40,277 nucleotides of DNA, taken from assembly GCA_016839805.1 (NCBI GenBank), contig JAEOTO010000041.1, positions 1-40,277 on the forward strand, given 5' to 3'. Both the position numbers and the translations under genes were made by a program. Below are positions 1 through 40,277 of this stretch, in pieces (positions within the stretch are counted from its first letter, which is position 1; every line of letters begins with the position of its first letter). Source of the stretch: Candidatus Hermodarchaeota archaeon. Its GTDB lineage: Archaea > Asgardarchaeota > Hermodarchaeia > Hermodarchaeales > Hermodarchaeaceae. The notes beneath the pieces are model-generated. The model was not told the DNA's origin, searched no databases, and was given only the letters and a program-made list of their open reading frames with translations.

Positions 1-1607
1 ACTACTGAGTTGGCGAAGTGTTGGGTGCCGAGGACGGTGGCGTTGGCGAAGTTGGTGAGGGTGATGGGGGGGCCGGTGAGGGGGGTGGTGATGGGGGTGC
101 CGAGGCCGGCGGGGGTGGGGCCGAGGGTGCGGGGGCGGGGGTGGGCGGCCCAGATCCACCACCAGTACCATCCGGGAACATGGTAGTGGTCATAGCGTTT
201 GATGCGTTTGTCGTAATCAGGGGTGAGGAGGAGCCATTCGGCGTAGTCGTCGAGGGCGTTGGCTTGGGCTTTCGGTGTGGAGGCGAGGTCGATTTGTTTC
301 CAGGCCTTGTCGATCATGCGGGTGTAGTAGACGCGGGTGTCGGTGCGCGAATAGCCTTCGAGTTTGCGGGCCGTAGTTTTGATGAGGGTGTTGAGCATGG
401 TTTTGATTTGGGCTTTGCCCAGGTTGTGGTGGGGAGTGATGGCTTTGAGGTAGAGGCGTTCGTAGTAGTGGAGGCGGCCGCGTTTGCTGGCGGCTTTGGC
501 AATGGCCGCTTCGTTTTTGTGGAAGGTGGGTTTGCGGGGGTTGCTGGGGCGCTGAATGGTGATAAGGCCCTTTTTGAGGAGGCCAAAGGTGATCATGGTG
601 AACACACGGTTTAGGGGCACTTCGTTGAGGACGGCGGCTTCGACGACGGTGAGACCGCGGCGGATGCCGAGGGCTTCGACTTTCACAGCGGGGGGGAGGT
701 AGCCCTGTTTGCCCAGCCGGAGACCGGTGCTGCGTGTGGTTCGGACTACACCCCAACAACAGGCACCAAAGAAGAAAATGGCGATAACCGCGATGATGAT
801 GAGGCCGCCGTATTCGTCCCAGAATTCGTTGAGGTTGAAGCCATTTCCGCCGTTGGTGGTGTAGTAGGTGGTGATGTAGGATTCGTCGTATGGAAAGCTG
901 ATGCCTTGGAGAAAGGGTTGGGGGGTGTGCGACCCATAGGTCCAGACATAGACGAGGCTGTTGGCGCCATAGTAGTAGTCGGTGGGGGGGTCGTGGTGGT
1001 AGAAGGCAAGGGTCCCATTGAAGAAGGTGTTGGGAAAGTGCAGGTGCATGCCCAGCCACTCGGTGCTGCGACAGTAACCAGGATCAAAGTAGGTGGGGAT
1101 GAATTCGTAGCCAACATAACCCTCATGGGCTGTGTCGAGGTAGACCATGACGGGTTGATTGCCCCAGACAATGAGGGTGCCTTCTTCGCTATTCCCTGGG
1201 CGAAGCGCTGAAGGCACATAAATTTCAACGCCAATCGCAATGACCGATGATGGCGCAATATCTGTCAGCTCCACATAGGGGGCACCTTCGAGTGACCAAT
1301 AGGCTGTGACGCTGGCTAAATTATAATGTTCGTTGGGAAATCCAATATCGATGTACTCGAATTCTGTGCCATAATTGCGAAAGGTGATGGAGTAGTTGAT
1401 GAAGACGGAGGCATCCATTTGAGGATAGACATGCACGGTTTCATTGAGGACTTCAAAATCATAGTTAAGGGGGCTAGCACGATTTGCGGTAAGCGGAAGT
1501 TCAGAAGGTTCAATATTCTGAGATACAGACACGAGGAACAAGGGAACCGTGAAGACTAAGAGTAGGCAACAGGCGAATCCCAATGGAAGTAATCTTATAC
1601 GCGGCAC
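1..1607 (-). CDS. Membrane protein, DUF2207-like; 3' end runs off the window
   Basis: Not in the ORF track because it has no stop in the window. Read by hand from GTG 1607: MPRIRLLPLGFACCLLLVFTVPLFLVSV (signal/TM), an extracellular domain, a TM segment GGLIIIAVIAIFFFGACCWGV, then YLPPAVKVEALGIRRGLTVVEAAVLNEVPLNRVFTMITFGLLKKG. Frame stays open to position 3. Confidence 0.8.
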   Translation of the reverse strand, partial: MPRIRLLPLGFACCLLLVFTVPLFLVSVSQNIEPSELPLTANRASPLNYDFEVLNETVHVYPQMDASVFINYSITFRNYGTEFEYIDIGFPNEHYNLASVTAYWSLEGAPYVELTDIAPSSVIAIGVEIYVPSALRPGNSEEGTLIVWGNQPVMVYLDTAHEGYVGYEFIPTYFDPGYCRSTEWLGMHLHFPNTFFNGTLAFYHHDPPTDYYYGANSLVYVWTYGSHTPQPFLQGISFPYDESYITTYYTTNGGNGFNLNEFWDEYGGLIIIAVIAIFFFGACCWGVVRTTRSTGLRLGKQGYLPPAVKVEALGIRRGLTVVEAAVLNEVPLNRVFTMITFGLLKKGLITIQRPSNPRKPTFHKNEAAIAKAASKRGRLHYYERLYLKAITPHHNLGKAQIKTMLNTLIKTTARKLEGYSRTDTRVYYTRMIDKAWKQIDLASTPKAQANALDDYAEWLLLTPDYDKRIKRYDHYHVPGWYWWWIWAAHPRPRTLGPTPAGLGTPITTPLTGPPITLTNFANATVLGTQHFANSV

Positions 1608-1621
1608 AGCCAAGGCACATC

Positions 1622-1993
1622 CTATTCTTGAGGGTTTTCTTCCGAAGTTGTTATATTAATATCATTCAAGAGTTTTTGGGCGCTTTCAATATCTGCCCTG
1701 ATAAGTTCATCGATGACCTCTTCAGTGATGTCTTCATTAGTCGCTTCGATGATGACACGTCCCCAATATCCACATTTGGGACACCGATATTTGGGTGGGG
1801 TGATGCCCATGGCACCTCCTATGTCATACCAGGTTTCTCGGCTCCGGAGGGCGGGGGATTTGCATTGGGGACAAATGCGAATGGTGATGATTTTTCCTTC
1901 CTTCTTGAGGTCACCAAGTACTTGCATAAGTTGTTTAATGATCTCATCACTAGAAAGTGCATTAGAAGGTGAGGTTGATGAGTTGGGGGCCAT
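1622..1993 (-). CDS. Zn-ribbon hypothetical protein
   Basis: CPQC...CPKC pair; co-oriented with neighbours. Confidence 0.75.
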   Translation of the reverse strand: MAPNSSTSPSNALSSDEIIKQLMQVLGDLKKEGKIITIRICPQCKSPALRSRETWYDIGGAMGITPPKYRCPKCGYWGRVIIEATNEDITEEVIDELIRADIESAQKLLNDINITTSEENPQE

Positions 1994-2089
1994 TGATATA
2001 TTCAGCTCAATTAGGGTCCTCGAGGAAGGGAATTGAAGGGTCTTGATGAAGCTAGATAAGGACAGGCTTTTTTGCTTTGCGGCAGTGGC

Positions 2090-2473
2090 TCACCATTTGA
2101 CGTCTTCGACGAGTTGGGAGACTGTATTACAGAATGGACAAGTTAGAGTGATGGCACCGGTCCCGCGATCATAGGCAATATCATCGCGGCTGGGGGTTCC
2201 TCCGCATTTGGGGCAGGTGACTTGAGAGACATCGAAGTCACGGGGAAGATCGATATGGGCTTCGACGACGACGCGTTGTGGTTCACGTTGTCCGAAATAA
2301 CCCAAGATAATAGCAATAATGATGGATACTCCTGTCGCGCCAAATAGCATGATAGCCGTCATTTGGTTTGCAGCAATGTTACCTTCTGTTGCGATCATAA
2401 ACATGAAGCCGAAGAAGCCTGCTATAATAGCAATGATGGCAAAGAGAATAGCAATGCAGGTATAAGCTCTCAT
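2090..2473 (-). CDS. Two-TM membrane protein with C-terminal Zn ribbon
   Basis: Two hydrophobic helices, then CPKC...CPFC. Confidence 0.8.
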   Translation of the reverse strand: MRAYTCIAILFAIIAIIAGFFGFMFMIATEGNIAANQMTAIMLFGATGVSIIIAIILGYFGQREPQRVVVEAHIDLPRDFDVSQVTCPKCGGTPSRDDIAYDRGTGAITLTCPFCNTVSQLVEDVKW

Positions 2474-2591
2474 ATGAAACCGTTTAGAAGTTTACACCTT
2501 TTATCCTTTCGTGTTCATTTCTGCTCCTTTTAAGAACGGGAAGAGGTGGTTTTTTAGGCAGTTGTGTAGGGGTGAGTATGGGTGTTGTAGA

Positions 2592-3254
2592 ATGCCTCGG
2601 TTGCAAGTTGCGTTGGACTTTGAGAAGCTTGATAAAGCCCTTGAGATCGCAGGACAGGTTGCACCCTATGTTGATATTATGGAGGCAGGAACCCCATTAA
2701 TTAAAGCGGAGGGAATGGAAGCGGTTAAAGCCCTCAAAAAAGCACATCCAAAGAAGTTGGTTTGCGCAGATTTGAAGACCGCAGATGCGGGATATTTAGA
2801 GGTTAGAATGGCAGCACAGGCTTCAGCAGATATTGTGACCGTTTTAGCTGATGCCTATAATGAGACACTAATTGGCGCCTTAAAAGCGGCTCATGAGTTT
2901 CAAGTTGAAGTTATGGCAGATTTAATCGTATCACGAATTCCTATAAGCAGATTAGCGGACATTATAGGACTCGCATATAAAGGCACGGAGATTCACTATG
3001 CCTGTGTGCATAGTGGGTTGGATCGGCGAGCGACACGTCGTGGCCCATTATTAGAATTGGATTCAGTATCGCGTTTACGTGGACATCCCCGGCTTGCTGT
3101 GGCCGGAGGGATTCGTGTAGCAGATTTAGCCCATATTTTGGACTATCCTGTGGATATCATAATTGCTGGCGGTGGAATTTCTAAATCAAAGAATCCAGCT
3201 CGTTCTGCAAAAGCGTTTCATCAGGCTATACAGAAGCTTTCTAAGAAAAAGTGA
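2592..3254 (+). CDS. hxlA: 3-hexulose-6-phosphate synthase / OMPDC-HUMPS family protein
   Basis: LQVALD, EAGTPLIKAEG, ADLKTADAG, AVAGGI motifs; start placed at ATG 2592. Confidence 0.8.
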   Translation: MPRLQVALDFEKLDKALEIAGQVAPYVDIMEAGTPLIKAEGMEAVKALKKAHPKKLVCADLKTADAGYLEVRMAAQASADIVTVLADAYNETLIGALKAAHEFQVEVMADLIVSRIPISRLADIIGLAYKGTEIHYACVHSGLDRRATRRGPLLELDSVSRLRGHPRLAVAGGIRVADLAHILDYPVDIIIAGGGISKSKNPARSAKAFHQAIQKLSKKK

Positions 3255-3275
3255 TCGTAGCCTTCTTGAAGCTTA

Positions 3276-5015
3276 TTACTTGTCATCAATCCATGCGAAT
3301 TTGCGTTGTAGCGTTTTGGGATAGAAGTCTTTCCAATCATAGTCGATTTGGTGTCCCCAGTCCCGGTAGATGCGGGGATCAATATAGGATTTAAGGCTAG
3401 TGCCAAGATTCCATGTACGTGTTTTTTTAGCGATATCGATTTGCGCGTTGAGTTTATCTTTCGCTTCACGTGCACGGCTCAACCGTTGTTTGGCTGTGTC
3501 AACACTCTTTCGCGCCGAAGCAACTGAGGATGTATAAGGGCGGTTTTTTCCACGTGGAATCGGTTTGCCCTGTTGTTGTAACTGATTAAGCTTAGCTTTT
3601 TGTTTACTAACGAGCTCCTTTAGCCGATTTTGTCGTTTCTCGAGATTATCTTTGGCTTTGGCGATTCGTTCATTTGCCCGTCGTTGACGTTCTCGGAAGC
3701 GTTGCATGCGGTTTGACCACCCTTTGGGAGCTTGTTTGGTATGATTGCAGACTATGGCCGCTTGGAGGTTGGCTCGTTTAGCTTGGTTTTTCTTCACCCA
3801 ATTTGGATCCGCAACATTTACCTTGGCACGACTCAGATATTTGCGGACGGTGCTGCTAGCGTGATACGTTCGAAAAACTTTCGCAGTTAGTCCCGGCATG
3901 ATTTCATTAAGATAAGCGTTTACATTGCGGCTGCGGACATTTGGAAATATTTGTGGACGGTCCCGGCTTGGGTGGCTTCGACCCTGTTGGTTGCTCCTTC
4001 GGGGGGTCTGGGCATTGTCAATGAGGTGTCGTAATTCTTCGACTACATCAGGGGGCAACTTCACCGTTTTATGCCAGGGTACCGAATCCTTGCCTAAAAA
4101 CCTGAATTCAACTTCTCCATTCTCTTTGATGGTAACATGTTCGGGTCTAAGCGTTGTAGCGCCGACTGTGTCGGCTTCATCCGGATCCTTTTCATCGCCC
4201 ACCCGTAGACTCAGTACATCAATTAGATAGCAGGCTGTGGCAATCTGTCGGCGCCGAGATTGTTTGGCTTGCATATCAGCATTTATTGCGCGACGAACTG
4301 AGCTAATGCGTTTAGCCATTTGCTGGGCGACTTCAAATTTTTGAGCTTCGCGATCCTGTTTAATGGATGCTGTATCGGAGACCCAGACATATTTCATTTT
4401 TCCAGAGAGTCGATCTTCCCATCGTGCCACCCATAGACTATCGGGTTGCCAGACCCGTCCTGCCCACTGACCGGGAGGCATTGGCGCATCAGGGCTCAAA
4501 TTCAATGTGATATCTTCTTCTCGAGGACCTGGTTTCCATCTACCACGTAGAGGATGTTTCCCTCGACCCATGAAGATACAGCTAGGTTCCGCTGTCCAAT
4601 TCGCAATTTCAACCCGTTCGTCATCAATGACTGCATATCCGTATTGTTTTCTCAACGCTTCTCGAAGTTCCTTCCGCTTAGTGGTTAAGGCTTTACGTTC
4701 CTCTTTGGTCAGCGCTTCTTTCTGCTGCTGTTCTTTTTCTCGACGGGTGATTCCTTGACGGAAGAACTCCTCTAAGTCTATCTCGTCAGGTTTTATGGCG
4801 GGTTTTACACCAAGTACTTTACTAAAATCTTTCAAGAAGTTACGGACAAAGATCCGATCTTCCCAGTATCCCAGGTGTCGTTTAGCAACAAAAGCCATGG
4901 CCATTTCCTCTTGAAGAGCATTTAGCACTAGCTCTTTGCCACGAACCGTGAGCACCATCTCAATTGGTGATGGTAGTTCGATGACACGTATGCCATTATG
5001 AACCAGCCGTTGCAT
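3276..5015 (-). CDS. top1: DNA topoisomerase IB (eukaryote-like)
   Basis: Catalytic set LRVG(D)EKD, FLGKDS, AKVFRTY, CNH, SLKSYIDPR; GRGKHPLRG motif; coiled-coil linker. Confidence 0.95.
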   Translation of the reverse strand: MQRLVHNGIRVIELPSPIEMVLTVRGKELVLNALQEEMAMAFVAKRHLGYWEDRIFVRNFLKDFSKVLGVKPAIKPDEIDLEEFFRQGITRREKEQQQKEALTKEERKALTTKRKELREALRKQYGYAVIDDERVEIANWTAEPSCIFMGRGKHPLRGRWKPGPREEDITLNLSPDAPMPPGQWAGRVWQPDSLWVARWEDRLSGKMKYVWVSDTASIKQDREAQKFEVAQQMAKRISSVRRAINADMQAKQSRRRQIATACYLIDVLSLRVGDEKDPDEADTVGATTLRPEHVTIKENGEVEFRFLGKDSVPWHKTVKLPPDVVEELRHLIDNAQTPRRSNQQGRSHPSRDRPQIFPNVRSRNVNAYLNEIMPGLTAKVFRTYHASSTVRKYLSRAKVNVADPNWVKKNQAKRANLQAAIVCNHTKQAPKGWSNRMQRFRERQRRANERIAKAKDNLEKRQNRLKELVSKQKAKLNQLQQQGKPIPRGKNRPYTSSVASARKSVDTAKQRLSRAREAKDKLNAQIDIAKKTRTWNLGTSLKSYIDPRIYRDWGHQIDYDWKDFYPKTLQRKFAWIDDK

Positions 5016-5189
5016 CTAGTAGGATCTCCGTTTACTCGTTTCTTGCGCCATCAATACAAAAGAGCATTTTAAGCCTTTGGGGGATACTATGAATTAAAAG
5101 ATTAATTGGGAAATATAGACTCCTAAGTGGAAAATTATGAATACCACTGATTTGAGGGGTTCGCCCTCTTTTTCTAATGATCGAGAGGA

Positions 5190-5606
5190 TTACTCTGTAG
5201 TTTCAACGCTCTTTGAAACATAGGGTTCAATAAGAGTGAATATCGCGTTCCCTAGGAGGCTTCCAGCTAGTCCGAGAAGACCACCGATGAGTACAATGAT
5301 TACGACTAGTATTTCGCCCATTCCGGTTAATCCTGCAATTGCACCGAAGAGTTCAAGGACAGCGATGCCACCAAAGGCAGCATGAATTCCGACGAGGATT
5401 CCCCAGGCAGTTAAACCTGCTAGAAATCCCATGATTGCCGCACGAGAGTAGCGAAGGGTAAAGAACCCGCCAATAGCTGCGGCAAGTAGGCAACCAGGCC
5501 AGCTCAAGAGATAGAGGAAGACCACTGTAAGGATCAGGGTTAGGAGAAAGGTTTTCACTATATTATGCTGCTTGAAGGCTTTAAAAATCCGATTTACTGC
5601 TGACAA
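5190..5606 (-). CDS. Small multi-pass membrane protein
   Basis: About four Gly-rich hydrophobic helices; directly follows the acylase gene. Confidence 0.75.
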   Translation of the reverse strand: MSAVNRIFKAFKQHNIVKTFLLTLILTVVFLYLLSWPGCLLAAAIGGFFTLRYSRAAIMGFLAGLTAWGILVGIHAAFGGIAVLELFGAIAGLTGMGEILVVIIVLIGGLLGLAGSLLGNAIFTLIEPYVSKSVETTE

Positions 5607-5612
5607 TTTGCA

Positions 5613-8165
5613 TCACCCCATGAGAACTAGAATGCTTTCCCGATCTGTGAGATCATTCATGTCGAAGTAGAGGTAATCAATGTGATAACCGCCCACAAGG
5701 AAAAGCTGGAAGAGTTGATCACTGTAATGCCGGGAGAGAGGATTCCCACTTTGACCACCCGGAATGACACTATGGGCATGTTCTGGATCATTGAAATCAA
5801 CGACTAACCGCTCACTGGGCCCTCCTTGAGAAGCACCATTTTCGCGTGCCCACATATTCACTCGAGAGGGATTCACCGTTACACCGCTTCCATCCGCTGG
5901 AAAAGGTCCATGTCCTAATGCATCACCAACTTGATGCGTGTATACGACGAAATGGAATTTATCCCAAGTCCATTGGCTAATACTAGAACCAACTTCGTCT
6001 TCCAGTGCAGTCACAGCGTCAGAAAGGGCTTTGATAATGATATCGTCACGGGTTTCAGTTGTTCCTGTGCTCGTATCGTTAAACCACTGTGAAGTGGGAT
6101 TGAACCGCGTTAAGTTCTCAAGGACTATGGGTGAGGGCCAAAGCATACTCCCACGAATAGTTGGATCATCGGGGTACTCGTCTGCGAAAACTTCTTCCCA
6201 GAAAAAGTCAAACCATGCCCGATAGATGGTGGGAGCTACCCATTCTTGAAGCATTGTATAATTCCATGTACGTAATTCATCAACAACAGCAGAAAGCATG
6301 GGATCACTAGTGACAGATGCAGAAGCGTTGTCAAACGCCCAGATAATATAAGGCACAAAGGCTTCAGCAGATGTATCTAGCACATCCAGTTGAAAGCGTT
6401 TCATGTCCTCTACAGTGATACTATCATCGTTGGCGATAAGATAGTTAATTCTACGTGCTCGGTATCCAGGTGCATACCCGGCGTGGATATAGTAGGGATA
6501 GGCTCCGGAACCTTGTTGGGCACAAAGCTGGTTAGCGCTAACTACATACCCGCGTGATGGGTTTAGTGAGAGGGGTAGATCTTCGAAAGCGATGAAGTCA
6601 ATCCATTCGCCTTCTCCAGCAGATCCGTTGTGAGGGAGTCGTCCCAATCCATTACCGTCTCGGATAGGCCAATGTCCCGTTGGGCGAATAGCGATGGTTC
6701 CGTGTACATCAGCATAGACAATGTTTTGGGAAATAGTCCACCAGAATCGCTGTCCTTCAATGAACTCATTATAATTGGTTGCCATGGCCATTTTATCGAG
6801 GGCAATCATTTCATAGCTGGGTTCAGCGCCAGTCCAACGTTGAGCTAGCGCGTAATCATGATAGGTGACCCCAACATCAGACAATACTGGTCCATGAACG
6901 GTGCGTCGAATAGTGTGAGGAATGACTGAACCATCCTTGACAGCAATATAGGTAGTTTCTACCTCGAAGTCCAGCCAGGTTCCATTATACATATACTGGT
7001 TAGGATTAGCTGGATTCACTTTGTAGTAGTACCAGTCGATGACATCAGCAGCTGTATTGGTAAAGCCCCAAGCTACATACTCAGTATGACCTGTAGCAAG
7101 TAGAGGAACTCCGGCAAGAGAAAACCCGTAGATGTTTCGGTGAGTATCAGCTGAAACCAAGTGAACTTGATACCATATGGAGGGTACGTCGCGGGAAAGG
7201 TGCATATCATTGCACAGAAGGGGTTTTCCAGTAGCAGACTTCGTGCTATTAACCGCCCAGTTGTTTGAGCCAATGATGTCATCTTGCCACTGAGTTAAAA
7301 CACCTTCTGGGTCAGGAAGATTGTCAATCCTTGAAAGGACGTCATCAATTGTAGCCTGTAATGATTCAGGAATTGCTATGCTAGGGAGATCAGGTGGGGG
7401 AACGTAGGTTTCTCCATATTCAGGGACGACCGGAATCTGGAGCGGAGAGTTGAGTGGGAACAGTTCCCAGGCTGAATCGTTACCAAGATTTGTAATGGTA
7501 TTGGCAAATTTGAGATCGTCGTTGCTCCATGATAGCGAAAAGTCCATTATACGCCCAATGGAGATGGAGTCTAACAGTGTCCATGGTTTGGGTTGATAAT
7601 TGAGGAGTTTAAATTCGAGAGGAAGATTCGTGCCTGCATGACCGATATACGAGTTGACTCCAAGAACGTAAGCTTCAAGATTCTGACGTAGGGTTACATT
7701 GTAGGTGTCTGTAAGGCTATTCATGGCATCTATCGATTGTTGAGCGGCCCGTTCCATGCCAAGGCTTCGTAGGTATATGTCGGTACTAACATAACTGGAC
7801 CCGAGGATTTCAGATAACATTCCACGAGCTTGTCGACGTTTCATATCCATTTGCCAAAGACGATCTTGGGCATGAATAAAACCAAAGGCAAAGTAGAGAT
7901 CTCTGTCATTTGTGGCGTAAATATGGGGAACTCCCCAGGAATCGCGAACAACGGTCACCGGTGCGGAAAGCTGACCCGGTGCATGTACTGTGGCATGGGG
8001 TGGATGATCAGCGTCTTGGTAAACCGTCCAAATTCCAGTAAATGGGTCAATGAGACCGCCGAGTGGTGGGATGATATCAAGAGGGACTGAAAGTACGACT
8101 GTCATGCTGACAACAAGTGAGATAGCGACTGCGAGTTTTCCTACTTTCTTTACATTGGAGGACAT
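5613..8165 (-). CDS. Penicillin acylase family (Ntn hydrolase)
   Basis: RDSWGVPHIYA, AQDRLWQMD, GSNNWAV autocleavage site, PGGQSGNP; N-terminal anchor. Confidence 0.95.
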   Translation of the reverse strand: MSSNVKKVGKLAVAISLVVSMTVVLSVPLDIIPPLGGLIDPFTGIWTVYQDADHPPHATVHAPGQLSAPVTVVRDSWGVPHIYATNDRDLYFAFGFIHAQDRLWQMDMKRRQARGMLSEILGSSYVSTDIYLRSLGMERAAQQSIDAMNSLTDTYNVTLRQNLEAYVLGVNSYIGHAGTNLPLEFKLLNYQPKPWTLLDSISIGRIMDFSLSWSNDDLKFANTITNLGNDSAWELFPLNSPLQIPVVPEYGETYVPPPDLPSIAIPESLQATIDDVLSRIDNLPDPEGVLTQWQDDIIGSNNWAVNSTKSATGKPLLCNDMHLSRDVPSIWYQVHLVSADTHRNIYGFSLAGVPLLATGHTEYVAWGFTNTAADVIDWYYYKVNPANPNQYMYNGTWLDFEVETTYIAVKDGSVIPHTIRRTVHGPVLSDVGVTYHDYALAQRWTGAEPSYEMIALDKMAMATNYNEFIEGQRFWWTISQNIVYADVHGTIAIRPTGHWPIRDGNGLGRLPHNGSAGEGEWIDFIAFEDLPLSLNPSRGYVVSANQLCAQQGSGAYPYYIHAGYAPGYRARRINYLIANDDSITVEDMKRFQLDVLDTSAEAFVPYIIWAFDNASASVTSDPMLSAVVDELRTWNYTMLQEWVAPTIYRAWFDFFWEEVFADEYPDDPTIRGSMLWPSPIVLENLTRFNPTSQWFNDTSTGTTETRDDIIIKALSDAVTALEDEVGSSISQWTWDKFHFVVYTHQVGDALGHGPFPADGSGVTVNPSRVNMWARENGASQGGPSERLVVDFNDPEHAHSVIPGGQSGNPLSRHYSDQLFQLFLVGGYHIDYLYFDMNDLTDRESILVLMG

Positions 8166-8250
8166 TTCAAATCCATCCTTTTGAAGTTCTATACTATTGG
8201 TGCTTCATCCTAAAAGCAATTAAGTTTCCAACTTTTGTTACACATACAGG

Positions 8251-8922
8251 ATGATTTGGCTCCTTTTATTGCTCCTTTTAGCCATTGGAATCATTCTCGG
8301 TATTCTAATTTTTATTATCGTAACTGAGGGGAGATATTTTGGAAAGGGGTTGATTCGCTGGGGGTATGATCGCCGATCGATTGCATTTGAAGTACGTAAT
8401 GACTGGCGGTTATGGGAAACCCTCATCAAACAACTCAAGATTGATTCAGTTGAGGAGCTCCTGGATTTAGGCACTCAAACAGGTCATTTGCCACGGCTAG
8501 TCGCAAGACACCGTGGATTTGAGGGACGGATTGTAGGGATTGACTGGTCTGAAGAGATGATTCAGGAAGCTCGTCGTCAATCACGATTAGAGGGAACTGC
8601 AGAGCGTATTGAGTTTCTTTGTCGTGATGTACAAGAACCCCTTCCCTTCGCTGATAACACATTCTCGCTAGTGACCTGTGTGACCGGCTTATTAAATGGG
8701 CTGAAACACCCCAGGATGTTGTTCAAGGAGATTCATCGTGTCCTCAGGATAAAGGGTCGAGTCATCTTTCGGTTTGATATGCAACCCCTACGACCCACAC
8801 CTATTCGAAATGCCGAATGGTTTACGAGCCGTTTAGAGCCACTAGGCTTTACGCATACTGAATCAAAACCCTGGACGCCAACACACACCATTCTTATTTT
8901 TCAATTACAGAATAAAGAATGA
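8251..8922 (+). CDS. Class I SAM-dependent methyltransferase with N-terminal TM
   Basis: LLDLGTQTG, VGIDWS, LPFADNTF. Confidence 0.85.
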   Translation: MIWLLLLLLLAIGIILGILIFIIVTEGRYFGKGLIRWGYDRRSIAFEVRNDWRLWETLIKQLKIDSVEELLDLGTQTGHLPRLVARHRGFEGRIVGIDWSEEMIQEARRQSRLEGTAERIEFLCRDVQEPLPFADNTFSLVTCVTGLLNGLKHPRMLFKEIHRVLRIKGRVIFRFDMQPLRPTPIRNAEWFTSRLEPLGFTHTESKPWTPTHTILIFQLQNKE

Positions 8923-8931
8923 TCCTGGATT

Positions 8932-9210
8932 TTAGGGAGAATCCGTAAGCTGGCGGGTTAATACCCAATAGGGCTTCCCAGGAACCCGATGGCGATAAAT
9001 CTCAAAGCGCTCACCAGATTCAACTTGCACAATGAAATAGTCTCGATGTTTGCGGCGATACCAGGTGCTTCGTAAGTCAAGGCGCCGGTTACTAGCTTCG
9101 ATCTTTGTAATCTTGTATTGTTTAGTTCGCCATGTGAAACTTGTCGGTGTTTCAAGGTCGACGACTTCCACATTGATGCGTTCCCCAATGAACTTGCCCT
9201 TACTAGCCAT
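8932..9210 (-). CDS. Small conserved protein, DUF6504-like
   Basis: PTSFTWR...Y.I...RDYFIVQVESGERFEIYR...W pattern. Confidence 0.65.
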   Translation of the reverse strand: MASKGKFIGERINVEVVDLETPTSFTWRTKQYKITKIEASNRRLDLRSTWYRRKHRDYFIVQVESGERFEIYRHRVPGKPYWVLTRQLTDSP

Positions 9211-9272
9211 GTTATTTTCAGATTCTATTAAGCCCGTAACTTTTTTTACTCTCCGGCTTGCAATGAAACGCC

Positions 9273-10055
9273 ATGGAGGACAAAGACATTATGGTGGTTC
9301 AGGAAACACTTTTCGAGATTGTTGAGTTAGTCGAGCAACCTAAGGGTAAAAAACACGCTGTAATCGCCTTACCCGATGCCGGATTAGTCGGAACCATTGC
9401 AGGGATGCACCTGGTTCAGGCACTGAATTTACGTTTAATAGGCTATATCGATACTGAAGTGATGCCCCCAATTGCTGTCATTCATAATCGAAAGGCCAGA
9501 CCACCGATTCAATTGTATGCAAATGACGAGTTTTTGATTATTGTGTCAGAAATTCCACTTCCTGCTGAAGCTATGCGACCGGTATCTACAGCAATATTGC
9601 GGTATTTGCAGGAATTGGAGCCTAAGTCGATAACAGCTCTCGGAGGGTCTGCACTTCCACCAGCGCTTCGCACACAGGTTGAAACGCCTGAGGTGTTTGC
9701 TGTCGCCACCACAGAAACTGAATATGACCGAGTTAGTGACCACAAAATCAAGTTTCTCGATGAAGGTATTGTAGCTGGAGCATATGCAATTATCCTTCTG
9801 GAAGCACAGAGGCAAAAAATCCCTGTAACCTACGTTATGGCCCAATCGTTTCTGAACCTCCCTGATCCAGGAGCTGCAGCTGAAACGCTCAAAACCTTAG
9901 CTACTCTGACCGGGATTGCCATTCCTACTGAGAAGCTGATTGAAGGTGCCGAGGAGGTTCGTGTCCGAGTTCGTGACTTAATGAACCAAACAACTACAAC
10001 AATGCAGACAAGTGGTAAAGAGCAGGAGTTTCAGATTCCTGCCTTCTATTCGTGA
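9273..10055 (+). CDS. Proteasome assembly chaperone (PAC2 family)
   Basis: LPDAGLVGTIA, LPDPGAAA motifs. Confidence 0.9.
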   Translation: MEDKDIMVVQETLFEIVELVEQPKGKKHAVIALPDAGLVGTIAGMHLVQALNLRLIGYIDTEVMPPIAVIHNRKARPPIQLYANDEFLIIVSEIPLPAEAMRPVSTAILRYLQELEPKSITALGGSALPPALRTQVETPEVFAVATTETEYDRVSDHKIKFLDEGIVAGAYAIILLEAQRQKIPVTYVMAQSFLNLPDPGAAAETLKTLATLTGIAIPTEKLIEGAEEVRVRVRDLMNQTTTTMQTSGKEQEFQIPAFYS

Positions 10056-10069
10056 GGAGGTGTCACGAG

Positions 10070-10540
10070 ATGCCTAAAGTAACCCGAGAAGACGAGAAGA
10101 AGGACGTTCTTCAACGCCTCGATAAGTCAGTGAAGGAGCTACAACGCCGATTCGATGAATTGTTTGCTCCCAGTAGAGATGTCCGGTTACGAATGCGTTC
10201 ACTCTGGGATGGCGACGCATGTTGCCTTGAAGCCCTAGGAGAAGTCGAAGAATCGGAGACCGAATACGTTGTAACTCTGGATTTGCCGATGGTGAATAAA
10301 GAAGACATTGAGATTTTAGTAATGGATGATCATCTAGCGGTTCAAGCGAAAATGCGCGCAGAAGTTCATTATGAACGCTGGGGCACTGTCCAACGGCAGA
10401 TACGGTTCCAACGCCTCGCAAAAAAGGTGCCACTTCCTAAGGATGCCGATTCGGATAAGATTCGAGCCTCCTTTAAGAGAGGGCTTTTAGAAATTCGTGT
10501 GCCAAAAATTGAGAAAATCAAACAAATTTCGATCGATTAA
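10070..10540 (+). CDS. Small heat shock protein Hsp20
   Basis: DLPMVNKEDI...ASFKRGLLEIRVPK; GAGGAGGTG RBS before ATG 10070. Confidence 0.9.
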   Translation: MPKVTREDEKKDVLQRLDKSVKELQRRFDELFAPSRDVRLRMRSLWDGDACCLEALGEVEESETEYVVTLDLPMVNKEDIEILVMDDHLAVQAKMRAEVHYERWGTVQRQIRFQRLAKKVPLPKDADSDKIRASFKRGLLEIRVPKIEKIKQISID

Positions 10541-10555
10541 TTTCAGAGTAACGAA

Positions 10556-11110
10556 TTACAATTCTTGGATTTGTCTACTTGCTAGCAGAAGTCCAATGAT
10601 TGATACACAATCTGTGATTTCAGAGTTCTCTATCATTTCAAGGGTTTTTTGAAGGGGGACCTTGACAATTTTGATTTCCTCAGTTTCATCAGATTTGGCT
10701 TTAGAGCGTGTAAGGCCGTTTGCTAGAAAGATATAGCCTTTATCATCCATTATGGATTTGTTTGACCGCATTGTATTGAGTAGTTCGAATGATTTTGCAC
10801 GGTATCCAATTTCTTCACGCAGTTCACGTTGAGCGGCCTCTTGAGGCGTTTCACCTTCATCCATAGCACCTGAAGGGATTTCCCAAGTGACATCTCCTTG
10901 TATATAGCGATATTGACGAACCATTACAACGGATTCAGGTTCTATGATTGGGACAATACCAACGAAATCCGTAGGTGGTACTACTACACCATAGATTGTT
11001 TCATGCCCATTTGGAAGTTGAACATTATCTTCATATACTGTAATCCAAGGATTTTGATACACACATTTTCGGTTAAGACATTTCCAAGGTTGAATAAAGG
11101 GTTTTGACAC
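10556..11110 (-). CDS. NUDIX hydrolase (ADP-ribose pyrophosphatase-like)
   Basis: Nudix box GAMDEGETPQEAAQRELREEIG. Confidence 0.92.
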   Translation of the reverse strand: MSKPFIQPWKCLNRKCVYQNPWITVYEDNVQLPNGHETIYGVVVPPTDFVGIVPIIEPESVVMVRQYRYIQGDVTWEIPSGAMDEGETPQEAAQRELREEIGYRAKSFELLNTMRSNKSIMDDKGYIFLANGLTRSKAKSDETEEIKIVKVPLQKTLEMIENSEITDCVSIIGLLLASRQIQEL

Positions 11111-11141
11111 GCAGATCCCTCCTTAGACAGCCTTTCTAATC

Positions 11142-12911
11142 TTAGCTTGCCACAGCTTCAGTGACAGTTTTTTTCTCTTTCTTCTCTTCCTCGACTGGAA
11201 GTGGTTTACAGCCTTCGAGCCACATTGACCCCACAAGCACTAATTCAGGTGGATTAAGATTGGCATCTCGATCAATGATTACATCAATGACTGCCGGTAG
11301 TTTTGATTTTACAGCCCGTTTGAGAGCCGGACGGATCTCCTTGGCGTCTGTGACACGTTCACCATAGCAGCCCATCGCTTTTGCCACTTGATCATATCGA
11401 ACATCGGTAAAGTCAACCTGGTAAAAGCGGTCATCGAAAAGGAGATGCTGCACCCCCGCTATCATTCCAAACCGCCGATCATTCGCGATTACAGCAACGA
11501 TGGGTGTGTTGTGTCGGGCAGCAGTTTCTAATTCTTGAATGTTAAACATAAAGGAGCCATCCCCGCTGATTAGATACACTTGCCGGTCAGGATGGTTAAG
11601 TTGTGCACTAATAGCATAAGGGAGGCCCGCACCTAAGTGCCCAGATTCAGTGGCACAGAGATAGGTGCGCGGTTCATAGATACGATTAATGTTTAATGTC
11701 CAAAGGTTGGTGTTACCACCATCTACCACGCTAATAGCGCGTCGGTCGAAGAAGTCACGAACCTCCTTAATAAGGCGCAGAGGATGAATTGGTTTGTCAT
11801 CTTTAGAAGCGATGTCTAGCTGGGACTGGACCCACCTATCACGGGATTGCTGGCATTGCTCAAGTAGCGTGGAGGGGGGTTTAGGTTCGCTGCGACGGGT
11901 GACCTCTGAGAGAAGGAACTGGAGAGTGCTTTTGGCATCGCCAACTAATGCTAAATCTACTTCCCGATTTAAACCGATCATATCGCCTGCAATGTCAATT
12001 TGGATAAGTTTTTGTGCATCGCTTAACTTCCAACCCGGGGGTTTCCCCCAGAAGTCAAGATCACTAAGCCGTCCGCCTACCAATAGAACGAGATCAGCAC
12101 AATTTTGGGCAAAGGCTCCCGTTTGAAGGCCGGGATTGAAAGCTAGTGCGTGATCTTCAGGAATCGAACCTCGGGCAGCGGGACTCATGCTAACTGGTGA
12201 AGATAAGTGCTCGGCGAGTTTAATGAGTTCTTCCGAGGCATTGGCCCTTAGTACACCAGAACCTGCATGAATGAGAGGAAATTCTGCTTCAAGGAGCATT
12301 TGTGCGGCTTTACCGATGAGTTGCGGATCAGCAGTGGGAGGTGTGATGCGTCGGTATCGATTTGGAGGTTGAATTTGTGGTGATTGATCAACGGTTCCAT
12401 AGAGAACATCGGAGGGAATATCAAGATGTACAGGACCAGGTCTCCCGGATAGAGCAATGCGAAAAGCATGTTGGATAAGCTGAGGAATGCGTTCAATCTT
12501 CCAAGCAACAGCATTCCATTTTACAATGGGTTTGAATAAATTAAGCTGGTCGAGAGCCTGTGTCATCCCCGTATCGGGATAAATGCGCCACGTCTGATTC
12601 TGAGCGGTAAGAACTACTATCGGAACACTATCAGCATAAGCAGCATATACGCCACCAACAAGATTCACAGCTCCTGGACCCACGGTTCCTAAGCAAATCC
12701 CGGGCTTCCTTGTTGTCCGGGCATAGGCATCGGCCATATGTGCTGCAGCAGCCTCATGCCGGGTCGTAATAAATTCGATGCCAAGTTCATCACCTTTTCG
12801 GGCAAGAACATCAAAGAAAGAATTCCATTGGTCACCGATAATTCCAAAGATATATCGGACTTGCTCATTGGCTAGACATTGGGCGAGAATTTCTCCACCT
12901 GAAATTGGCAA
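11142..12911 (-). CDS. Thiamine-pyrophosphate enzyme (acetolactate synthase large subunit-like)
   Basis: TRHEAAAAHMADAYAR, GRPGPVHLDIP, GDGSFMFN...ND. Confidence 0.92.
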   Translation of the reverse strand: MPISGGEILAQCLANEQVRYIFGIIGDQWNSFFDVLARKGDELGIEFITTRHEAAAAHMADAYARTTRKPGICLGTVGPGAVNLVGGVYAAYADSVPIVVLTAQNQTWRIYPDTGMTQALDQLNLFKPIVKWNAVAWKIERIPQLIQHAFRIALSGRPGPVHLDIPSDVLYGTVDQSPQIQPPNRYRRITPPTADPQLIGKAAQMLLEAEFPLIHAGSGVLRANASEELIKLAEHLSSPVSMSPAARGSIPEDHALAFNPGLQTGAFAQNCADLVLLVGGRLSDLDFWGKPPGWKLSDAQKLIQIDIAGDMIGLNREVDLALVGDAKSTLQFLLSEVTRRSEPKPPSTLLEQCQQSRDRWVQSQLDIASKDDKPIHPLRLIKEVRDFFDRRAISVVDGGNTNLWTLNINRIYEPRTYLCATESGHLGAGLPYAISAQLNHPDRQVYLISGDGSFMFNIQELETAARHNTPIVAVIANDRRFGMIAGVQHLLFDDRFYQVDFTDVRYDQVAKAMGCYGERVTDAKEIRPALKRAVKSKLPAVIDVIIDRDANLNPPELVLVGSMWLEGCKPLPVEEEKKEKKTVTEAVAS

Positions 12912-13011
12912 AATATTATACCTCCGAAGGGATTTTCGAGTTGTGAGATGTAGTGTGTTTCATCTTCTTATTTCATGCAGTTTATTGAAATTTGAGTAAC
13001 TTTTAAGTAGG

Positions 13012-13031
13012 TTATGAATATATATTCATAA
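13012..13031. promoter_or_regulatory. Perfect 20-bp palindromic operator candidate
   Basis: TTATGAATATATATTCATAA lies between a TATA-like TTTTAAGTA and the GTG start of the DUF134 gene. Confidence 0.7.
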
Positions 13032-13032
13032 T

Positions 13033-13479
13033 GTGCCAAGACCATATAAACGCAGGTTTGTCCGTGCAGAACCCAATGTTACCTACTACAAACCCCGAGG
13101 AATTCCCATCGGAACAATTGGAGAGGTAGTACTCAATATCGATGAGTTTGAAGCGCTTCGCGTGAAGGATCATTTGGGACTTCCTCAAAAGGAAGCCGCG
13201 CAGCAACTCAAAGTGTCACAACCCACTCTGCATCGGATTTTAAAATCTGCTCATGCAAAAGTGGCACATGCCCTGGTGAACGGGATGGCTCTCCGGATTG
13301 ACGGAGGACCCTACGATTTACCCAAAGTGCGTTGGTTCCGCTGTTTTACTTGTCAAACCCAGTGGACTGAACCATTTGGTACTGGTCGACCAGAAGTTTG
13401 CCCGCGGTGTGATAGTCACTATTTGCGTCGGTTGGCACCTTCAGAAATCGGAGAAAAACAAAGTGATGAAAAATTATGA
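13033..13479 (+). CDS. DUF134 HTH DNA-binding protein with Zn ribbon
   Basis: MPRP.KRRFV...YYKPRG...EFEALR..D...QKEAA...VSQPT; CFTC...CPRC. Confidence 0.9.
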   Translation: MPRPYKRRFVRAEPNVTYYKPRGIPIGTIGEVVLNIDEFEALRVKDHLGLPQKEAAQQLKVSQPTLHRILKSAHAKVAHALVNGMALRIDGGPYDLPKVRWFRCFTCQTQWTEPFGTGRPEVCPRCDSHYLRRLAPSEIGEKQSDEKL

Positions 13480-13889
13480 AAATATGTATATCCGCACAAG
13501 GTCCTACCCTTGATGCACCCATTGATCCTCGATTTGGTCGTTGTGCTAATTTCATATTCATTGATCCTGAGACAATGCAATTTAACACGATCCCCAACCC
13601 TGGAGCAATGGCAGGCGGTGGCGCAGGCATTCAAGCCGCACAATTTGTCGTTGATCAAGGAGTTTCGGCAGTATTGACCGGAAATGTTGGACCAAATGCA
13701 TATAATGCGTTGAATGCTGGAGGCGTGGCAGTGTTCATAGGAGTTTATGGAACAGTTCGAAATGCTGTTGAACAATATAAAGCGGGACAATTGAGTCCTA
13801 CATCTTCTTCGACAACACCTGCCCATACTGGAATGGGAGGCGGTAGAGGTCGGGGTGGAGGCATGGGAAGAGGAAGATATCCAGGTTAA
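13476..13889 (+). CDS. NifB/NifX-family (ORP-like) Fe-Mo cluster-binding protein
   Basis: DPRFGRCANF, GAGIQAAQ, TGNVGPNA; Gly/Arg tail. Confidence 0.9.
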   Translation: MKICISAQGPTLDAPIDPRFGRCANFIFIDPETMQFNTIPNPGAMAGGGAGIQAAQFVVDQGVSAVLTGNVGPNAYNALNAGGVAVFIGVYGTVRNAVEQYKAGQLSPTSSSTTPAHTGMGGGRGRGGGMGRGRYPG

Positions 13890-13922
13890 ATGTAAAATAG
13901 AAAGCAAGTCGGAGGAATTGAT

Positions 13923-14297
13923 ATGGTGGAACGTGTTGTAATTCCAGTATTAGATGATTCAGGTAAAACCAGTCGTCTGTCGGCACATTTCGGTCGAGCC
14001 CCGTTTTTTGCTGTGGTTGAAGTCAAAGAAGATGGGAATATTGAGAGCCTAAAATTTCTGCCTAATCGGAGTCAGCACTTAGGAGGATCGGGTCGTCCGC
14101 CGGATGTTATCCTTAGTTTTGCACCGAATGTTGTAATTACCTTTGGGATGGGCCCTCGTGCTATGCGGAGGTTCCAGGCTGAAGGTGTTGCTGTGATGCA
14201 GGCATCCTCTGAATATCTGGGGGATGTCCTTTCTGCCTTTACCCGAAATGAATTGTCTGAGCTAACTGAGGGGTGTCGTGACGCTCGTCATAAATAG
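13923..14297 (+). CDS. NifB/NifX-family protein
   Basis: SAHFGRAPFF, GMGPRA. Confidence 0.88.
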   Translation: MVERVVIPVLDDSGKTSRLSAHFGRAPFFAVVEVKEDGNIESLKFLPNRSQHLGGSGRPPDVILSFAPNVVITFGMGPRAMRRFQAEGVAVMQASSEYLGDVLSAFTRNELSELTEGCRDARHK

Positions 14298-14337
14298 TAA
14301 GGCAAAGATCCAAGGGCAACCTTAGTAGGTGTGCGAA

Positions 14338-15183
14338 GTGAATATTGCAATTGCCAGTGGTAAAGGAGGTACTGGAAAAACCTCTGTTTCCGTGAATCTT
14401 GCCCTTTCTGTACCTGGCCCAGTTCAAGTGTTGGATTGTGATGCAGACGCGCCAAATGTGCATACTTTGCTTCCGCTAAAGACCGAGGAGATAGAACCAG
14501 TTTTTACTATGATTCCTGAATTTGATGAGGTAAAATGTACACAATCAAAAAAATGTGCAGCCTTCTGTCCTAACCACGCAATCTTCGTTGGTAAAAAGGG
14601 GATTCAGTTCTTTCCTGAACTGTGCTACGGTTGTGGCGGATGTATTTTGAGCTGTCCGAATCAGGCCATCAAAGAGGGTAAACGGCAGCTGGGTGTAACG
14701 AAAAGCGGGTTAACTGCAGAAGGTGTGCAGGTTGTTTATGGGGATCTTAATGTCGGTGAACCGCTTGTTGTCCCTGTAATAAAAGCAGTCAAAAATAAAG
14801 CAAGCAAACAGAATGGAGTTACTGTAATTCTTGATTGTCCCCCTGGTGTATCTTGTCCAATGGTAGAATCCGTTCATGGTTCAGATTATTGTCTTTTAGT
14901 CACGGAACCGACACCATTTGGTTTACATGATCTGCAACTAGCAGTTGATACTATCCGTCAACTTGAAATACCAATCGGTGTTGTCGTGAATAGAGCGGGA
15001 ATTGGAGATAAACAGGTCTATTCCTATTGTGCCAGTGAGCACCTTCCAATTTTATTAGAGATTCCGCATAGCCGTAAAATTGCTGAGCTCTTTGCAGAAG
15101 GTATCCCCTTTGTCACGCAGTTACCTGAATGGCAACCCAAGTTTGAAGACCTTTTTCGCACGATTGAGGAGAGGATTGAATAA
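14338..15183 (+). CDS. MinD/ParA-type P-loop ATPase with inserted ferredoxin domain
   Basis: ASGKGGTGKT, DCDADAPN, Cys clusters, DCPPG, VTEPTPFGLHDL. Confidence 0.92.
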   Translation: MNIAIASGKGGTGKTSVSVNLALSVPGPVQVLDCDADAPNVHTLLPLKTEEIEPVFTMIPEFDEVKCTQSKKCAAFCPNHAIFVGKKGIQFFPELCYGCGGCILSCPNQAIKEGKRQLGVTKSGLTAEGVQVVYGDLNVGEPLVVPVIKAVKNKASKQNGVTVILDCPPGVSCPMVESVHGSDYCLLVTEPTPFGLHDLQLAVDTIRQLEIPIGVVVNRAGIGDKQVYSYCASEHLPILLEIPHSRKIAELFAEGIPFVTQLPEWQPKFEDLFRTIEERIE

Positions 15184-16052
15184 TGAAAGAATTAGTAATT
15201 GTAAGCGGAAAAGGTGGCACAGGAAAAACAACGATTACAGCTTCGTTAACAGTCTTAGCCTCCGATCCGATTATTGCCGATTGTGATGTTGATGCACCCA
15301 ATTTACATTTACTTCTAGGACCCGATATTCAATTTTCTGATGAGTTTATTGAGTCTAAAGTAGCAGTAATTAATCCTGAGTTATGTAATCAATGTGGTGT
15401 TTGTGAAAGCGCATGTAAGTTTGATGCGATTTCTTCTGATTTTAAAGTTGATCCAATCTTGTGTGAGGGATGTGGTGTCTGTTTCATCAGTTGTCCAGTT
15501 AACGCGATAGAAATGCAGGAACGTCTTTCAGGTTACATCTATACCTCAAAGACCAATTATGGACCTATGGCTCATGCACTGTTACTTCCAGGTGAAAGCA
15601 ATTCAGGGAAATTAGTTACTCGCGTTCGGGCACTTGCCTCTAAGTTAGCAGAAAAACATGAGAGAGATCTCATCTTAACGGATGGGCCACCGGGATTAGC
15701 CTGCGCGGCTATAGCGACCATTACTGGCGCCTCAGCAGGTCTAGTTGTTACCGAGCCCACAGTTCCAGCCATTCATGACTTGAAACGCGTTCTTGAACTT
15801 TTCCAGCACTTTAAAATCCCTGTGATGGTTCTTATCAATAAAGCTGATTTGCATATCCGGAAATCCAAGGAAATTGCTGACTATTGTCAACGAAATGATA
15901 TTCCTATAGTAGGCCAATTGGATTATGACCTGAAAATGTATGAAGCAGTTGTTGCTGGGCGACCGATAGTTGAATATGCACCCTCAATTAAACTCTCAAA
16001 AGCGTTGAAGGCGATTTGGAAAAGGGTTGAGAAACAGCTAGATGCATTCTAG
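15183..16052 (+). CDS. MinD/ParA-type P-loop ATPase with inserted ferredoxin domain (paralog)
   Basis: SGKGGTGKTT, two CxxCxxCxxxC motifs, DGPPG. Confidence 0.92.
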   Translation: MKELVIVSGKGGTGKTTITASLTVLASDPIIADCDVDAPNLHLLLGPDIQFSDEFIESKVAVINPELCNQCGVCESACKFDAISSDFKVDPILCEGCGVCFISCPVNAIEMQERLSGYIYTSKTNYGPMAHALLLPGESNSGKLVTRVRALASKLAEKHERDLILTDGPPGLACAAIATITGASAGLVVTEPTVPAIHDLKRVLELFQHFKIPVMVLINKADLHIRKSKEIADYCQRNDIPIVGQLDYDLKMYEAVVAGRPIVEYAPSIKLSKALKAIWKRVEKQLDAF

Positions 16053-16103
16053 GAGGATTTGAGAGGAACTATAATTTCGCGTAAATTTCTGGATTACGGT
16101 GAG

Positions 16104-16388
16104 CTATTTCCCAACTTTTGCTCCACAGCTAGAACAATAGTTTGCGCCAGGAGGTATTGGGGAATTACAGTTCAAGCAATAATTGATTCCTGGAGAAAAT
16201 TGGTCTGGGAATGGAGGGGTTTGATCAGAAGGAGGTCTGACGTTTTGTTGATACATATACCAGCAGCTTCCGGGTCCATAAAGCCATCCCGGGCGTTGCC
16301 AAGGTGGTAAATGGGAGAATGGTCCATTACCTGGCCAAGTTCCTTGATTTCGACCACGACCACGTCCTCGGTTTCCACGTTGTGCCAT
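16104..16388 (-). CDS. Small RG-rich protein with C-terminal Zn ribbon (DUF5320-like)
   Basis: GRGRGR...WPGNGPFSHLPPWQRPGW...CLNC...CSSC; GAGGTG RBS. Confidence 0.7.
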   Translation of the reverse strand: MAQRGNRGRGRGRNQGTWPGNGPFSHLPPWQRPGWLYGPGSCWYMYQQNVRPPSDQTPPFPDQFSPGINYCLNCNSPIPPGANYCSSCGAKVGK

Positions 16389-16488
16389 TTGATGCATCAC
16401 CTCTTTTTGTGTTTATGCACATATTTATTTTGTGATTATGCACAGAAATATATAAATGTACCCATAATACAACTTATGATGAGTAAAA

Positions 16489-16812
16489 ATGCGATATCGT
16501 CGTGGTTGGCGCGGGCGAGGACGCCCCCCAAAACCAGTCAGTTTGGGTCAAATACCTACACCCACAACTTTCACTCCAAACGTGGTAAAAAATTCAGTTC
16601 CGGTAACTCTCTTTGCTTCGGAACTGGAAGCAATGCGTCTAGTCGATCAACAAGACCTTGATCAGAAGAACGCAGGAAAAAAGATGAATGTATCAAGAGG
16701 AACCGTGTGGAGACTGCTTCAAAGTGGTCGTAAGAAAGTTGTTACGGCGTTAACGGAAAACCGATCCCTCATTATAAGCATCGAGAGCCCCAAAGATAAT
16801 AACACTTCATAA
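16489..16812 (+). CDS. DUF134 HTH protein (second)
   Basis: RGRPPKP...ELEAMRLVD...Q..AG..MNVSRGTVWR. Confidence 0.88.
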   Translation: MRYRRGWRGRGRPPKPVSLGQIPTPTTFTPNVVKNSVPVTLFASELEAMRLVDQQDLDQKNAGKKMNVSRGTVWRLLQSGRKKVVTALTENRSLIISIESPKDNNTS

Positions 16813-16860
16813 TACAACTCAAGTGACACCCATGAATAGAAAAAAGGGTCGAACCCTGTT

Positions 16861-17856
16861 ATGAGCTCGGTGTACGGACCAGTAATGTCATGGCGTTACG
16901 GAAGATCCCTGGGTATTGATCCAGTTCCTCCGCCCAAGCGTTGTAGTTTCAATTGCGTCTATTGCCAATTAGGACCAACCAAAATCCTTATCCAGTCTTT
17001 GGACGCCGTTGAAAATGAGTTACCTGATGAAGAACAAATTCTCAATGACCTTGACGAATATTTGCGTCAAATTTCAATTGAAAGTCTAGATGTAGTAACT
17101 TTTTCGGGATCTGGTGAACCCACTGCGAATTTACGTTTAGGAGAAATGGTACGAACGGTTCGTAAACGTCTTCCCAATTTACCTGTCGTTTTATTGACTA
17201 ATGGTTCGTTTTTAGGTAACCCCCAAGTAATGAAGAATCTTCGTGAACTTGATATTGTAACCGTGAAATTTGATGCTGGGGACGATAAAACGCATCGAAA
17301 AATCAATAGACCTTGTTATGCATTTCAACATAGCCAGCTAGCTAGGGACATTCAGAACCTTAGAAAGACCACAAGAGTCACAATTGCCCTTGAAGTAATG
17401 TTGCTAAAATTAGCGTCTGGTATTTCAAATGTAAGTGGTTCCCCCCGGAACTCCTTAGTTAGTGAAATAAGTAAACTAGCGCCAGTTGTTGATTTGGTTC
17501 AACTATATACACCTTGGCGTCCTCCCGTAGAACAAGAAGTCCAACCAATTAGCACAGCTCAACTGAAAGATTTTGCTTCCGACCTAAATGACGCATTTGA
17601 TTCAGACCGAATATGGATTTATGGTATTCATGATGCACGAAAACAATCGGCTTCCTGGAAATCCCATCAATCTCTTTGTGACGATATTTTGATAATGCTT
17701 CAACGCCGACCTTGTAGACTAAAGGATTTGGTTCAATCGCTTGATATCCCCATTAATTCCCTGCTGTCTCTGATCTCACAGCTTCGTCAATCCAATAAGA
17801 TAACAGCTCGCCAGTACCAAAATGAGCTGTACTATTTTCATCAGAATTCGGATTAG
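16861..17856 (+). CDS. Radical SAM Fe-S oxidoreductase
   Basis: YGPV.SWRYGRSLGID, CSFNCVYC, FSGSGEPT, LLTNGS. Confidence 0.92.
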   Translation: MSSVYGPVMSWRYGRSLGIDPVPPPKRCSFNCVYCQLGPTKILIQSLDAVENELPDEEQILNDLDEYLRQISIESLDVVTFSGSGEPTANLRLGEMVRTVRKRLPNLPVVLLTNGSFLGNPQVMKNLRELDIVTVKFDAGDDKTHRKINRPCYAFQHSQLARDIQNLRKTTRVTIALEVMLLKLASGISNVSGSPRNSLVSEISKLAPVVDLVQLYTPWRPPVEQEVQPISTAQLKDFASDLNDAFDSDRIWIYGIHDARKQSASWKSHQSLCDDILIMLQRRPCRLKDLVQSLDIPINSLLSLISQLRQSNKITARQYQNELYYFHQNSD

Positions 17857-19118
17857 TCTTTGCGAGGGTAGTGTTTATCGGGATCTTCTCGGTAGACTTT
17901 TTCAATAGTTTTACTGGCTCCGGGTGTATCGAGTTCGATATCGCGTTTAGCATCTCGCGGTTCTTTGAGAACGTCTTTGTAGATGTCGCTTTGGATGATA
18001 AGACGCATGACTTCGCTACTCCCAGTCCAGATCGTGGCTAATCGGGCGTCACGAAATAGGCGTTCGATGGGATAAACATCGGTATAACCGATGCCACCCA
18101 GAATTTGCATAGATTCGGAGACGGTCTTGTAACAGGTTTCGGTGGCAAAGAGCTTAGCTTGAGATACGGCTTTTCGGCTGGGCTGATTAGCATCGGCTAA
18201 CCGAGCGGCATGATACACCAGACCACGAGCCGCATCGAGTTCAGTAGCACAATCAGCAACTTTGAAGCTGATGCCTTCAAATCGACTAATTGTTTTTCCG
18301 AAGGCTTCACGCCGAGTTGAATAGCGAATTGCCAGTTCGAGGGCAGCTCGTCCTAACCCAATAGCACCCGCAGCGGAGGTTAGACGCTCTGGTACCATTA
18401 TCGCGTTGAAAATAGAGGCTCCATCATTGAGCGATCCTATTAGATTCTCTTGGGGTACTTTGACATCCTTGAGTACAATACGAGCTGCGCCCATCCCTCG
18501 ACAGCCCATTAGACTGTAGTGTTCGTCGACTTCAACGCCCATGTCACGATCAACGATGAAGGCACTTAGAGATTGATGGGGAGCGGCTTTGAAATCGGTT
18601 TTTGCGTAGATGAGGAAATAATCAGCTCCAATTCCACCTGCAACAAATCGTTTCTCTCCGTTGATAAGAAAGTGATCATTATGAGGGATTGCTGATGTGA
18701 TGGTACCAAAAAAGTCGGAGCCACCGCGTGGTTCGGTAAGACCTTCCGCACAGATTTTCTCTCCACTGATAATGGAGGCTAGATATTTCTGTTTTTGCTG
18801 GTCAGTTCCGAATTTATCAATCGCTTCACCAACAATACTGGGAAGAGAATAGGCGCAACCCAATGCGATGCCTAGCACACCAATCTCTTCGATAGCAACC
18901 ATTTCGGATACCCAGTTCAATCCTCGACCGCCATATTTCTTGGGAAAACGGAGGCCAATCAGATTAGCCTTTGTTACCGCCTTTACGAAGTCATAGGGAT
19001 ACTCCTGTTCGTTGCCATCCATTCGAATAATTAGGTCAGGATCAACTTTATTGCGGACAAAGTCTCGGACTTCCTCGCGGATTTGTCGTTCACTCTCAGT
19101 AAGCAGAATATCAAACAT
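17853..19118 (-). CDS. Acyl-CoA dehydrogenase
   Basis: LTEPRGGSD, INGEKRF, LGGIGY...ERLFRDAR...IWTGSSE. Confidence 0.95.
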   Translation of the reverse strand: MFDILLTESERQIREEVRDFVRNKVDPDLIIRMDGNEQEYPYDFVKAVTKANLIGLRFPKKYGGRGLNWVSEMVAIEEIGVLGIALGCAYSLPSIVGEAIDKFGTDQQKQKYLASIISGEKICAEGLTEPRGGSDFFGTITSAIPHNDHFLINGEKRFVAGGIGADYFLIYAKTDFKAAPHQSLSAFIVDRDMGVEVDEHYSLMGCRGMGAARIVLKDVKVPQENLIGSLNDGASIFNAIMVPERLTSAAGAIGLGRAALELAIRYSTRREAFGKTISRFEGISFKVADCATELDAARGLVYHAARLADANQPSRKAVSQAKLFATETCYKTVSESMQILGGIGYTDVYPIERLFRDARLATIWTGSSEVMRLIIQSDIYKDVLKEPRDAKRDIELDTPGASKTIEKVYREDPDKHYPRKD

Positions 19119-19171
19119 AGATTCAACTCTTCCTGATTATGCTTTGGAAACAATTCCTTCTGTTATGTGTT

Positions 19172-19507
19172 TTAATCTAATAAAGCGCTTAAGGTCTCGG
19201 TTTTTGAGGGGCTTCGCGTCACCAATACAGCATCAACAGGACACACTAATTCACATGCCAGACATTCAAGGCAAGCAACTTCGTGTACAGGATCGGCTTT
19301 AACGTGGTTAGGTTTCTCGTTCAATTGGATAAATACGTCTTCTGGACACACATTGATACATTTCAAACAACCCGTACATGCATCAAAGTCAACAGCGACT
19401 CGAGTTCCGTGGATTCCTAGCTTCGCTTTTGGAGATTTCCAGACTGCATGTCCCTGGTGTGTTCCTGTCCGTGTCCAAGTGGTTTTGAAGGTTGGATCGA
19501 TGGGCAC
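19172..19507 (-). CDS. Ferredoxin with N-terminal extension (zinc-containing ferredoxin-like)
   Basis: PIDP...GTHQGHAVW...LGIHGTRVAVDFD plus two CxxCxxCxxxCP motifs. Confidence 0.85.
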   Translation of the reverse strand: MPIDPTFKTTWTRTGTHQGHAVWKSPKAKLGIHGTRVAVDFDACTGCLKCINVCPEDVFIQLNEKPNHVKADPVHEVACLECLACELVCPVDAVLVTRSPSKTETLSALLD

Positions 19508-19743
19508 GATAATCACTTTTCGTACACGTGTTATAAACAAAGCCCAATTTTGCTAGGTAAGTGGTAGTAATCGTTCGCCTTAAGTGCACTGACTATATTA
19601 GAGAACCCATCAGACCTGATTCGTTATGAGGTCATCATCAAACAACCGGGTGTGTTTCAATCTCCCCATCAAACACCACGACTATTGTAGAGCTCTCTGA
19701 AGAGTTAGTTGATAACGCTACACGGATATATGCAGAGGGGCTT

Positions 19744-20172
19744 TTGATGGAAGAGCCACCAGGTTCCACTGAACCTCTTGAAGAGCTTTGCGAATCGTTG
19801 CGGTTGCATCTTAAGATTTATCTCCATCAGAGGAAGAATCGTCATATTTGGTTAGCTCTTGAACACGATCTGGTTGTCGGTTTGCTTGATTTTTATCATC
19901 AACCAGAGGAGTTGTTTATTCGATTTATTTGCGCCATCCCACCCCGGCATGGGAATGGAACCCGACTACTCCGCCATCTAGCCGACTATGGCCTATCGAA
20001 ACATATTCCGATGATTAAAACGACTGTTAGTTCGTTGGATCAGAGGGCCAAAGAGTTCTACTTCAGACATCTTGGATTCCAGAAAATCGGAAGTCGAACT
20101 GAAGATTTGGGATTCGATCTATATATCATTAAAATCCATCCGCAAGACCTTCTGAATAACACGGAAATGTAG
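19744..20172 (+). CDS. GNAT acetyltransferase (true start probably further upstream)
   Basis: VVGLLD, PRHGNGTRLL, AKEFYFRHLGF. Confidence 0.8.
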   Translation: MMEEPPGSTEPLEELCESLRLHLKIYLHQRKNRHIWLALEHDLVVGLLDFYHQPEELFIRFICAIPPRHGNGTRLLRHLADYGLSKHIPMIKTTVSSLDQRAKEFYFRHLGFQKIGSRTEDLGFDLYIIKIHPQDLLNNTEM

Positions 20173-20253
20173 GCTAATTATCAGCTAATAAAAGAAAGGC
20201 ACCTTCACGCCGACTAATCGGCGTGAAGGGAGGAATTGACTGTTTTTTCGAGA

Positions 20254-20754
20254 TTAGTAGCGACGTCGCCCGCGATCGCCTCGATCCCCTCGATCTCCAC
20301 GATCACTTCGATAGTCACGACGATATCCACCACCGCGACCACCACGTCCGCCACCATAACTGCGGCGGCGAGATCGAGGTTGCTCGTGTTCAGCTGCGGA
20401 CATGTCATTTTCGACATCGACATCTTTGATTGCTTTTTCTGCTTCGCTGATTTCGCCATACCGACCGATATTCAGTCGGAGATGACCTTGGAAAAGGCTG
20501 GTGTAACCTTTTTCGAGACGATAGGTTTTGTCTACTTCAACTGTGTCGATTACATCATCCCAAAGGGAGATGAGGACTGTACCGGTACTATCACCGGCGG
20601 TTGCGTCTACAACTCGATGGGTTTCGCCATCGCGTCGTGAGGTCACCTCGCGGGCTTCGCCTTTTTCGACGACTTTGAAAGTGATGTTCAAACTTTTCAT
20701 AAATGGTCGCAGGTCTGCGACTGTAGCCTCAACGGGCTCGGCGTCATAACTCAT
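20254..20754 (-). CDS. ssb: Single OB-fold nucleic-acid-binding protein (crenarchaeal SSB-like) with RG/RD tail
   Basis: GDSTGTVLISLWD, YTSLFQGHLRLNIGRYG; tail RGDRGDRGDRGRRRY. Confidence 0.88.
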   Translation of the reverse strand: MSYDAEPVEATVADLRPFMKSLNITFKVVEKGEAREVTSRRDGETHRVVDATAGDSTGTVLISLWDDVIDTVEVDKTYRLEKGYTSLFQGHLRLNIGRYGEISEAEKAIKDVDVENDMSAAEHEQPRSRRRSYGGGRGGRGGGYRRDYRSDRGDRGDRGDRGRRRY

Positions 20755-21048
20755 TCTGGGTACCACGTTACTTCGATAATCAGGCCTTCAATTCGAATTC
20801 TTTCCTCATGGTCTGCCGCAATGTATGGGAAGCACCCGGAGAAAATCATTCAGCTTGTAAGCACTGCTTCTTTCCTCAAACCATTACCCGTATAAAAACA
20901 CTCCGGGCGCTATCACGCTTTTACGCAGAGAACTGCCTAGTACCCTCGGAATAAATAAATAGCCTATGAGAAACTGGCTTGGTGTTGCTTTATAAGAAAG
21001 ACAATCTATGGTCAATCTGAATCCACTTGAGCAGTTTTGGTGGTCTTC

Positions 21049-21261
21049 ATGAAAAAGAAAAAATCTGTAATTGATGATTGTAAGCCACGGGACAGTGATT
21101 TTGTAAAAGAAAAAATCGACGAGCTGAGTGGAAGTTTAGATGAAATGCTTAGCGTAAGCTCCAGAATGCGAAAGACCAGTTACCAACAAGCCATACTCAG
21201 GATAAAGCAATTTTCTAATCTTGCCAAAGAATGCAATTACATTGTTGAACCTGAAAATTAG
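21049..21261 (+). CDS. Hypothetical protein
   Basis: Short ORF filling the gap after a TATA-like TTTATAAG; no motif recognised. Confidence 0.45.
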   Translation: MKKKKSVIDDCKPRDSDFVKEKIDELSGSLDEMLSVSSRMRKTSYQQAILRIKQFSNLAKECNYIVEPEN

Positions 21262-21311
21262 AATCTCATAAGACCAAAACATGATATAATATTAGACACC
21301 CGGCGGTGTAG

Positions 21312-22028
21312 ATGATTATCGACAAAGAATTGGATCCAAAGGTGTTTCATCTACTAAGCTATGGATTATTTATAGTGGCCTCAAAATATGCCAAGAAGAT
21401 CAATGGATGTATCGTTAATACCGTATTTCAGGTCACAGCCTTTCCACCCCGAATTGCTGTTAGCGTCAATAAAGAGAATCTCACACACGAATACATCACA
21501 AAAAGCGGGGTCTTTTCAGTATCAATTTTATCCGAAGATACACCGATGAAGTTCATTGGATTATTTGGCTTCCAATCAGGACGCGAAGTGGATAAACTCT
21601 GTGATGTGAAATTAATCAAAGGGATTGAGGACTGCCCGGTTATTACAGAAAATTCTCTGGGCATACTAGAAGCCAAGGTTATTGACCAATTTGATGTTGG
21701 GACTCACACACTTTTTGTCGGCGAAGTGATGCATGGAAAACGACTCCGTGATGGTACACCGTTGACTTATGCATATTATCAACAGGTCAAACAAGGGAAG
21801 ACGCCGAAACGAGCAGCAACCTATACTGCTCCAATCGCTGAATCGCCACTTAAGATCAAGGATTCAGAGTCTCAAGAATATCAGTGTGATGTTTGTGGAT
21901 GGGTCTATAACCCTGCTGTTGGTGATCCGGAAAATGGAATCCCTCCAGGCACCCCTTTTGAAGAGCTCCCTGATGACTGGACATGTCCTCTTTGTGGTGC
22001 CAGTAAAAGCCAATTTTCGCCAAAATGA
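21312..22028 (+). CDS. Flavin reductase-rubredoxin fusion (high-molecular-weight rubredoxin)
   Basis: SYGLFIV...GTHTLFVG plus CDVCGWVY...[15 protein letters not shown]. Confidence 0.93.
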
Positions 22029-22108
22029 CCTCCCTTTCACGCCTTGGTTAAGAATTGCGAAACGGATAATAACCTGAGGAAAACTTCCAGAGCGCGAGTT
22101 GTATTCAT

Positions 22109-22564
22109 ATGGCATTGCCTGAGGTTGGAAAAATTGCTCCCGATTTTATCGGGGTCACAGATGAGGATACGAAACTTCAACTTAGTAATCAAAAAGGGAA
22201 TATTGTGATTCTGTACTTTTATCCCCGTGCTTATACTCCGGGTTGCACGAAGGAAGCCTGCTCGTTTCGGGATAACATGATCCGACTAGTAGGAATGGGG
22301 GTCAAGGTTATTGGTGTGAGCACAGACAGTGTGAAACGCCAAGCAGGCTTTAAAGTAAAGCATGGTCTCGAGTTTCCGCTCATCGCGGATGCTGATAAAG
22401 AAATTGTGAAGCTTTACGGTGTGCAACAAGCACTGGTTGGAACTGCAAAACGTGTAACGTTTCTCATCGATCGAGATGGTATAATTCGTCATATCTGGCC
22501 TAACGTAAAGGTGTCAGGTCATGTCGATGATATCATTGCAAAGATAAAGGAGCTCGAACTCTAG
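22109..22564 (+). CDS. bcp: Peroxiredoxin, BCP/PrxQ type
   Basis: YFYPRAYTPGCTKEACSFRD. Confidence 0.93.
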   Translation: MALPEVGKIAPDFIGVTDEDTKLQLSNQKGNIVILYFYPRAYTPGCTKEACSFRDNMIRLVGMGVKVIGVSTDSVKRQAGFKVKHGLEFPLIADADKEIVKLYGVQQALVGTAKRVTFLIDRDGIIRHIWPNVKVSGHVDDIIAKIKELEL

Positions 22565-22620
22565 CCATCCCTTCTATTAGAGAAATGTTACCGGTTAGAT
22601 ATTGAGAGTCAAGTTTTGAC

Positions 22621-22860
22621 TCATGATTTAGGAATTATCTTAAGAGCATCATTGGGACAAACCGCTAAACAAGCCCCACATCCATTACAAAAATACTGCA
22701 TAGCCGGTGAGATAACATATTCCTCAGGAGCTACGCCCTCTTCGCGATTAGGTGCATAAATGGCGAATACCGCCTCGGGGCAGACTTCAAGGCATTTGGC
22801 ACAGTTGAAGGCATCCGTGCATTTTTCGTTGCTCCATTTAATTTTGTAATGGTTTTTCAT
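22621..22860 (-). CDS. 4Fe-4S dicluster ferredoxin
   Basis: C....NCAKCLEVCP, CNGCGACLAVCP. Confidence 0.85.
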   Translation of the reverse strand: MKNHYKIKWSNEKCTDAFNCAKCLEVCPEAVFAIYAPNREEGVAPEEYVISPAMQYFCNGCGACLAVCPNDALKIIPKS

Positions 22861-22862
22861 GT

Positions 22863-23714
22863 CTACCACCAATCTTTCAGTGCCGGTAATGATTCCCGGT
22901 CAATGAGTTCAATTGCTTTCTCAGGACAGGTTTCTGCGCATAACCCACAGCCATAGCATTTCCACATATCAATTCTAGCTCGTCCTGTTGCATTCTGGAA
23001 GGTTATTGCGCCAAATTGGCAGCGAGACAAACACTCCTTGCAACCGATACATTTATCGACATCGACTTTAGCTACCGAGTGTCCGCGAATAATATAATTG
23101 AAGCCCATATCAACGCGTGGACGTAACGCAATGCAATTAGGAACTTCACAGTTGCACACCGCCATCGCCATCGGGAGAGGAGTTCCAGCAAGAGTGTGAA
23201 CCCGACCTTGTTCATTGAATTTTCGTATAAGGGCAATAGCTTCATCTACGCTAATGCGTTCTACCTTTTCTTGCTTTGAAGGGAACATCTCTGCTGTTTC
23301 ACCATGGAGCCCCAAGGGGATACAGCAGCGATCACTGGCGTTATTTATCATTTTCCGGCACAGACACTCGATGAGATAAGGTTCACCAGATAACTTGATA
23401 ACGCCTTCGATTTCTTGGCGAGTTAACACCTGTGCACCATGACCTTGTGGAAAAGTAAAAGTGACATTTTTATTTAGCGGGTGAATTTGGAAGATTAGAT
23501 TGTCAATCATTTTCCGAACATTTTCAGCCATAACAGGATCTGCCATTGCGTCTCCCGCTTGAGCTGCTAATTGCGCATATTGTTGATGTACGTGTTGCCA
23601 GTGATCTTTTTCCCAGGGCTCAAACCCCATTTCTTTGGCAAACTTTACTTCAACATGGCGCTTCACTTCGAACCATTTCTTGCCACCACCATGGGCTGTG
23701 CAAATATCACACAT
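22863..23714 (-). CDS. 4Fe-4S binding protein
   Basis: MCDIC, CLCR, VCNC...C, and two C-terminal ferredoxin motifs. Confidence 0.85.
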   Translation of the reverse strand: MCDICTAHGGGKKWFEVKRHVEVKFAKEMGFEPWEKDHWQHVHQQYAQLAAQAGDAMADPVMAENVRKMIDNLIFQIHPLNKNVTFTFPQGHGAQVLTRQEIEGVIKLSGEPYLIECLCRKMINNASDRCCIPLGLHGETAEMFPSKQEKVERISVDEAIALIRKFNEQGRVHTLAGTPLPMAMAVCNCEVPNCIALRPRVDMGFNYIIRGHSVAKVDVDKCIGCKECLSRCQFGAITFQNATGRARIDMWKCYGCGLCAETCPEKAIELIDRESLPALKDWW

Positions 23715-23929
23715 AATTATCACTAACGTGTCTAAATTGCGTTTATTGTAGCTTCGTATTTTTCTGTCTTATTAACAGCTCAAATTTCAAGGCACCCATT
23801 GATATAGAAGACCAATCAGCGAGAACTCATTACACGACTACATGTAGTGCATTGGTATTTTCAGCATGATTTTTGCAAGGCGGTCAAGTAAATTTATATT
23901 ACCATCAATAAAGCCAAGTTACTATAGAG

Positions 23930-24379
23930 TTAATTAGGGTTGGTAGTCAAAATTACTTCTTCTTGACCAGTATTTGCCTCGATTGATCCCTTTCGAAGTT
24001 TTCGAATTTGTTTAATCGCTTCGTGCGGAGGGAGATTCTTCTGTGTCACTAAGTAAAGAGCGAGTATCATTCCAGTTCGCCCTAGACCTCCCTGACAGTG
24101 CACGAGCGTCGGTTTTTGCGAGTGTAAAAAAGCAGCAATAGCCTGTAATGCCTGGTTGCGCTGATTCTTAGTCCCAGGAGTATAGTCGCGAATCGGAATT
24201 ACAACTACTTCCATTCCCAATTGTCTGGCTTTCTCCGTTCCTTGGGGACTCAGAGGTTCAAGTGAAACAATAGCCTGAATTCCTTTGTGATGGTACAACC
24301 ATTCTAAACATGCTTCAGGGTATGCAGAACCAGCGAGATGTCCTTTTTCCAGCCAGTAAAATCCACAAGGCGCGGTCAT
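23930..24379 (-). CDS. Dual-specificity / protein-tyrosine phosphatase
   Basis: VHCQGGLGRTG CX5R loop; AGGAG RBS before ATG 24379. Confidence 0.92.
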   Translation of the reverse strand: MTAPCGFYWLEKGHLAGSAYPEACLEWLYHHKGIQAIVSLEPLSPQGTEKARQLGMEVVVIPIRDYTPGTKNQRNQALQAIAAFLHSQKPTLVHCQGGLGRTGMILALYLVTQKNLPPHEAIKQIRKLRKGSIEANTGQEEVILTTNPN

Positions 24380-24479
24380 TCTCCTACCTTCCTGTGTTCG
24401 GTTCAGCATTGTAGGTAGATAGATTTTTAGTATTTCATTAGTGATAGATGATAATTAGTTGTTGCATTACCAGGGGTGG

Positions 24480-25301
24480 ATGAAGTTGGTAAAGGTTGCG
24501 ATTATGGAAATAGGTGAGGATGTTTCAACATCTTTTGCTCAGGCCCTGAAGTTAATTGGTGGTATATCTGACCTGAATGTCCCTGATCGTGAAGTCTTGG
24601 TGAAGGTTGGAGTATTTGCTCCAAAACAAAAGCAGTATACGACTCTGCCTGTGGCACGAGCAATTGTTGATAGTTTTTCGAAGGCTCCGAAAATATGGTT
24701 TATTGAGTCAGATAATTATCGCGGAACAGGATCTGAGCGATTAAAAATTTGGAACGAACTGTATTCTGACCGCGTGGTACCCTTCAACCTCTCAGAAGAC
24801 ACCGAAACACAAACAGTCACTATAGCCGGTGAGGAGATGGAACTCTCCCACCTGCTCTTTGAATCGCGTGTTCTAATAAGTTCACACACCCTGCGATGGT
24901 ATGAAAAAGGCTCAGTCATCAAGAATCTCTTCGGTCTACCACCCATGAAAAAGAAGGCACGATTTCATAAGAATCTAGTTCCAGTCATCTTAGATTTATT
25001 TGAGGCGGTAGGAGGCATTGACTTGGCAGTATTAGATGGAACCTACGCATATCCAGGCCCAGGTTCAGGGACCAAGTCGCGAATACCGGCCAACGTCTTT
25101 CTTGTAGGTCAAGATGCCGTAGCGGTTGAGGCAGTAGGAGGTGCATTGATGGGTATGAACCCAGAGAAGATGTCAATAATCCAGGAAGCAATGCATCGTG
25201 GGTTAGGAGAAGGAAATCTCGAGAATATTGATGTTGTTGGCTTGGAATTCAATGAGTTACAAGAAAAAATTCGATCGGGAAAGAAAAAGAAGAAGCCCTA
25301 G
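24480..25301 (+). CDS. DUF362 domain protein
   Basis: IKNLFG, DAVAVEAVG..LMG..P pattern; start uncertain. Confidence 0.8.
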   Translation: MKLVKVAIMEIGEDVSTSFAQALKLIGGISDLNVPDREVLVKVGVFAPKQKQYTTLPVARAIVDSFSKAPKIWFIESDNYRGTGSERLKIWNELYSDRVVPFNLSEDTETQTVTIAGEEMELSHLLFESRVLISSHTLRWYEKGSVIKNLFGLPPMKKKARFHKNLVPVILDLFEAVGGIDLAVLDGTYAYPGPGSGTKSRIPANVFLVGQDAVAVEAVGGALMGMNPEKMSIIQEAMHRGLGEGNLENIDVVGLEFNELQEKIRSGKKKKKP

Positions 25302-25306
25302 CTAGC

Positions 25307-26506
25307 TTAGCACTTTAGGACATCACCTAGAGCTTCGAATGTGGCAATAATACGGGGACGCCATTGACGATATAAGGTCAGGCGTTCTTGGTCGGCTTGG
25401 AGGAATTTGGCAATCGTTGGTGATTGGAGTATTTGATTAAGTATCAGGGCTTTGTTAAGGTTTGGAATAGCGGCTTCAATTGCCGCGCTCCATAACGTTA
25501 GAGCTTCCTTGGCTTGTTTGAAAGCTAAGGGAAGTGTATCCGTGGGAAGAGGATCTGGAATGAGACCACCAACGCCTTGTGATGGGTTTAGCCCGATTGT
25601 AATAAGAATTTGTCCAACAGGTGATTCAAAGGGAAGGACAGCATTCCAAAGTGCAGTTTGTTCACTAATTATGTGAGAATATGCTTGGGATCGAATTTCA
25701 ACAAATTGACGCAGGTTTTCATTACTCTCAATTAATTGCGTAATCATTCTCTGATTCTCTTTGAGCATTTGTGGGGAATAGGTTGCGAAGGAGGAGGATT
25801 CTAAGACAAATATCGGCATGGCAGAAACAACTTGAGCGATAGTATCGAGATACTGACCAAATTGTTGAAGAGTGAGTGATGGGTCACCACTTGTATCTAT
25901 TTCTTGAAGAATAGTTGAAAGAGGTATGAGAAAATCTCGACGTGAATGCTCCTGCCAATTTATGGCGATTTGTTTTACATTCAGAAAGAATGGTCCACTA
26001 AACTGCCCAATTAATTCAATAAGTCGTGTTACGTCAAATAAAAGCTGGTGAGTAGTAACAATTAATCGGTCTAATTCCTGAGCTGTGTCCTCTAAAACCC
26101 ACCGAAGATATTTTTGATCAAAATTCTTCGTTTGAAGAAAATCAGTAGCCTGAAGCTTGAAATTTTCTAATTCCTTTACTTCCCTCTGCGTCGCTCCCAA
26201 GTTCTTCGCTAGACCTCTCGTATGAGTAACCCAACGCTCTACGAGTTGAATGTATTTCTGAATATACAGAAGAACATCCATAAGTGATTGAAGCCATTTG
26301 GTTTCCAAGCGAACCGTCGAATCAGGCGCTTCAAGAATCGTTTTGAGTTCATCCGTTTTGTAGATTCCTGAATCTACTTGGAATAATGCGACTAAATAAT
26401 CTCGAACGGTTTCCGCATGAGCAGTGAAGGCCTGACGAACAGAAGTCATCAAATTGGTCTTTCCAAGACCCTGTAAAGACGTTTCGGAAGAATCCGTTGT
26501 AAGCAC
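25307..26506 (-). CDS. Hypothetical alpha-helical protein
   Basis: 399-aa ORF, Leu/Gln-rich, no motif recognised. Confidence 0.7.
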   Translation of the reverse strand: MLTTDSSETSLQGLGKTNLMTSVRQAFTAHAETVRDYLVALFQVDSGIYKTDELKTILEAPDSTVRLETKWLQSLMDVLLYIQKYIQLVERWVTHTRGLAKNLGATQREVKELENFKLQATDFLQTKNFDQKYLRWVLEDTAQELDRLIVTTHQLLFDVTRLIELIGQFSGPFFLNVKQIAINWQEHSRRDFLIPLSTILQEIDTSGDPSLTLQQFGQYLDTIAQVVSAMPIFVLESSSFATYSPQMLKENQRMITQLIESNENLRQFVEIRSQAYSHIISEQTALWNAVLPFESPVGQILITIGLNPSQGVGGLIPDPLPTDTLPLAFKQAKEALTLWSAAIEAAIPNLNKALILNQILQSPTIAKFLQADQERLTLYRQWRPRIIATFEALGDVLKC

Positions 26507-26630
26507 ATGAGCCTTACGAGAACCTCATATCGAAAAAAAGTCTCTTTTTTTGCAAAAAAATCTAGGGGTTTTTGTTGTTCTTTGCACGTATGTTATCGTG
26601 AAGTCTATTACTTTTCCCGAAGGAAAACAT

Positions 26631-27935
26631 TTGCCACGGAAAGTGAAGCCATCAACTCAACGACCCAGTCAGGAAGAAGTGTTCAAAGCAGTAGAAGCCA
26701 AACGTGACCGACTGGTCTCGTTACTCCAGGATCTCATCCGCATACCCACCGTGGTTCCTCCAGGAGATAAATACGAAGAGATGGTCCAATTTCTGGAACC
26801 TATTTTTCAAAACCTAAACTTTCAGACTACCCGCGTAATTATTCCAGCTGAGGAAATTGAGAAGATTCCGTTTCCTCTTGAAGGTCCTCGTGTAAATTTA
26901 GTTGCACACCGTGACTTTGAGAAGGAAGAAGTAGTCACAATTTATGCCCATATGGATGTCGTTCCTATTGAAGAACCGTGGACTAAGGAGCCCTTCAATC
27001 CTGTTGTTGACAATGGGAAACTCTATGGTCGTGGAGCCATTGATATGAAATCAGGTATAGCAGGAATGATCGTCGCCCTTGAGGTACTTCATGAAATTGG
27101 AATTCAACCTCATTTCGATATCATCTGTACTCTCTGCACTGATGAAGAAATTGGCATGTATCCAGGAAGTTACTACCTTGCCAAAAAGGGATTTATGAAA
27201 GGTCATGTTGTCAACACTGAACTTGGGGCACAGATGCCTATTATCATTGCAGGAGTCGCAGGTAACGTTGACGTGAAAATTCGAACAAAAGGACGCAGTT
27301 GTCACTCTGGTATGAACTTCATGGGCGTCAATGCTGTTGAAGCGATGATACCGATCCTTTCTGAACTAGAAGCGCTCAAACACCAAGTTGAGAAGCGAGA
27401 ATCCAAGATCCCGCTAATGCCGATTCTTAAAGCCTTTGGAGCCACTTCCGACTATGTTACACCCATGTTCAACATTGACATCATTCAGGGTGGAACCAAA
27501 AGTAATGTTGTTCCAGCTGAATGTGAAGTGGTGATCAACCGACGGTATATTCCGGAAGAAACCTATGATCAAATAGTCAAAGAGATTCAAGACGCTGTCA
27601 ATCGTGGAAAGGCAAAGAGTAAGGTCCTTGATGTGGAAGTGAAATTCGTCCATTCTTATTCACCATTCATCGCCGACACTACAAGTAAATATGCGAAGAA
27701 GATGAAGGAGGCTCTAAAAGCAGTTCATGGCTTCCAGGATGAGGATTTCGTCGTGGGTGGGGCTGCGGCGTCAACAGATATGGGATTTATTACCCAAGCT
27801 AGTGACATTGCAAACATCATTGGACTTGGAGCTGCCACACTTGATAATGTGTCTGCTCACAAACCCGACGAATGGGTGCGTATAGACGATTTAGTAAATA
27901 TGACAAAACAATTGGTCCATTACCTAGCCCTATAG
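26631..27935 (+). CDS. M20 metallopeptidase, ArgE/DapE family
   Basis: AHMDVVP, LYGRGAIDMKSG, DEE, AHKPDE; start uncertain. Confidence 0.92.
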   Translation: MPRKVKPSTQRPSQEEVFKAVEAKRDRLVSLLQDLIRIPTVVPPGDKYEEMVQFLEPIFQNLNFQTTRVIIPAEEIEKIPFPLEGPRVNLVAHRDFEKEEVVTIYAHMDVVPIEEPWTKEPFNPVVDNGKLYGRGAIDMKSGIAGMIVALEVLHEIGIQPHFDIICTLCTDEEIGMYPGSYYLAKKGFMKGHVVNTELGAQMPIIIAGVAGNVDVKIRTKGRSCHSGMNFMGVNAVEAMIPILSELEALKHQVEKRESKIPLMPILKAFGATSDYVTPMFNIDIIQGGTKSNVVPAECEVVINRRYIPEETYDQIVKEIQDAVNRGKAKSKVLDVEVKFVHSYSPFIADTTSKYAKKMKEALKAVHGFQDEDFVVGGAAASTDMGFITQASDIANIIGLGAATLDNVSAHKPDEWVRIDDLVNMTKQLVHYLAL

Positions 27936-27973
27936 ATGTCATTCACCTGAGAGTTTATCGAAATCCGGAGAGG

Positions 27974-28237
27974 TCAGATGAGGAAAGAAAGCCAGGGCGC
28001 GCTGAACGCCATCCATTGCATTGCAATGAACAGTACAATGCCTCCGACGACCATTTGTCGTCCACGAGATGGCTTCCAGTCTGACAACCAGAAGAGGATT
28101 CCCAAGGCTATGAGAGTCGCAGCGATGAAATTACCTGTGAAAAGGATTAACCCCCAGGTAATGATCAGATAGTGGATAAAATGCCCAATAAGTGGGTCGA
28201 GTGGAAATTGAGCGCCTGAAATGACCTGCGTCTTCAT
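27974..28237 (-). CDS. Small membrane protein
   Basis: Hydrophobic segments; GGGGTG RBS. Confidence 0.65.
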   Translation of the reverse strand: MKTQVISGAQFPLDPLIGHFIHYLIITWGLILFTGNFIAATLIALGILFWLSDWKPSRGRQMVVGGIVLFIAMQWMAFSAPWLSFLI

Positions 28238-28361
28238 TCACCCCGCTTGTTCTTGCACGATAACTACTATAAACTCCCCGAAATTTGGCAGGCTTCAGTT
28301 TGATTACTGCCTATTCCAACAACTTATTTGACCCATTCTTATAACCACATTGCGAATTCTA

Positions 28362-29255
28362 ATGGCGCGTGAACGACTTGAAGAAGTCACCGATCAAATT
28401 TTTTTAGTTCGTGGAGAAACTAATGGACGATTCCCCCATGCTCATTCATTCCTTATCATCGCCGATGAAATTGTCTTAATTGATACTGGTTGTGGAATTG
28501 CCCTCTTACATGATCTCAAAAAGGAATTCGACATTAGTTACATCATTAACTCTCATACACATCCTGACCACTCAGCAGGTAATTGGATATTTCATAATTG
28601 TCGTATTTTTGTTCCCCAGGAAGCCTTTAGCACAAGCGGTGATATGGACGCCTTATCTCAACGCTTTGTTGGTGATGTTCTCGCCCCAATATGGCAGCAA
28701 TTCGCTCGCACGGAAATGGGATTTCAGAACTGTCGACCAACTCACAGCTATAATGACGAGACTACCTTTCAAATTGGGGACCTAGAACTAAAAACAATTC
28801 ACACGCCAGGTCATACAAAAGATCATTATTGTCTTTACTATGAACCTAAACATATTCTCTTTTCTTTTGACTATGATTTAACGTCATTTCCCTGGTATGG
28901 TCACAAAGAATCCAGCCTCGAAGAATTTCGCCAATCGATTCAATACCTCAAATCTCTACCAGCGAACATGATCTTGTCATCGCACCGTGATATTATCACA
29001 GAGGAAATTCAATCAGAATGGGATACGTACATTCAACGACTTGATGAACGGAATCAACGTATTCTCAGTCTTCTGAGTTCACCAAAAACAATTGCAGAGC
29101 TAGTTAACGCAGCCCCGATCTATCGAAAGTTCCCATACCAAGAACCTCTCCTCCGTTATTGGGAGGAAATAATGATTCAACAACATCTCAAAGAATTGGT
29201 AAATGCTGGACAAGTCTATCAAATCGATGAGAAGTATCATCAAACCAAAAAATGA
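28362..29255 (+). CDS. MBL-fold metallo-hydrolase
   Basis: SHTHPDH, HTPGHT, SSH. Confidence 0.9.
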   Translation: MARERLEEVTDQIFLVRGETNGRFPHAHSFLIIADEIVLIDTGCGIALLHDLKKEFDISYIINSHTHPDHSAGNWIFHNCRIFVPQEAFSTSGDMDALSQRFVGDVLAPIWQQFARTEMGFQNCRPTHSYNDETTFQIGDLELKTIHTPGHTKDHYCLYYEPKHILFSFDYDLTSFPWYGHKESSLEEFRQSIQYLKSLPANMILSSHRDIITEEIQSEWDTYIQRLDERNQRILSLLSSPKTIAELVNAAPIYRKFPYQEPLLRYWEEIMIQQHLKELVNAGQVYQIDEKYHQTKK

Positions 29256-29280
29256 GTGCGCATTTAGTATTGTGGTCAGG

Positions 29281-30147
29281 TTAGTATTGTTCGCGTTTAG
29301 ATGTGAATTGTACATGTACGAATTTACTGACGTTGAGCCAGTCATTTAACCGCATCATCACCCGAGTCCGCCACTTCCACCGTTTCTCTCGTGGGATTCG
29401 GGCAAAGAGGGGGAACCACTCAAGAACGTGCAGTCGATCAGACCACTTATGAACCTGTTTTTCCGGATTACCAAGGCCAAAATGAATGTTGACACCGTGG
29501 ATCCCATAGGATTGAAAGCGCCGTTTTACCATCCGGATGCCAAGTTTGGAGGGCATGTCAAAGAAAAGTTCACCACCTGGAAACTTGTCAGCCATAGCAC
29601 GAAATAGATCTGCAACTATATTTTCTGGAAAGTAATGAAAAAACCCTCCTGCAAAACAGAATAACCCATTTTCTCGTTTGAAGTTGATTGTGTCAAACCA
29701 AGAATAATCAAAGACAGATTTCGCGATGTAACGGTTACGATCCGATTCGGGGAGGAATCGTTTTCGATAGGCAATGGCTTTGGGTAAGTCCAGATCATAC
29801 CAAGTAATCCGGTTATTATCCACCCGAGAGAAGGTAGTATCCAAACCGCAGCCAATATTCACGATTGATGCCTTTGTGTGTTCATCAATGAAGTTTTTGA
29901 TGATATCATCAAAAGTCCGTGCCCGAATCAGGAAGGTGAGTCCATAGAATTCGTCAATGAATTTCTCCATGGCTTGGAATTCGGTTTCGGCTTCAGGATG
30001 GGTCGCTATTACTTTTTGGATTAACTGCTCGGCTTCAGTATCTGTTAAAATCTCTGGATATAATTGACTGTATTTTGCTCGGGCCCATAAGGGACCAACC
30101 ATAGTTGACTCTAGAGTCACAGAGACCGTTTCTTCCTTCTTTGACAA
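29281..30147 (-). CDS. SAM-dependent O-methyltransferase (LCM/TcmP-like)
   Basis: PLWARA, VNIGCGLDT, WYDLDLP. Confidence 0.9.
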   Translation of the reverse strand: MSKKEETVSVTLESTMVGPLWARAKYSQLYPEILTDTEAEQLIQKVIATHPEAETEFQAMEKFIDEFYGLTFLIRARTFDDIIKNFIDEHTKASIVNIGCGLDTTFSRVDNNRITWYDLDLPKAIAYRKRFLPESDRNRYIAKSVFDYSWFDTINFKRENGLFCFAGGFFHYFPENIVADLFRAMADKFPGGELFFDMPSKLGIRMVKRRFQSYGIHGVNIHFGLGNPEKQVHKWSDRLHVLEWFPLFARIPREKRWKWRTRVMMRLNDWLNVSKFVHVQFTSKREQY

Positions 30148-30190
30148 TGCTTATTCACACTCACAGCTAGTTCTCGAAAATCTATTATTG

Positions 30191-30826
30191 TTAACATTCT
30201 CCAAGACAATACAGGTACACTTTGAGGTCTTTGTCAATCTTGAGTGGCTTCCACCCATCAAACGTGTAGCGATTTGAGACTATTCGCGTCCGTGGTTGCA
30301 GTTCTTCAATGAATTTGGACTTCAACTTCTGATTAACTCGCTGACTTTGAAACACAGTGATAACAGTGGCAGCTTCCAGACTTTGATTAAAGAAGTTTCC
30401 TTGGATTAATTTGACTTTCTGACTGAGCCCTTGTCGTTGGATGGCGCGGCGCGAAAGGCGTAATCGAATTGGATCGGCTTCAATTCCCACCGCGTTTGCT
30501 CCGAATTCTTGTGCTGCCATTATGATTATTCGTCCATGACCTGATCCTAAATCGTATACAATATCTTCCTCTCCGATGTCAGCAAGCTCTAGCATTCTTC
30601 GAGCGACAGCCACCTCTGTTGGCACATACATAGCACCGATGGCTATCGGCCAGATGAGCCATACAAATATGCCAACTAAACATAATAAAAAACCGATAAC
30701 CCCCAACCAAAATACCAGCCAGAAATCCACAATTATCACTGAGATACAATGACCAACATGTAGTTGATATGCATTTACATATTGTGAACTAATCTGTCTT
30801 GAGAATGTAGCTTCCGGCTTCTCCAT
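30191..30826 (-). CDS. Class I SAM methyltransferase with N-terminal TM
   Basis: YVPT...RRMLELA...VYDLGSGHGR; start uncertain. Confidence 0.85.
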   Translation of the reverse strand: MEKPEATFSRQISSQYVNAYQLHVGHCISVIIVDFWLVFWLGVIGFLLCLVGIFVWLIWPIAIGAMYVPTEVAVARRMLELADIGEEDIVYDLGSGHGRIIIMAAQEFGANAVGIEADPIRLRLSRRAIQRQGLSQKVKLIQGNFFNQSLEAATVITVFQSQRVNQKLKSKFIEELQPRTRIVSNRYTFDGWKPLKIDKDLKVYLYCLGEC

Positions 30827-30985
30827 AAGGGCAAAGCAAGCCTTTTTATAGCAGTGTTAATGCTGCAAGTACATCAGTACCGATAAGTGAATGTTGTTTG
30901 GGCTTGTCTTTCCCCCTGCGGAGTGATTCCCCGAGTAAAGTTCTCTTCTTGGAAGACTGATTATAGAAGTAACGTGGTACCCAGA

Positions 30986-31471
30986 ATGAGTTATGATAGA
31001 GAGCCTGTAGAGGCAACAGTCGCAGACCTGCGACCATTTATGAAAAGTTTGAACATCTCCTTCAAAGTAGTCGAAAAAGGCGAAGCCCGTGAAGTATCTT
31101 CACGACGCGATGGCGAAACCCATCGAGTTCTTGATGCAGTCGCTGGCGATTCCACTGGCACAGTTATCCTGTCTCTTTGGGATGATATGATTGACACCGT
31201 AGAAGTTGACAAGAGTTACCGTCTAGAAAATGGCTATACTAGCCTCTTTCAAGGTCATCTCCGACTCAATATCGGTCGGTATGGTGAACTGAAGGATGCA
31301 GAAAATAGTATCGACGAAATCGACATGGACAACGATATTTCTGCCATGGAACACGAACGTCCTCAGAGACGATCTTATGGTGGCTATAGTCGGGGCCGAA
31401 GTTATGGTGGAGGCGATTCCCGCCGAGACCGTGGTGGTTCCCGCCGAGACCGTGGTCGACGTCGTTACTAA
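30986..31471 (+). CDS. ssb: Single OB-fold SSB-like protein, close paralog of 20254-20754
   Basis: Near-identical OB fold; RG tail includes a tandem TCCCGCCGAGACCGTGGT repeat. Confidence 0.88.
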   Translation: MSYDREPVEATVADLRPFMKSLNISFKVVEKGEAREVSSRRDGETHRVLDAVAGDSTGTVILSLWDDMIDTVEVDKSYRLENGYTSLFQGHLRLNIGRYGELKDAENSIDEIDMDNDISAMEHERPQRRSYGGYSRGRSYGGGDSRRDRGGSRRDRGRRRY

Positions 31472-31652
31472 CTTAAAACCAGTAATATTGGAGGTAATGT
31501 CGTTCTAAGAACCGCACGACCTCCTGCATTTTCTTTTTTAGTTCTTGATGATGTAGATCGCCTGCACTAATTTTCTCATTAAACCGTAAGACTACCATCA
31601 TAATATCAAATGGATTCAACCACTTCAACTCCACAACATGGAGGAACACCAT

Positions 31653-32108
31653 CTAAAGGTATGTTTTCGATGCCTCTTTGTTCTGTAATCGTTGAGTAAT
31701 TCCCACCCAATTGCGTATTTGACTAAAATGCCCAACCGCATGGAACAAATTCTGTCGTATAGCCCCTTCAACCGTTGTCTGCTCACCCCATTGAAATGTA
31801 AAAGGTTCCCTCAATTTTTCATCAGAAAACGGTTTGATTGCCTCCATCATGCGATTAATCGCTCGATCCAAGTCCTTTTGATGAGATGGCGTTGGTTTAA
31901 ATCTCGTTAAATCCTTCAAAAACCAATTCCCTGCATCCTCAAAAATCGCCTGAACCGCATGATTAAACGTCTCCTCCACACTAAATTCCTTGGCATTCAC
32001 ACGATCCGCCCAACCATTCGCTGCATCAATTAGTGCAATCGTCTTTTTCCCGTGCCGACGCAACTCCTCCCACAACCGGAGATACACACTAATTTCACCC
32101 ATACACAC
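31653..32108 (-). CDS. DinB-like protein
   Basis: FSVEETFNH...FHAVGHFSQI His pattern. Confidence 0.75.
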   Translation of the reverse strand: MCMGEISVYLRLWEELRRHGKKTIALIDAANGWADRVNAKEFSVEETFNHAVQAIFEDAGNWFLKDLTRFKPTPSHQKDLDRAINRMMEAIKPFSDEKLREPFTFQWGEQTTVEGAIRQNLFHAVGHFSQIRNWVGITQRLQNKEASKTYL

Positions 32109-32267
32109 GCCACCAAGTTATGTATCTGTTTCAAAACCATTTAGCCATTTTATCTATCCATCAAAAATCCTTGCACCACCCAAAATTGTGGAAGGTACTG
32201 TGTGCAACTTTTAACACTGAAGTGACAGATATGAGTGACGTAAATCACACTTTGCTACTAATTATAA

Positions 32268-33389
32268 TTGGTGTTTATAGTGAGACCACAACCGTTGATG
32301 ATGGTTCCGGGACCAGTAGCCTGCCACCTTGAAGTATTAAAAGCCCTTGCAACCCAACCGTTACATCCACGGGATTCACATTTTGTGACCATGTTCCGTC
32401 GAGTATTGCAAGAATTACGTGAAGTATTTCGAGCGCCCGATGGTCAACCAGTCCTTTTCAATGGTGGTGGCTTACTAGCGATGGAAGTCGCCTTGGCAAA
32501 TTTCATTGAGCCCAAGGATCACATCCTTATCGTAAATAATGGATTCTTTGGCGAAGAACTCATTCGTGTCGCCAAGTGCTATACTCGTAACGTCGAAACG
32601 TTGACCGCTCCTCTCGGTGAACGAGTTCCCCTGGAAGAAATTAAAATACACCTAGATTCCCACCAGTTTCAGGTTCTAGCCGTCAGCCACGTCGATACAG
32701 GGAGTGGAGTCAAAGCTCAAATTCACCAGCTCGTCCAAACAGCACAAACAACCAACACTCTGACCATCGTGGATGCTGTGTCCTCAGTAGCAGGAGAACC
32801 CCTTGAACAATCAGACTGGGGAATTGATGTATGCTTTGCCAGCACCCAAAAAGCAATTGCTGGTCCCCCAGGAATCGCCCTTCTCATGCTCGGAGAAAAA
32901 GCAATGGATCAGCTTGATGCCCGGCAAAAACCAATATCATCGGTTTACCTGAACCTGAAACATTGGATTACTTCAATGCAATCGTATGAAGTCGAAGATG
33001 TCCCTCGCCTTGTCTCAACCCCTGCCACCAACCTTGTTGCCGCCCTGGATATCGCGTTGCACCTCATTCAACAAGAAGGATTAAAACAACGAATTCAACG
33101 TCACCACCACAACGCCCAAAAACTTCGCGAAGGAATCACATCACTAGGATTGAACTTGGTTCCTAAACACCGCGATTACCAAGCAAACACGATTACCACT
33201 ATCTATTCCCCCCAGCAGATAGTTGCTACAAAGGTTGTCAAACACATGCTAAACCATGGCGTCCGTATTGTCCCCGGATTAGGACGTTCCCGCGAAGATC
33301 TTTTTCGTATCGGCCATATGGGCAATGTAACTTCTAAAGATGTCAGTACTACCCTCTCAGTACTGAAGAAGGTCCTAACAAAATTGTAG
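32268..33389 (+). CDS. Class V PLP aminotransferase (alanine-glyoxylate / serine-pyruvate type)
   Basis: MVPGP, HVDTGSG, VDAVSS, STQKAI, FRIGHMG. Confidence 0.93.
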   Translation: MVFIVRPQPLMMVPGPVACHLEVLKALATQPLHPRDSHFVTMFRRVLQELREVFRAPDGQPVLFNGGGLLAMEVALANFIEPKDHILIVNNGFFGEELIRVAKCYTRNVETLTAPLGERVPLEEIKIHLDSHQFQVLAVSHVDTGSGVKAQIHQLVQTAQTTNTLTIVDAVSSVAGEPLEQSDWGIDVCFASTQKAIAGPPGIALLMLGEKAMDQLDARQKPISSVYLNLKHWITSMQSYEVEDVPRLVSTPATNLVAALDIALHLIQQEGLKQRIQRHHHNAQKLREGITSLGLNLVPKHRDYQANTITTIYSPQQIVATKVVKHMLNHGVRIVPGLGRSREDLFRIGHMGNVTSKDVSTTLSVLKKVLTKL

Positions 33390-33500
33390 TGAATTATCAC
33401 CTTTACTGCTTTACTCGATATTAGCTGAAACCTAGGTCGACCGTGATTGATAAAGCCAGTAAGAGCATCTTAGTCCATTTGACTAATGGAGGTGTAATCT

Positions 33501-34022
33501 ATGGATGCACTTGAAGCTATTATGACGCGTACATCCGTTCGTGATTTTACCAACGCCCCTATATCAGATGAACAAGTCGAGACACTGTTGAAAGCCATGA
33601 TTGCTGCTCCAAGTGGAGGAAATTTGCAGCCATGGCGTATCTATGTGATACGGAACAACGCCGTTAAACGACAACTCGTTAAGGGGGCACGAAACCAGAA
33701 ATTCATTGCGAATGCGCCTGTAGTGTTTGTGATTTGTCGGGTGCCAGATGAATCTGGTGATGAATATGGAAGTCGTGGACGAAATTTGTATTCCATCCAA
33801 GATACGGCTGCTATGACCCAAAATCTCTTGATTACAGCTCATGCCTTGGGCCTAGGTGGGTGTTGGGTGGGTGCATTTGATGACGCAGCCATTGCTACAG
33901 CCATTAAAACTCCCCTTAGTGTAATTCCGGTGGCAATCGTTCCGATTGGAATCCCTACAAAACTTCGAAAACCTAGAAGCCGAAAAGCTCTGAAACGTGT
34001 TGTCCACCTTATCCCAGAATAA
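33501..34022 (+). CDS. Nitroreductase family protein
   Basis: RTSVRDF, APSGGNLQPW, GLGGCWVGAF. Confidence 0.93.
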   Translation: MDALEAIMTRTSVRDFTNAPISDEQVETLLKAMIAAPSGGNLQPWRIYVIRNNAVKRQLVKGARNQKFIANAPVVFVICRVPDESGDEYGSRGRNLYSIQDTAAMTQNLLITAHALGLGGCWVGAFDDAAIATAIKTPLSVIPVAIVPIGIPTKLRKPRSRKALKRVVHLIPE

Positions 34023-34040
34023 AATGAGGACAAGCGGGAC

Positions 34041-34511
34041 CTAATCTGAGTTGCGTTCAATACGGGTCCATTTGAACCCTCGAGTTCGTCTGACTGGGGG
34101 ACGTGTTCTGTCCGTTTGGGTTGTGCGACCCTTACTATCTTTAGAAGAAGAGTGGGATTGGGAAGATAGATTGCGTTCCGTCTTTACTTCAGGAATGGTG
34201 GTAGTTGAGGATTGGAGTTTTCCATTTCTACCTAGGCTCAATTGCAGCCGTCCTTGGAATAGACTCGTTTGTCCACCGACTAATCGAAATACGTTCCCAT
34301 CTACTACTTGGGTAATGGCATCATCCCAGAGCGTTAAAAACATAACACCAGTTTCGTCACCAACAAGAACATCGGCGACTTGATGACTGGAGCCATCATT
34401 GCGGCTTCGTACCTTTCGAACGGCTTCAGTTTTCATAACCTTGAACTCAATCGTAATTCCCCGTTGAGAGGGACGGAGGTTAGCAAGTTTTAATTTTTGG
34501 CGAGTTGACAC
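34041..34511 (-). CDS. Third, more divergent OB-fold SSB-like protein
   Basis: VGDETGVMFLTLWD, TSLFQGRLQLSLGRNG; start placed at GTG 34511. Confidence 0.8.
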   Translation of the reverse strand: MSTRQKLKLANLRPSQRGITIEFKVMKTEAVRKVRSRNDGSSHQVADVLVGDETGVMFLTLWDDAITQVVDGNVFRLVGGQTSLFQGRLQLSLGRNGKLQSSTTTIPEVKTERNLSSQSHSSSKDSKGRTTQTDRTRPPVRRTRGFKWTRIERNSD

Positions 34512-34808
34512 ATCAATAACCTTGAACGAAATTACTGATCTGGAATCTAAAAACGTCGTAACCCACGGACCAACCCGCAAAAACAAGTTAGCAGCCAAGG
34601 GCCCAATGCCTTTTCAATAAACAGACCAGGGGAGCAATTCACGAAACCCCTTATATATCTACCCCGTCATGTCGCTAATCCAGAAAGCAACCAGCAACTA
34701 GAGAAGCCGCGATGAATCACACCAGCACCCTCTCAGGAATAAGTTATACCTCTGATTCATCCATTAAGGAAACCAACCAGAGAATACGCCAAGGAGATTC
34801 CGAGCATC

Positions 34809-35297
34809 ATGTCCGAGGAAAGACTTTGTATTTTCATTGATGGCGGAAACGTCTTCCACGCCGCCAATACCCTAAAGATCCACGTTGACTTAGCCAAACT
34901 CGTCACCGCCTTAACAGCTAACCGAACACTCATTCGAGCCTACTATTACGACGCTACCTCGAACACCCCTGCACAACAACGCTTCTTTGATAAACTACGC
35001 CACCTAGGATTCGCCGTGAAGACCCTCCCACTCCGCCAATACCAAGGAACCCCTTTTGAGAAAGGCATCGACGTCATGCTCGTCACCGACATGCTCACAC
35101 TCGCCCACACCAACACCTACGACACCGCCCTCCTCGTCTCCGGCGACAAAGACTTCACCTACACCCTCCAAAAACTCAAAACCCTCGGCAAAACCATCGA
35201 AGTCGCCGCCTTCACCCACGCCCTCGCCACCGAACTCCAACACGCCGCAGACAACACCATCCTCCTCGACCACCTGATACCCAAAATCAAGTTGTAA
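34809..35297 (+). CDS. NYN domain (LabA/DUF88, PIN-fold) protein
   Basis: IFIDGGN, EKGIDVML..D, LVSGDKDF. Confidence 0.92.
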   Translation: MSEERLCIFIDGGNVFHAANTLKIHVDLAKLVTALTANRTLIRAYYYDATSNTPAQQRFFDKLRHLGFAVKTLPLRQYQGTPFEKGIDVMLVTDMLTLAHTNTYDTALLVSGDKDFTYTLQKLKTLGKTIEVAAFTHALATELQHAADNTILLDHLIPKIKL

Positions 35298-35339
35298 AAA
35301 AAGCCTAAAAAAGAAAAAGAGAGGGAGGAGCAACCTCCC
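35296..35339 (-). terminator. Hairpin plus U-tract after actin 3'-end copy 4
   Basis: GGGAGG-TTGCT-CCTCCC followed by a T-rich tract. Confidence 0.7.
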
Positions 35340-35355
35340 GTTAAGTGAAGACCGT

Positions 35356-35409
35356 TTAGAAGCACCGATGGGCCACGCCAGCGCCCTGCTCCACATATTC
35401 CTTTTTTGT
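35356..35409 (-). repeat. Displaced actin 3'-end, copy 4 (TKKEYVEQGAGVAHRCF*)
   Basis: Direct repeat of actin exon 3; 8 synonymous codon changes, plus M>V and I>A. Confidence 0.9.
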
Positions 35410-35468
35410 TGAAACGCGTTTGATTCATAAGGTAGTATGGAATAGTAATGTGAATAGAGGTTGGGTTT

Positions 35469-35729
35469 ATGTCCGAACAAGTGATGAACACACCAGTTGG
35501 AAAGGTCACCAACTATTACGCAAAAATCAATGTCGCCGTCATCGAATTATCCGCCCCATTGAAGAAAGGTGATGAAATCGCCATCAAGGGCGCAACCACA
35601 GAGTTCACCCAAACCGTGGAATCCATGCAAATCGAACGCGAAGACATTGAATCCGCACAATCAGGCCAAGCCATCGGATTAAAAGTCAAAGAACGGGTGC
35701 GGATAGGCGATACCGTCTATCGCATTTAA
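35469..35729 (+). CDS. Translation-elongation-factor-like small beta-barrel protein
   Basis: VGKVTNYYAKINVA...LKKGDEI.IKG.TT.F.Q.VESMQIE...VRIGD.VY. Confidence 0.85.
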   Translation: MSEQVMNTPVGKVTNYYAKINVAVIELSAPLKKGDEIAIKGATTEFTQTVESMQIEREDIESAQSGQAIGLKVKERVRIGDTVYRI

Positions 35730-35805
35730 TGGATACACAGAAGACCTTTGATTACTACTTATCGTCCTACCTCGCTGTCGTTACCAAATCTGCAAAGCAT
35801 GGGGG

Positions 35806-36228
35806 TTAGAGGGTTAACCCTCCAATCTGGCGCAAAAAGTTTGCCACATCGATGAGCTGCCAAAACTCCGCGAGTTTCTCTTCTTCGAACCGGTACAAGT
35901 TGAAGCTACTGAACTTGATTTTCTTTCCAGTAGGGGCGATGCCCTGGAACTCACCTTGATGCGTCCCAGTAACGGTAATACGCATCGCCGCGCGATCCTC
36001 TGTGGCGAAAAGATCTTCAATTGTCACATGAACGTCAGGGAGCGCTTTCAGCACTAGTTGCATAAAATCACCAACTTCCTCACGTCCCTTCACATCCACG
36101 AAAGCACCTGCCAAATCGTGCCGAACGAAACCAGATGTAACCAACCGAGGAACCACTGTTAAATCCCGATCATTGAACGCCTGAATAATTCTTCTAATAA
36201 CCGCCATATTCTCTTCTGCTGTCACCAA
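35806..36228 (-). CDS. SnoaL-like ester cyclase (NTF2-like)
   Basis: ALPDVHVTIED, GTHQGEFQGIAPTGKKI. Confidence 0.9.
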   Translation of the reverse strand: MVTAEENMAVIRRIIQAFNDRDLTVVPRLVTSGFVRHDLAGAFVDVKGREEVGDFMQLVLKALPDVHVTIEDLFATEDRAAMRITVTGTHQGEFQGIAPTGKKIKFSSFNLYRFEEEKLAEFWQLIDVANFLRQIGGLTL

Positions 36229-36324
36229 ACAACCTCCAACCCCATATCACCCAACCAATAACATATCAGCCTACCGATTAATCCCCTCACACGCAAATTA
36301 GAATCAAAGTTCTTGAAATTAGTG

Positions 36325-36369
36325 AAAAAGAAACCAAAAAAGAGAGAAAATGGGAGGACAAGCCTCCCA
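36325..36369 (-). terminator. Hairpin plus U-tract after actin 3'-end copy 3
   Basis: TGGGAGG-CTTGT-CCTCCCA then a T-rich tract. Confidence 0.7.
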
Positions 36370-36385
36370 AAAGAAAACAGCCAAT

Positions 36386-36445
36386 TTAGAAGCAGCGGTG
36401 GATAACTCCAGCACCCTGCTCCATATATTCTTTCTTTGTCACCCA
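36386..36445 (-). repeat. Displaced actin 3'-end, copy 3 (WVTKKEYMEQGAGVIHRCF*)
   Basis: Peptide identical to exon 3; 6 differences, all synonymous. Confidence 0.93.
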
Positions 36446-36478
36446 TACCTCAGTTTCGCTCAACCAGAAAAAAGAAAG

Positions 36479-36907
36479 CTAGAGGGTGACTTCAGGAGGA
36501 GAGAGGAGAAGGAATAGGTTCCTGGATGGAGTGTCTTGTATTAGTGTCCACGCACTCCAGAACCCTTCTTCCGCAATTATAGCTAGTTGAAATCCTGCAT
36601 GACTTAACTTGAGGAGGTATTCGAGATGACGCACTTGCTGGCTTAACACCCTCTGCAATTGTGGTGTATAGTCTGAGGAATGTTCGCTGGCAGTTCCCGG
36701 TAAACTCAGCTCGTGAACCCAACTTGGTAAGGATACTTCGATGATAATCTTGATGGTATCTGCCTTCTGTGGGGTATGAGCCAGAAGTACTTGAACCCAA
36801 TCTGTTTCATGGACCAGGACTATCCCTTCGTCCTCATCCTCATCCAATGAAGTCTTTGCTTTGGCACAAAAGTCCTTGCATGCTTGAACAAAGTCTGAAT
36901 ACTTCAT
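36479..36907 (-). CDS. Hypothetical protein
   Basis: ORF with plausible RBS; no motif recognised. Confidence 0.7.
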   Translation of the reverse strand: MKYSDFVQACKDFCAKAKTSLDEDEDEGIVLVHETDWVQVLLAHTPQKADTIKIIIEVSLPSWVHELSLPGTASEHSSDYTPQLQRVLSQQVRHLEYLLKLSHAGFQLAIIAEEGFWSAWTLIQDTPSRNLFLLLSPPEVTL

Positions 36908-37141
36908 TGCTCTAAGTCCTTCTCTCATTTATCTTCGACCAAGTTTTTCGGTAGCCAGTCAATGTGAGTAGGAGAAGTCAAGTCACCAGATGCAAGAGGG
37001 CAGAAGGTTACATATTAGCTGGTGTGAAATCGCCGATTTACAAAAGTACCCTGCTTTATAAGACGGGTTAACAGAATGTCAACTTAGGAATCTCCCCTTG
37101 TTTTCGAAACAGTGAGCACAATCGAACTGAATCCAACTGCA

Positions 37142-38128
37142 CTATGTTTTGGTATGAGGTTCAGATGTGTTGAATAATTGCGCCCAGAATCGTTCCTTTG
37201 GGCCAGGGTAGAAGTGGTGAGCGTAATAGATAATGGGTCGAACGGACTCAACGCCATCTAGTTCGTTGATGTGGTTGATGATTTGTGGTGAGTAATTTGC
37301 GACTTTGACAAGAAACATGGAAAAAAGAACTGGAGCGGAAGCACTAGCATAAGTAAACCAGTATTCGAGGGGATATTCGCGTTTAAGTACTTCCACAATC
37401 TTACGTCGCTTTTCATCGCCTCCACGGAATGCAATCCGGGCGAGAAAACGTGTCGAGCCACCTTCAGCGACATCATAATCGGGGCATGGATGAAAACATT
37501 GTTGGGTGGTGCGATAGTCTCCGAGGCCTTTTTCATGAAACCATGTTGCTTCTGCGGATCCATTGGTGCCAATAAGATCGGCTAAGAGTTTTCGGACGCG
37601 CCGTTGGGTTAATCGAGTGAGTTGCGCAATTTCATTGACTGACATGCGAACATCCTTTCGAAGGCACCGCAATACTTGGAGATGCATCGATGTGAGGGTA
37701 CATTTCTTTCCTTTTTCAACCAGCAGGGTATGAAATTCAATGTCATTGACCGGTTCCAGTTCATGCAAGAATAAAGTGAGTTCATCTAATTCCTTCGAAC
37801 CAACATAGTCGGCATAAATCATCACATTCCCGTCAGCGAGGAAATTAACTCTATCAATCATCGGATGTGTTCCAAGACGCTCTCGGAACTCTTCACTGGG
37901 AGGAGGGGTTGCGATATTCAGAATGGCTGTACAAAACGAGGCACCCAGCATGGCATAGCTTGGGTAGAGGTAATATCGCCGAATGACGTTGCTGGCTTCA
38001 AGATTCACCACCCGATTGCGTACGGCAGTCACCGATAACTTCAATGCCCTTCCCAAAGCCCGATAGGATGTCCGTGGATTCTCCCCTAACAACAAGAGAA
38101 TCTGTTTGTCGATAAGATCCACTGGCAT
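37142..38128 (-). CDS. Lrp/AsnC-family regulator with tandem wHTH modules
   Basis: DLIDKQILLLLGENPRTSYRALG...AVRNRV and a second LRCLRKDVRMSVNEIA HTH. Confidence 0.85.
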   Translation of the reverse strand: MPVDLIDKQILLLLGENPRTSYRALGRALKLSVTAVRNRVVNLEASNVIRRYYLYPSYAMLGASFCTAILNIATPPPSEEFRERLGTHPMIDRVNFLADGNVMIYADYVGSKELDELTLFLHELEPVNDIEFHTLLVEKGKKCTLTSMHLQVLRCLRKDVRMSVNEIAQLTRLTQRRVRKLLADLIGTNGSAEATWFHEKGLGDYRTTQQCFHPCPDYDVAEGGSTRFLARIAFRGGDEKRRKIVEVLKREYPLEYWFTYASASAPVLFSMFLVKVANYSPQIINHINELDGVESVRPIIYYAHHFYPGPKERFWAQLFNTSEPHTKT

Positions 38129-38245
38129 CCTCACACCTCCCAATGAAATAACCTATACCTTCAAAGAGTAAAAATCCTATGGGTGACCCCTATACCTCGA
38201 ACGCTGTCAGTCGGGAAACCGCTACCGCTTAACCCAGCAAAACCC

Positions 38246-38277
38246 AAAAAAAAGAGAAAAGAGGAGGCACAGCCTCC
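38246..38277 (-). terminator. Hairpin plus U-tract after actin 3'-end copy 2
   Basis: GGAGGC-TGT-GCCTCC then a T-rich tract. Confidence 0.7.
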
Positions 38278-38294
38278 CAATAGGTGAAGACCGT

Positions 38295-38355
38295 TTAGAA
38301 GCACCGGTGAATAACGCCAGCGCCTTGCTCCATATATTCTTTCTTCGTCACTCAC
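38295..38355 (-). repeat. Displaced actin 3'-end, copy 2 (*VTKKEYMEQGAGVIHRCF*)
   Basis: 6 third-position differences from exon 3 (5 synonymous, 1 TGG>TGA). Confidence 0.93.
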
Positions 38356-38649
38356 AATACGAGGGTTGTGTGGTTTTAATTGCCTATTCCTGAAAACCAT
38401 AACGCATAAAAACCAACTAAAACCGGACCCCTTGAGCGAAGAAAAAAACTCAGTGAGACTAAACCTTTGATTCATGATGGCTCAGATTGTATACAGGTTG
38501 ACGAAACAACTACTCAGACTACATATGTTTGTCTGGACACGAACGAGTTATTTTTAGGTTTTCCAATTGTAGGAAAAGTCGATCGCACGAAGGCATTGAA
38601 TATTGCTCGTTGGTTACGCCCAACACAAAATGGGAGACAAACAGTAATC

Positions 38650-39693
38650 ATGAAATCCGCTCCAAGTAAGTTGATTCAGCAGCTAGGAGCAAATAACTAT
38701 GGAAATCAATGGTTTGTTAATTCTGTTAAATTAAATCGGTTCCTGAAAACGAAATTCTTGTTCAAAACGCAGTCAAAGTTAGAATTTCCACTTACGCGAT
38801 ATATCATTGAGTGGATTAAAGCAGGCGTAGATGTAAAGCGAATAGTGTTGCTCCTACTCTTAACAGAAGGTGGTGGGAAAAAATATCGAAACATCTTCTT
38901 CTATAATCGAAACCAATTGTATCACGAGCTTTTAGTCGATTGTATATGGCAACTCACAGAAGAGCTTCCAACGAGCTATATGATACCTAGTAAATACATT
39001 ACTAAAACTGGTGAAATCCGGAACACACCTGATACTGAATATTGGCATAAGAAAATCGTCCAACTAGTCTTTGAACTCAGTCCTTCACTCAAATGTAAGC
39101 CTGCTTTACTTCAAACAAAAACAGCTTATCAAAGCGAAGCCCAACCAAATGGTGAATACCTCCTAAAAGGTACTAAACTAGAAAAGGAGTTAATGGCCCT
39201 CCTTATTATTGGAACAGAAGGATACATCACACCCTTTAATAACCAAAATGGGTTTTGTTCAGCAAATATTGGGTTTAGATGTAGTCACCCAACACTCCTC
39301 CTCCAATTTATCAGAATTTTCAGAGACATCAACATCCACATGACTCTCATCAAGGATAAGAAGAGCTTTTCAAAGCTTGGTGGAGCCCACAATTCTTCTT
39401 ATGATACTGGAAAAAAGATTCTAGAACTAATTAGGAGACACGGAGATCTTCTCGGAACAATTCACGGGAACTCAATCTTTCATGAAGGAGTAAAAAAATC
39501 TAAACTTCTCATCGCTAGTTTAGATTTCTACATAAAACAGAAATCAGGTGCACTTAATCGGAGCATTTCTAGAAAACAGTTACACGAACTTCTTAACCAA
39601 CGAATTGAATCGCAAGCATTAATGCCGATACAGGAAATACTCAAGCACTTAGATCAGAACCCTCGTATCCACCGTAATATCAGAAGCCAATAA
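38650..39693 (+). CDS. Putative free-standing LAGLIDADG homing endonuclease (double motif)
   Basis: Two LAGLIDADG-like helices, VLLLLLTEGGG...IFFYNRNQLYHELL and MALLIIGTEGYI...IGFRCSHPTLLLQFIRIF; AT-rich; ORF open from 38467, ATG 38650 preferred. Confidence 0.7.
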   Translation: MKSAPSKLIQQLGANNYGNQWFVNSVKLNRFLKTKFLFKTQSKLEFPLTRYIIEWIKAGVDVKRIVLLLLLTEGGGKKYRNIFFYNRNQLYHELLVDCIWQLTEELPTSYMIPSKYITKTGEIRNTPDTEYWHKKIVQLVFELSPSLKCKPALLQTKTAYQSEAQPNGEYLLKGTKLEKELMALLIIGTEGYITPFNNQNGFCSANIGFRCSHPTLLLQFIRIFRDINIHMTLIKDKKSFSKLGGAHNSSYDTGKKILELIRRHGDLLGTIHGNSIFHEGVKKSKLLIASLDFYIKQKSGALNRSISRKQLHELLNQRIESQALMPIQEILKHLDQNPRIHRNIRSQ

Positions 39694-39735
39694 AAAAGAG
39701 AAAGGCTGGGTGCGTTCCATTAAGGAAGCACACCC
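39692..39735 (-). terminator. Terminator-like hairpin plus U-tract of the functional actin gene
   Basis: Imperfect GGGTGTGCTTCC-TTAAT-GGAACGCACCC stem followed by CTTTCTCTTTTTT. Confidence 0.55.
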
Positions 39736-39763
39736 GTTCCTTATAGAGGGGTTCACGCAGCGG

Positions 39764-40277
39764 TTAGAAGCACCGGTGAATAACGCCAGCACCCTGCTCC
39801 ATGTACTCTTTCTTGGTCACCCACTTGCGCTGCAACTAGGTCTTCTAATTCCATATACGCTGAAAGGTTTTGAGTGACGCAAGAATTGAGCCCCCGATCC
39901 ACACCGAATACATGCGCTTTCACCCGCATACCATCAAGGTAGGCATCTGGTGGCGCAACAATCTTAACTTCGACGTTTTCGGGGATTTGTTCGATGATTT
40001 CTTTGCGGAGGCGTTCTTTGAGTCCGGGGAACATGGTGGTGCCGCCGGAGAGGACGATGTTGGCGTAGAGGTCGCGTCGGAGGTCGACGTCGCATTTGCG
40101 GACGGCTTCGACGATGGCGTCGTCGAGGGGTTGGGCTTCGACGCCGATGGCGCCTGGATTGAACAAGACTTCGGGGCCTTGGAATCGTTCGGCGCCGACG
40201 GTGAGGGTGGAGCCGTCGGGGAGCATGTATTTCTTTTCCATGCCGGCGACTTTTTCGGCGAGTTTAGTTTCTTTCTC
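39764..40277 (-). CDS. Asgard actin (Lokiactin-type), 5'-partial, spliced: exons 40277-39947, 39918-39855, 39824-39764
   Basis: YMLPDG...GAERF..PEVLFNP...CDVDLRRDLYANIVLSGGTTMFPG...KIVAPP; after removing two BHB introns it continues [41 protein letters not shown]. Confidence 0.95.
39825..39854 (-). other. 30-nt BHB intron 2 in actin mRNA
   Basis: UUCA/UGGG exon helix, GCGU/GCGC central helix, AUA and AAG bulges, AAUUAG/CUAGUU hairpin; splicing gives CGU AU|G UGG; contains an in-frame UAG. Confidence 0.88.
39919..39946 (-). other. 28-nt BHB intron 1 in actin mRNA
   Basis: UGCGC/GCGCA exon helix, CACC/GGUG central helix, AGA and AAA 3-nt bulges, internal hairpin; splicing gives CCA G|AG CGC. 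Confidence 0.9.

Follow-up and report, generated by a model that had tools for sequence, protein, structure and literature searches.

The window analysed here, a 40,277-nt stretch of DNA from a Candidatus Hermodarchaeota archaeon, ends within an actin gene whose last 45 codons are interrupted by two short inserts. Convergent with actin, whose stop codon lies at 39764-39766, runs an intact 408-codon ORF with a TTG start (38467-39693, plus strand); beyond this gene the window holds four displaced copies of the last 19 actin codons, with cargo genes between them. From the actin gene outwards, the features are:

39947-40277, minus strand: 3' part of actin exon 1, the remainder of the gene lying on contig C9
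39919-39946, minus strand: BHB mini-intron 1 (28 nt), which interrupts the E codon of APPE; position identical in 8/8 clade loci, inner hairpin covarying
39855-39918, minus strand: actin exon 2, synonymously recoded; its stems with exons 1 and 3 close both BHB motifs
39825-39854, minus strand: BHB mini-intron 2, of type a and 30 nt long, which splits the M codon of QRM^W 1 nt ahead of the W codon at which tails start
39764-39824, minus strand: actin exon 3, the functional last 19 codons and stop (restored C-terminus)
39694-39763, minus strand: stretch of 3' untranslated sequence containing a hairpin and a T run; its type is confined to the 408-aa endonuclease clade
38467-39693, plus strand: two-motif LAGLIDADG endonuclease gene, 408 aa, free-standing, assigned by fold, motifs and homologues
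38866-38868, plus strand: E134 codon; the residue closes motif helix 1 and is a predicted metal ligand, 49/49 aligned homologues having D or E here
39217-39219, plus strand: E251 codon; the residue closes motif helix 2 and is a predicted metal ligand, 49/49 aligned homologues having D or E here
38363-38426, plus strand: upstream element, conserved with 80-93% identity before both endonuclease lineages and probably a promoter or the end of the module
38295-38356, minus strand: displaced actin tail 1, then an older-type hairpin and T run (to about 38240)
36452-38233, minus strand: cargo cassette 1, with an AsnC/Lrp-type regulator (37142-38143) and a 149-aa ORF (36479-36928)
36386-36445, minus strand: displaced actin tail 2
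35414-36325, both strands: cargo cassette 2, with a SnoaL-like ORF (35806-36228, minus) and an EF-Tu-domain-2-like small ORF (35469-35729, plus)
35356-35409, minus strand: displaced actin tail 3
34809-35297, plus strand: cargo cassette 3, a NYN-domain ORF
34700-34731, minus strand: displaced actin tail 4, degenerate

Excision of the two inserts brings back the conserved actin C-terminus. For each of them one register only gives a 4-bp helix between two 3-nt bulges, the canonical BHB; the fit is perfect for intron 1 at all loci and for types a and b of intron 2, while type c is relaxed (3/4 pairs). Across the loci of the endonuclease clade the introns measure 25-34 nt, and their inner hairpins vary from locus to locus yet keep their pairing, with L020 carrying a compensatory change in the central helix. 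The recoding of exon 2 produces long stems with exons 1 and 3 (-67.9 kcal/mol, z -4.4), and these closing stems pair fully in most intron-bearing alleles (9/9 for the intron 2 stem) and not in intron-less ones. The genome encodes both a splicing endonuclease and RtcB, and we infer that both inserts are spliced from the actin mRNA. A frameshifted alternative actin C-terminus was rejected, since 24 of the 28 variable exon sites among intron-bearing alleles are third positions when read in the spliced frame, and the unspliced frame has no constant end point. We likewise dropped the idea that exon 2 is conserved as DNA-level immunity, because the RNA stems account for its recoding; for the same reason its conservation alone is no proof of recent transfer. 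Just after the stop, intron-bearing alleles share a short conserved stretch (39753-39763, minus strand), which gives the unspliced frame of types a and c a stop. The 219 nt at the contig end (40059-40277) are shared with contig C9 of this genome (G000 C9:1-219) except for 12 mismatches, all synonymous, of which 10 form a cluster. The assembly was probably interrupted here by the presence of two actin alleles, and many related assemblies likewise end within actin.

The 408-aa ORF lies outside both inserts and between exon 3 and the nearest displaced tail (38295-38356), so that the initial annotation, which had described a free-standing LAGLIDADG-like gene convergent with actin, beside ORF-less introns and AT-richer than its surroundings, was right about the layout; its GC content is 37.7% against 43.8% for the genome, a value as low being found in 1.7% of equal-length genome windows. 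As a lone query the protein gave no match in Pfam and PDB sequence searches. A profile search recovered about 100 homologues, LAGLIDADG_3 was matched by 43 of 77 of them, and a 91%-identical protein has been deposited under Candidatus Hermodarchaeota. The AlphaFold2 model built from a 77-row alignment (pLDDT 94.9, pTM 0.92) places helices at residues 123-134 and 237-251, each with a T-E-G end and each followed by a strand-strand-helix-strand-strand-helix succession, as had been guessed from the letters alone; the single chain thus contains the two alpha-beta-beta-alpha-beta-beta-alpha domains of a two-motif LAGLIDADG protein. A wide structure search with this model returned LAGLIDADG folds at all of ranks 1-22, with Z scores of 10-15 for ranks 1-14 and the first unrelated match at Z 4.0, which settles the fold that structure prediction had been proposed to check. 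The matches comprise WhiA, intein and archaeal intron enzymes and span residues of about 110-400, the LAGLIDADG core. An earlier alignment of 6 rows had given a model of low confidence (pLDDT 65), which still matched LAGLIDADG folds in 50/50 Foldseek rows. Residues 1-110 form a beta-rich N-terminal domain for which no fold match was obtained, the leads from an Atlas search all scoring below 0.9.

An acidic residue stands directly before the motif glycine in both motifs of all 49 aligned homologues, as in LAGLIDADG enzymes, and judged by its sequence the 408-aa protein is most likely catalytically competent. Within its clade dN/dS is 0.08-0.19. Some endonuclease gene copies are broken, by a stop in L141 and G005 and by a frameshift in L021; purifying selection together with occasional broken copies fits the usual life cycle of homing genes. 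We consider it highly probable that the protein is a homing-type nuclease directed at the actin end. WhiA is a domesticated LAGLIDADG protein without the catalytic acidic residues. It is by a small margin the top structural match (Z 15.3 against 14.6), which, with the strict association with introns, might suggest a vertically inherited, domesticated WhiA-like DNA-binding regulator, or a splicing helper for intron-bearing actin. We hold this to be very improbable: both acidic residues are kept throughout the homologues, the gene is absent from most relatives, the associated actin block crosses host lineages, no such gene adjoins the actin introns of other Asgard archaea, and the loci with broken enzyme copies, L141 and L021, nevertheless keep both introns. 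The last observation excludes a needed maturase role and is neutral on intron immunity.

Wherever flanking DNA is available for a member of the 408-aa clade, the gene converges on the actin stop. Both introns and the recoded exon 2 are present at all eight distinct clade loci (the window, L001, L004, L020, L021, L140, L141 and L144), which belong to three host lineages. A different LAGLIDADG protein (377 aa, 23% identical) occupies the same slot behind actin in five same-genus relatives, and there actin is intron-less in 5/5 loci. The co-occurrence of introns and gene that the initial annotation had put forward as a check is therefore found, as one phylogenetic contrast of enzyme clade against clade and not as 13 independent points. 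In G016, L032 and L033 actin is intron-less and no family endonuclease follows its stop, L032 and L033 being short contigs. In a quick tree the 408-aa and 377-aa lineages are not sisters. They nevertheless have in common an upstream element of about 60 nt, 80-93% identical, which implies that one of the two genes took the other's place in its module; the element was found neither elsewhere in the arrays or the genome nor in viral contigs. A further gene of the 377-aa type, found at L175 (about 700-1907), is frameshifted and accompanied by its small upstream ORFs; it lies away from actin and has no tails.

The suggestion that introns and enzyme spread together stands in so far as all eight loci carry both, and is weakened by the behaviour of intron 2. 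Intron 1 sits at a single site throughout, while intron 2 comes in three types (a, b and c, at positions 83, 80 and 82) that do not follow the enzyme tree, enzymes 90% identical to each other being found with types a and b. Intron 2 turns over independently of the 408-aa enzyme. BHB-like inserts also occur in the actins of three other Asgard families, of 34 nt in L156 (G019), 31 nt in L155 (G130) and 31 and 30 nt in L163 (G180), at sites 32, 41, 80 and about 102, one of them exactly at the type b site; within 6-10 kb of these no family endonuclease and no displaced tails were found, and intron position alone thus demands no endonuclease partner. In all, actin 3' introns were seen in at least 4 of 354 Asgard genomes. 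A protein search with the unspliced actin frame found no intron-bearing actins, known positives being missed too, and the DNA pattern of intron 1 gave four matches in genome contigs, all unrelated, bacterial and attributable to chance.

These observations bear on a rival reading in which the enzyme homes to the actin end, the introns come from a high background gain of BHB introns in this lineage and merely lie inside the copied tract, and protection is provided by recoding or by regulation of the enzyme. The 377-aa lineage manages without an intron, the introns of G019, G130 and G180 have no nearby family endonuclease (one even matching the type b site exactly), and the type of intron 2 is not tied to the enzyme. 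We still regard this reading as somewhat unlikely, because no clade member lacks either intron or has an empty second site although enzyme identity falls to 44%, all three types of intron 2 lie within 3 nt of one another at the edge of the displaced tails, and actin 3' introns were seen in few Asgard genomes.

The actin gene itself is a mosaic. In the block from APPE to FQ, synonymous-codon identity is 57-100% among intron-bearing alleles and 10-38% between these and intron-less ones. Upstream of APPE the alleles follow the host: L020 groups with the intron-less G016 with 100% support, and L140 shares residues with the intron-less L033; within the main genus the DNA tree of this part gives no resolution. 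The discordance between block and host means either that the block crossed host lineages or that intron-less ends replaced it several times, and on these sequences either history would need horizontal conversion. The functional actin end is accordingly of other ancestry than the core of the gene, a result partly confounded by selection on RNA structure and by codon bias.

The displaced tails record earlier actin ends. Besides the window, L001, L004 and L142 have the old actin 3' end displaced past the endonuclease gene, and in L027 a displaced tail is followed by what is left of an older endonuclease gene. Related arrays yielded 54 tail matches (about 50 distinct), whose starts fall between model positions 77 and 113 and, for 21 matches, between 77 and 85. 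Their edge falls at about QRM^W, where all three types of intron 2 are found. None of the 54 matches reaches exon 2, bar one poor alignment at 69, none of the about 50 distinct tails begins at intron 1, and no intron-type 3' end was found among the displaced tails of related arrays. The proposal that introns and enzyme are partners at this slot thus holds in part: tails start at or just after QRM^W, while the slot is intron-less in five relatives and three families with introns lack the enzyme. The edge is also expected from the intron-less 377-aa lineage and could be entirely its work, so that it does not pinpoint the site of the 408-aa enzyme.

The same cassettes recur at different positions in related arrays; cargo cassette 1, for example, is also fifth in the array of G014. 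In L001 (610-1257) and L027 (about 1900-3880, reversed) the first tail is separated from the upstream element by cargo genes, an arrangement from which new cassettes may originate. A decayed actin tail with a hairpin on another contig of the genome (L029 6290-6349 reversed; G000 C38:2590-2708) is probably a detached piece of the array. Displaced actin tails between cargo genes are also seen in other Asgard lineages (L044, L045, L046 and L053, longer in the last), and these loci gave no match to the 408-aa endonuclease family. Members of the family are associated with a duplicated 3' end of a 3-hydroxyacyl-CoA dehydrogenase-like gene (L111 24-87 and 1869-1932, from a relative in another family), a duplicated 5' end of a zinc-ribbon gene (L127 556-604 and 2696-2744) and an end duplication near the start of an RNA polymerase subunit (L122 2459-2619). 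An integron driven by an integrase was rejected, the protein having a nuclease fold and no integrase being present among the ORFs examined at 34-40 kb.

A further possibility assigns the two introns to two enzymes. The 408-aa enzyme would cut at or near intron 1 (APPE), which would be its partner, and intron 2 would shield the allele against the commoner 377-aa cutter at QRM^W, the rival gene being swapped out by recombination in the shared upstream element. Intron 1 is invariant and the shared block starts there, the upstream element is common to unrelated enzymes, the interval from the 408-aa gene to tail 1 retains no trace of a rival, and none of the displaced ends is of the intron type. 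Against this, no displaced tail begins at intron 1 or within exon 2, and the BHB stems also require the left edge of the recoding; the sole hint of a cut at APPE is the invariance of intron 1 within the clade. We judge this arrangement decidedly unlikely, an assessment that overlaps with the one given below for intron immunity.

The account we prefer, with a probability of roughly 0.6 for the whole, is that the 408-aa gene drives a mobile module by which the actin end is replaced, the introns travelling with it. The module consists of intron 1, the recoded exon 2, intron 2, the last 19 codons, the terminator, the convergent endonuclease gene and the upstream element. Its layout, intron co-occurrence and mosaic ancestry, and the fold, intact motifs and purifying selection of its nuclease, are observed. 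We propose that actin alleles lacking introns are cut by the 408-aa enzyme somewhere in their last 45 codons, with the neighbourhood of QRM^W as the likeliest place, and that repair would rely on upstream actin homology to the left of the break and, to its right, on either a displaced tail or the upstream element common to both lineages. The recipient would acquire a new actin end, both introns and the endonuclease gene, and would displace its old actin end, or else the rival endonuclease would be swapped out of the slot; the host splicing endonuclease and RtcB would take the introns out of the mRNA. Taking the whole replacement 3' end as the mobile unit, a point absent from the initial annotation, explains the displaced actin copies. 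In the 377-aa lineage, which occupies the slot without introns, the functional actin tail often does not differ from the first displaced one near the edge; as regards self-protection in this slot, that weighs against the account.

Once such a module moves, the introns necessarily ride along. Whether they also do service there is a separate matter: that an intron, at either site, shields the donor allele from the 408-aa enzyme, as in collaborative homing, is a tentative proposal to which we give slightly less than even odds. The same degree of reserve applies to the fuller scheme in which a free-standing endonuclease spreads tRNA-type introns into Asgard actin, the introns protect, and a second endonuclease competes for the slot.

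The closest parallel is found in fungal mitochondria, where endonuclease ORFs (mORFs) carry a foreign C-terminus, as in atp6 of Allomyces macrogynus and atp6, atp9, cox2 and nad3 of Glomus (PMC3630166). As in those, a free-standing LAGLIDADG gene adjoins a newly acquired 3' end of a conserved gene, one that differs at synonymous sites, and the former end lies farther out, past the endonuclease gene. The actin module differs in being archaeal and chromosomal, in having an endonuclease that is convergent rather than co-oriented or fused, in carrying an end with two BHB mRNA introns, and in its many tails alternating with cargo genes and its two unrelated enzymes in one slot. Collaborative homing has been described in T7-like phages and a cyanophage and requires cleavage at the intron site (PMC2988022, PMC10448857). 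The actin locus resembles it in that an ORF-less intron in a conserved gene and an adjoining free-standing endonuclease are found together; the phage systems have self-splicing group I introns and a cut mapped to the insertion site, whereas here there are two protein-spliced BHB introns of 25-34 nt. With the LAGLIDADG enzymes of archaeal rRNA introns (I-DmoI, I-Tsp061I, I-Vdi141I) the 408-aa protein shares the fold (Z 13.7 with I-Tsp061I, 10.8 with I-DmoI) and the association with BHB introns; ORFs of the I-DmoI type lie inside rRNA introns, and this ORF lies outside both introns, on the other strand and behind a protein gene. A BHB intron is described in the cbf5 pre-mRNA of Crenarchaeota (PMC2738675), and a passage on it in another source presents cbf5 as the only example in a coding sequence (PMC7714728). 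The passages on cbf5 in these sources describe no neighbouring endonuclease; in actin there are two introns, and recoding of an exon builds the long closing stems. Our literature search found no paper describing this actin module.

The locus bears on the way in which very small introns spliced by proteins get into archaeal protein genes and spread there, since here they lie inside a selfish-nuclease module on an Asgard actin gene, with a second, intron-linked enzyme lineage as the addition made by this locus. The last 45 actin codons in this group can differ in history from the rest of the gene, and annotation pipelines give the wrong actin C-terminus here. Intron-less, intron-bearing and recoded alleles, together with two rival enzymes, are available as natural material. 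If collaborative homing does operate at this site, its introns would be mRNA mini-introns spliced by proteins and its host a cellular archaeon, a relative of the eukaryotes, and it would provide a concrete route for the gain and fixation of introns in an essential Asgard protein gene.

Follow-up and report, generated by a model that had tools for sequence, protein, structure and literature searches.

Archaeal rRNA introns that form a bulge-helix-bulge (BHB) can carry LAGLIDADG homing endonucleases, I-DmoI for example. In the HAC1/XBP1 system of eukaryotes, IRE1 performs the cutting and RtcB or Trl1 the ligation; the XBP1 intron measures 26 nt, is removed independently of the spliceosome, and its removal shifts the reading frame. 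XBP1 is named in PMC12530127. In Crenarchaeota, the pre-mRNA of cbf5, the dyskerin homologue, contains an intron that forms a BHB with its exon flanks, is cut by the tRNA splicing endonuclease and is rejoined (PMC2738675). Asgard tRNA genes are rich in non-canonical BHB introns (PMC11291895; bioRxiv 10.64898/2026.10.13.758758), and neither "mRNA" nor "actin" occurs in the preprint. The literature searched documents BHB introns in coding sequences for essentially cbf5 only (PMC2738675) and yielded no papers on BHB introns in Asgard mRNAs. This agrees with the earlier note on this DNA, which knew of no description of an actin gene split in this way.

Here, we analysed an actin gene of a Hermodarchaeia-type Asgard archaeon with two short inserts (introns 1 and 2 below, as candidates). 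The locus resembles the cbf5 case in that a coding mRNA is affected and the BHB is formed with the exon flanks; the cbf5 intron also shows lineage-specific gain and loss. It differs in the gene and lineage, in having two introns in one gene, of 28 and 30 nt, in being found in one genome only rather than across an order, and in the position of one intron at the insertion boundary of a LAGLIDADG-associated duplication. Moreover, cbf5 splicing is shown at the RNA level, whereas that of actin is predicted from DNA. The size class, the cut geometry, the host machinery (two EndA paralogues) and the repeated lineage-specific gains are shared with the Asgard tRNA introns. The two studies cited above for those introns cover tRNA genes only, whereas the actin substrate is a coding sequence, whose reading frame allows the cut sites to be verified independently. 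HAC1/XBP1 is comparable in its short, spliceosome-independent intron, its use of an endonuclease and a tRNA ligase, and the change of frame upon removal, but it relies on IRE1 and twin stem-loops and is regulatory and stress-induced, and nothing in actin suggests regulation. The rRNA introns likewise combine a BHB intron with a LAGLIDADG gene exactly at an element insertion site, but in the present case the LAGLIDADG-like gene is free-standing downstream and the 30-nt actin intron contains no ORF.

The window, i.e., the whole stretch of DNA that was analysed, is the complete contig C32 (40,277 nt) of a 2.3-Mb genome that is 87% complete. Its last 514 nt encode the C-terminal portion of actin on the minus strand (Table 1). 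The open frame of exon 1 ends in ...EVKIVAPP plus one extra G at its last position (39947), where the DNA reads ...GTT GCG CCA CCA G. In the ORF list the unspliced frame is KIVAPPDAYLDG..., and the other two pieces appear as separate frames of 22 and 19 residues. The frame break after KIVAPP and the three coding pieces, as proposed in the earlier note, match the sequence and the ORF list to the base. Exon 1 shows 95% DNA identity to congener G001. The gene runs off the contig end, and its first 312 aa correspond to contig C9:1-882. The N-terminal part on C9, which represents a slightly different strain, is uninterrupted, and the claim of at least three exons is correct as worded. C9 and C32 overlap by 219 nt with 12 mismatches, every one synonymous, indicating that the assembly broke at a strain bubble within actin. 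Positions 40155-40277 show 10% synonymous divergence from C9:97-219, preceded by 96 identical bases. The window bases at 40164-40176 are without support in the contigs of DNA run X1, so the last 120 nt may derive from a minor strain or from another run of a co-assembly. An intact actin elsewhere, which the earlier note had set, together with purely unspliced transcripts, against its own reading, was also sought. No second canonical actin 3' end or C-terminus was found elsewhere in the 87%-complete genome, and the only other actin-family relatives in it are two distant paralogues.

Table 1. Positions of the actin pieces, the candidate introns, the neighbouring elements and the related features discussed in the text (bare numbers are window positions).
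Feature	Position	Strand	Basis or remark
Actin exon 1, part within window	39947..40277	-	Pfam Actin match, 107 bits
Candidate intron 1, 28 nt, frame-shifting	39919..39946	-	minimum-energy fold; blind scan; absent from congeners
Actin exon 2 (64 nt), encodes (E)...(M), 20 residues between	39855..39918	-	translation equals that of intron-less congeners
Candidate intron 2, 30 nt, in frame, two TAG codons	39825..39854	-	fold; blind scan; absent from congeners
Actin exon 3 (61 nt including TAA), encodes (M) + 19 residues	39764..39824	-	ORF list; congener alignment
408-aa ORF, divergent double-motif LAGLIDADG-like (homing-endonuclease-like), convergent with actin	38467..39693	+	family profile search
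Displaced copy 2 of actin 3' end (exon-3 equivalent, TGG to TGA)	38295..38355	-	followed by terminator hairpin 38278-38262
Displaced copy 3 of actin 3' end	36386..36446	-	followed by terminator hairpin 36369-36351
Displaced copy 4, partial, decayed	35353..35416	-	followed by terminator hairpin 35339-35323
LAGLIDADG-like homologue beside actin, G014	L085:4114-5247	-	same position
LAGLIDADG-like homologue beside actin, G008	L086:10040-11335	+	same position
EndA catalytic-domain paralogue	C26:78271-78525		PF01974
EndA catalytic-domain paralogue	C22:24271-24531		PF01974
RtcB	C22:7173-8483		single gene
rps30e with insert	G000:C22:69472-69771		located, folded; inserts in this and the next four rows 28-42 nt
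cbf5 with insert	C9:52266-52752		located, folded
dnaG with insert	C22:35225-35645		located, folded
Rab-like GTPase with insert	C17:25456-25867		located, folded
EF-2-like paralogue with insert	C22:180357-180820		located, folded
31-nt insert in actin of G016	L096:924-954		actin N-terminal part
31-nt insert in actin of Candidatus Jordarchaeum madagascariense EB_bin_7	L105, ~1855-1886		contains stop; splits WI|GG

To define the borders of the inserts, we compared the window with intron-less actins. Uninterrupted actin 3' ends are present in congeners G004, G005, G008, G012 and G014 and in the family-level relative G016; the contig of G001 is uninterrupted as far as it reaches, 21 nt beyond the intron-1 site. 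Among named records, the closest are MAGs of Candidatus Hermodarchaeota and Promethearchaeota. Cuts were placed after the second nucleotide of each bulge (marked below by a bar), a rule checked against the 37/38 geometry of tRNA. As had been predicted, these cuts rebuild GAG (E, split as G|AG) and AUG (M, AU|G), with junctions at the orthologue-defined insert borders, and the aligned spliced product is letter-for-letter the C-terminus of the congeners' intron-less actins. Identity to G005, G008, G012 and G014 is 100% across 42 codons, counted from the split Glu codon through the stop. At the DNA level, 20-25 of the 42 codons differ between the window and the intron-less relatives, with no replacement relative to those four congeners and 3 relative to G016 (the same C-terminus was read by eye in G004, which was left out of the codon counts). 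Since only synonymous changes separate it from the congeners, the frame that arises only on removal of the 28-nt insert has been under purifying selection. Alternatively, the ribosome might bypass or frameshift over the inserts, as at T4 gene 60 and the mitochondrial "byp" elements. The sizes of 28 and 30 nt and the internal hairpins are reminiscent of such bypass elements, but it takes RNA joining to create the conserved Glu and Met codons, take-off and landing codons that match are absent, and the structure is a BHB with exon flanks rather than a take-off hairpin. We regard such translational recoding as very improbable.

Intron 1 is a strict hBHBh' motif. It comprises a 5-bp outer helix (UGCGC/GCGCA), a 4-bp central helix (CACC/GGUG), bulges AG|A and AA|A of 3 nt each on opposite strands, and an intron stem UGC-C-UACC / GGUA-U-GCG with 3 bp, a mismatch, 4 bp and a 5-nt loop. 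This BHB is the minimum-energy fold in two sequence contexts, with all pair probabilities >0.97 (RNAfold). The Ala codon GCG upstream of intron 1 completes the outer helix, the congeners having GCC or GCA, and this allele-specific codon is the only sign of co-adaptation with helix h of the candidate intron. Intron 2 has a central helix GCGU/GCGC, bulges AU|A and AA|G, and a stem UG-G-AAUUAG / CUAGUU-G-CA with 2 bp, a mismatch, 6 bp and a 5-nt loop. RNAfold supports its 4-bp helix, 5' bulge AUA and intron stem firmly (probability ~0.98). The outer helix UUCA/UGGG consists of 4 bp including two G.U pairs, and the fold with this canonical outer helix reaches -10.2 kcal/mol versus -15.5 kcal/mol for the minimum-energy fold, which has a 4x4 internal loop where the 3' bulge AAG can be drawn on paper. 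Because the outer helix is disfavoured, intron 2 is a relaxed (HBh'-type) rather than a strict motif; two-subunit EndA enzymes are reported to accept relaxed motifs (PMC5829648). The earlier note had assigned a helix, bulge, 4-bp helix, bulge, helix structure to both inserts, which holds for the first as its minimum-energy fold, whereas the outer helix of the second is disfavoured. The last 11 nt of intron 2 (39825-39835, UUGCAGCGCAA) and the last 11 nt of exon 2 (39855-39865, UUUCAGCGUAU) match at 8 of 11 positions. This resemblance could be a decayed target-site duplication or a consequence of the palindromic GCGC helix.

A strict hBHBh' scanner was run on both strands of the whole 2.3-Mb genome for lengths of 10-150. 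It returned 5,782 matches, ~33 per length, corresponding to 7.3e-6 per site and length. Among them are both intron intervals of Table 1, recovered to the base by this blind scan. The insert borders had been set independently by orthologue alignment, which permits one placement for insert 2 and two equivalent placements for insert 1. As the borders are fixed by intron-less orthologues and the background is low, chance is negligible, with a joint expectation of ~1e-10 for both inserts. For the genome-wide search for apparently frameshifted genes that had been suggested, an ORF-merging filter on the BHB matches proved too noisy, being dominated by neighbouring genes and non-coding frames. No further copies of either intron were detected in the genome, a search for guide-like 16-mers across the spliced junctions (up to 2 mismatches) gave nothing meaningful, and no Rfam families were found within the window.

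The inserts are real DNA, as the first reading had supposed. A 1,729-nt Logan contig, independently assembled from DNA run X1 at a depth of 11.6, contains both of them. It runs from the second 3'-end copy of actin, across the ORF downstream of the gene and across the inserts, to position 40002, covers 39600-40002 gap-free, and shows one base difference. An error of assembly or sequencing, or a chimera made from the actins of two organisms, could account for the abrupt codon-usage change near 39967 and for the overlap of the contig end with another contig carrying mismatches. However, the X1 contig spans both inserts, and G004 and G012 share the local codon pattern just upstream of intron 1, so that we consider an artefact highly unlikely. 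Intron-less actin variants of related strains co-occur in run X1. None of the listed RNA runs contains 39740-39975; in RNA runs X8, X13 and X17, exon 1 only is covered, by transcripts of intron-less relatives whose loose ends are their C-rich exon 2, which speaks neither for nor against splicing of the present allele. Because the allele lies in a recombination hot spot and strain variation broke the contig end, its linkage to a complete gene is one that we infer.

The proposed EndA/RtcB route needs host enzymes, and the genome encodes two EndA catalytic-domain paralogues and one RtcB. ARAGORN called 18 of the 34 tRNA genes with introns. Several of these introns are clean BHBs of 22-33 nt, and they often have AA| as the 3' bulge, like both actin introns. 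We estimate a probability of roughly 80% that the inserts are mRNA introns spliced by EndA and RtcB. The anatomy of the inserts, the agreement between cuts and orthologues, the purifying selection downstream and the presence of the enzymes are established, and from them we infer cleavage and ligation. After transcription, each insert would base-pair with its exon flanks, and EndA, here probably a two-subunit alpha-beta enzyme, would cut after the second nucleotide of each 3-nt bulge. RtcB would then ligate the exon ends, and the joining would restore both split codons and a continuous actin frame to the C-terminus. Full-length actin thus very probably needs tRNA-style cutting and rejoining of its mRNA.

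Inserts of a similar type were located and folded in rps30e, cbf5, dnaG, a Rab-like GTPase gene and an EF-2-like paralogue of the same genome. All show a 4-bp helix with a 5' bulge, and a hairpin within the intron. In rps30e, the insert is 30 nt long, contains a stop and also occurs in the nearest genome, G013; two positions distinguish the copies, and one of these changes turns a G.U into a G-C pair in the stem. The rps30e matches of other congeners are about 30 nt shorter, indicating that they are without the insert, and G006, the sole congener translated, encodes exactly the predicted spliced N-terminus MPGSHGSLTKAGKVRSQTPK.

We then examined the distribution of the actin inserts. At the intron-1 site, inserts of any length from 8 to 38 nt were sought with a degenerate pattern, and none was found in 399 other Asgard species genomes (400 including this one). 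Searching JGI metagenome contigs with the intron-1 pattern gave 45 matches, none genuine: they are either random or eukaryotic actins in which an APP motif lies upstream (in-frame gap of 30). The 70-residue read-through tail (...APPDAYLDGMRVK...) has no match, at near or longer lengths, in a 5.8-billion protein collection. For the intron-2 site, the distribution rests on 80 named Asgard actin loci, of which 77 are uninterrupted through both sites and 3 run off the contig. No homologous intron was found at either actin site in the genomes searched. Both candidate introns are recent, lineage-specific gains.

A tblastn census of the 80 loci revealed two other interrupted actins, both with 31-nt inserts at other sites. 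The first belongs to G016 (Candidatus Hermodarchaeota MAG SRR22302347_concoct_51), a member of the same family. Its insert has a helix GCAU/GUGC, bulges AC|A and AC|A, and a stem-mismatch-stem arrangement like that of the window introns, and the canonical cut restores GYPKYPAY|MTDVEHYTREYY (YPAY|MTDVEH), as in the intron-less G014. The second, in Candidatus Jordarchaeum madagascariense, lies between TGGAT(A) and GGGGGTTCC and folds BHB-like with z = -4.8. Its best-paired register gives a 29-nt excision that is out of frame, and the frame, with the orthologous WI|GG, is restored only by a register with one A.C pair. Repeated interruption of actin at different sites argues against inactivation and for removal.

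The 408-aa ORF downstream of actin has itself no match in Pfam, NCBIfam or PDB sequences, whereas 26 of 44 sampled members of its family match PF14528 (LAGLIDADG_3) in a profile search. Two candidate LAGLIDADG-type motifs, LLLTEGG and IIGTEGY, are visible in the sequence; over the 44 family members, G135 and G252 are invariant and D134 is nearly so. In G014 and G008, a homologue is located at the equivalent place next to actin. The gene evolves fast (25% identity between genomes); it is always convergent to actin and separates the live 3' end from the first displaced copy. Further downstream, the last 61 nt of actin recur as three decaying copies, all of which retain the ancestral GGGAGGC...GCCTCCC terminator hairpin; the live terminator region differs from it. 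Congeners contain up to seven displaced copies with single cargo genes between them, namely AsnC-type double-HTH regulators, SnoaL, an LRR protein and a hydrolase. The arrays extend over 35353-39824 (-) in the window, 3988-14714 of L085 (G014:C30) and 5888-11460 of L086 (G008:C18), with spacer segments of 0.6-2.8 kb. The AsnC-type regulators, of ~330 aa with two HTH regions, are located at 37142-38143 (-) in the window and at L085:8722-9720, 10809-11921 and 13661-14656, and recur as cargo across the actin-3'-end arrays of different genomes.

At least nine copies in five genomes begin exactly at the G of the codon pair ATG|TGG, which is the 3' splice bond of intron 2, and we take this to be more than coincidence. 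The arrays look like the outcome of repeated 3'-end replacement by an inserting unit, att-like or homing-like. An origin of the displaced copies by RNA ligation of the cleaved 3' exon to other transcripts was also considered, but the opposite orientation of the first cassette gene led us to reject it as a general explanation. The actin gene itself is a mosaic. Its exon-1 part is 4.5-6% diverged from G001, G005 and G008 and strongly C3-biased. From about position 39967 (39764-39967), the divergence is ~20%, the C-rich third-position bias is lost and codon usage is ordinary. This ~200-nt 3' tract, whose divergence from the nearest relatives is about four times that of the remaining gene, holds both candidate introns and was probably acquired through recombination, along with the LAGLIDADG-like gene next to it.

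A freshly inactivated copy in this recombination hot spot is the main rival to splicing. The window would then hold an allele that lost its function recently, or a pseudogene fragment that has been displaced; the inserts would be repair or insertion scars that killed this copy, and a working actin would lie elsewhere, unassembled. The array of decaying 3'-end copies directly downstream, the position of intron 2 exactly at the copy boundary, the contig end within the gene, the intron-less actins of other strains in the same sample and the restriction of the allele to one assembly lineage all speak for this explanation. However, it requires two independent scars that each form a BHB at orthologue-defined borders (~7e-6 each), and it sits poorly with the absence of replacements in exons 2 and 3 against 20-25 synonymous changes, as the true displaced copies already have stops and truncations. 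The start-side part is 95% identical to the congeners' chromosomal actins, a second actin C-terminus was not seen in the 87%-complete genome, and inserts of the same type occur in other actins and in rps30e. We consider inactivation unlikely, and splicing by EndA and RtcB remains our preferred explanation.

Actin is the emblematic eukaryote-like protein of Asgard archaea, here with two such candidate introns, and the reading frame together with intron-less orthologues makes it an unusually clean test of cut sites from sequence only. If splicing is confirmed, Asgard archaea would tolerate introns in coding genes that are essential and highly expressed, and would process them with no spliceosome; the gain of such introns would be under way at the species level, and standard gene callers would mistake the genes that carry them for truncated or frameshifted ones. 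How coding-gene introns arise or persist also becomes testable through the coincidence with an insertion site of the homing-endonuclease type. More tentatively, and with the odds against it, protein-gene intron gain in Asgard archaea might be tied to conflict with site-specific nucleases. A LAGLIDADG-associated cassette system would target the actin 3' end in this genus and repeatedly swap the last 61 nt of the gene, pushing old copies downstream. Intron 2 lies on the bond where displaced copies begin, and intron 1 lies 64 nt upstream, in the presumably imported tract. The mini-introns might be repair products of cleavage sites that survive because EndA removes them; alternatively, they might split the target and so make the allele immune. 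If this is true, the actin locus, together with rps30e, cbf5, dnaG, the Rab-like gene and the EF-2 paralogue, would represent living, spliceosome-free gain of coding-gene introns in the relatives of eukaryotes.

What the first reader, a model, noticed from the sequence alone, without database searches (positions are those of the whole stretch)
39913..39957. Intron 1: textbook BHB, frameshifting if retained
RNA reads UGCGC-CACC-AG^A-UGCcUACC-uugau-GGUAuGCG-GGUG-AA^A-GCGCA. The exon helix (5 bp) and central helix (4 bp) are fully Watson-Crick, and both bulges are purine-only. At 28 nt, retention shifts the frame and gives the non-actin tail in the ORF track (DAYLDGMRV...LLTAA). Automated annotation would therefore call this actin aberrant or a pseudogene.
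Basis: seen in the sequence. Interest (0 to 1): 0.85.

Follow-up and report, generated by a model that had tools for sequence, protein, structure and literature searches.

The report
tRNA-type mini-intron in Asgard actin
The main actin gene of this Asgard (Hermodarchaeia) archaeon is interrupted by a 28-base hairpin intron of the kind normally cut out of tRNAs, plus a second one just downstream, and both seem to have arrived on a replacement gene tail carried by a neighbouring selfish DNA-cutting gene, so the cell very probably has to splice its actin mRNA.

Summary
Confirmed. The 28-nt insert (39946-39919, minus strand) sits in codon E334 (muscle-actin numbering) of the only lokiactin 3' end found in this Hermodarchaeia genome and forms a canonical bulge-helix-bulge. 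Only two excisions restore identity to intronless orthologs, and one is the predicted EndA cut. A second 30-nt BHB intron (39854-39825, in-frame TAG) must also go; then 151/151 residues match same-genus actins. Four haplotypes keep the motif, with three compensatory pairs. The genome encodes a two-subunit EndA with the crenarchaeal loop lysine, and RtcB. The introns lie in a synonymously recoded actin tail, next to a free-standing double-LAGLIDADG gene and followed by dead copies of the old tail. This points to homing-endonuclease-driven tail replacement. Similar 28-34-nt hairpin inserts occur at seven sites of the actin tail in 13 of 400 Asgard genomes screened. Splicing and DNA cutting are inferred, not shown. 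The papers I read name only cbf5 and HVO_1309 as spliced archaeal mRNAs. This scan had already noted the same kind of thing on other DNA (an Odin-group actin intron, kae1 and hutU introns beside endonucleases, an actin-tail array).

The parts
39947..40277 (-). Lokiactin exon 1 (5' part cut by the contig end; the rest is probably on contig C9)
   Evidence: Pfam Actin 1e-30; best PDB hit HC1 actin; C9:1-219 overlaps at 94.5% nt and 100% aa
39913..39957 (-). Bulge-helix-bulge motif around intron 1 (5-bp exon helix, 4-bp central helix, two 3-nt bulges)
39919..39946 (-). Intron 1, 28 nt, phase 1 in codon E334 (muscle numbering); shifts the frame if retained
39855..39918 (-). Exon 2, 64 nt; 13-14 of 20 codons differ synonymously from intronless alleles, none in amino acid
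39825..39854 (-). Intron 2, 30 nt, BHB, phase 2 in codon M355, holds an in-frame TAG
39764..39824 (-). Exon 3 with the true stop codon (protein ends HRCF)
39764..39968 (-). Recoded replacement tail (conversion tract); begins about 20 nt upstream of intron 1, and at codons 104, 105, 107 and 108 of the fragment in the four haplotypes
   Evidence: GC falls from 0.635 to 0.475
38467..39693 (+). Free-standing 408-aa double-LAGLIDADG protein (clade A), convergent with actin; putative homing endonuclease
   Evidence: Foldseek and VIA-align top hits are LAGLIDADG-fold proteins, Z 8-9.2; relatives hit PF14528; acidic residue in both motifs; dN/dS 0.09-0.19
38363..38426 (.). About 60-bp upstream/end sequence shared by clade A and clade B endonuclease cassettes
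   Evidence: blastn 73-93% between cassettes whose proteins are 20% identical
38262..38356 (-). Dead copy 1 of the actin tail (last ~20 codons) plus terminator hairpin
36351..36447 (-). Dead copy 2 of the actin tail plus terminator
35323..35409 (-). Dead copy 3 of the actin tail plus terminator
34702..34731 (-). Dead copy 4 of the actin tail, strongly decayed
   Evidence: nhmmer E 0.006

Best explanation
The insert is a real tRNA-type intron in the lokiactin pre-mRNA. The transcript folds into a BHB. The host's two-subunit splicing endonuclease EndA cuts after the second base of each bulge, RtcB joins the exons, the same happens at intron 2, and the mRNA then encodes a normal actin. (Shown: structure, frame restoration, covariation, selection on the exons, presence of the enzymes. 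Inferred: the cutting and ligation; about 0.9.) The intron did not arise in place. It came on a replacement 3' end of the gene that travels with the adjacent free-standing LAGLIDADG endonuclease. The enzyme cuts intron-free actin alleles in the tail, repair copies in the recoded tail, both introns and the endonuclease gene, and the old tail is left behind as a dead copy. (Shown: recoded tract with sharp, variable left borders on different host backgrounds; co-occurrence; dead tails. Inferred: cutting and homing; about 0.65.) Intron 1 is the constant partner of clade A and may split its recognition site and so protect the carrier (about 0.4). The confidence below is for the splicing claim.
For: Frame: excising both inserts gives 151/151 identity to intronless actins of G012 and G014; only two placements do this and one is the BHB cut. 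Structure. Covariation: 4 haplotypes (window, L005, L008, L094), 94% of cells paired, central helix invariant, 3 intron-stem pairs changed on both sides, registers slid by 1-3 columns pair 22-49%. Exon wobble bases fit the exon helix: 4-5 of 5 pairs in intron alleles, 1-3 of 5 if the intron were placed into intronless alleles. Selection: 0 non-synonymous against 19-24 synonymous codon changes downstream; no other intact lokiactin 3' end in the genome. Machinery: EndA alpha and beta; alpha aligns without gaps over the crenarchaeal loop, with Lys at the A. pernix K44 position (PMC3241643); RtcB; many tRNA introns. Recurrence: 20 inserts of 28-34 nt at 7 sites, all hairpins, central helix 4/4 in 15 and 3/4 in 5. 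Mobility: L008 differs from the window at 12 of 30 codons upstream but at 2 of 26 in the tract, while intronless G005 and G008 differ at 3 and 2 upstream but at 13 of 20 in exon 2. All 4 clade A haplotypes with enough sequence carry intron 1, while intron 2 is replaced in L039/L094 by a different 34-nt BHB intron 3 nt upstream. The five intronless same-genus alleles with downstream sequence carry a different LAGLIDADG (clade B, 20% identity) at the same place.
Against: No RNA data: splicing is not observed. Covariation rests on four related sequences. The endonuclease model is moderate (pLDDT 65, best Foldseek E 1.4e-3) and the protein has no Pfam hit itself. Intron-bearing actins of Thor-, Loki-, Jord- and Odin-type genomes have no detectable endonuclease of this family beside them, so introns persist without one. 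The dead tails start near codons 354-357, the intron 2 site, not the intron 1 site, so the target of clade A is not pinned down. The MAG is 87% complete and breaks inside actin, so a second intact allele cannot be excluded.
Confidence: 0.88

Rival explanations
1. The intron is real and spliced, but it is a passenger: it came with a divergent donor tail by ordinary recombination or was dragged along by the endonuclease, and it has no part in immunity. Recoded wobble bases or intron 2 protect the allele.
For: Clade B alleles are intron-free and apparently protected by recoding alone; dead tails begin at the intron 2 site; nearly every wobble base around intron 1 is recoded anyway; other lineages keep actin introns with no endonuclease nearby.
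Against: Intron 1 is in 4 of 4 clade A haplotypes while intron 2 varies in site and sequence; all tract borders fall within 7-20 nt upstream of intron 1.
Confidence: 0.45
2. The allele is a pseudogene broken by short hairpin insertions, and a working actin lies in an unassembled part of the genome.
For: Genome 86.7% complete; the contig ends inside actin and C9 differs by 12 of 219 nt.
Against: No amino-acid change downstream despite 19-24 synonymous ones; four haplotypes keep the pairing; the closed 1.42-Mb genome G019 has a BHB insert in its only matching actin.
Confidence: 0.04
3. The ribosome bypasses or frameshifts over the inserts (T4 gene 60-like hop, or read-through of TAG), with no RNA splicing.
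For: A stable hairpin follows the break; ARAGORN calls one tRNA-Pyl in the genome.
Against: No matching take-off and landing codons 28 nt apart; homologous inserts hold TAA, TGA or two stops; conservation of central helix and exon helix has no role in a hop; read-through would add 9-10 residues to a nearly invariant segment.
Confidence: 0.04
4. The tail copies and the endonuclease cassette were placed by an integrase using the actin 3' end as an attachment site (as at tRNA genes), and the LAGLIDADG protein is cargo or a regulator like WhiA.
For: Arrays of up to 9 tail copies with single-gene cassettes shared between genomes in different order; WhiA is among the top fold hits.
Against: The endonuclease cassette is first in every array seen with its actin, both motifs keep acidic catalytic positions, the new tail is recoded and the recoding reaches 80 nt upstream of the duplication border; no integrase was seen among the array genes scanned. 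This rival concerns the origin, not the splicing.
Confidence: 0.15
5. Assembly or sequencing artefact.
For: The contig ends 330 nt away.
Against: Homologous but non-identical inserts in independent NCBI, JGI, ENA and Logan assemblies.
Confidence: 0.01

Closest known systems
cbf5 pre-mRNA BHB intron of Crenarchaeota (Yokobori 2009, PMC2738675; reviewed in PMC10485636)
   Same: Short (16-44 nt there, 28 here), ORF-less, in a conserved codon of a conserved gene, BHB ends, host with a two-subunit EndA, patchy distribution.
   Different: Asgard host and an actin gene; a canonical rather than relaxed motif; two introns 64 nt apart; at least seven sites in the same gene tail across the phylum; linked to a free-standing endonuclease. 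The cbf5 intron is shown to be spliced, this one is not.
Haloferax HVO_1309 mRNA intron (PMC10485636)
   Same: Archaeal mRNA cut at a BHB by EndA and rejoined.
   Different: Different lineage and enzyme type (alpha2); no reported link to a mobile element in the passage read.
Mobile endonuclease ORFs carrying a foreign C-terminus in fungal mitochondria (Allomyces atp6; Glomus atp6, atp9, cox2, nad3; PMC3630166)
   Same: New divergent gene tail, then a LAGLIDADG gene, then the displaced native tail.
   Different: Here in an archaeal chromosome, with the endonuclease on the opposite strand, BHB introns inside the carried tail, and several displaced tails separating accessory genes.
Collaborative or trans homing of ORF-less group I introns by free-standing phage endonucleases (PMC2988022; PMC2790892)
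   Same: An intron without its own nuclease spreads with a separate nearby endonuclease gene, with co-conversion of flanking exon bases.
   Different: The intron here is protein-spliced (EndA), not a ribozyme; whether the nuclease cuts at the intron site is untested.
Archaeal rRNA BHB introns encoding LAGLIDADG endonucleases (PMC2738675; I-DmoI, I-Vdi141I among fold hits)
   Same: BHB splicing combined with LAGLIDADG mobility in archaea.
   Different: There the nuclease is inside a large rRNA intron; here it is outside a 28-nt mRNA intron.

Membership tests
Archaeal BHB (EndA-spliced) intron | 4-bp central helix between two 3-nt bulges on opposite strands | tested here: met
   invariant in 4 haplotypes
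Archaeal BHB (EndA-spliced) intron | Flanking exon helix and intron helix | tested here: met
   5/5 and 7/8 pairs; 3 compensatory pairs in the intron stem
Archaeal BHB (EndA-spliced) intron | Cuts after the 2nd base of each bulge regenerate the functional sequence | tested here: met
   151/151 identity; one of only two placements
Archaeal BHB (EndA-spliced) intron | Host encodes EndA (two-subunit, with specificity loop) and RtcB | tested here: met
Archaeal BHB (EndA-spliced) intron | Spliced RNA or excised intron observed | not testable with these tools
   no RNA reads or assay available
Group I / group II or other Rfam intron families | Ribozyme core of hundreds of bases matching an Rfam model | tested here: not met
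   28 nt only; no Rfam match up to E 1 in 34000-40277
Lokiactin | Highly conserved Asgard actin, collinear with eukaryotic actin to the C-terminus | tested here: met
   PMC9834061; no tree was built
LAGLIDADG homing endonuclease (408-aa ORF) | LAGLIDADG fold | tested here: met
   second domain Z 8-9.2, rmsd 2.6-4.5 over 105-142 residues; first domain modelled poorly; relatives hit PF14528
LAGLIDADG homing endonuclease (408-aa ORF) | Two motifs each ending in an acidic residue plus Gly | tested here: met
   LLTEG and IGTEG, conserved across the family
LAGLIDADG homing endonuclease (408-aa ORF) | Cleaves the element-free allele, not the carrier | not testable with these tools
   needs an assay
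Endonuclease element with carried C-terminus (Allomyces type) | Divergent new tail, endonuclease gene, displaced old tail | tested here: met
Collaborative homing pair | Nuclease target spans the intron insertion site | tested here: inconclusive
   co-occurrence 4/4 and tract borders favour intron 1; dead-tail borders favour the intron 2 site

The most novel reading that the evidence does not exclude
Asgard archaea splice the mRNA of their most conserved cytoskeletal gene with the tRNA machinery, and such mini-introns spread as composite mobile elements: a free-standing LAGLIDADG endonuclease carries a recoded gene tail whose BHB introns split nuclease targets, so repeated attacks on the conserved actin tail have seeded introns at seven or more sites across five Asgard lineages.
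Probability: 0.4. Interest if true: 0.88.

Novelty: new variant of a known kind. Interest (0 to 1): 0.76.

Why it matters
The papers read here cite mRNA splicing in archaea for two genes only (cbf5, HVO_1309; PMC10485636), none in Asgard archaea, and a 2026 preprint on Asgard tRNA introns does not treat mRNA or actin. If lokiactin, the hallmark cytoskeletal protein of the closest prokaryotic relatives of eukaryotes, needs one or two EndA/RtcB splicing steps, then spliced protein genes exist in this lineage by a route unrelated to group II introns or the spliceosome. The origin of ORF-less BHB introns is an open question (PMC2738675 notes that the cbf5 intron is too short to encode a nuclease); this locus offers a testable route through a neighbouring free-standing endonuclease. 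In practice, 13 of 400 Asgard genomes screened have such inserts in the last 66 codons of actin, and several are deposited as truncated proteins, which can mislead structural and phylogenetic work. Nothing here shows that these introns are ancestral to eukaryotic ones.

Tried and rejected
Protein searches with the unspliced tail found no homologue, so the annotation of this exact allele was not seen. No Rfam family. No similarity of intron 1 or 2 to the genome's tRNA introns; best match elsewhere in the genome 19/28 and 22/30: no donor found. A genome-wide scan for further strict BHB motifs gave 53, against 52 and 78 in shuffles, and no convincing additional split gene; relaxed motifs were not excluded. 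Clade A endonuclease was not found in genome contigs or in the 18 other family genomes, which gave only clade B. Viral contigs gave only giant-virus-bin actins. More distant relatives of the endonuclease (L079-L081) lie next to other genes, not actin. Ribosomal hopping was rejected for lack of matched codons. Three contigs with clade A proteins had no DNA available, nor did. Paper searches for Asgard actin introns found none; the library lacks most subscription journals.

Full report
Observation. The window is contig C32 of an 86.7% complete, 2.3-Mb genome. A protein in the same 90% cluster as the neighbouring ORF is labelled Ca. Hermodarchaeota, and the phylum set contains Thor-, Loki- and Jord/Frey-labelled actins, so the host is an Asgard archaeon. 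The minus strand from 40277 encodes actin (Pfam 1e-30; best solved relative HC1 actin). After the VAPP codons the frame leaves actin. Cutting after the second base of each bulge removes 39946-39919. A second 30-nt BHB insert (39854-39825) holds an in-frame TAG. Removing only one insert gives a truncated or frameshifted protein; removing both gives a C-terminal 151 residues that are 100% identical to intronless actins of same-genus genomes. By alignment to muscle actin the sites are E334 phase 1 and M355 phase 2. Retention would replace the last 41 residues, which by established actin structure include K336, W340 and the subdomain 1 helices, so the product would not work (own knowledge).

Chance. 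A motif as strong occurs twice in the genome and 0-2 times in shuffled genomes, so the shape alone would not be proof. But only two excisions of 5-59 nt restore full identity, and one is the BHB cut; shuffling the 28 nt gives the helix plus stem in 7e-5 of trials.

Homologous introns. Contigs found through the neighbouring ORF gave three more haplotypes of intron 1 (L005-L007, L008, L094). All are 28 nt at the same site. The central helix is invariant, 94% of pair cells are kept, three intron-stem pairs change on both sides, and slid registers pair 22-49%. Four related sequences give limited statistical power. The exon wobble bases also fit: intron alleles form 4-5 of 5 exon-helix pairs, intronless alleles would form 1-3. 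Downstream exons show 19-24 synonymous and no non-synonymous differences from intronless same-genus alleles, and no other intact lokiactin 3' end is in the assembly. C9:1-219 looks like the 5' continuation from a slightly different strain (12 differences, all silent).

Machinery. The genome encodes two EndA subunits. The 186-aa subunit has the Tyr, His and Lys motifs and aligns without gaps across the crenarchaeal specificity loop, with Lys at the position of A. pernix K44, which PMC3241643 shows to be needed for broad substrate range. RtcB is present, and many tRNA genes carry introns.

The phylum. A screen of 400 genomes with the last 66 residues, a closer look at 41 with odd scores and a spliced alignment found inserts of 28-34 nt in 13 genomes. 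Of 20 inserts analysed, all form hairpins and the central helix is 4/4 in 15 and 3/4 in 5; exon helices are weak outside Hermodarchaeia and G019. They fall at seven sites (334, 338, 341, 354, 355, 362, 370), in Thor-, Loki- and Jord/Frey-labelled clusters and in the closed 1.42-Mb genome G019 (Odin-type by my recollection of the size and by an earlier scan note). Several are deposited as truncated 'actin family protein'. Only the gene's end was screened, so whether the tail is special is not shown.

Surroundings. Facing actin is a 408-aa ORF with no Pfam hit. Its model matches LAGLIDADG-fold proteins throughout the top ranks, its wider family hits PF14528, both motifs keep an acidic residue, and it is under purifying selection (dN/dS 0.09-0.19). 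Behind it lie four dead copies of the last ~20 actin codons, most with a terminator, separated by accessory genes. Same-genus genomes hold up to nine such copies in the stretches read, and cassettes are shared in different orders. The introns lie in a recoded tract. Upstream of it the window differs from G005, G008 and G001 at 2-3 of 30 codons; in exon 2 it differs from G005 and G008 at 13 of 20. L008 shows the reverse: 12 of 30 upstream, 2 of 26 inside. The left border differs among haplotypes. This is what gene conversion from a mobile donor leaves. All four clade A haplotypes with enough sequence carry intron 1; in L039/L094 intron 2 is replaced by an unrelated 34-nt BHB intron 3 nt upstream. 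Five intronless same-genus alleles carry a second LAGLIDADG clade, 20% identical, at the same place and with a shared ~60-bp end.

Mechanism. Most likely EndA cuts both BHBs and RtcB ligates (0.88; structure and selection shown, chemistry inferred from PMC2738675 and PMC10485636). The tail, introns and endonuclease most likely move together by homing, as in fungal mitochondrial elements that carry a foreign C-terminus (PMC3630166) and in collaborative homing of phage introns (PMC2988022) (0.65). Whether intron 1 splits the clade A target is open (0.4): co-occurrence and tract borders favour it, but the dead tails start at the intron 2 site and clade B alleles manage without introns. Intron-bearing actins of other lineages have no endonuclease of this family within the few kb read; they may be relics or have another origin.

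Novelty. As a BHB mRNA intron it is a new member of a rare known kind; the host gene, the double intron, the many sites and the link to a free-standing endonuclease with a carried tail make it a new variant. I found no paper on Asgard mRNA or actin introns. I reached the intron, endonuclease and array readings before consulting the scan's notes; those notes record the same kind of thing on other DNA and gave me the lead to the Allomyces comparison. They are not counted as evidence.

Noticed in passing
window 34702-38356: Array of dead actin tails with terminators separating accessory genes (AsnC-type regulator, 149-aa unknown, SnoaL protein, 86-aa small protein, NYN nuclease, OB-fold protein); cassettes are shared with G014, G014:C13 and G006 in other orders.
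   Followed up: partly
L063, L064, L065, L066, L067 (G014, G008, G004, G012, G005): A second LAGLIDADG clade (B) sits right after intron-free actin; its tail looks recoded from about S125-T128 of the fragment. In G005 the frame is split by a stop.
   Followed up: partly
L039/L092/L094, actin tail: A different 34-nt BHB intron at codon 354 phase 2, the same site as the 30-nt introns of six Thor-type genomes and the 31-nt intron of G180.
   Followed up: yes
L018/L057 (G019:C1, about 535635-535670): 34-nt canonical BHB insert in the Ser338 codon of actin in a closed 1.42-Mb genome, no endonuclease nearby.
   Followed up: yes
L051 (G174), L055 (G180): Loki-type actins with two hairpin inserts each (sites 362+370 and 354+362).
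   Followed up: yes
L045:2471-2533 (G321), L047:175-253 (G338): Weak extra copies of the actin tail near Thor-type intron-bearing actins (E 0.01), hinting at tail duplication there too.
   Followed up: no
G000:C38:2591-2711 (L001): Another dead actin tail with terminator near a contig end; probably the continuation of the array.
   Followed up: no
G000:C9:1-219 and many same-genus genomes: Assemblies often break inside the actin gene (G000, G001, G004, G006, G008), as expected if the population is polymorphic for the tail and array.
   Followed up: partly
G000:C22:264781-264858: ARAGORN calls a tRNA-Pyl (CUA); it may be a mis-called intron-containing tRNA.
   Followed up: no
G000:C28:339-364 (+): The only other BHB motif in the genome as strong as intron 1; not in a long open frame.
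   Followed up: no
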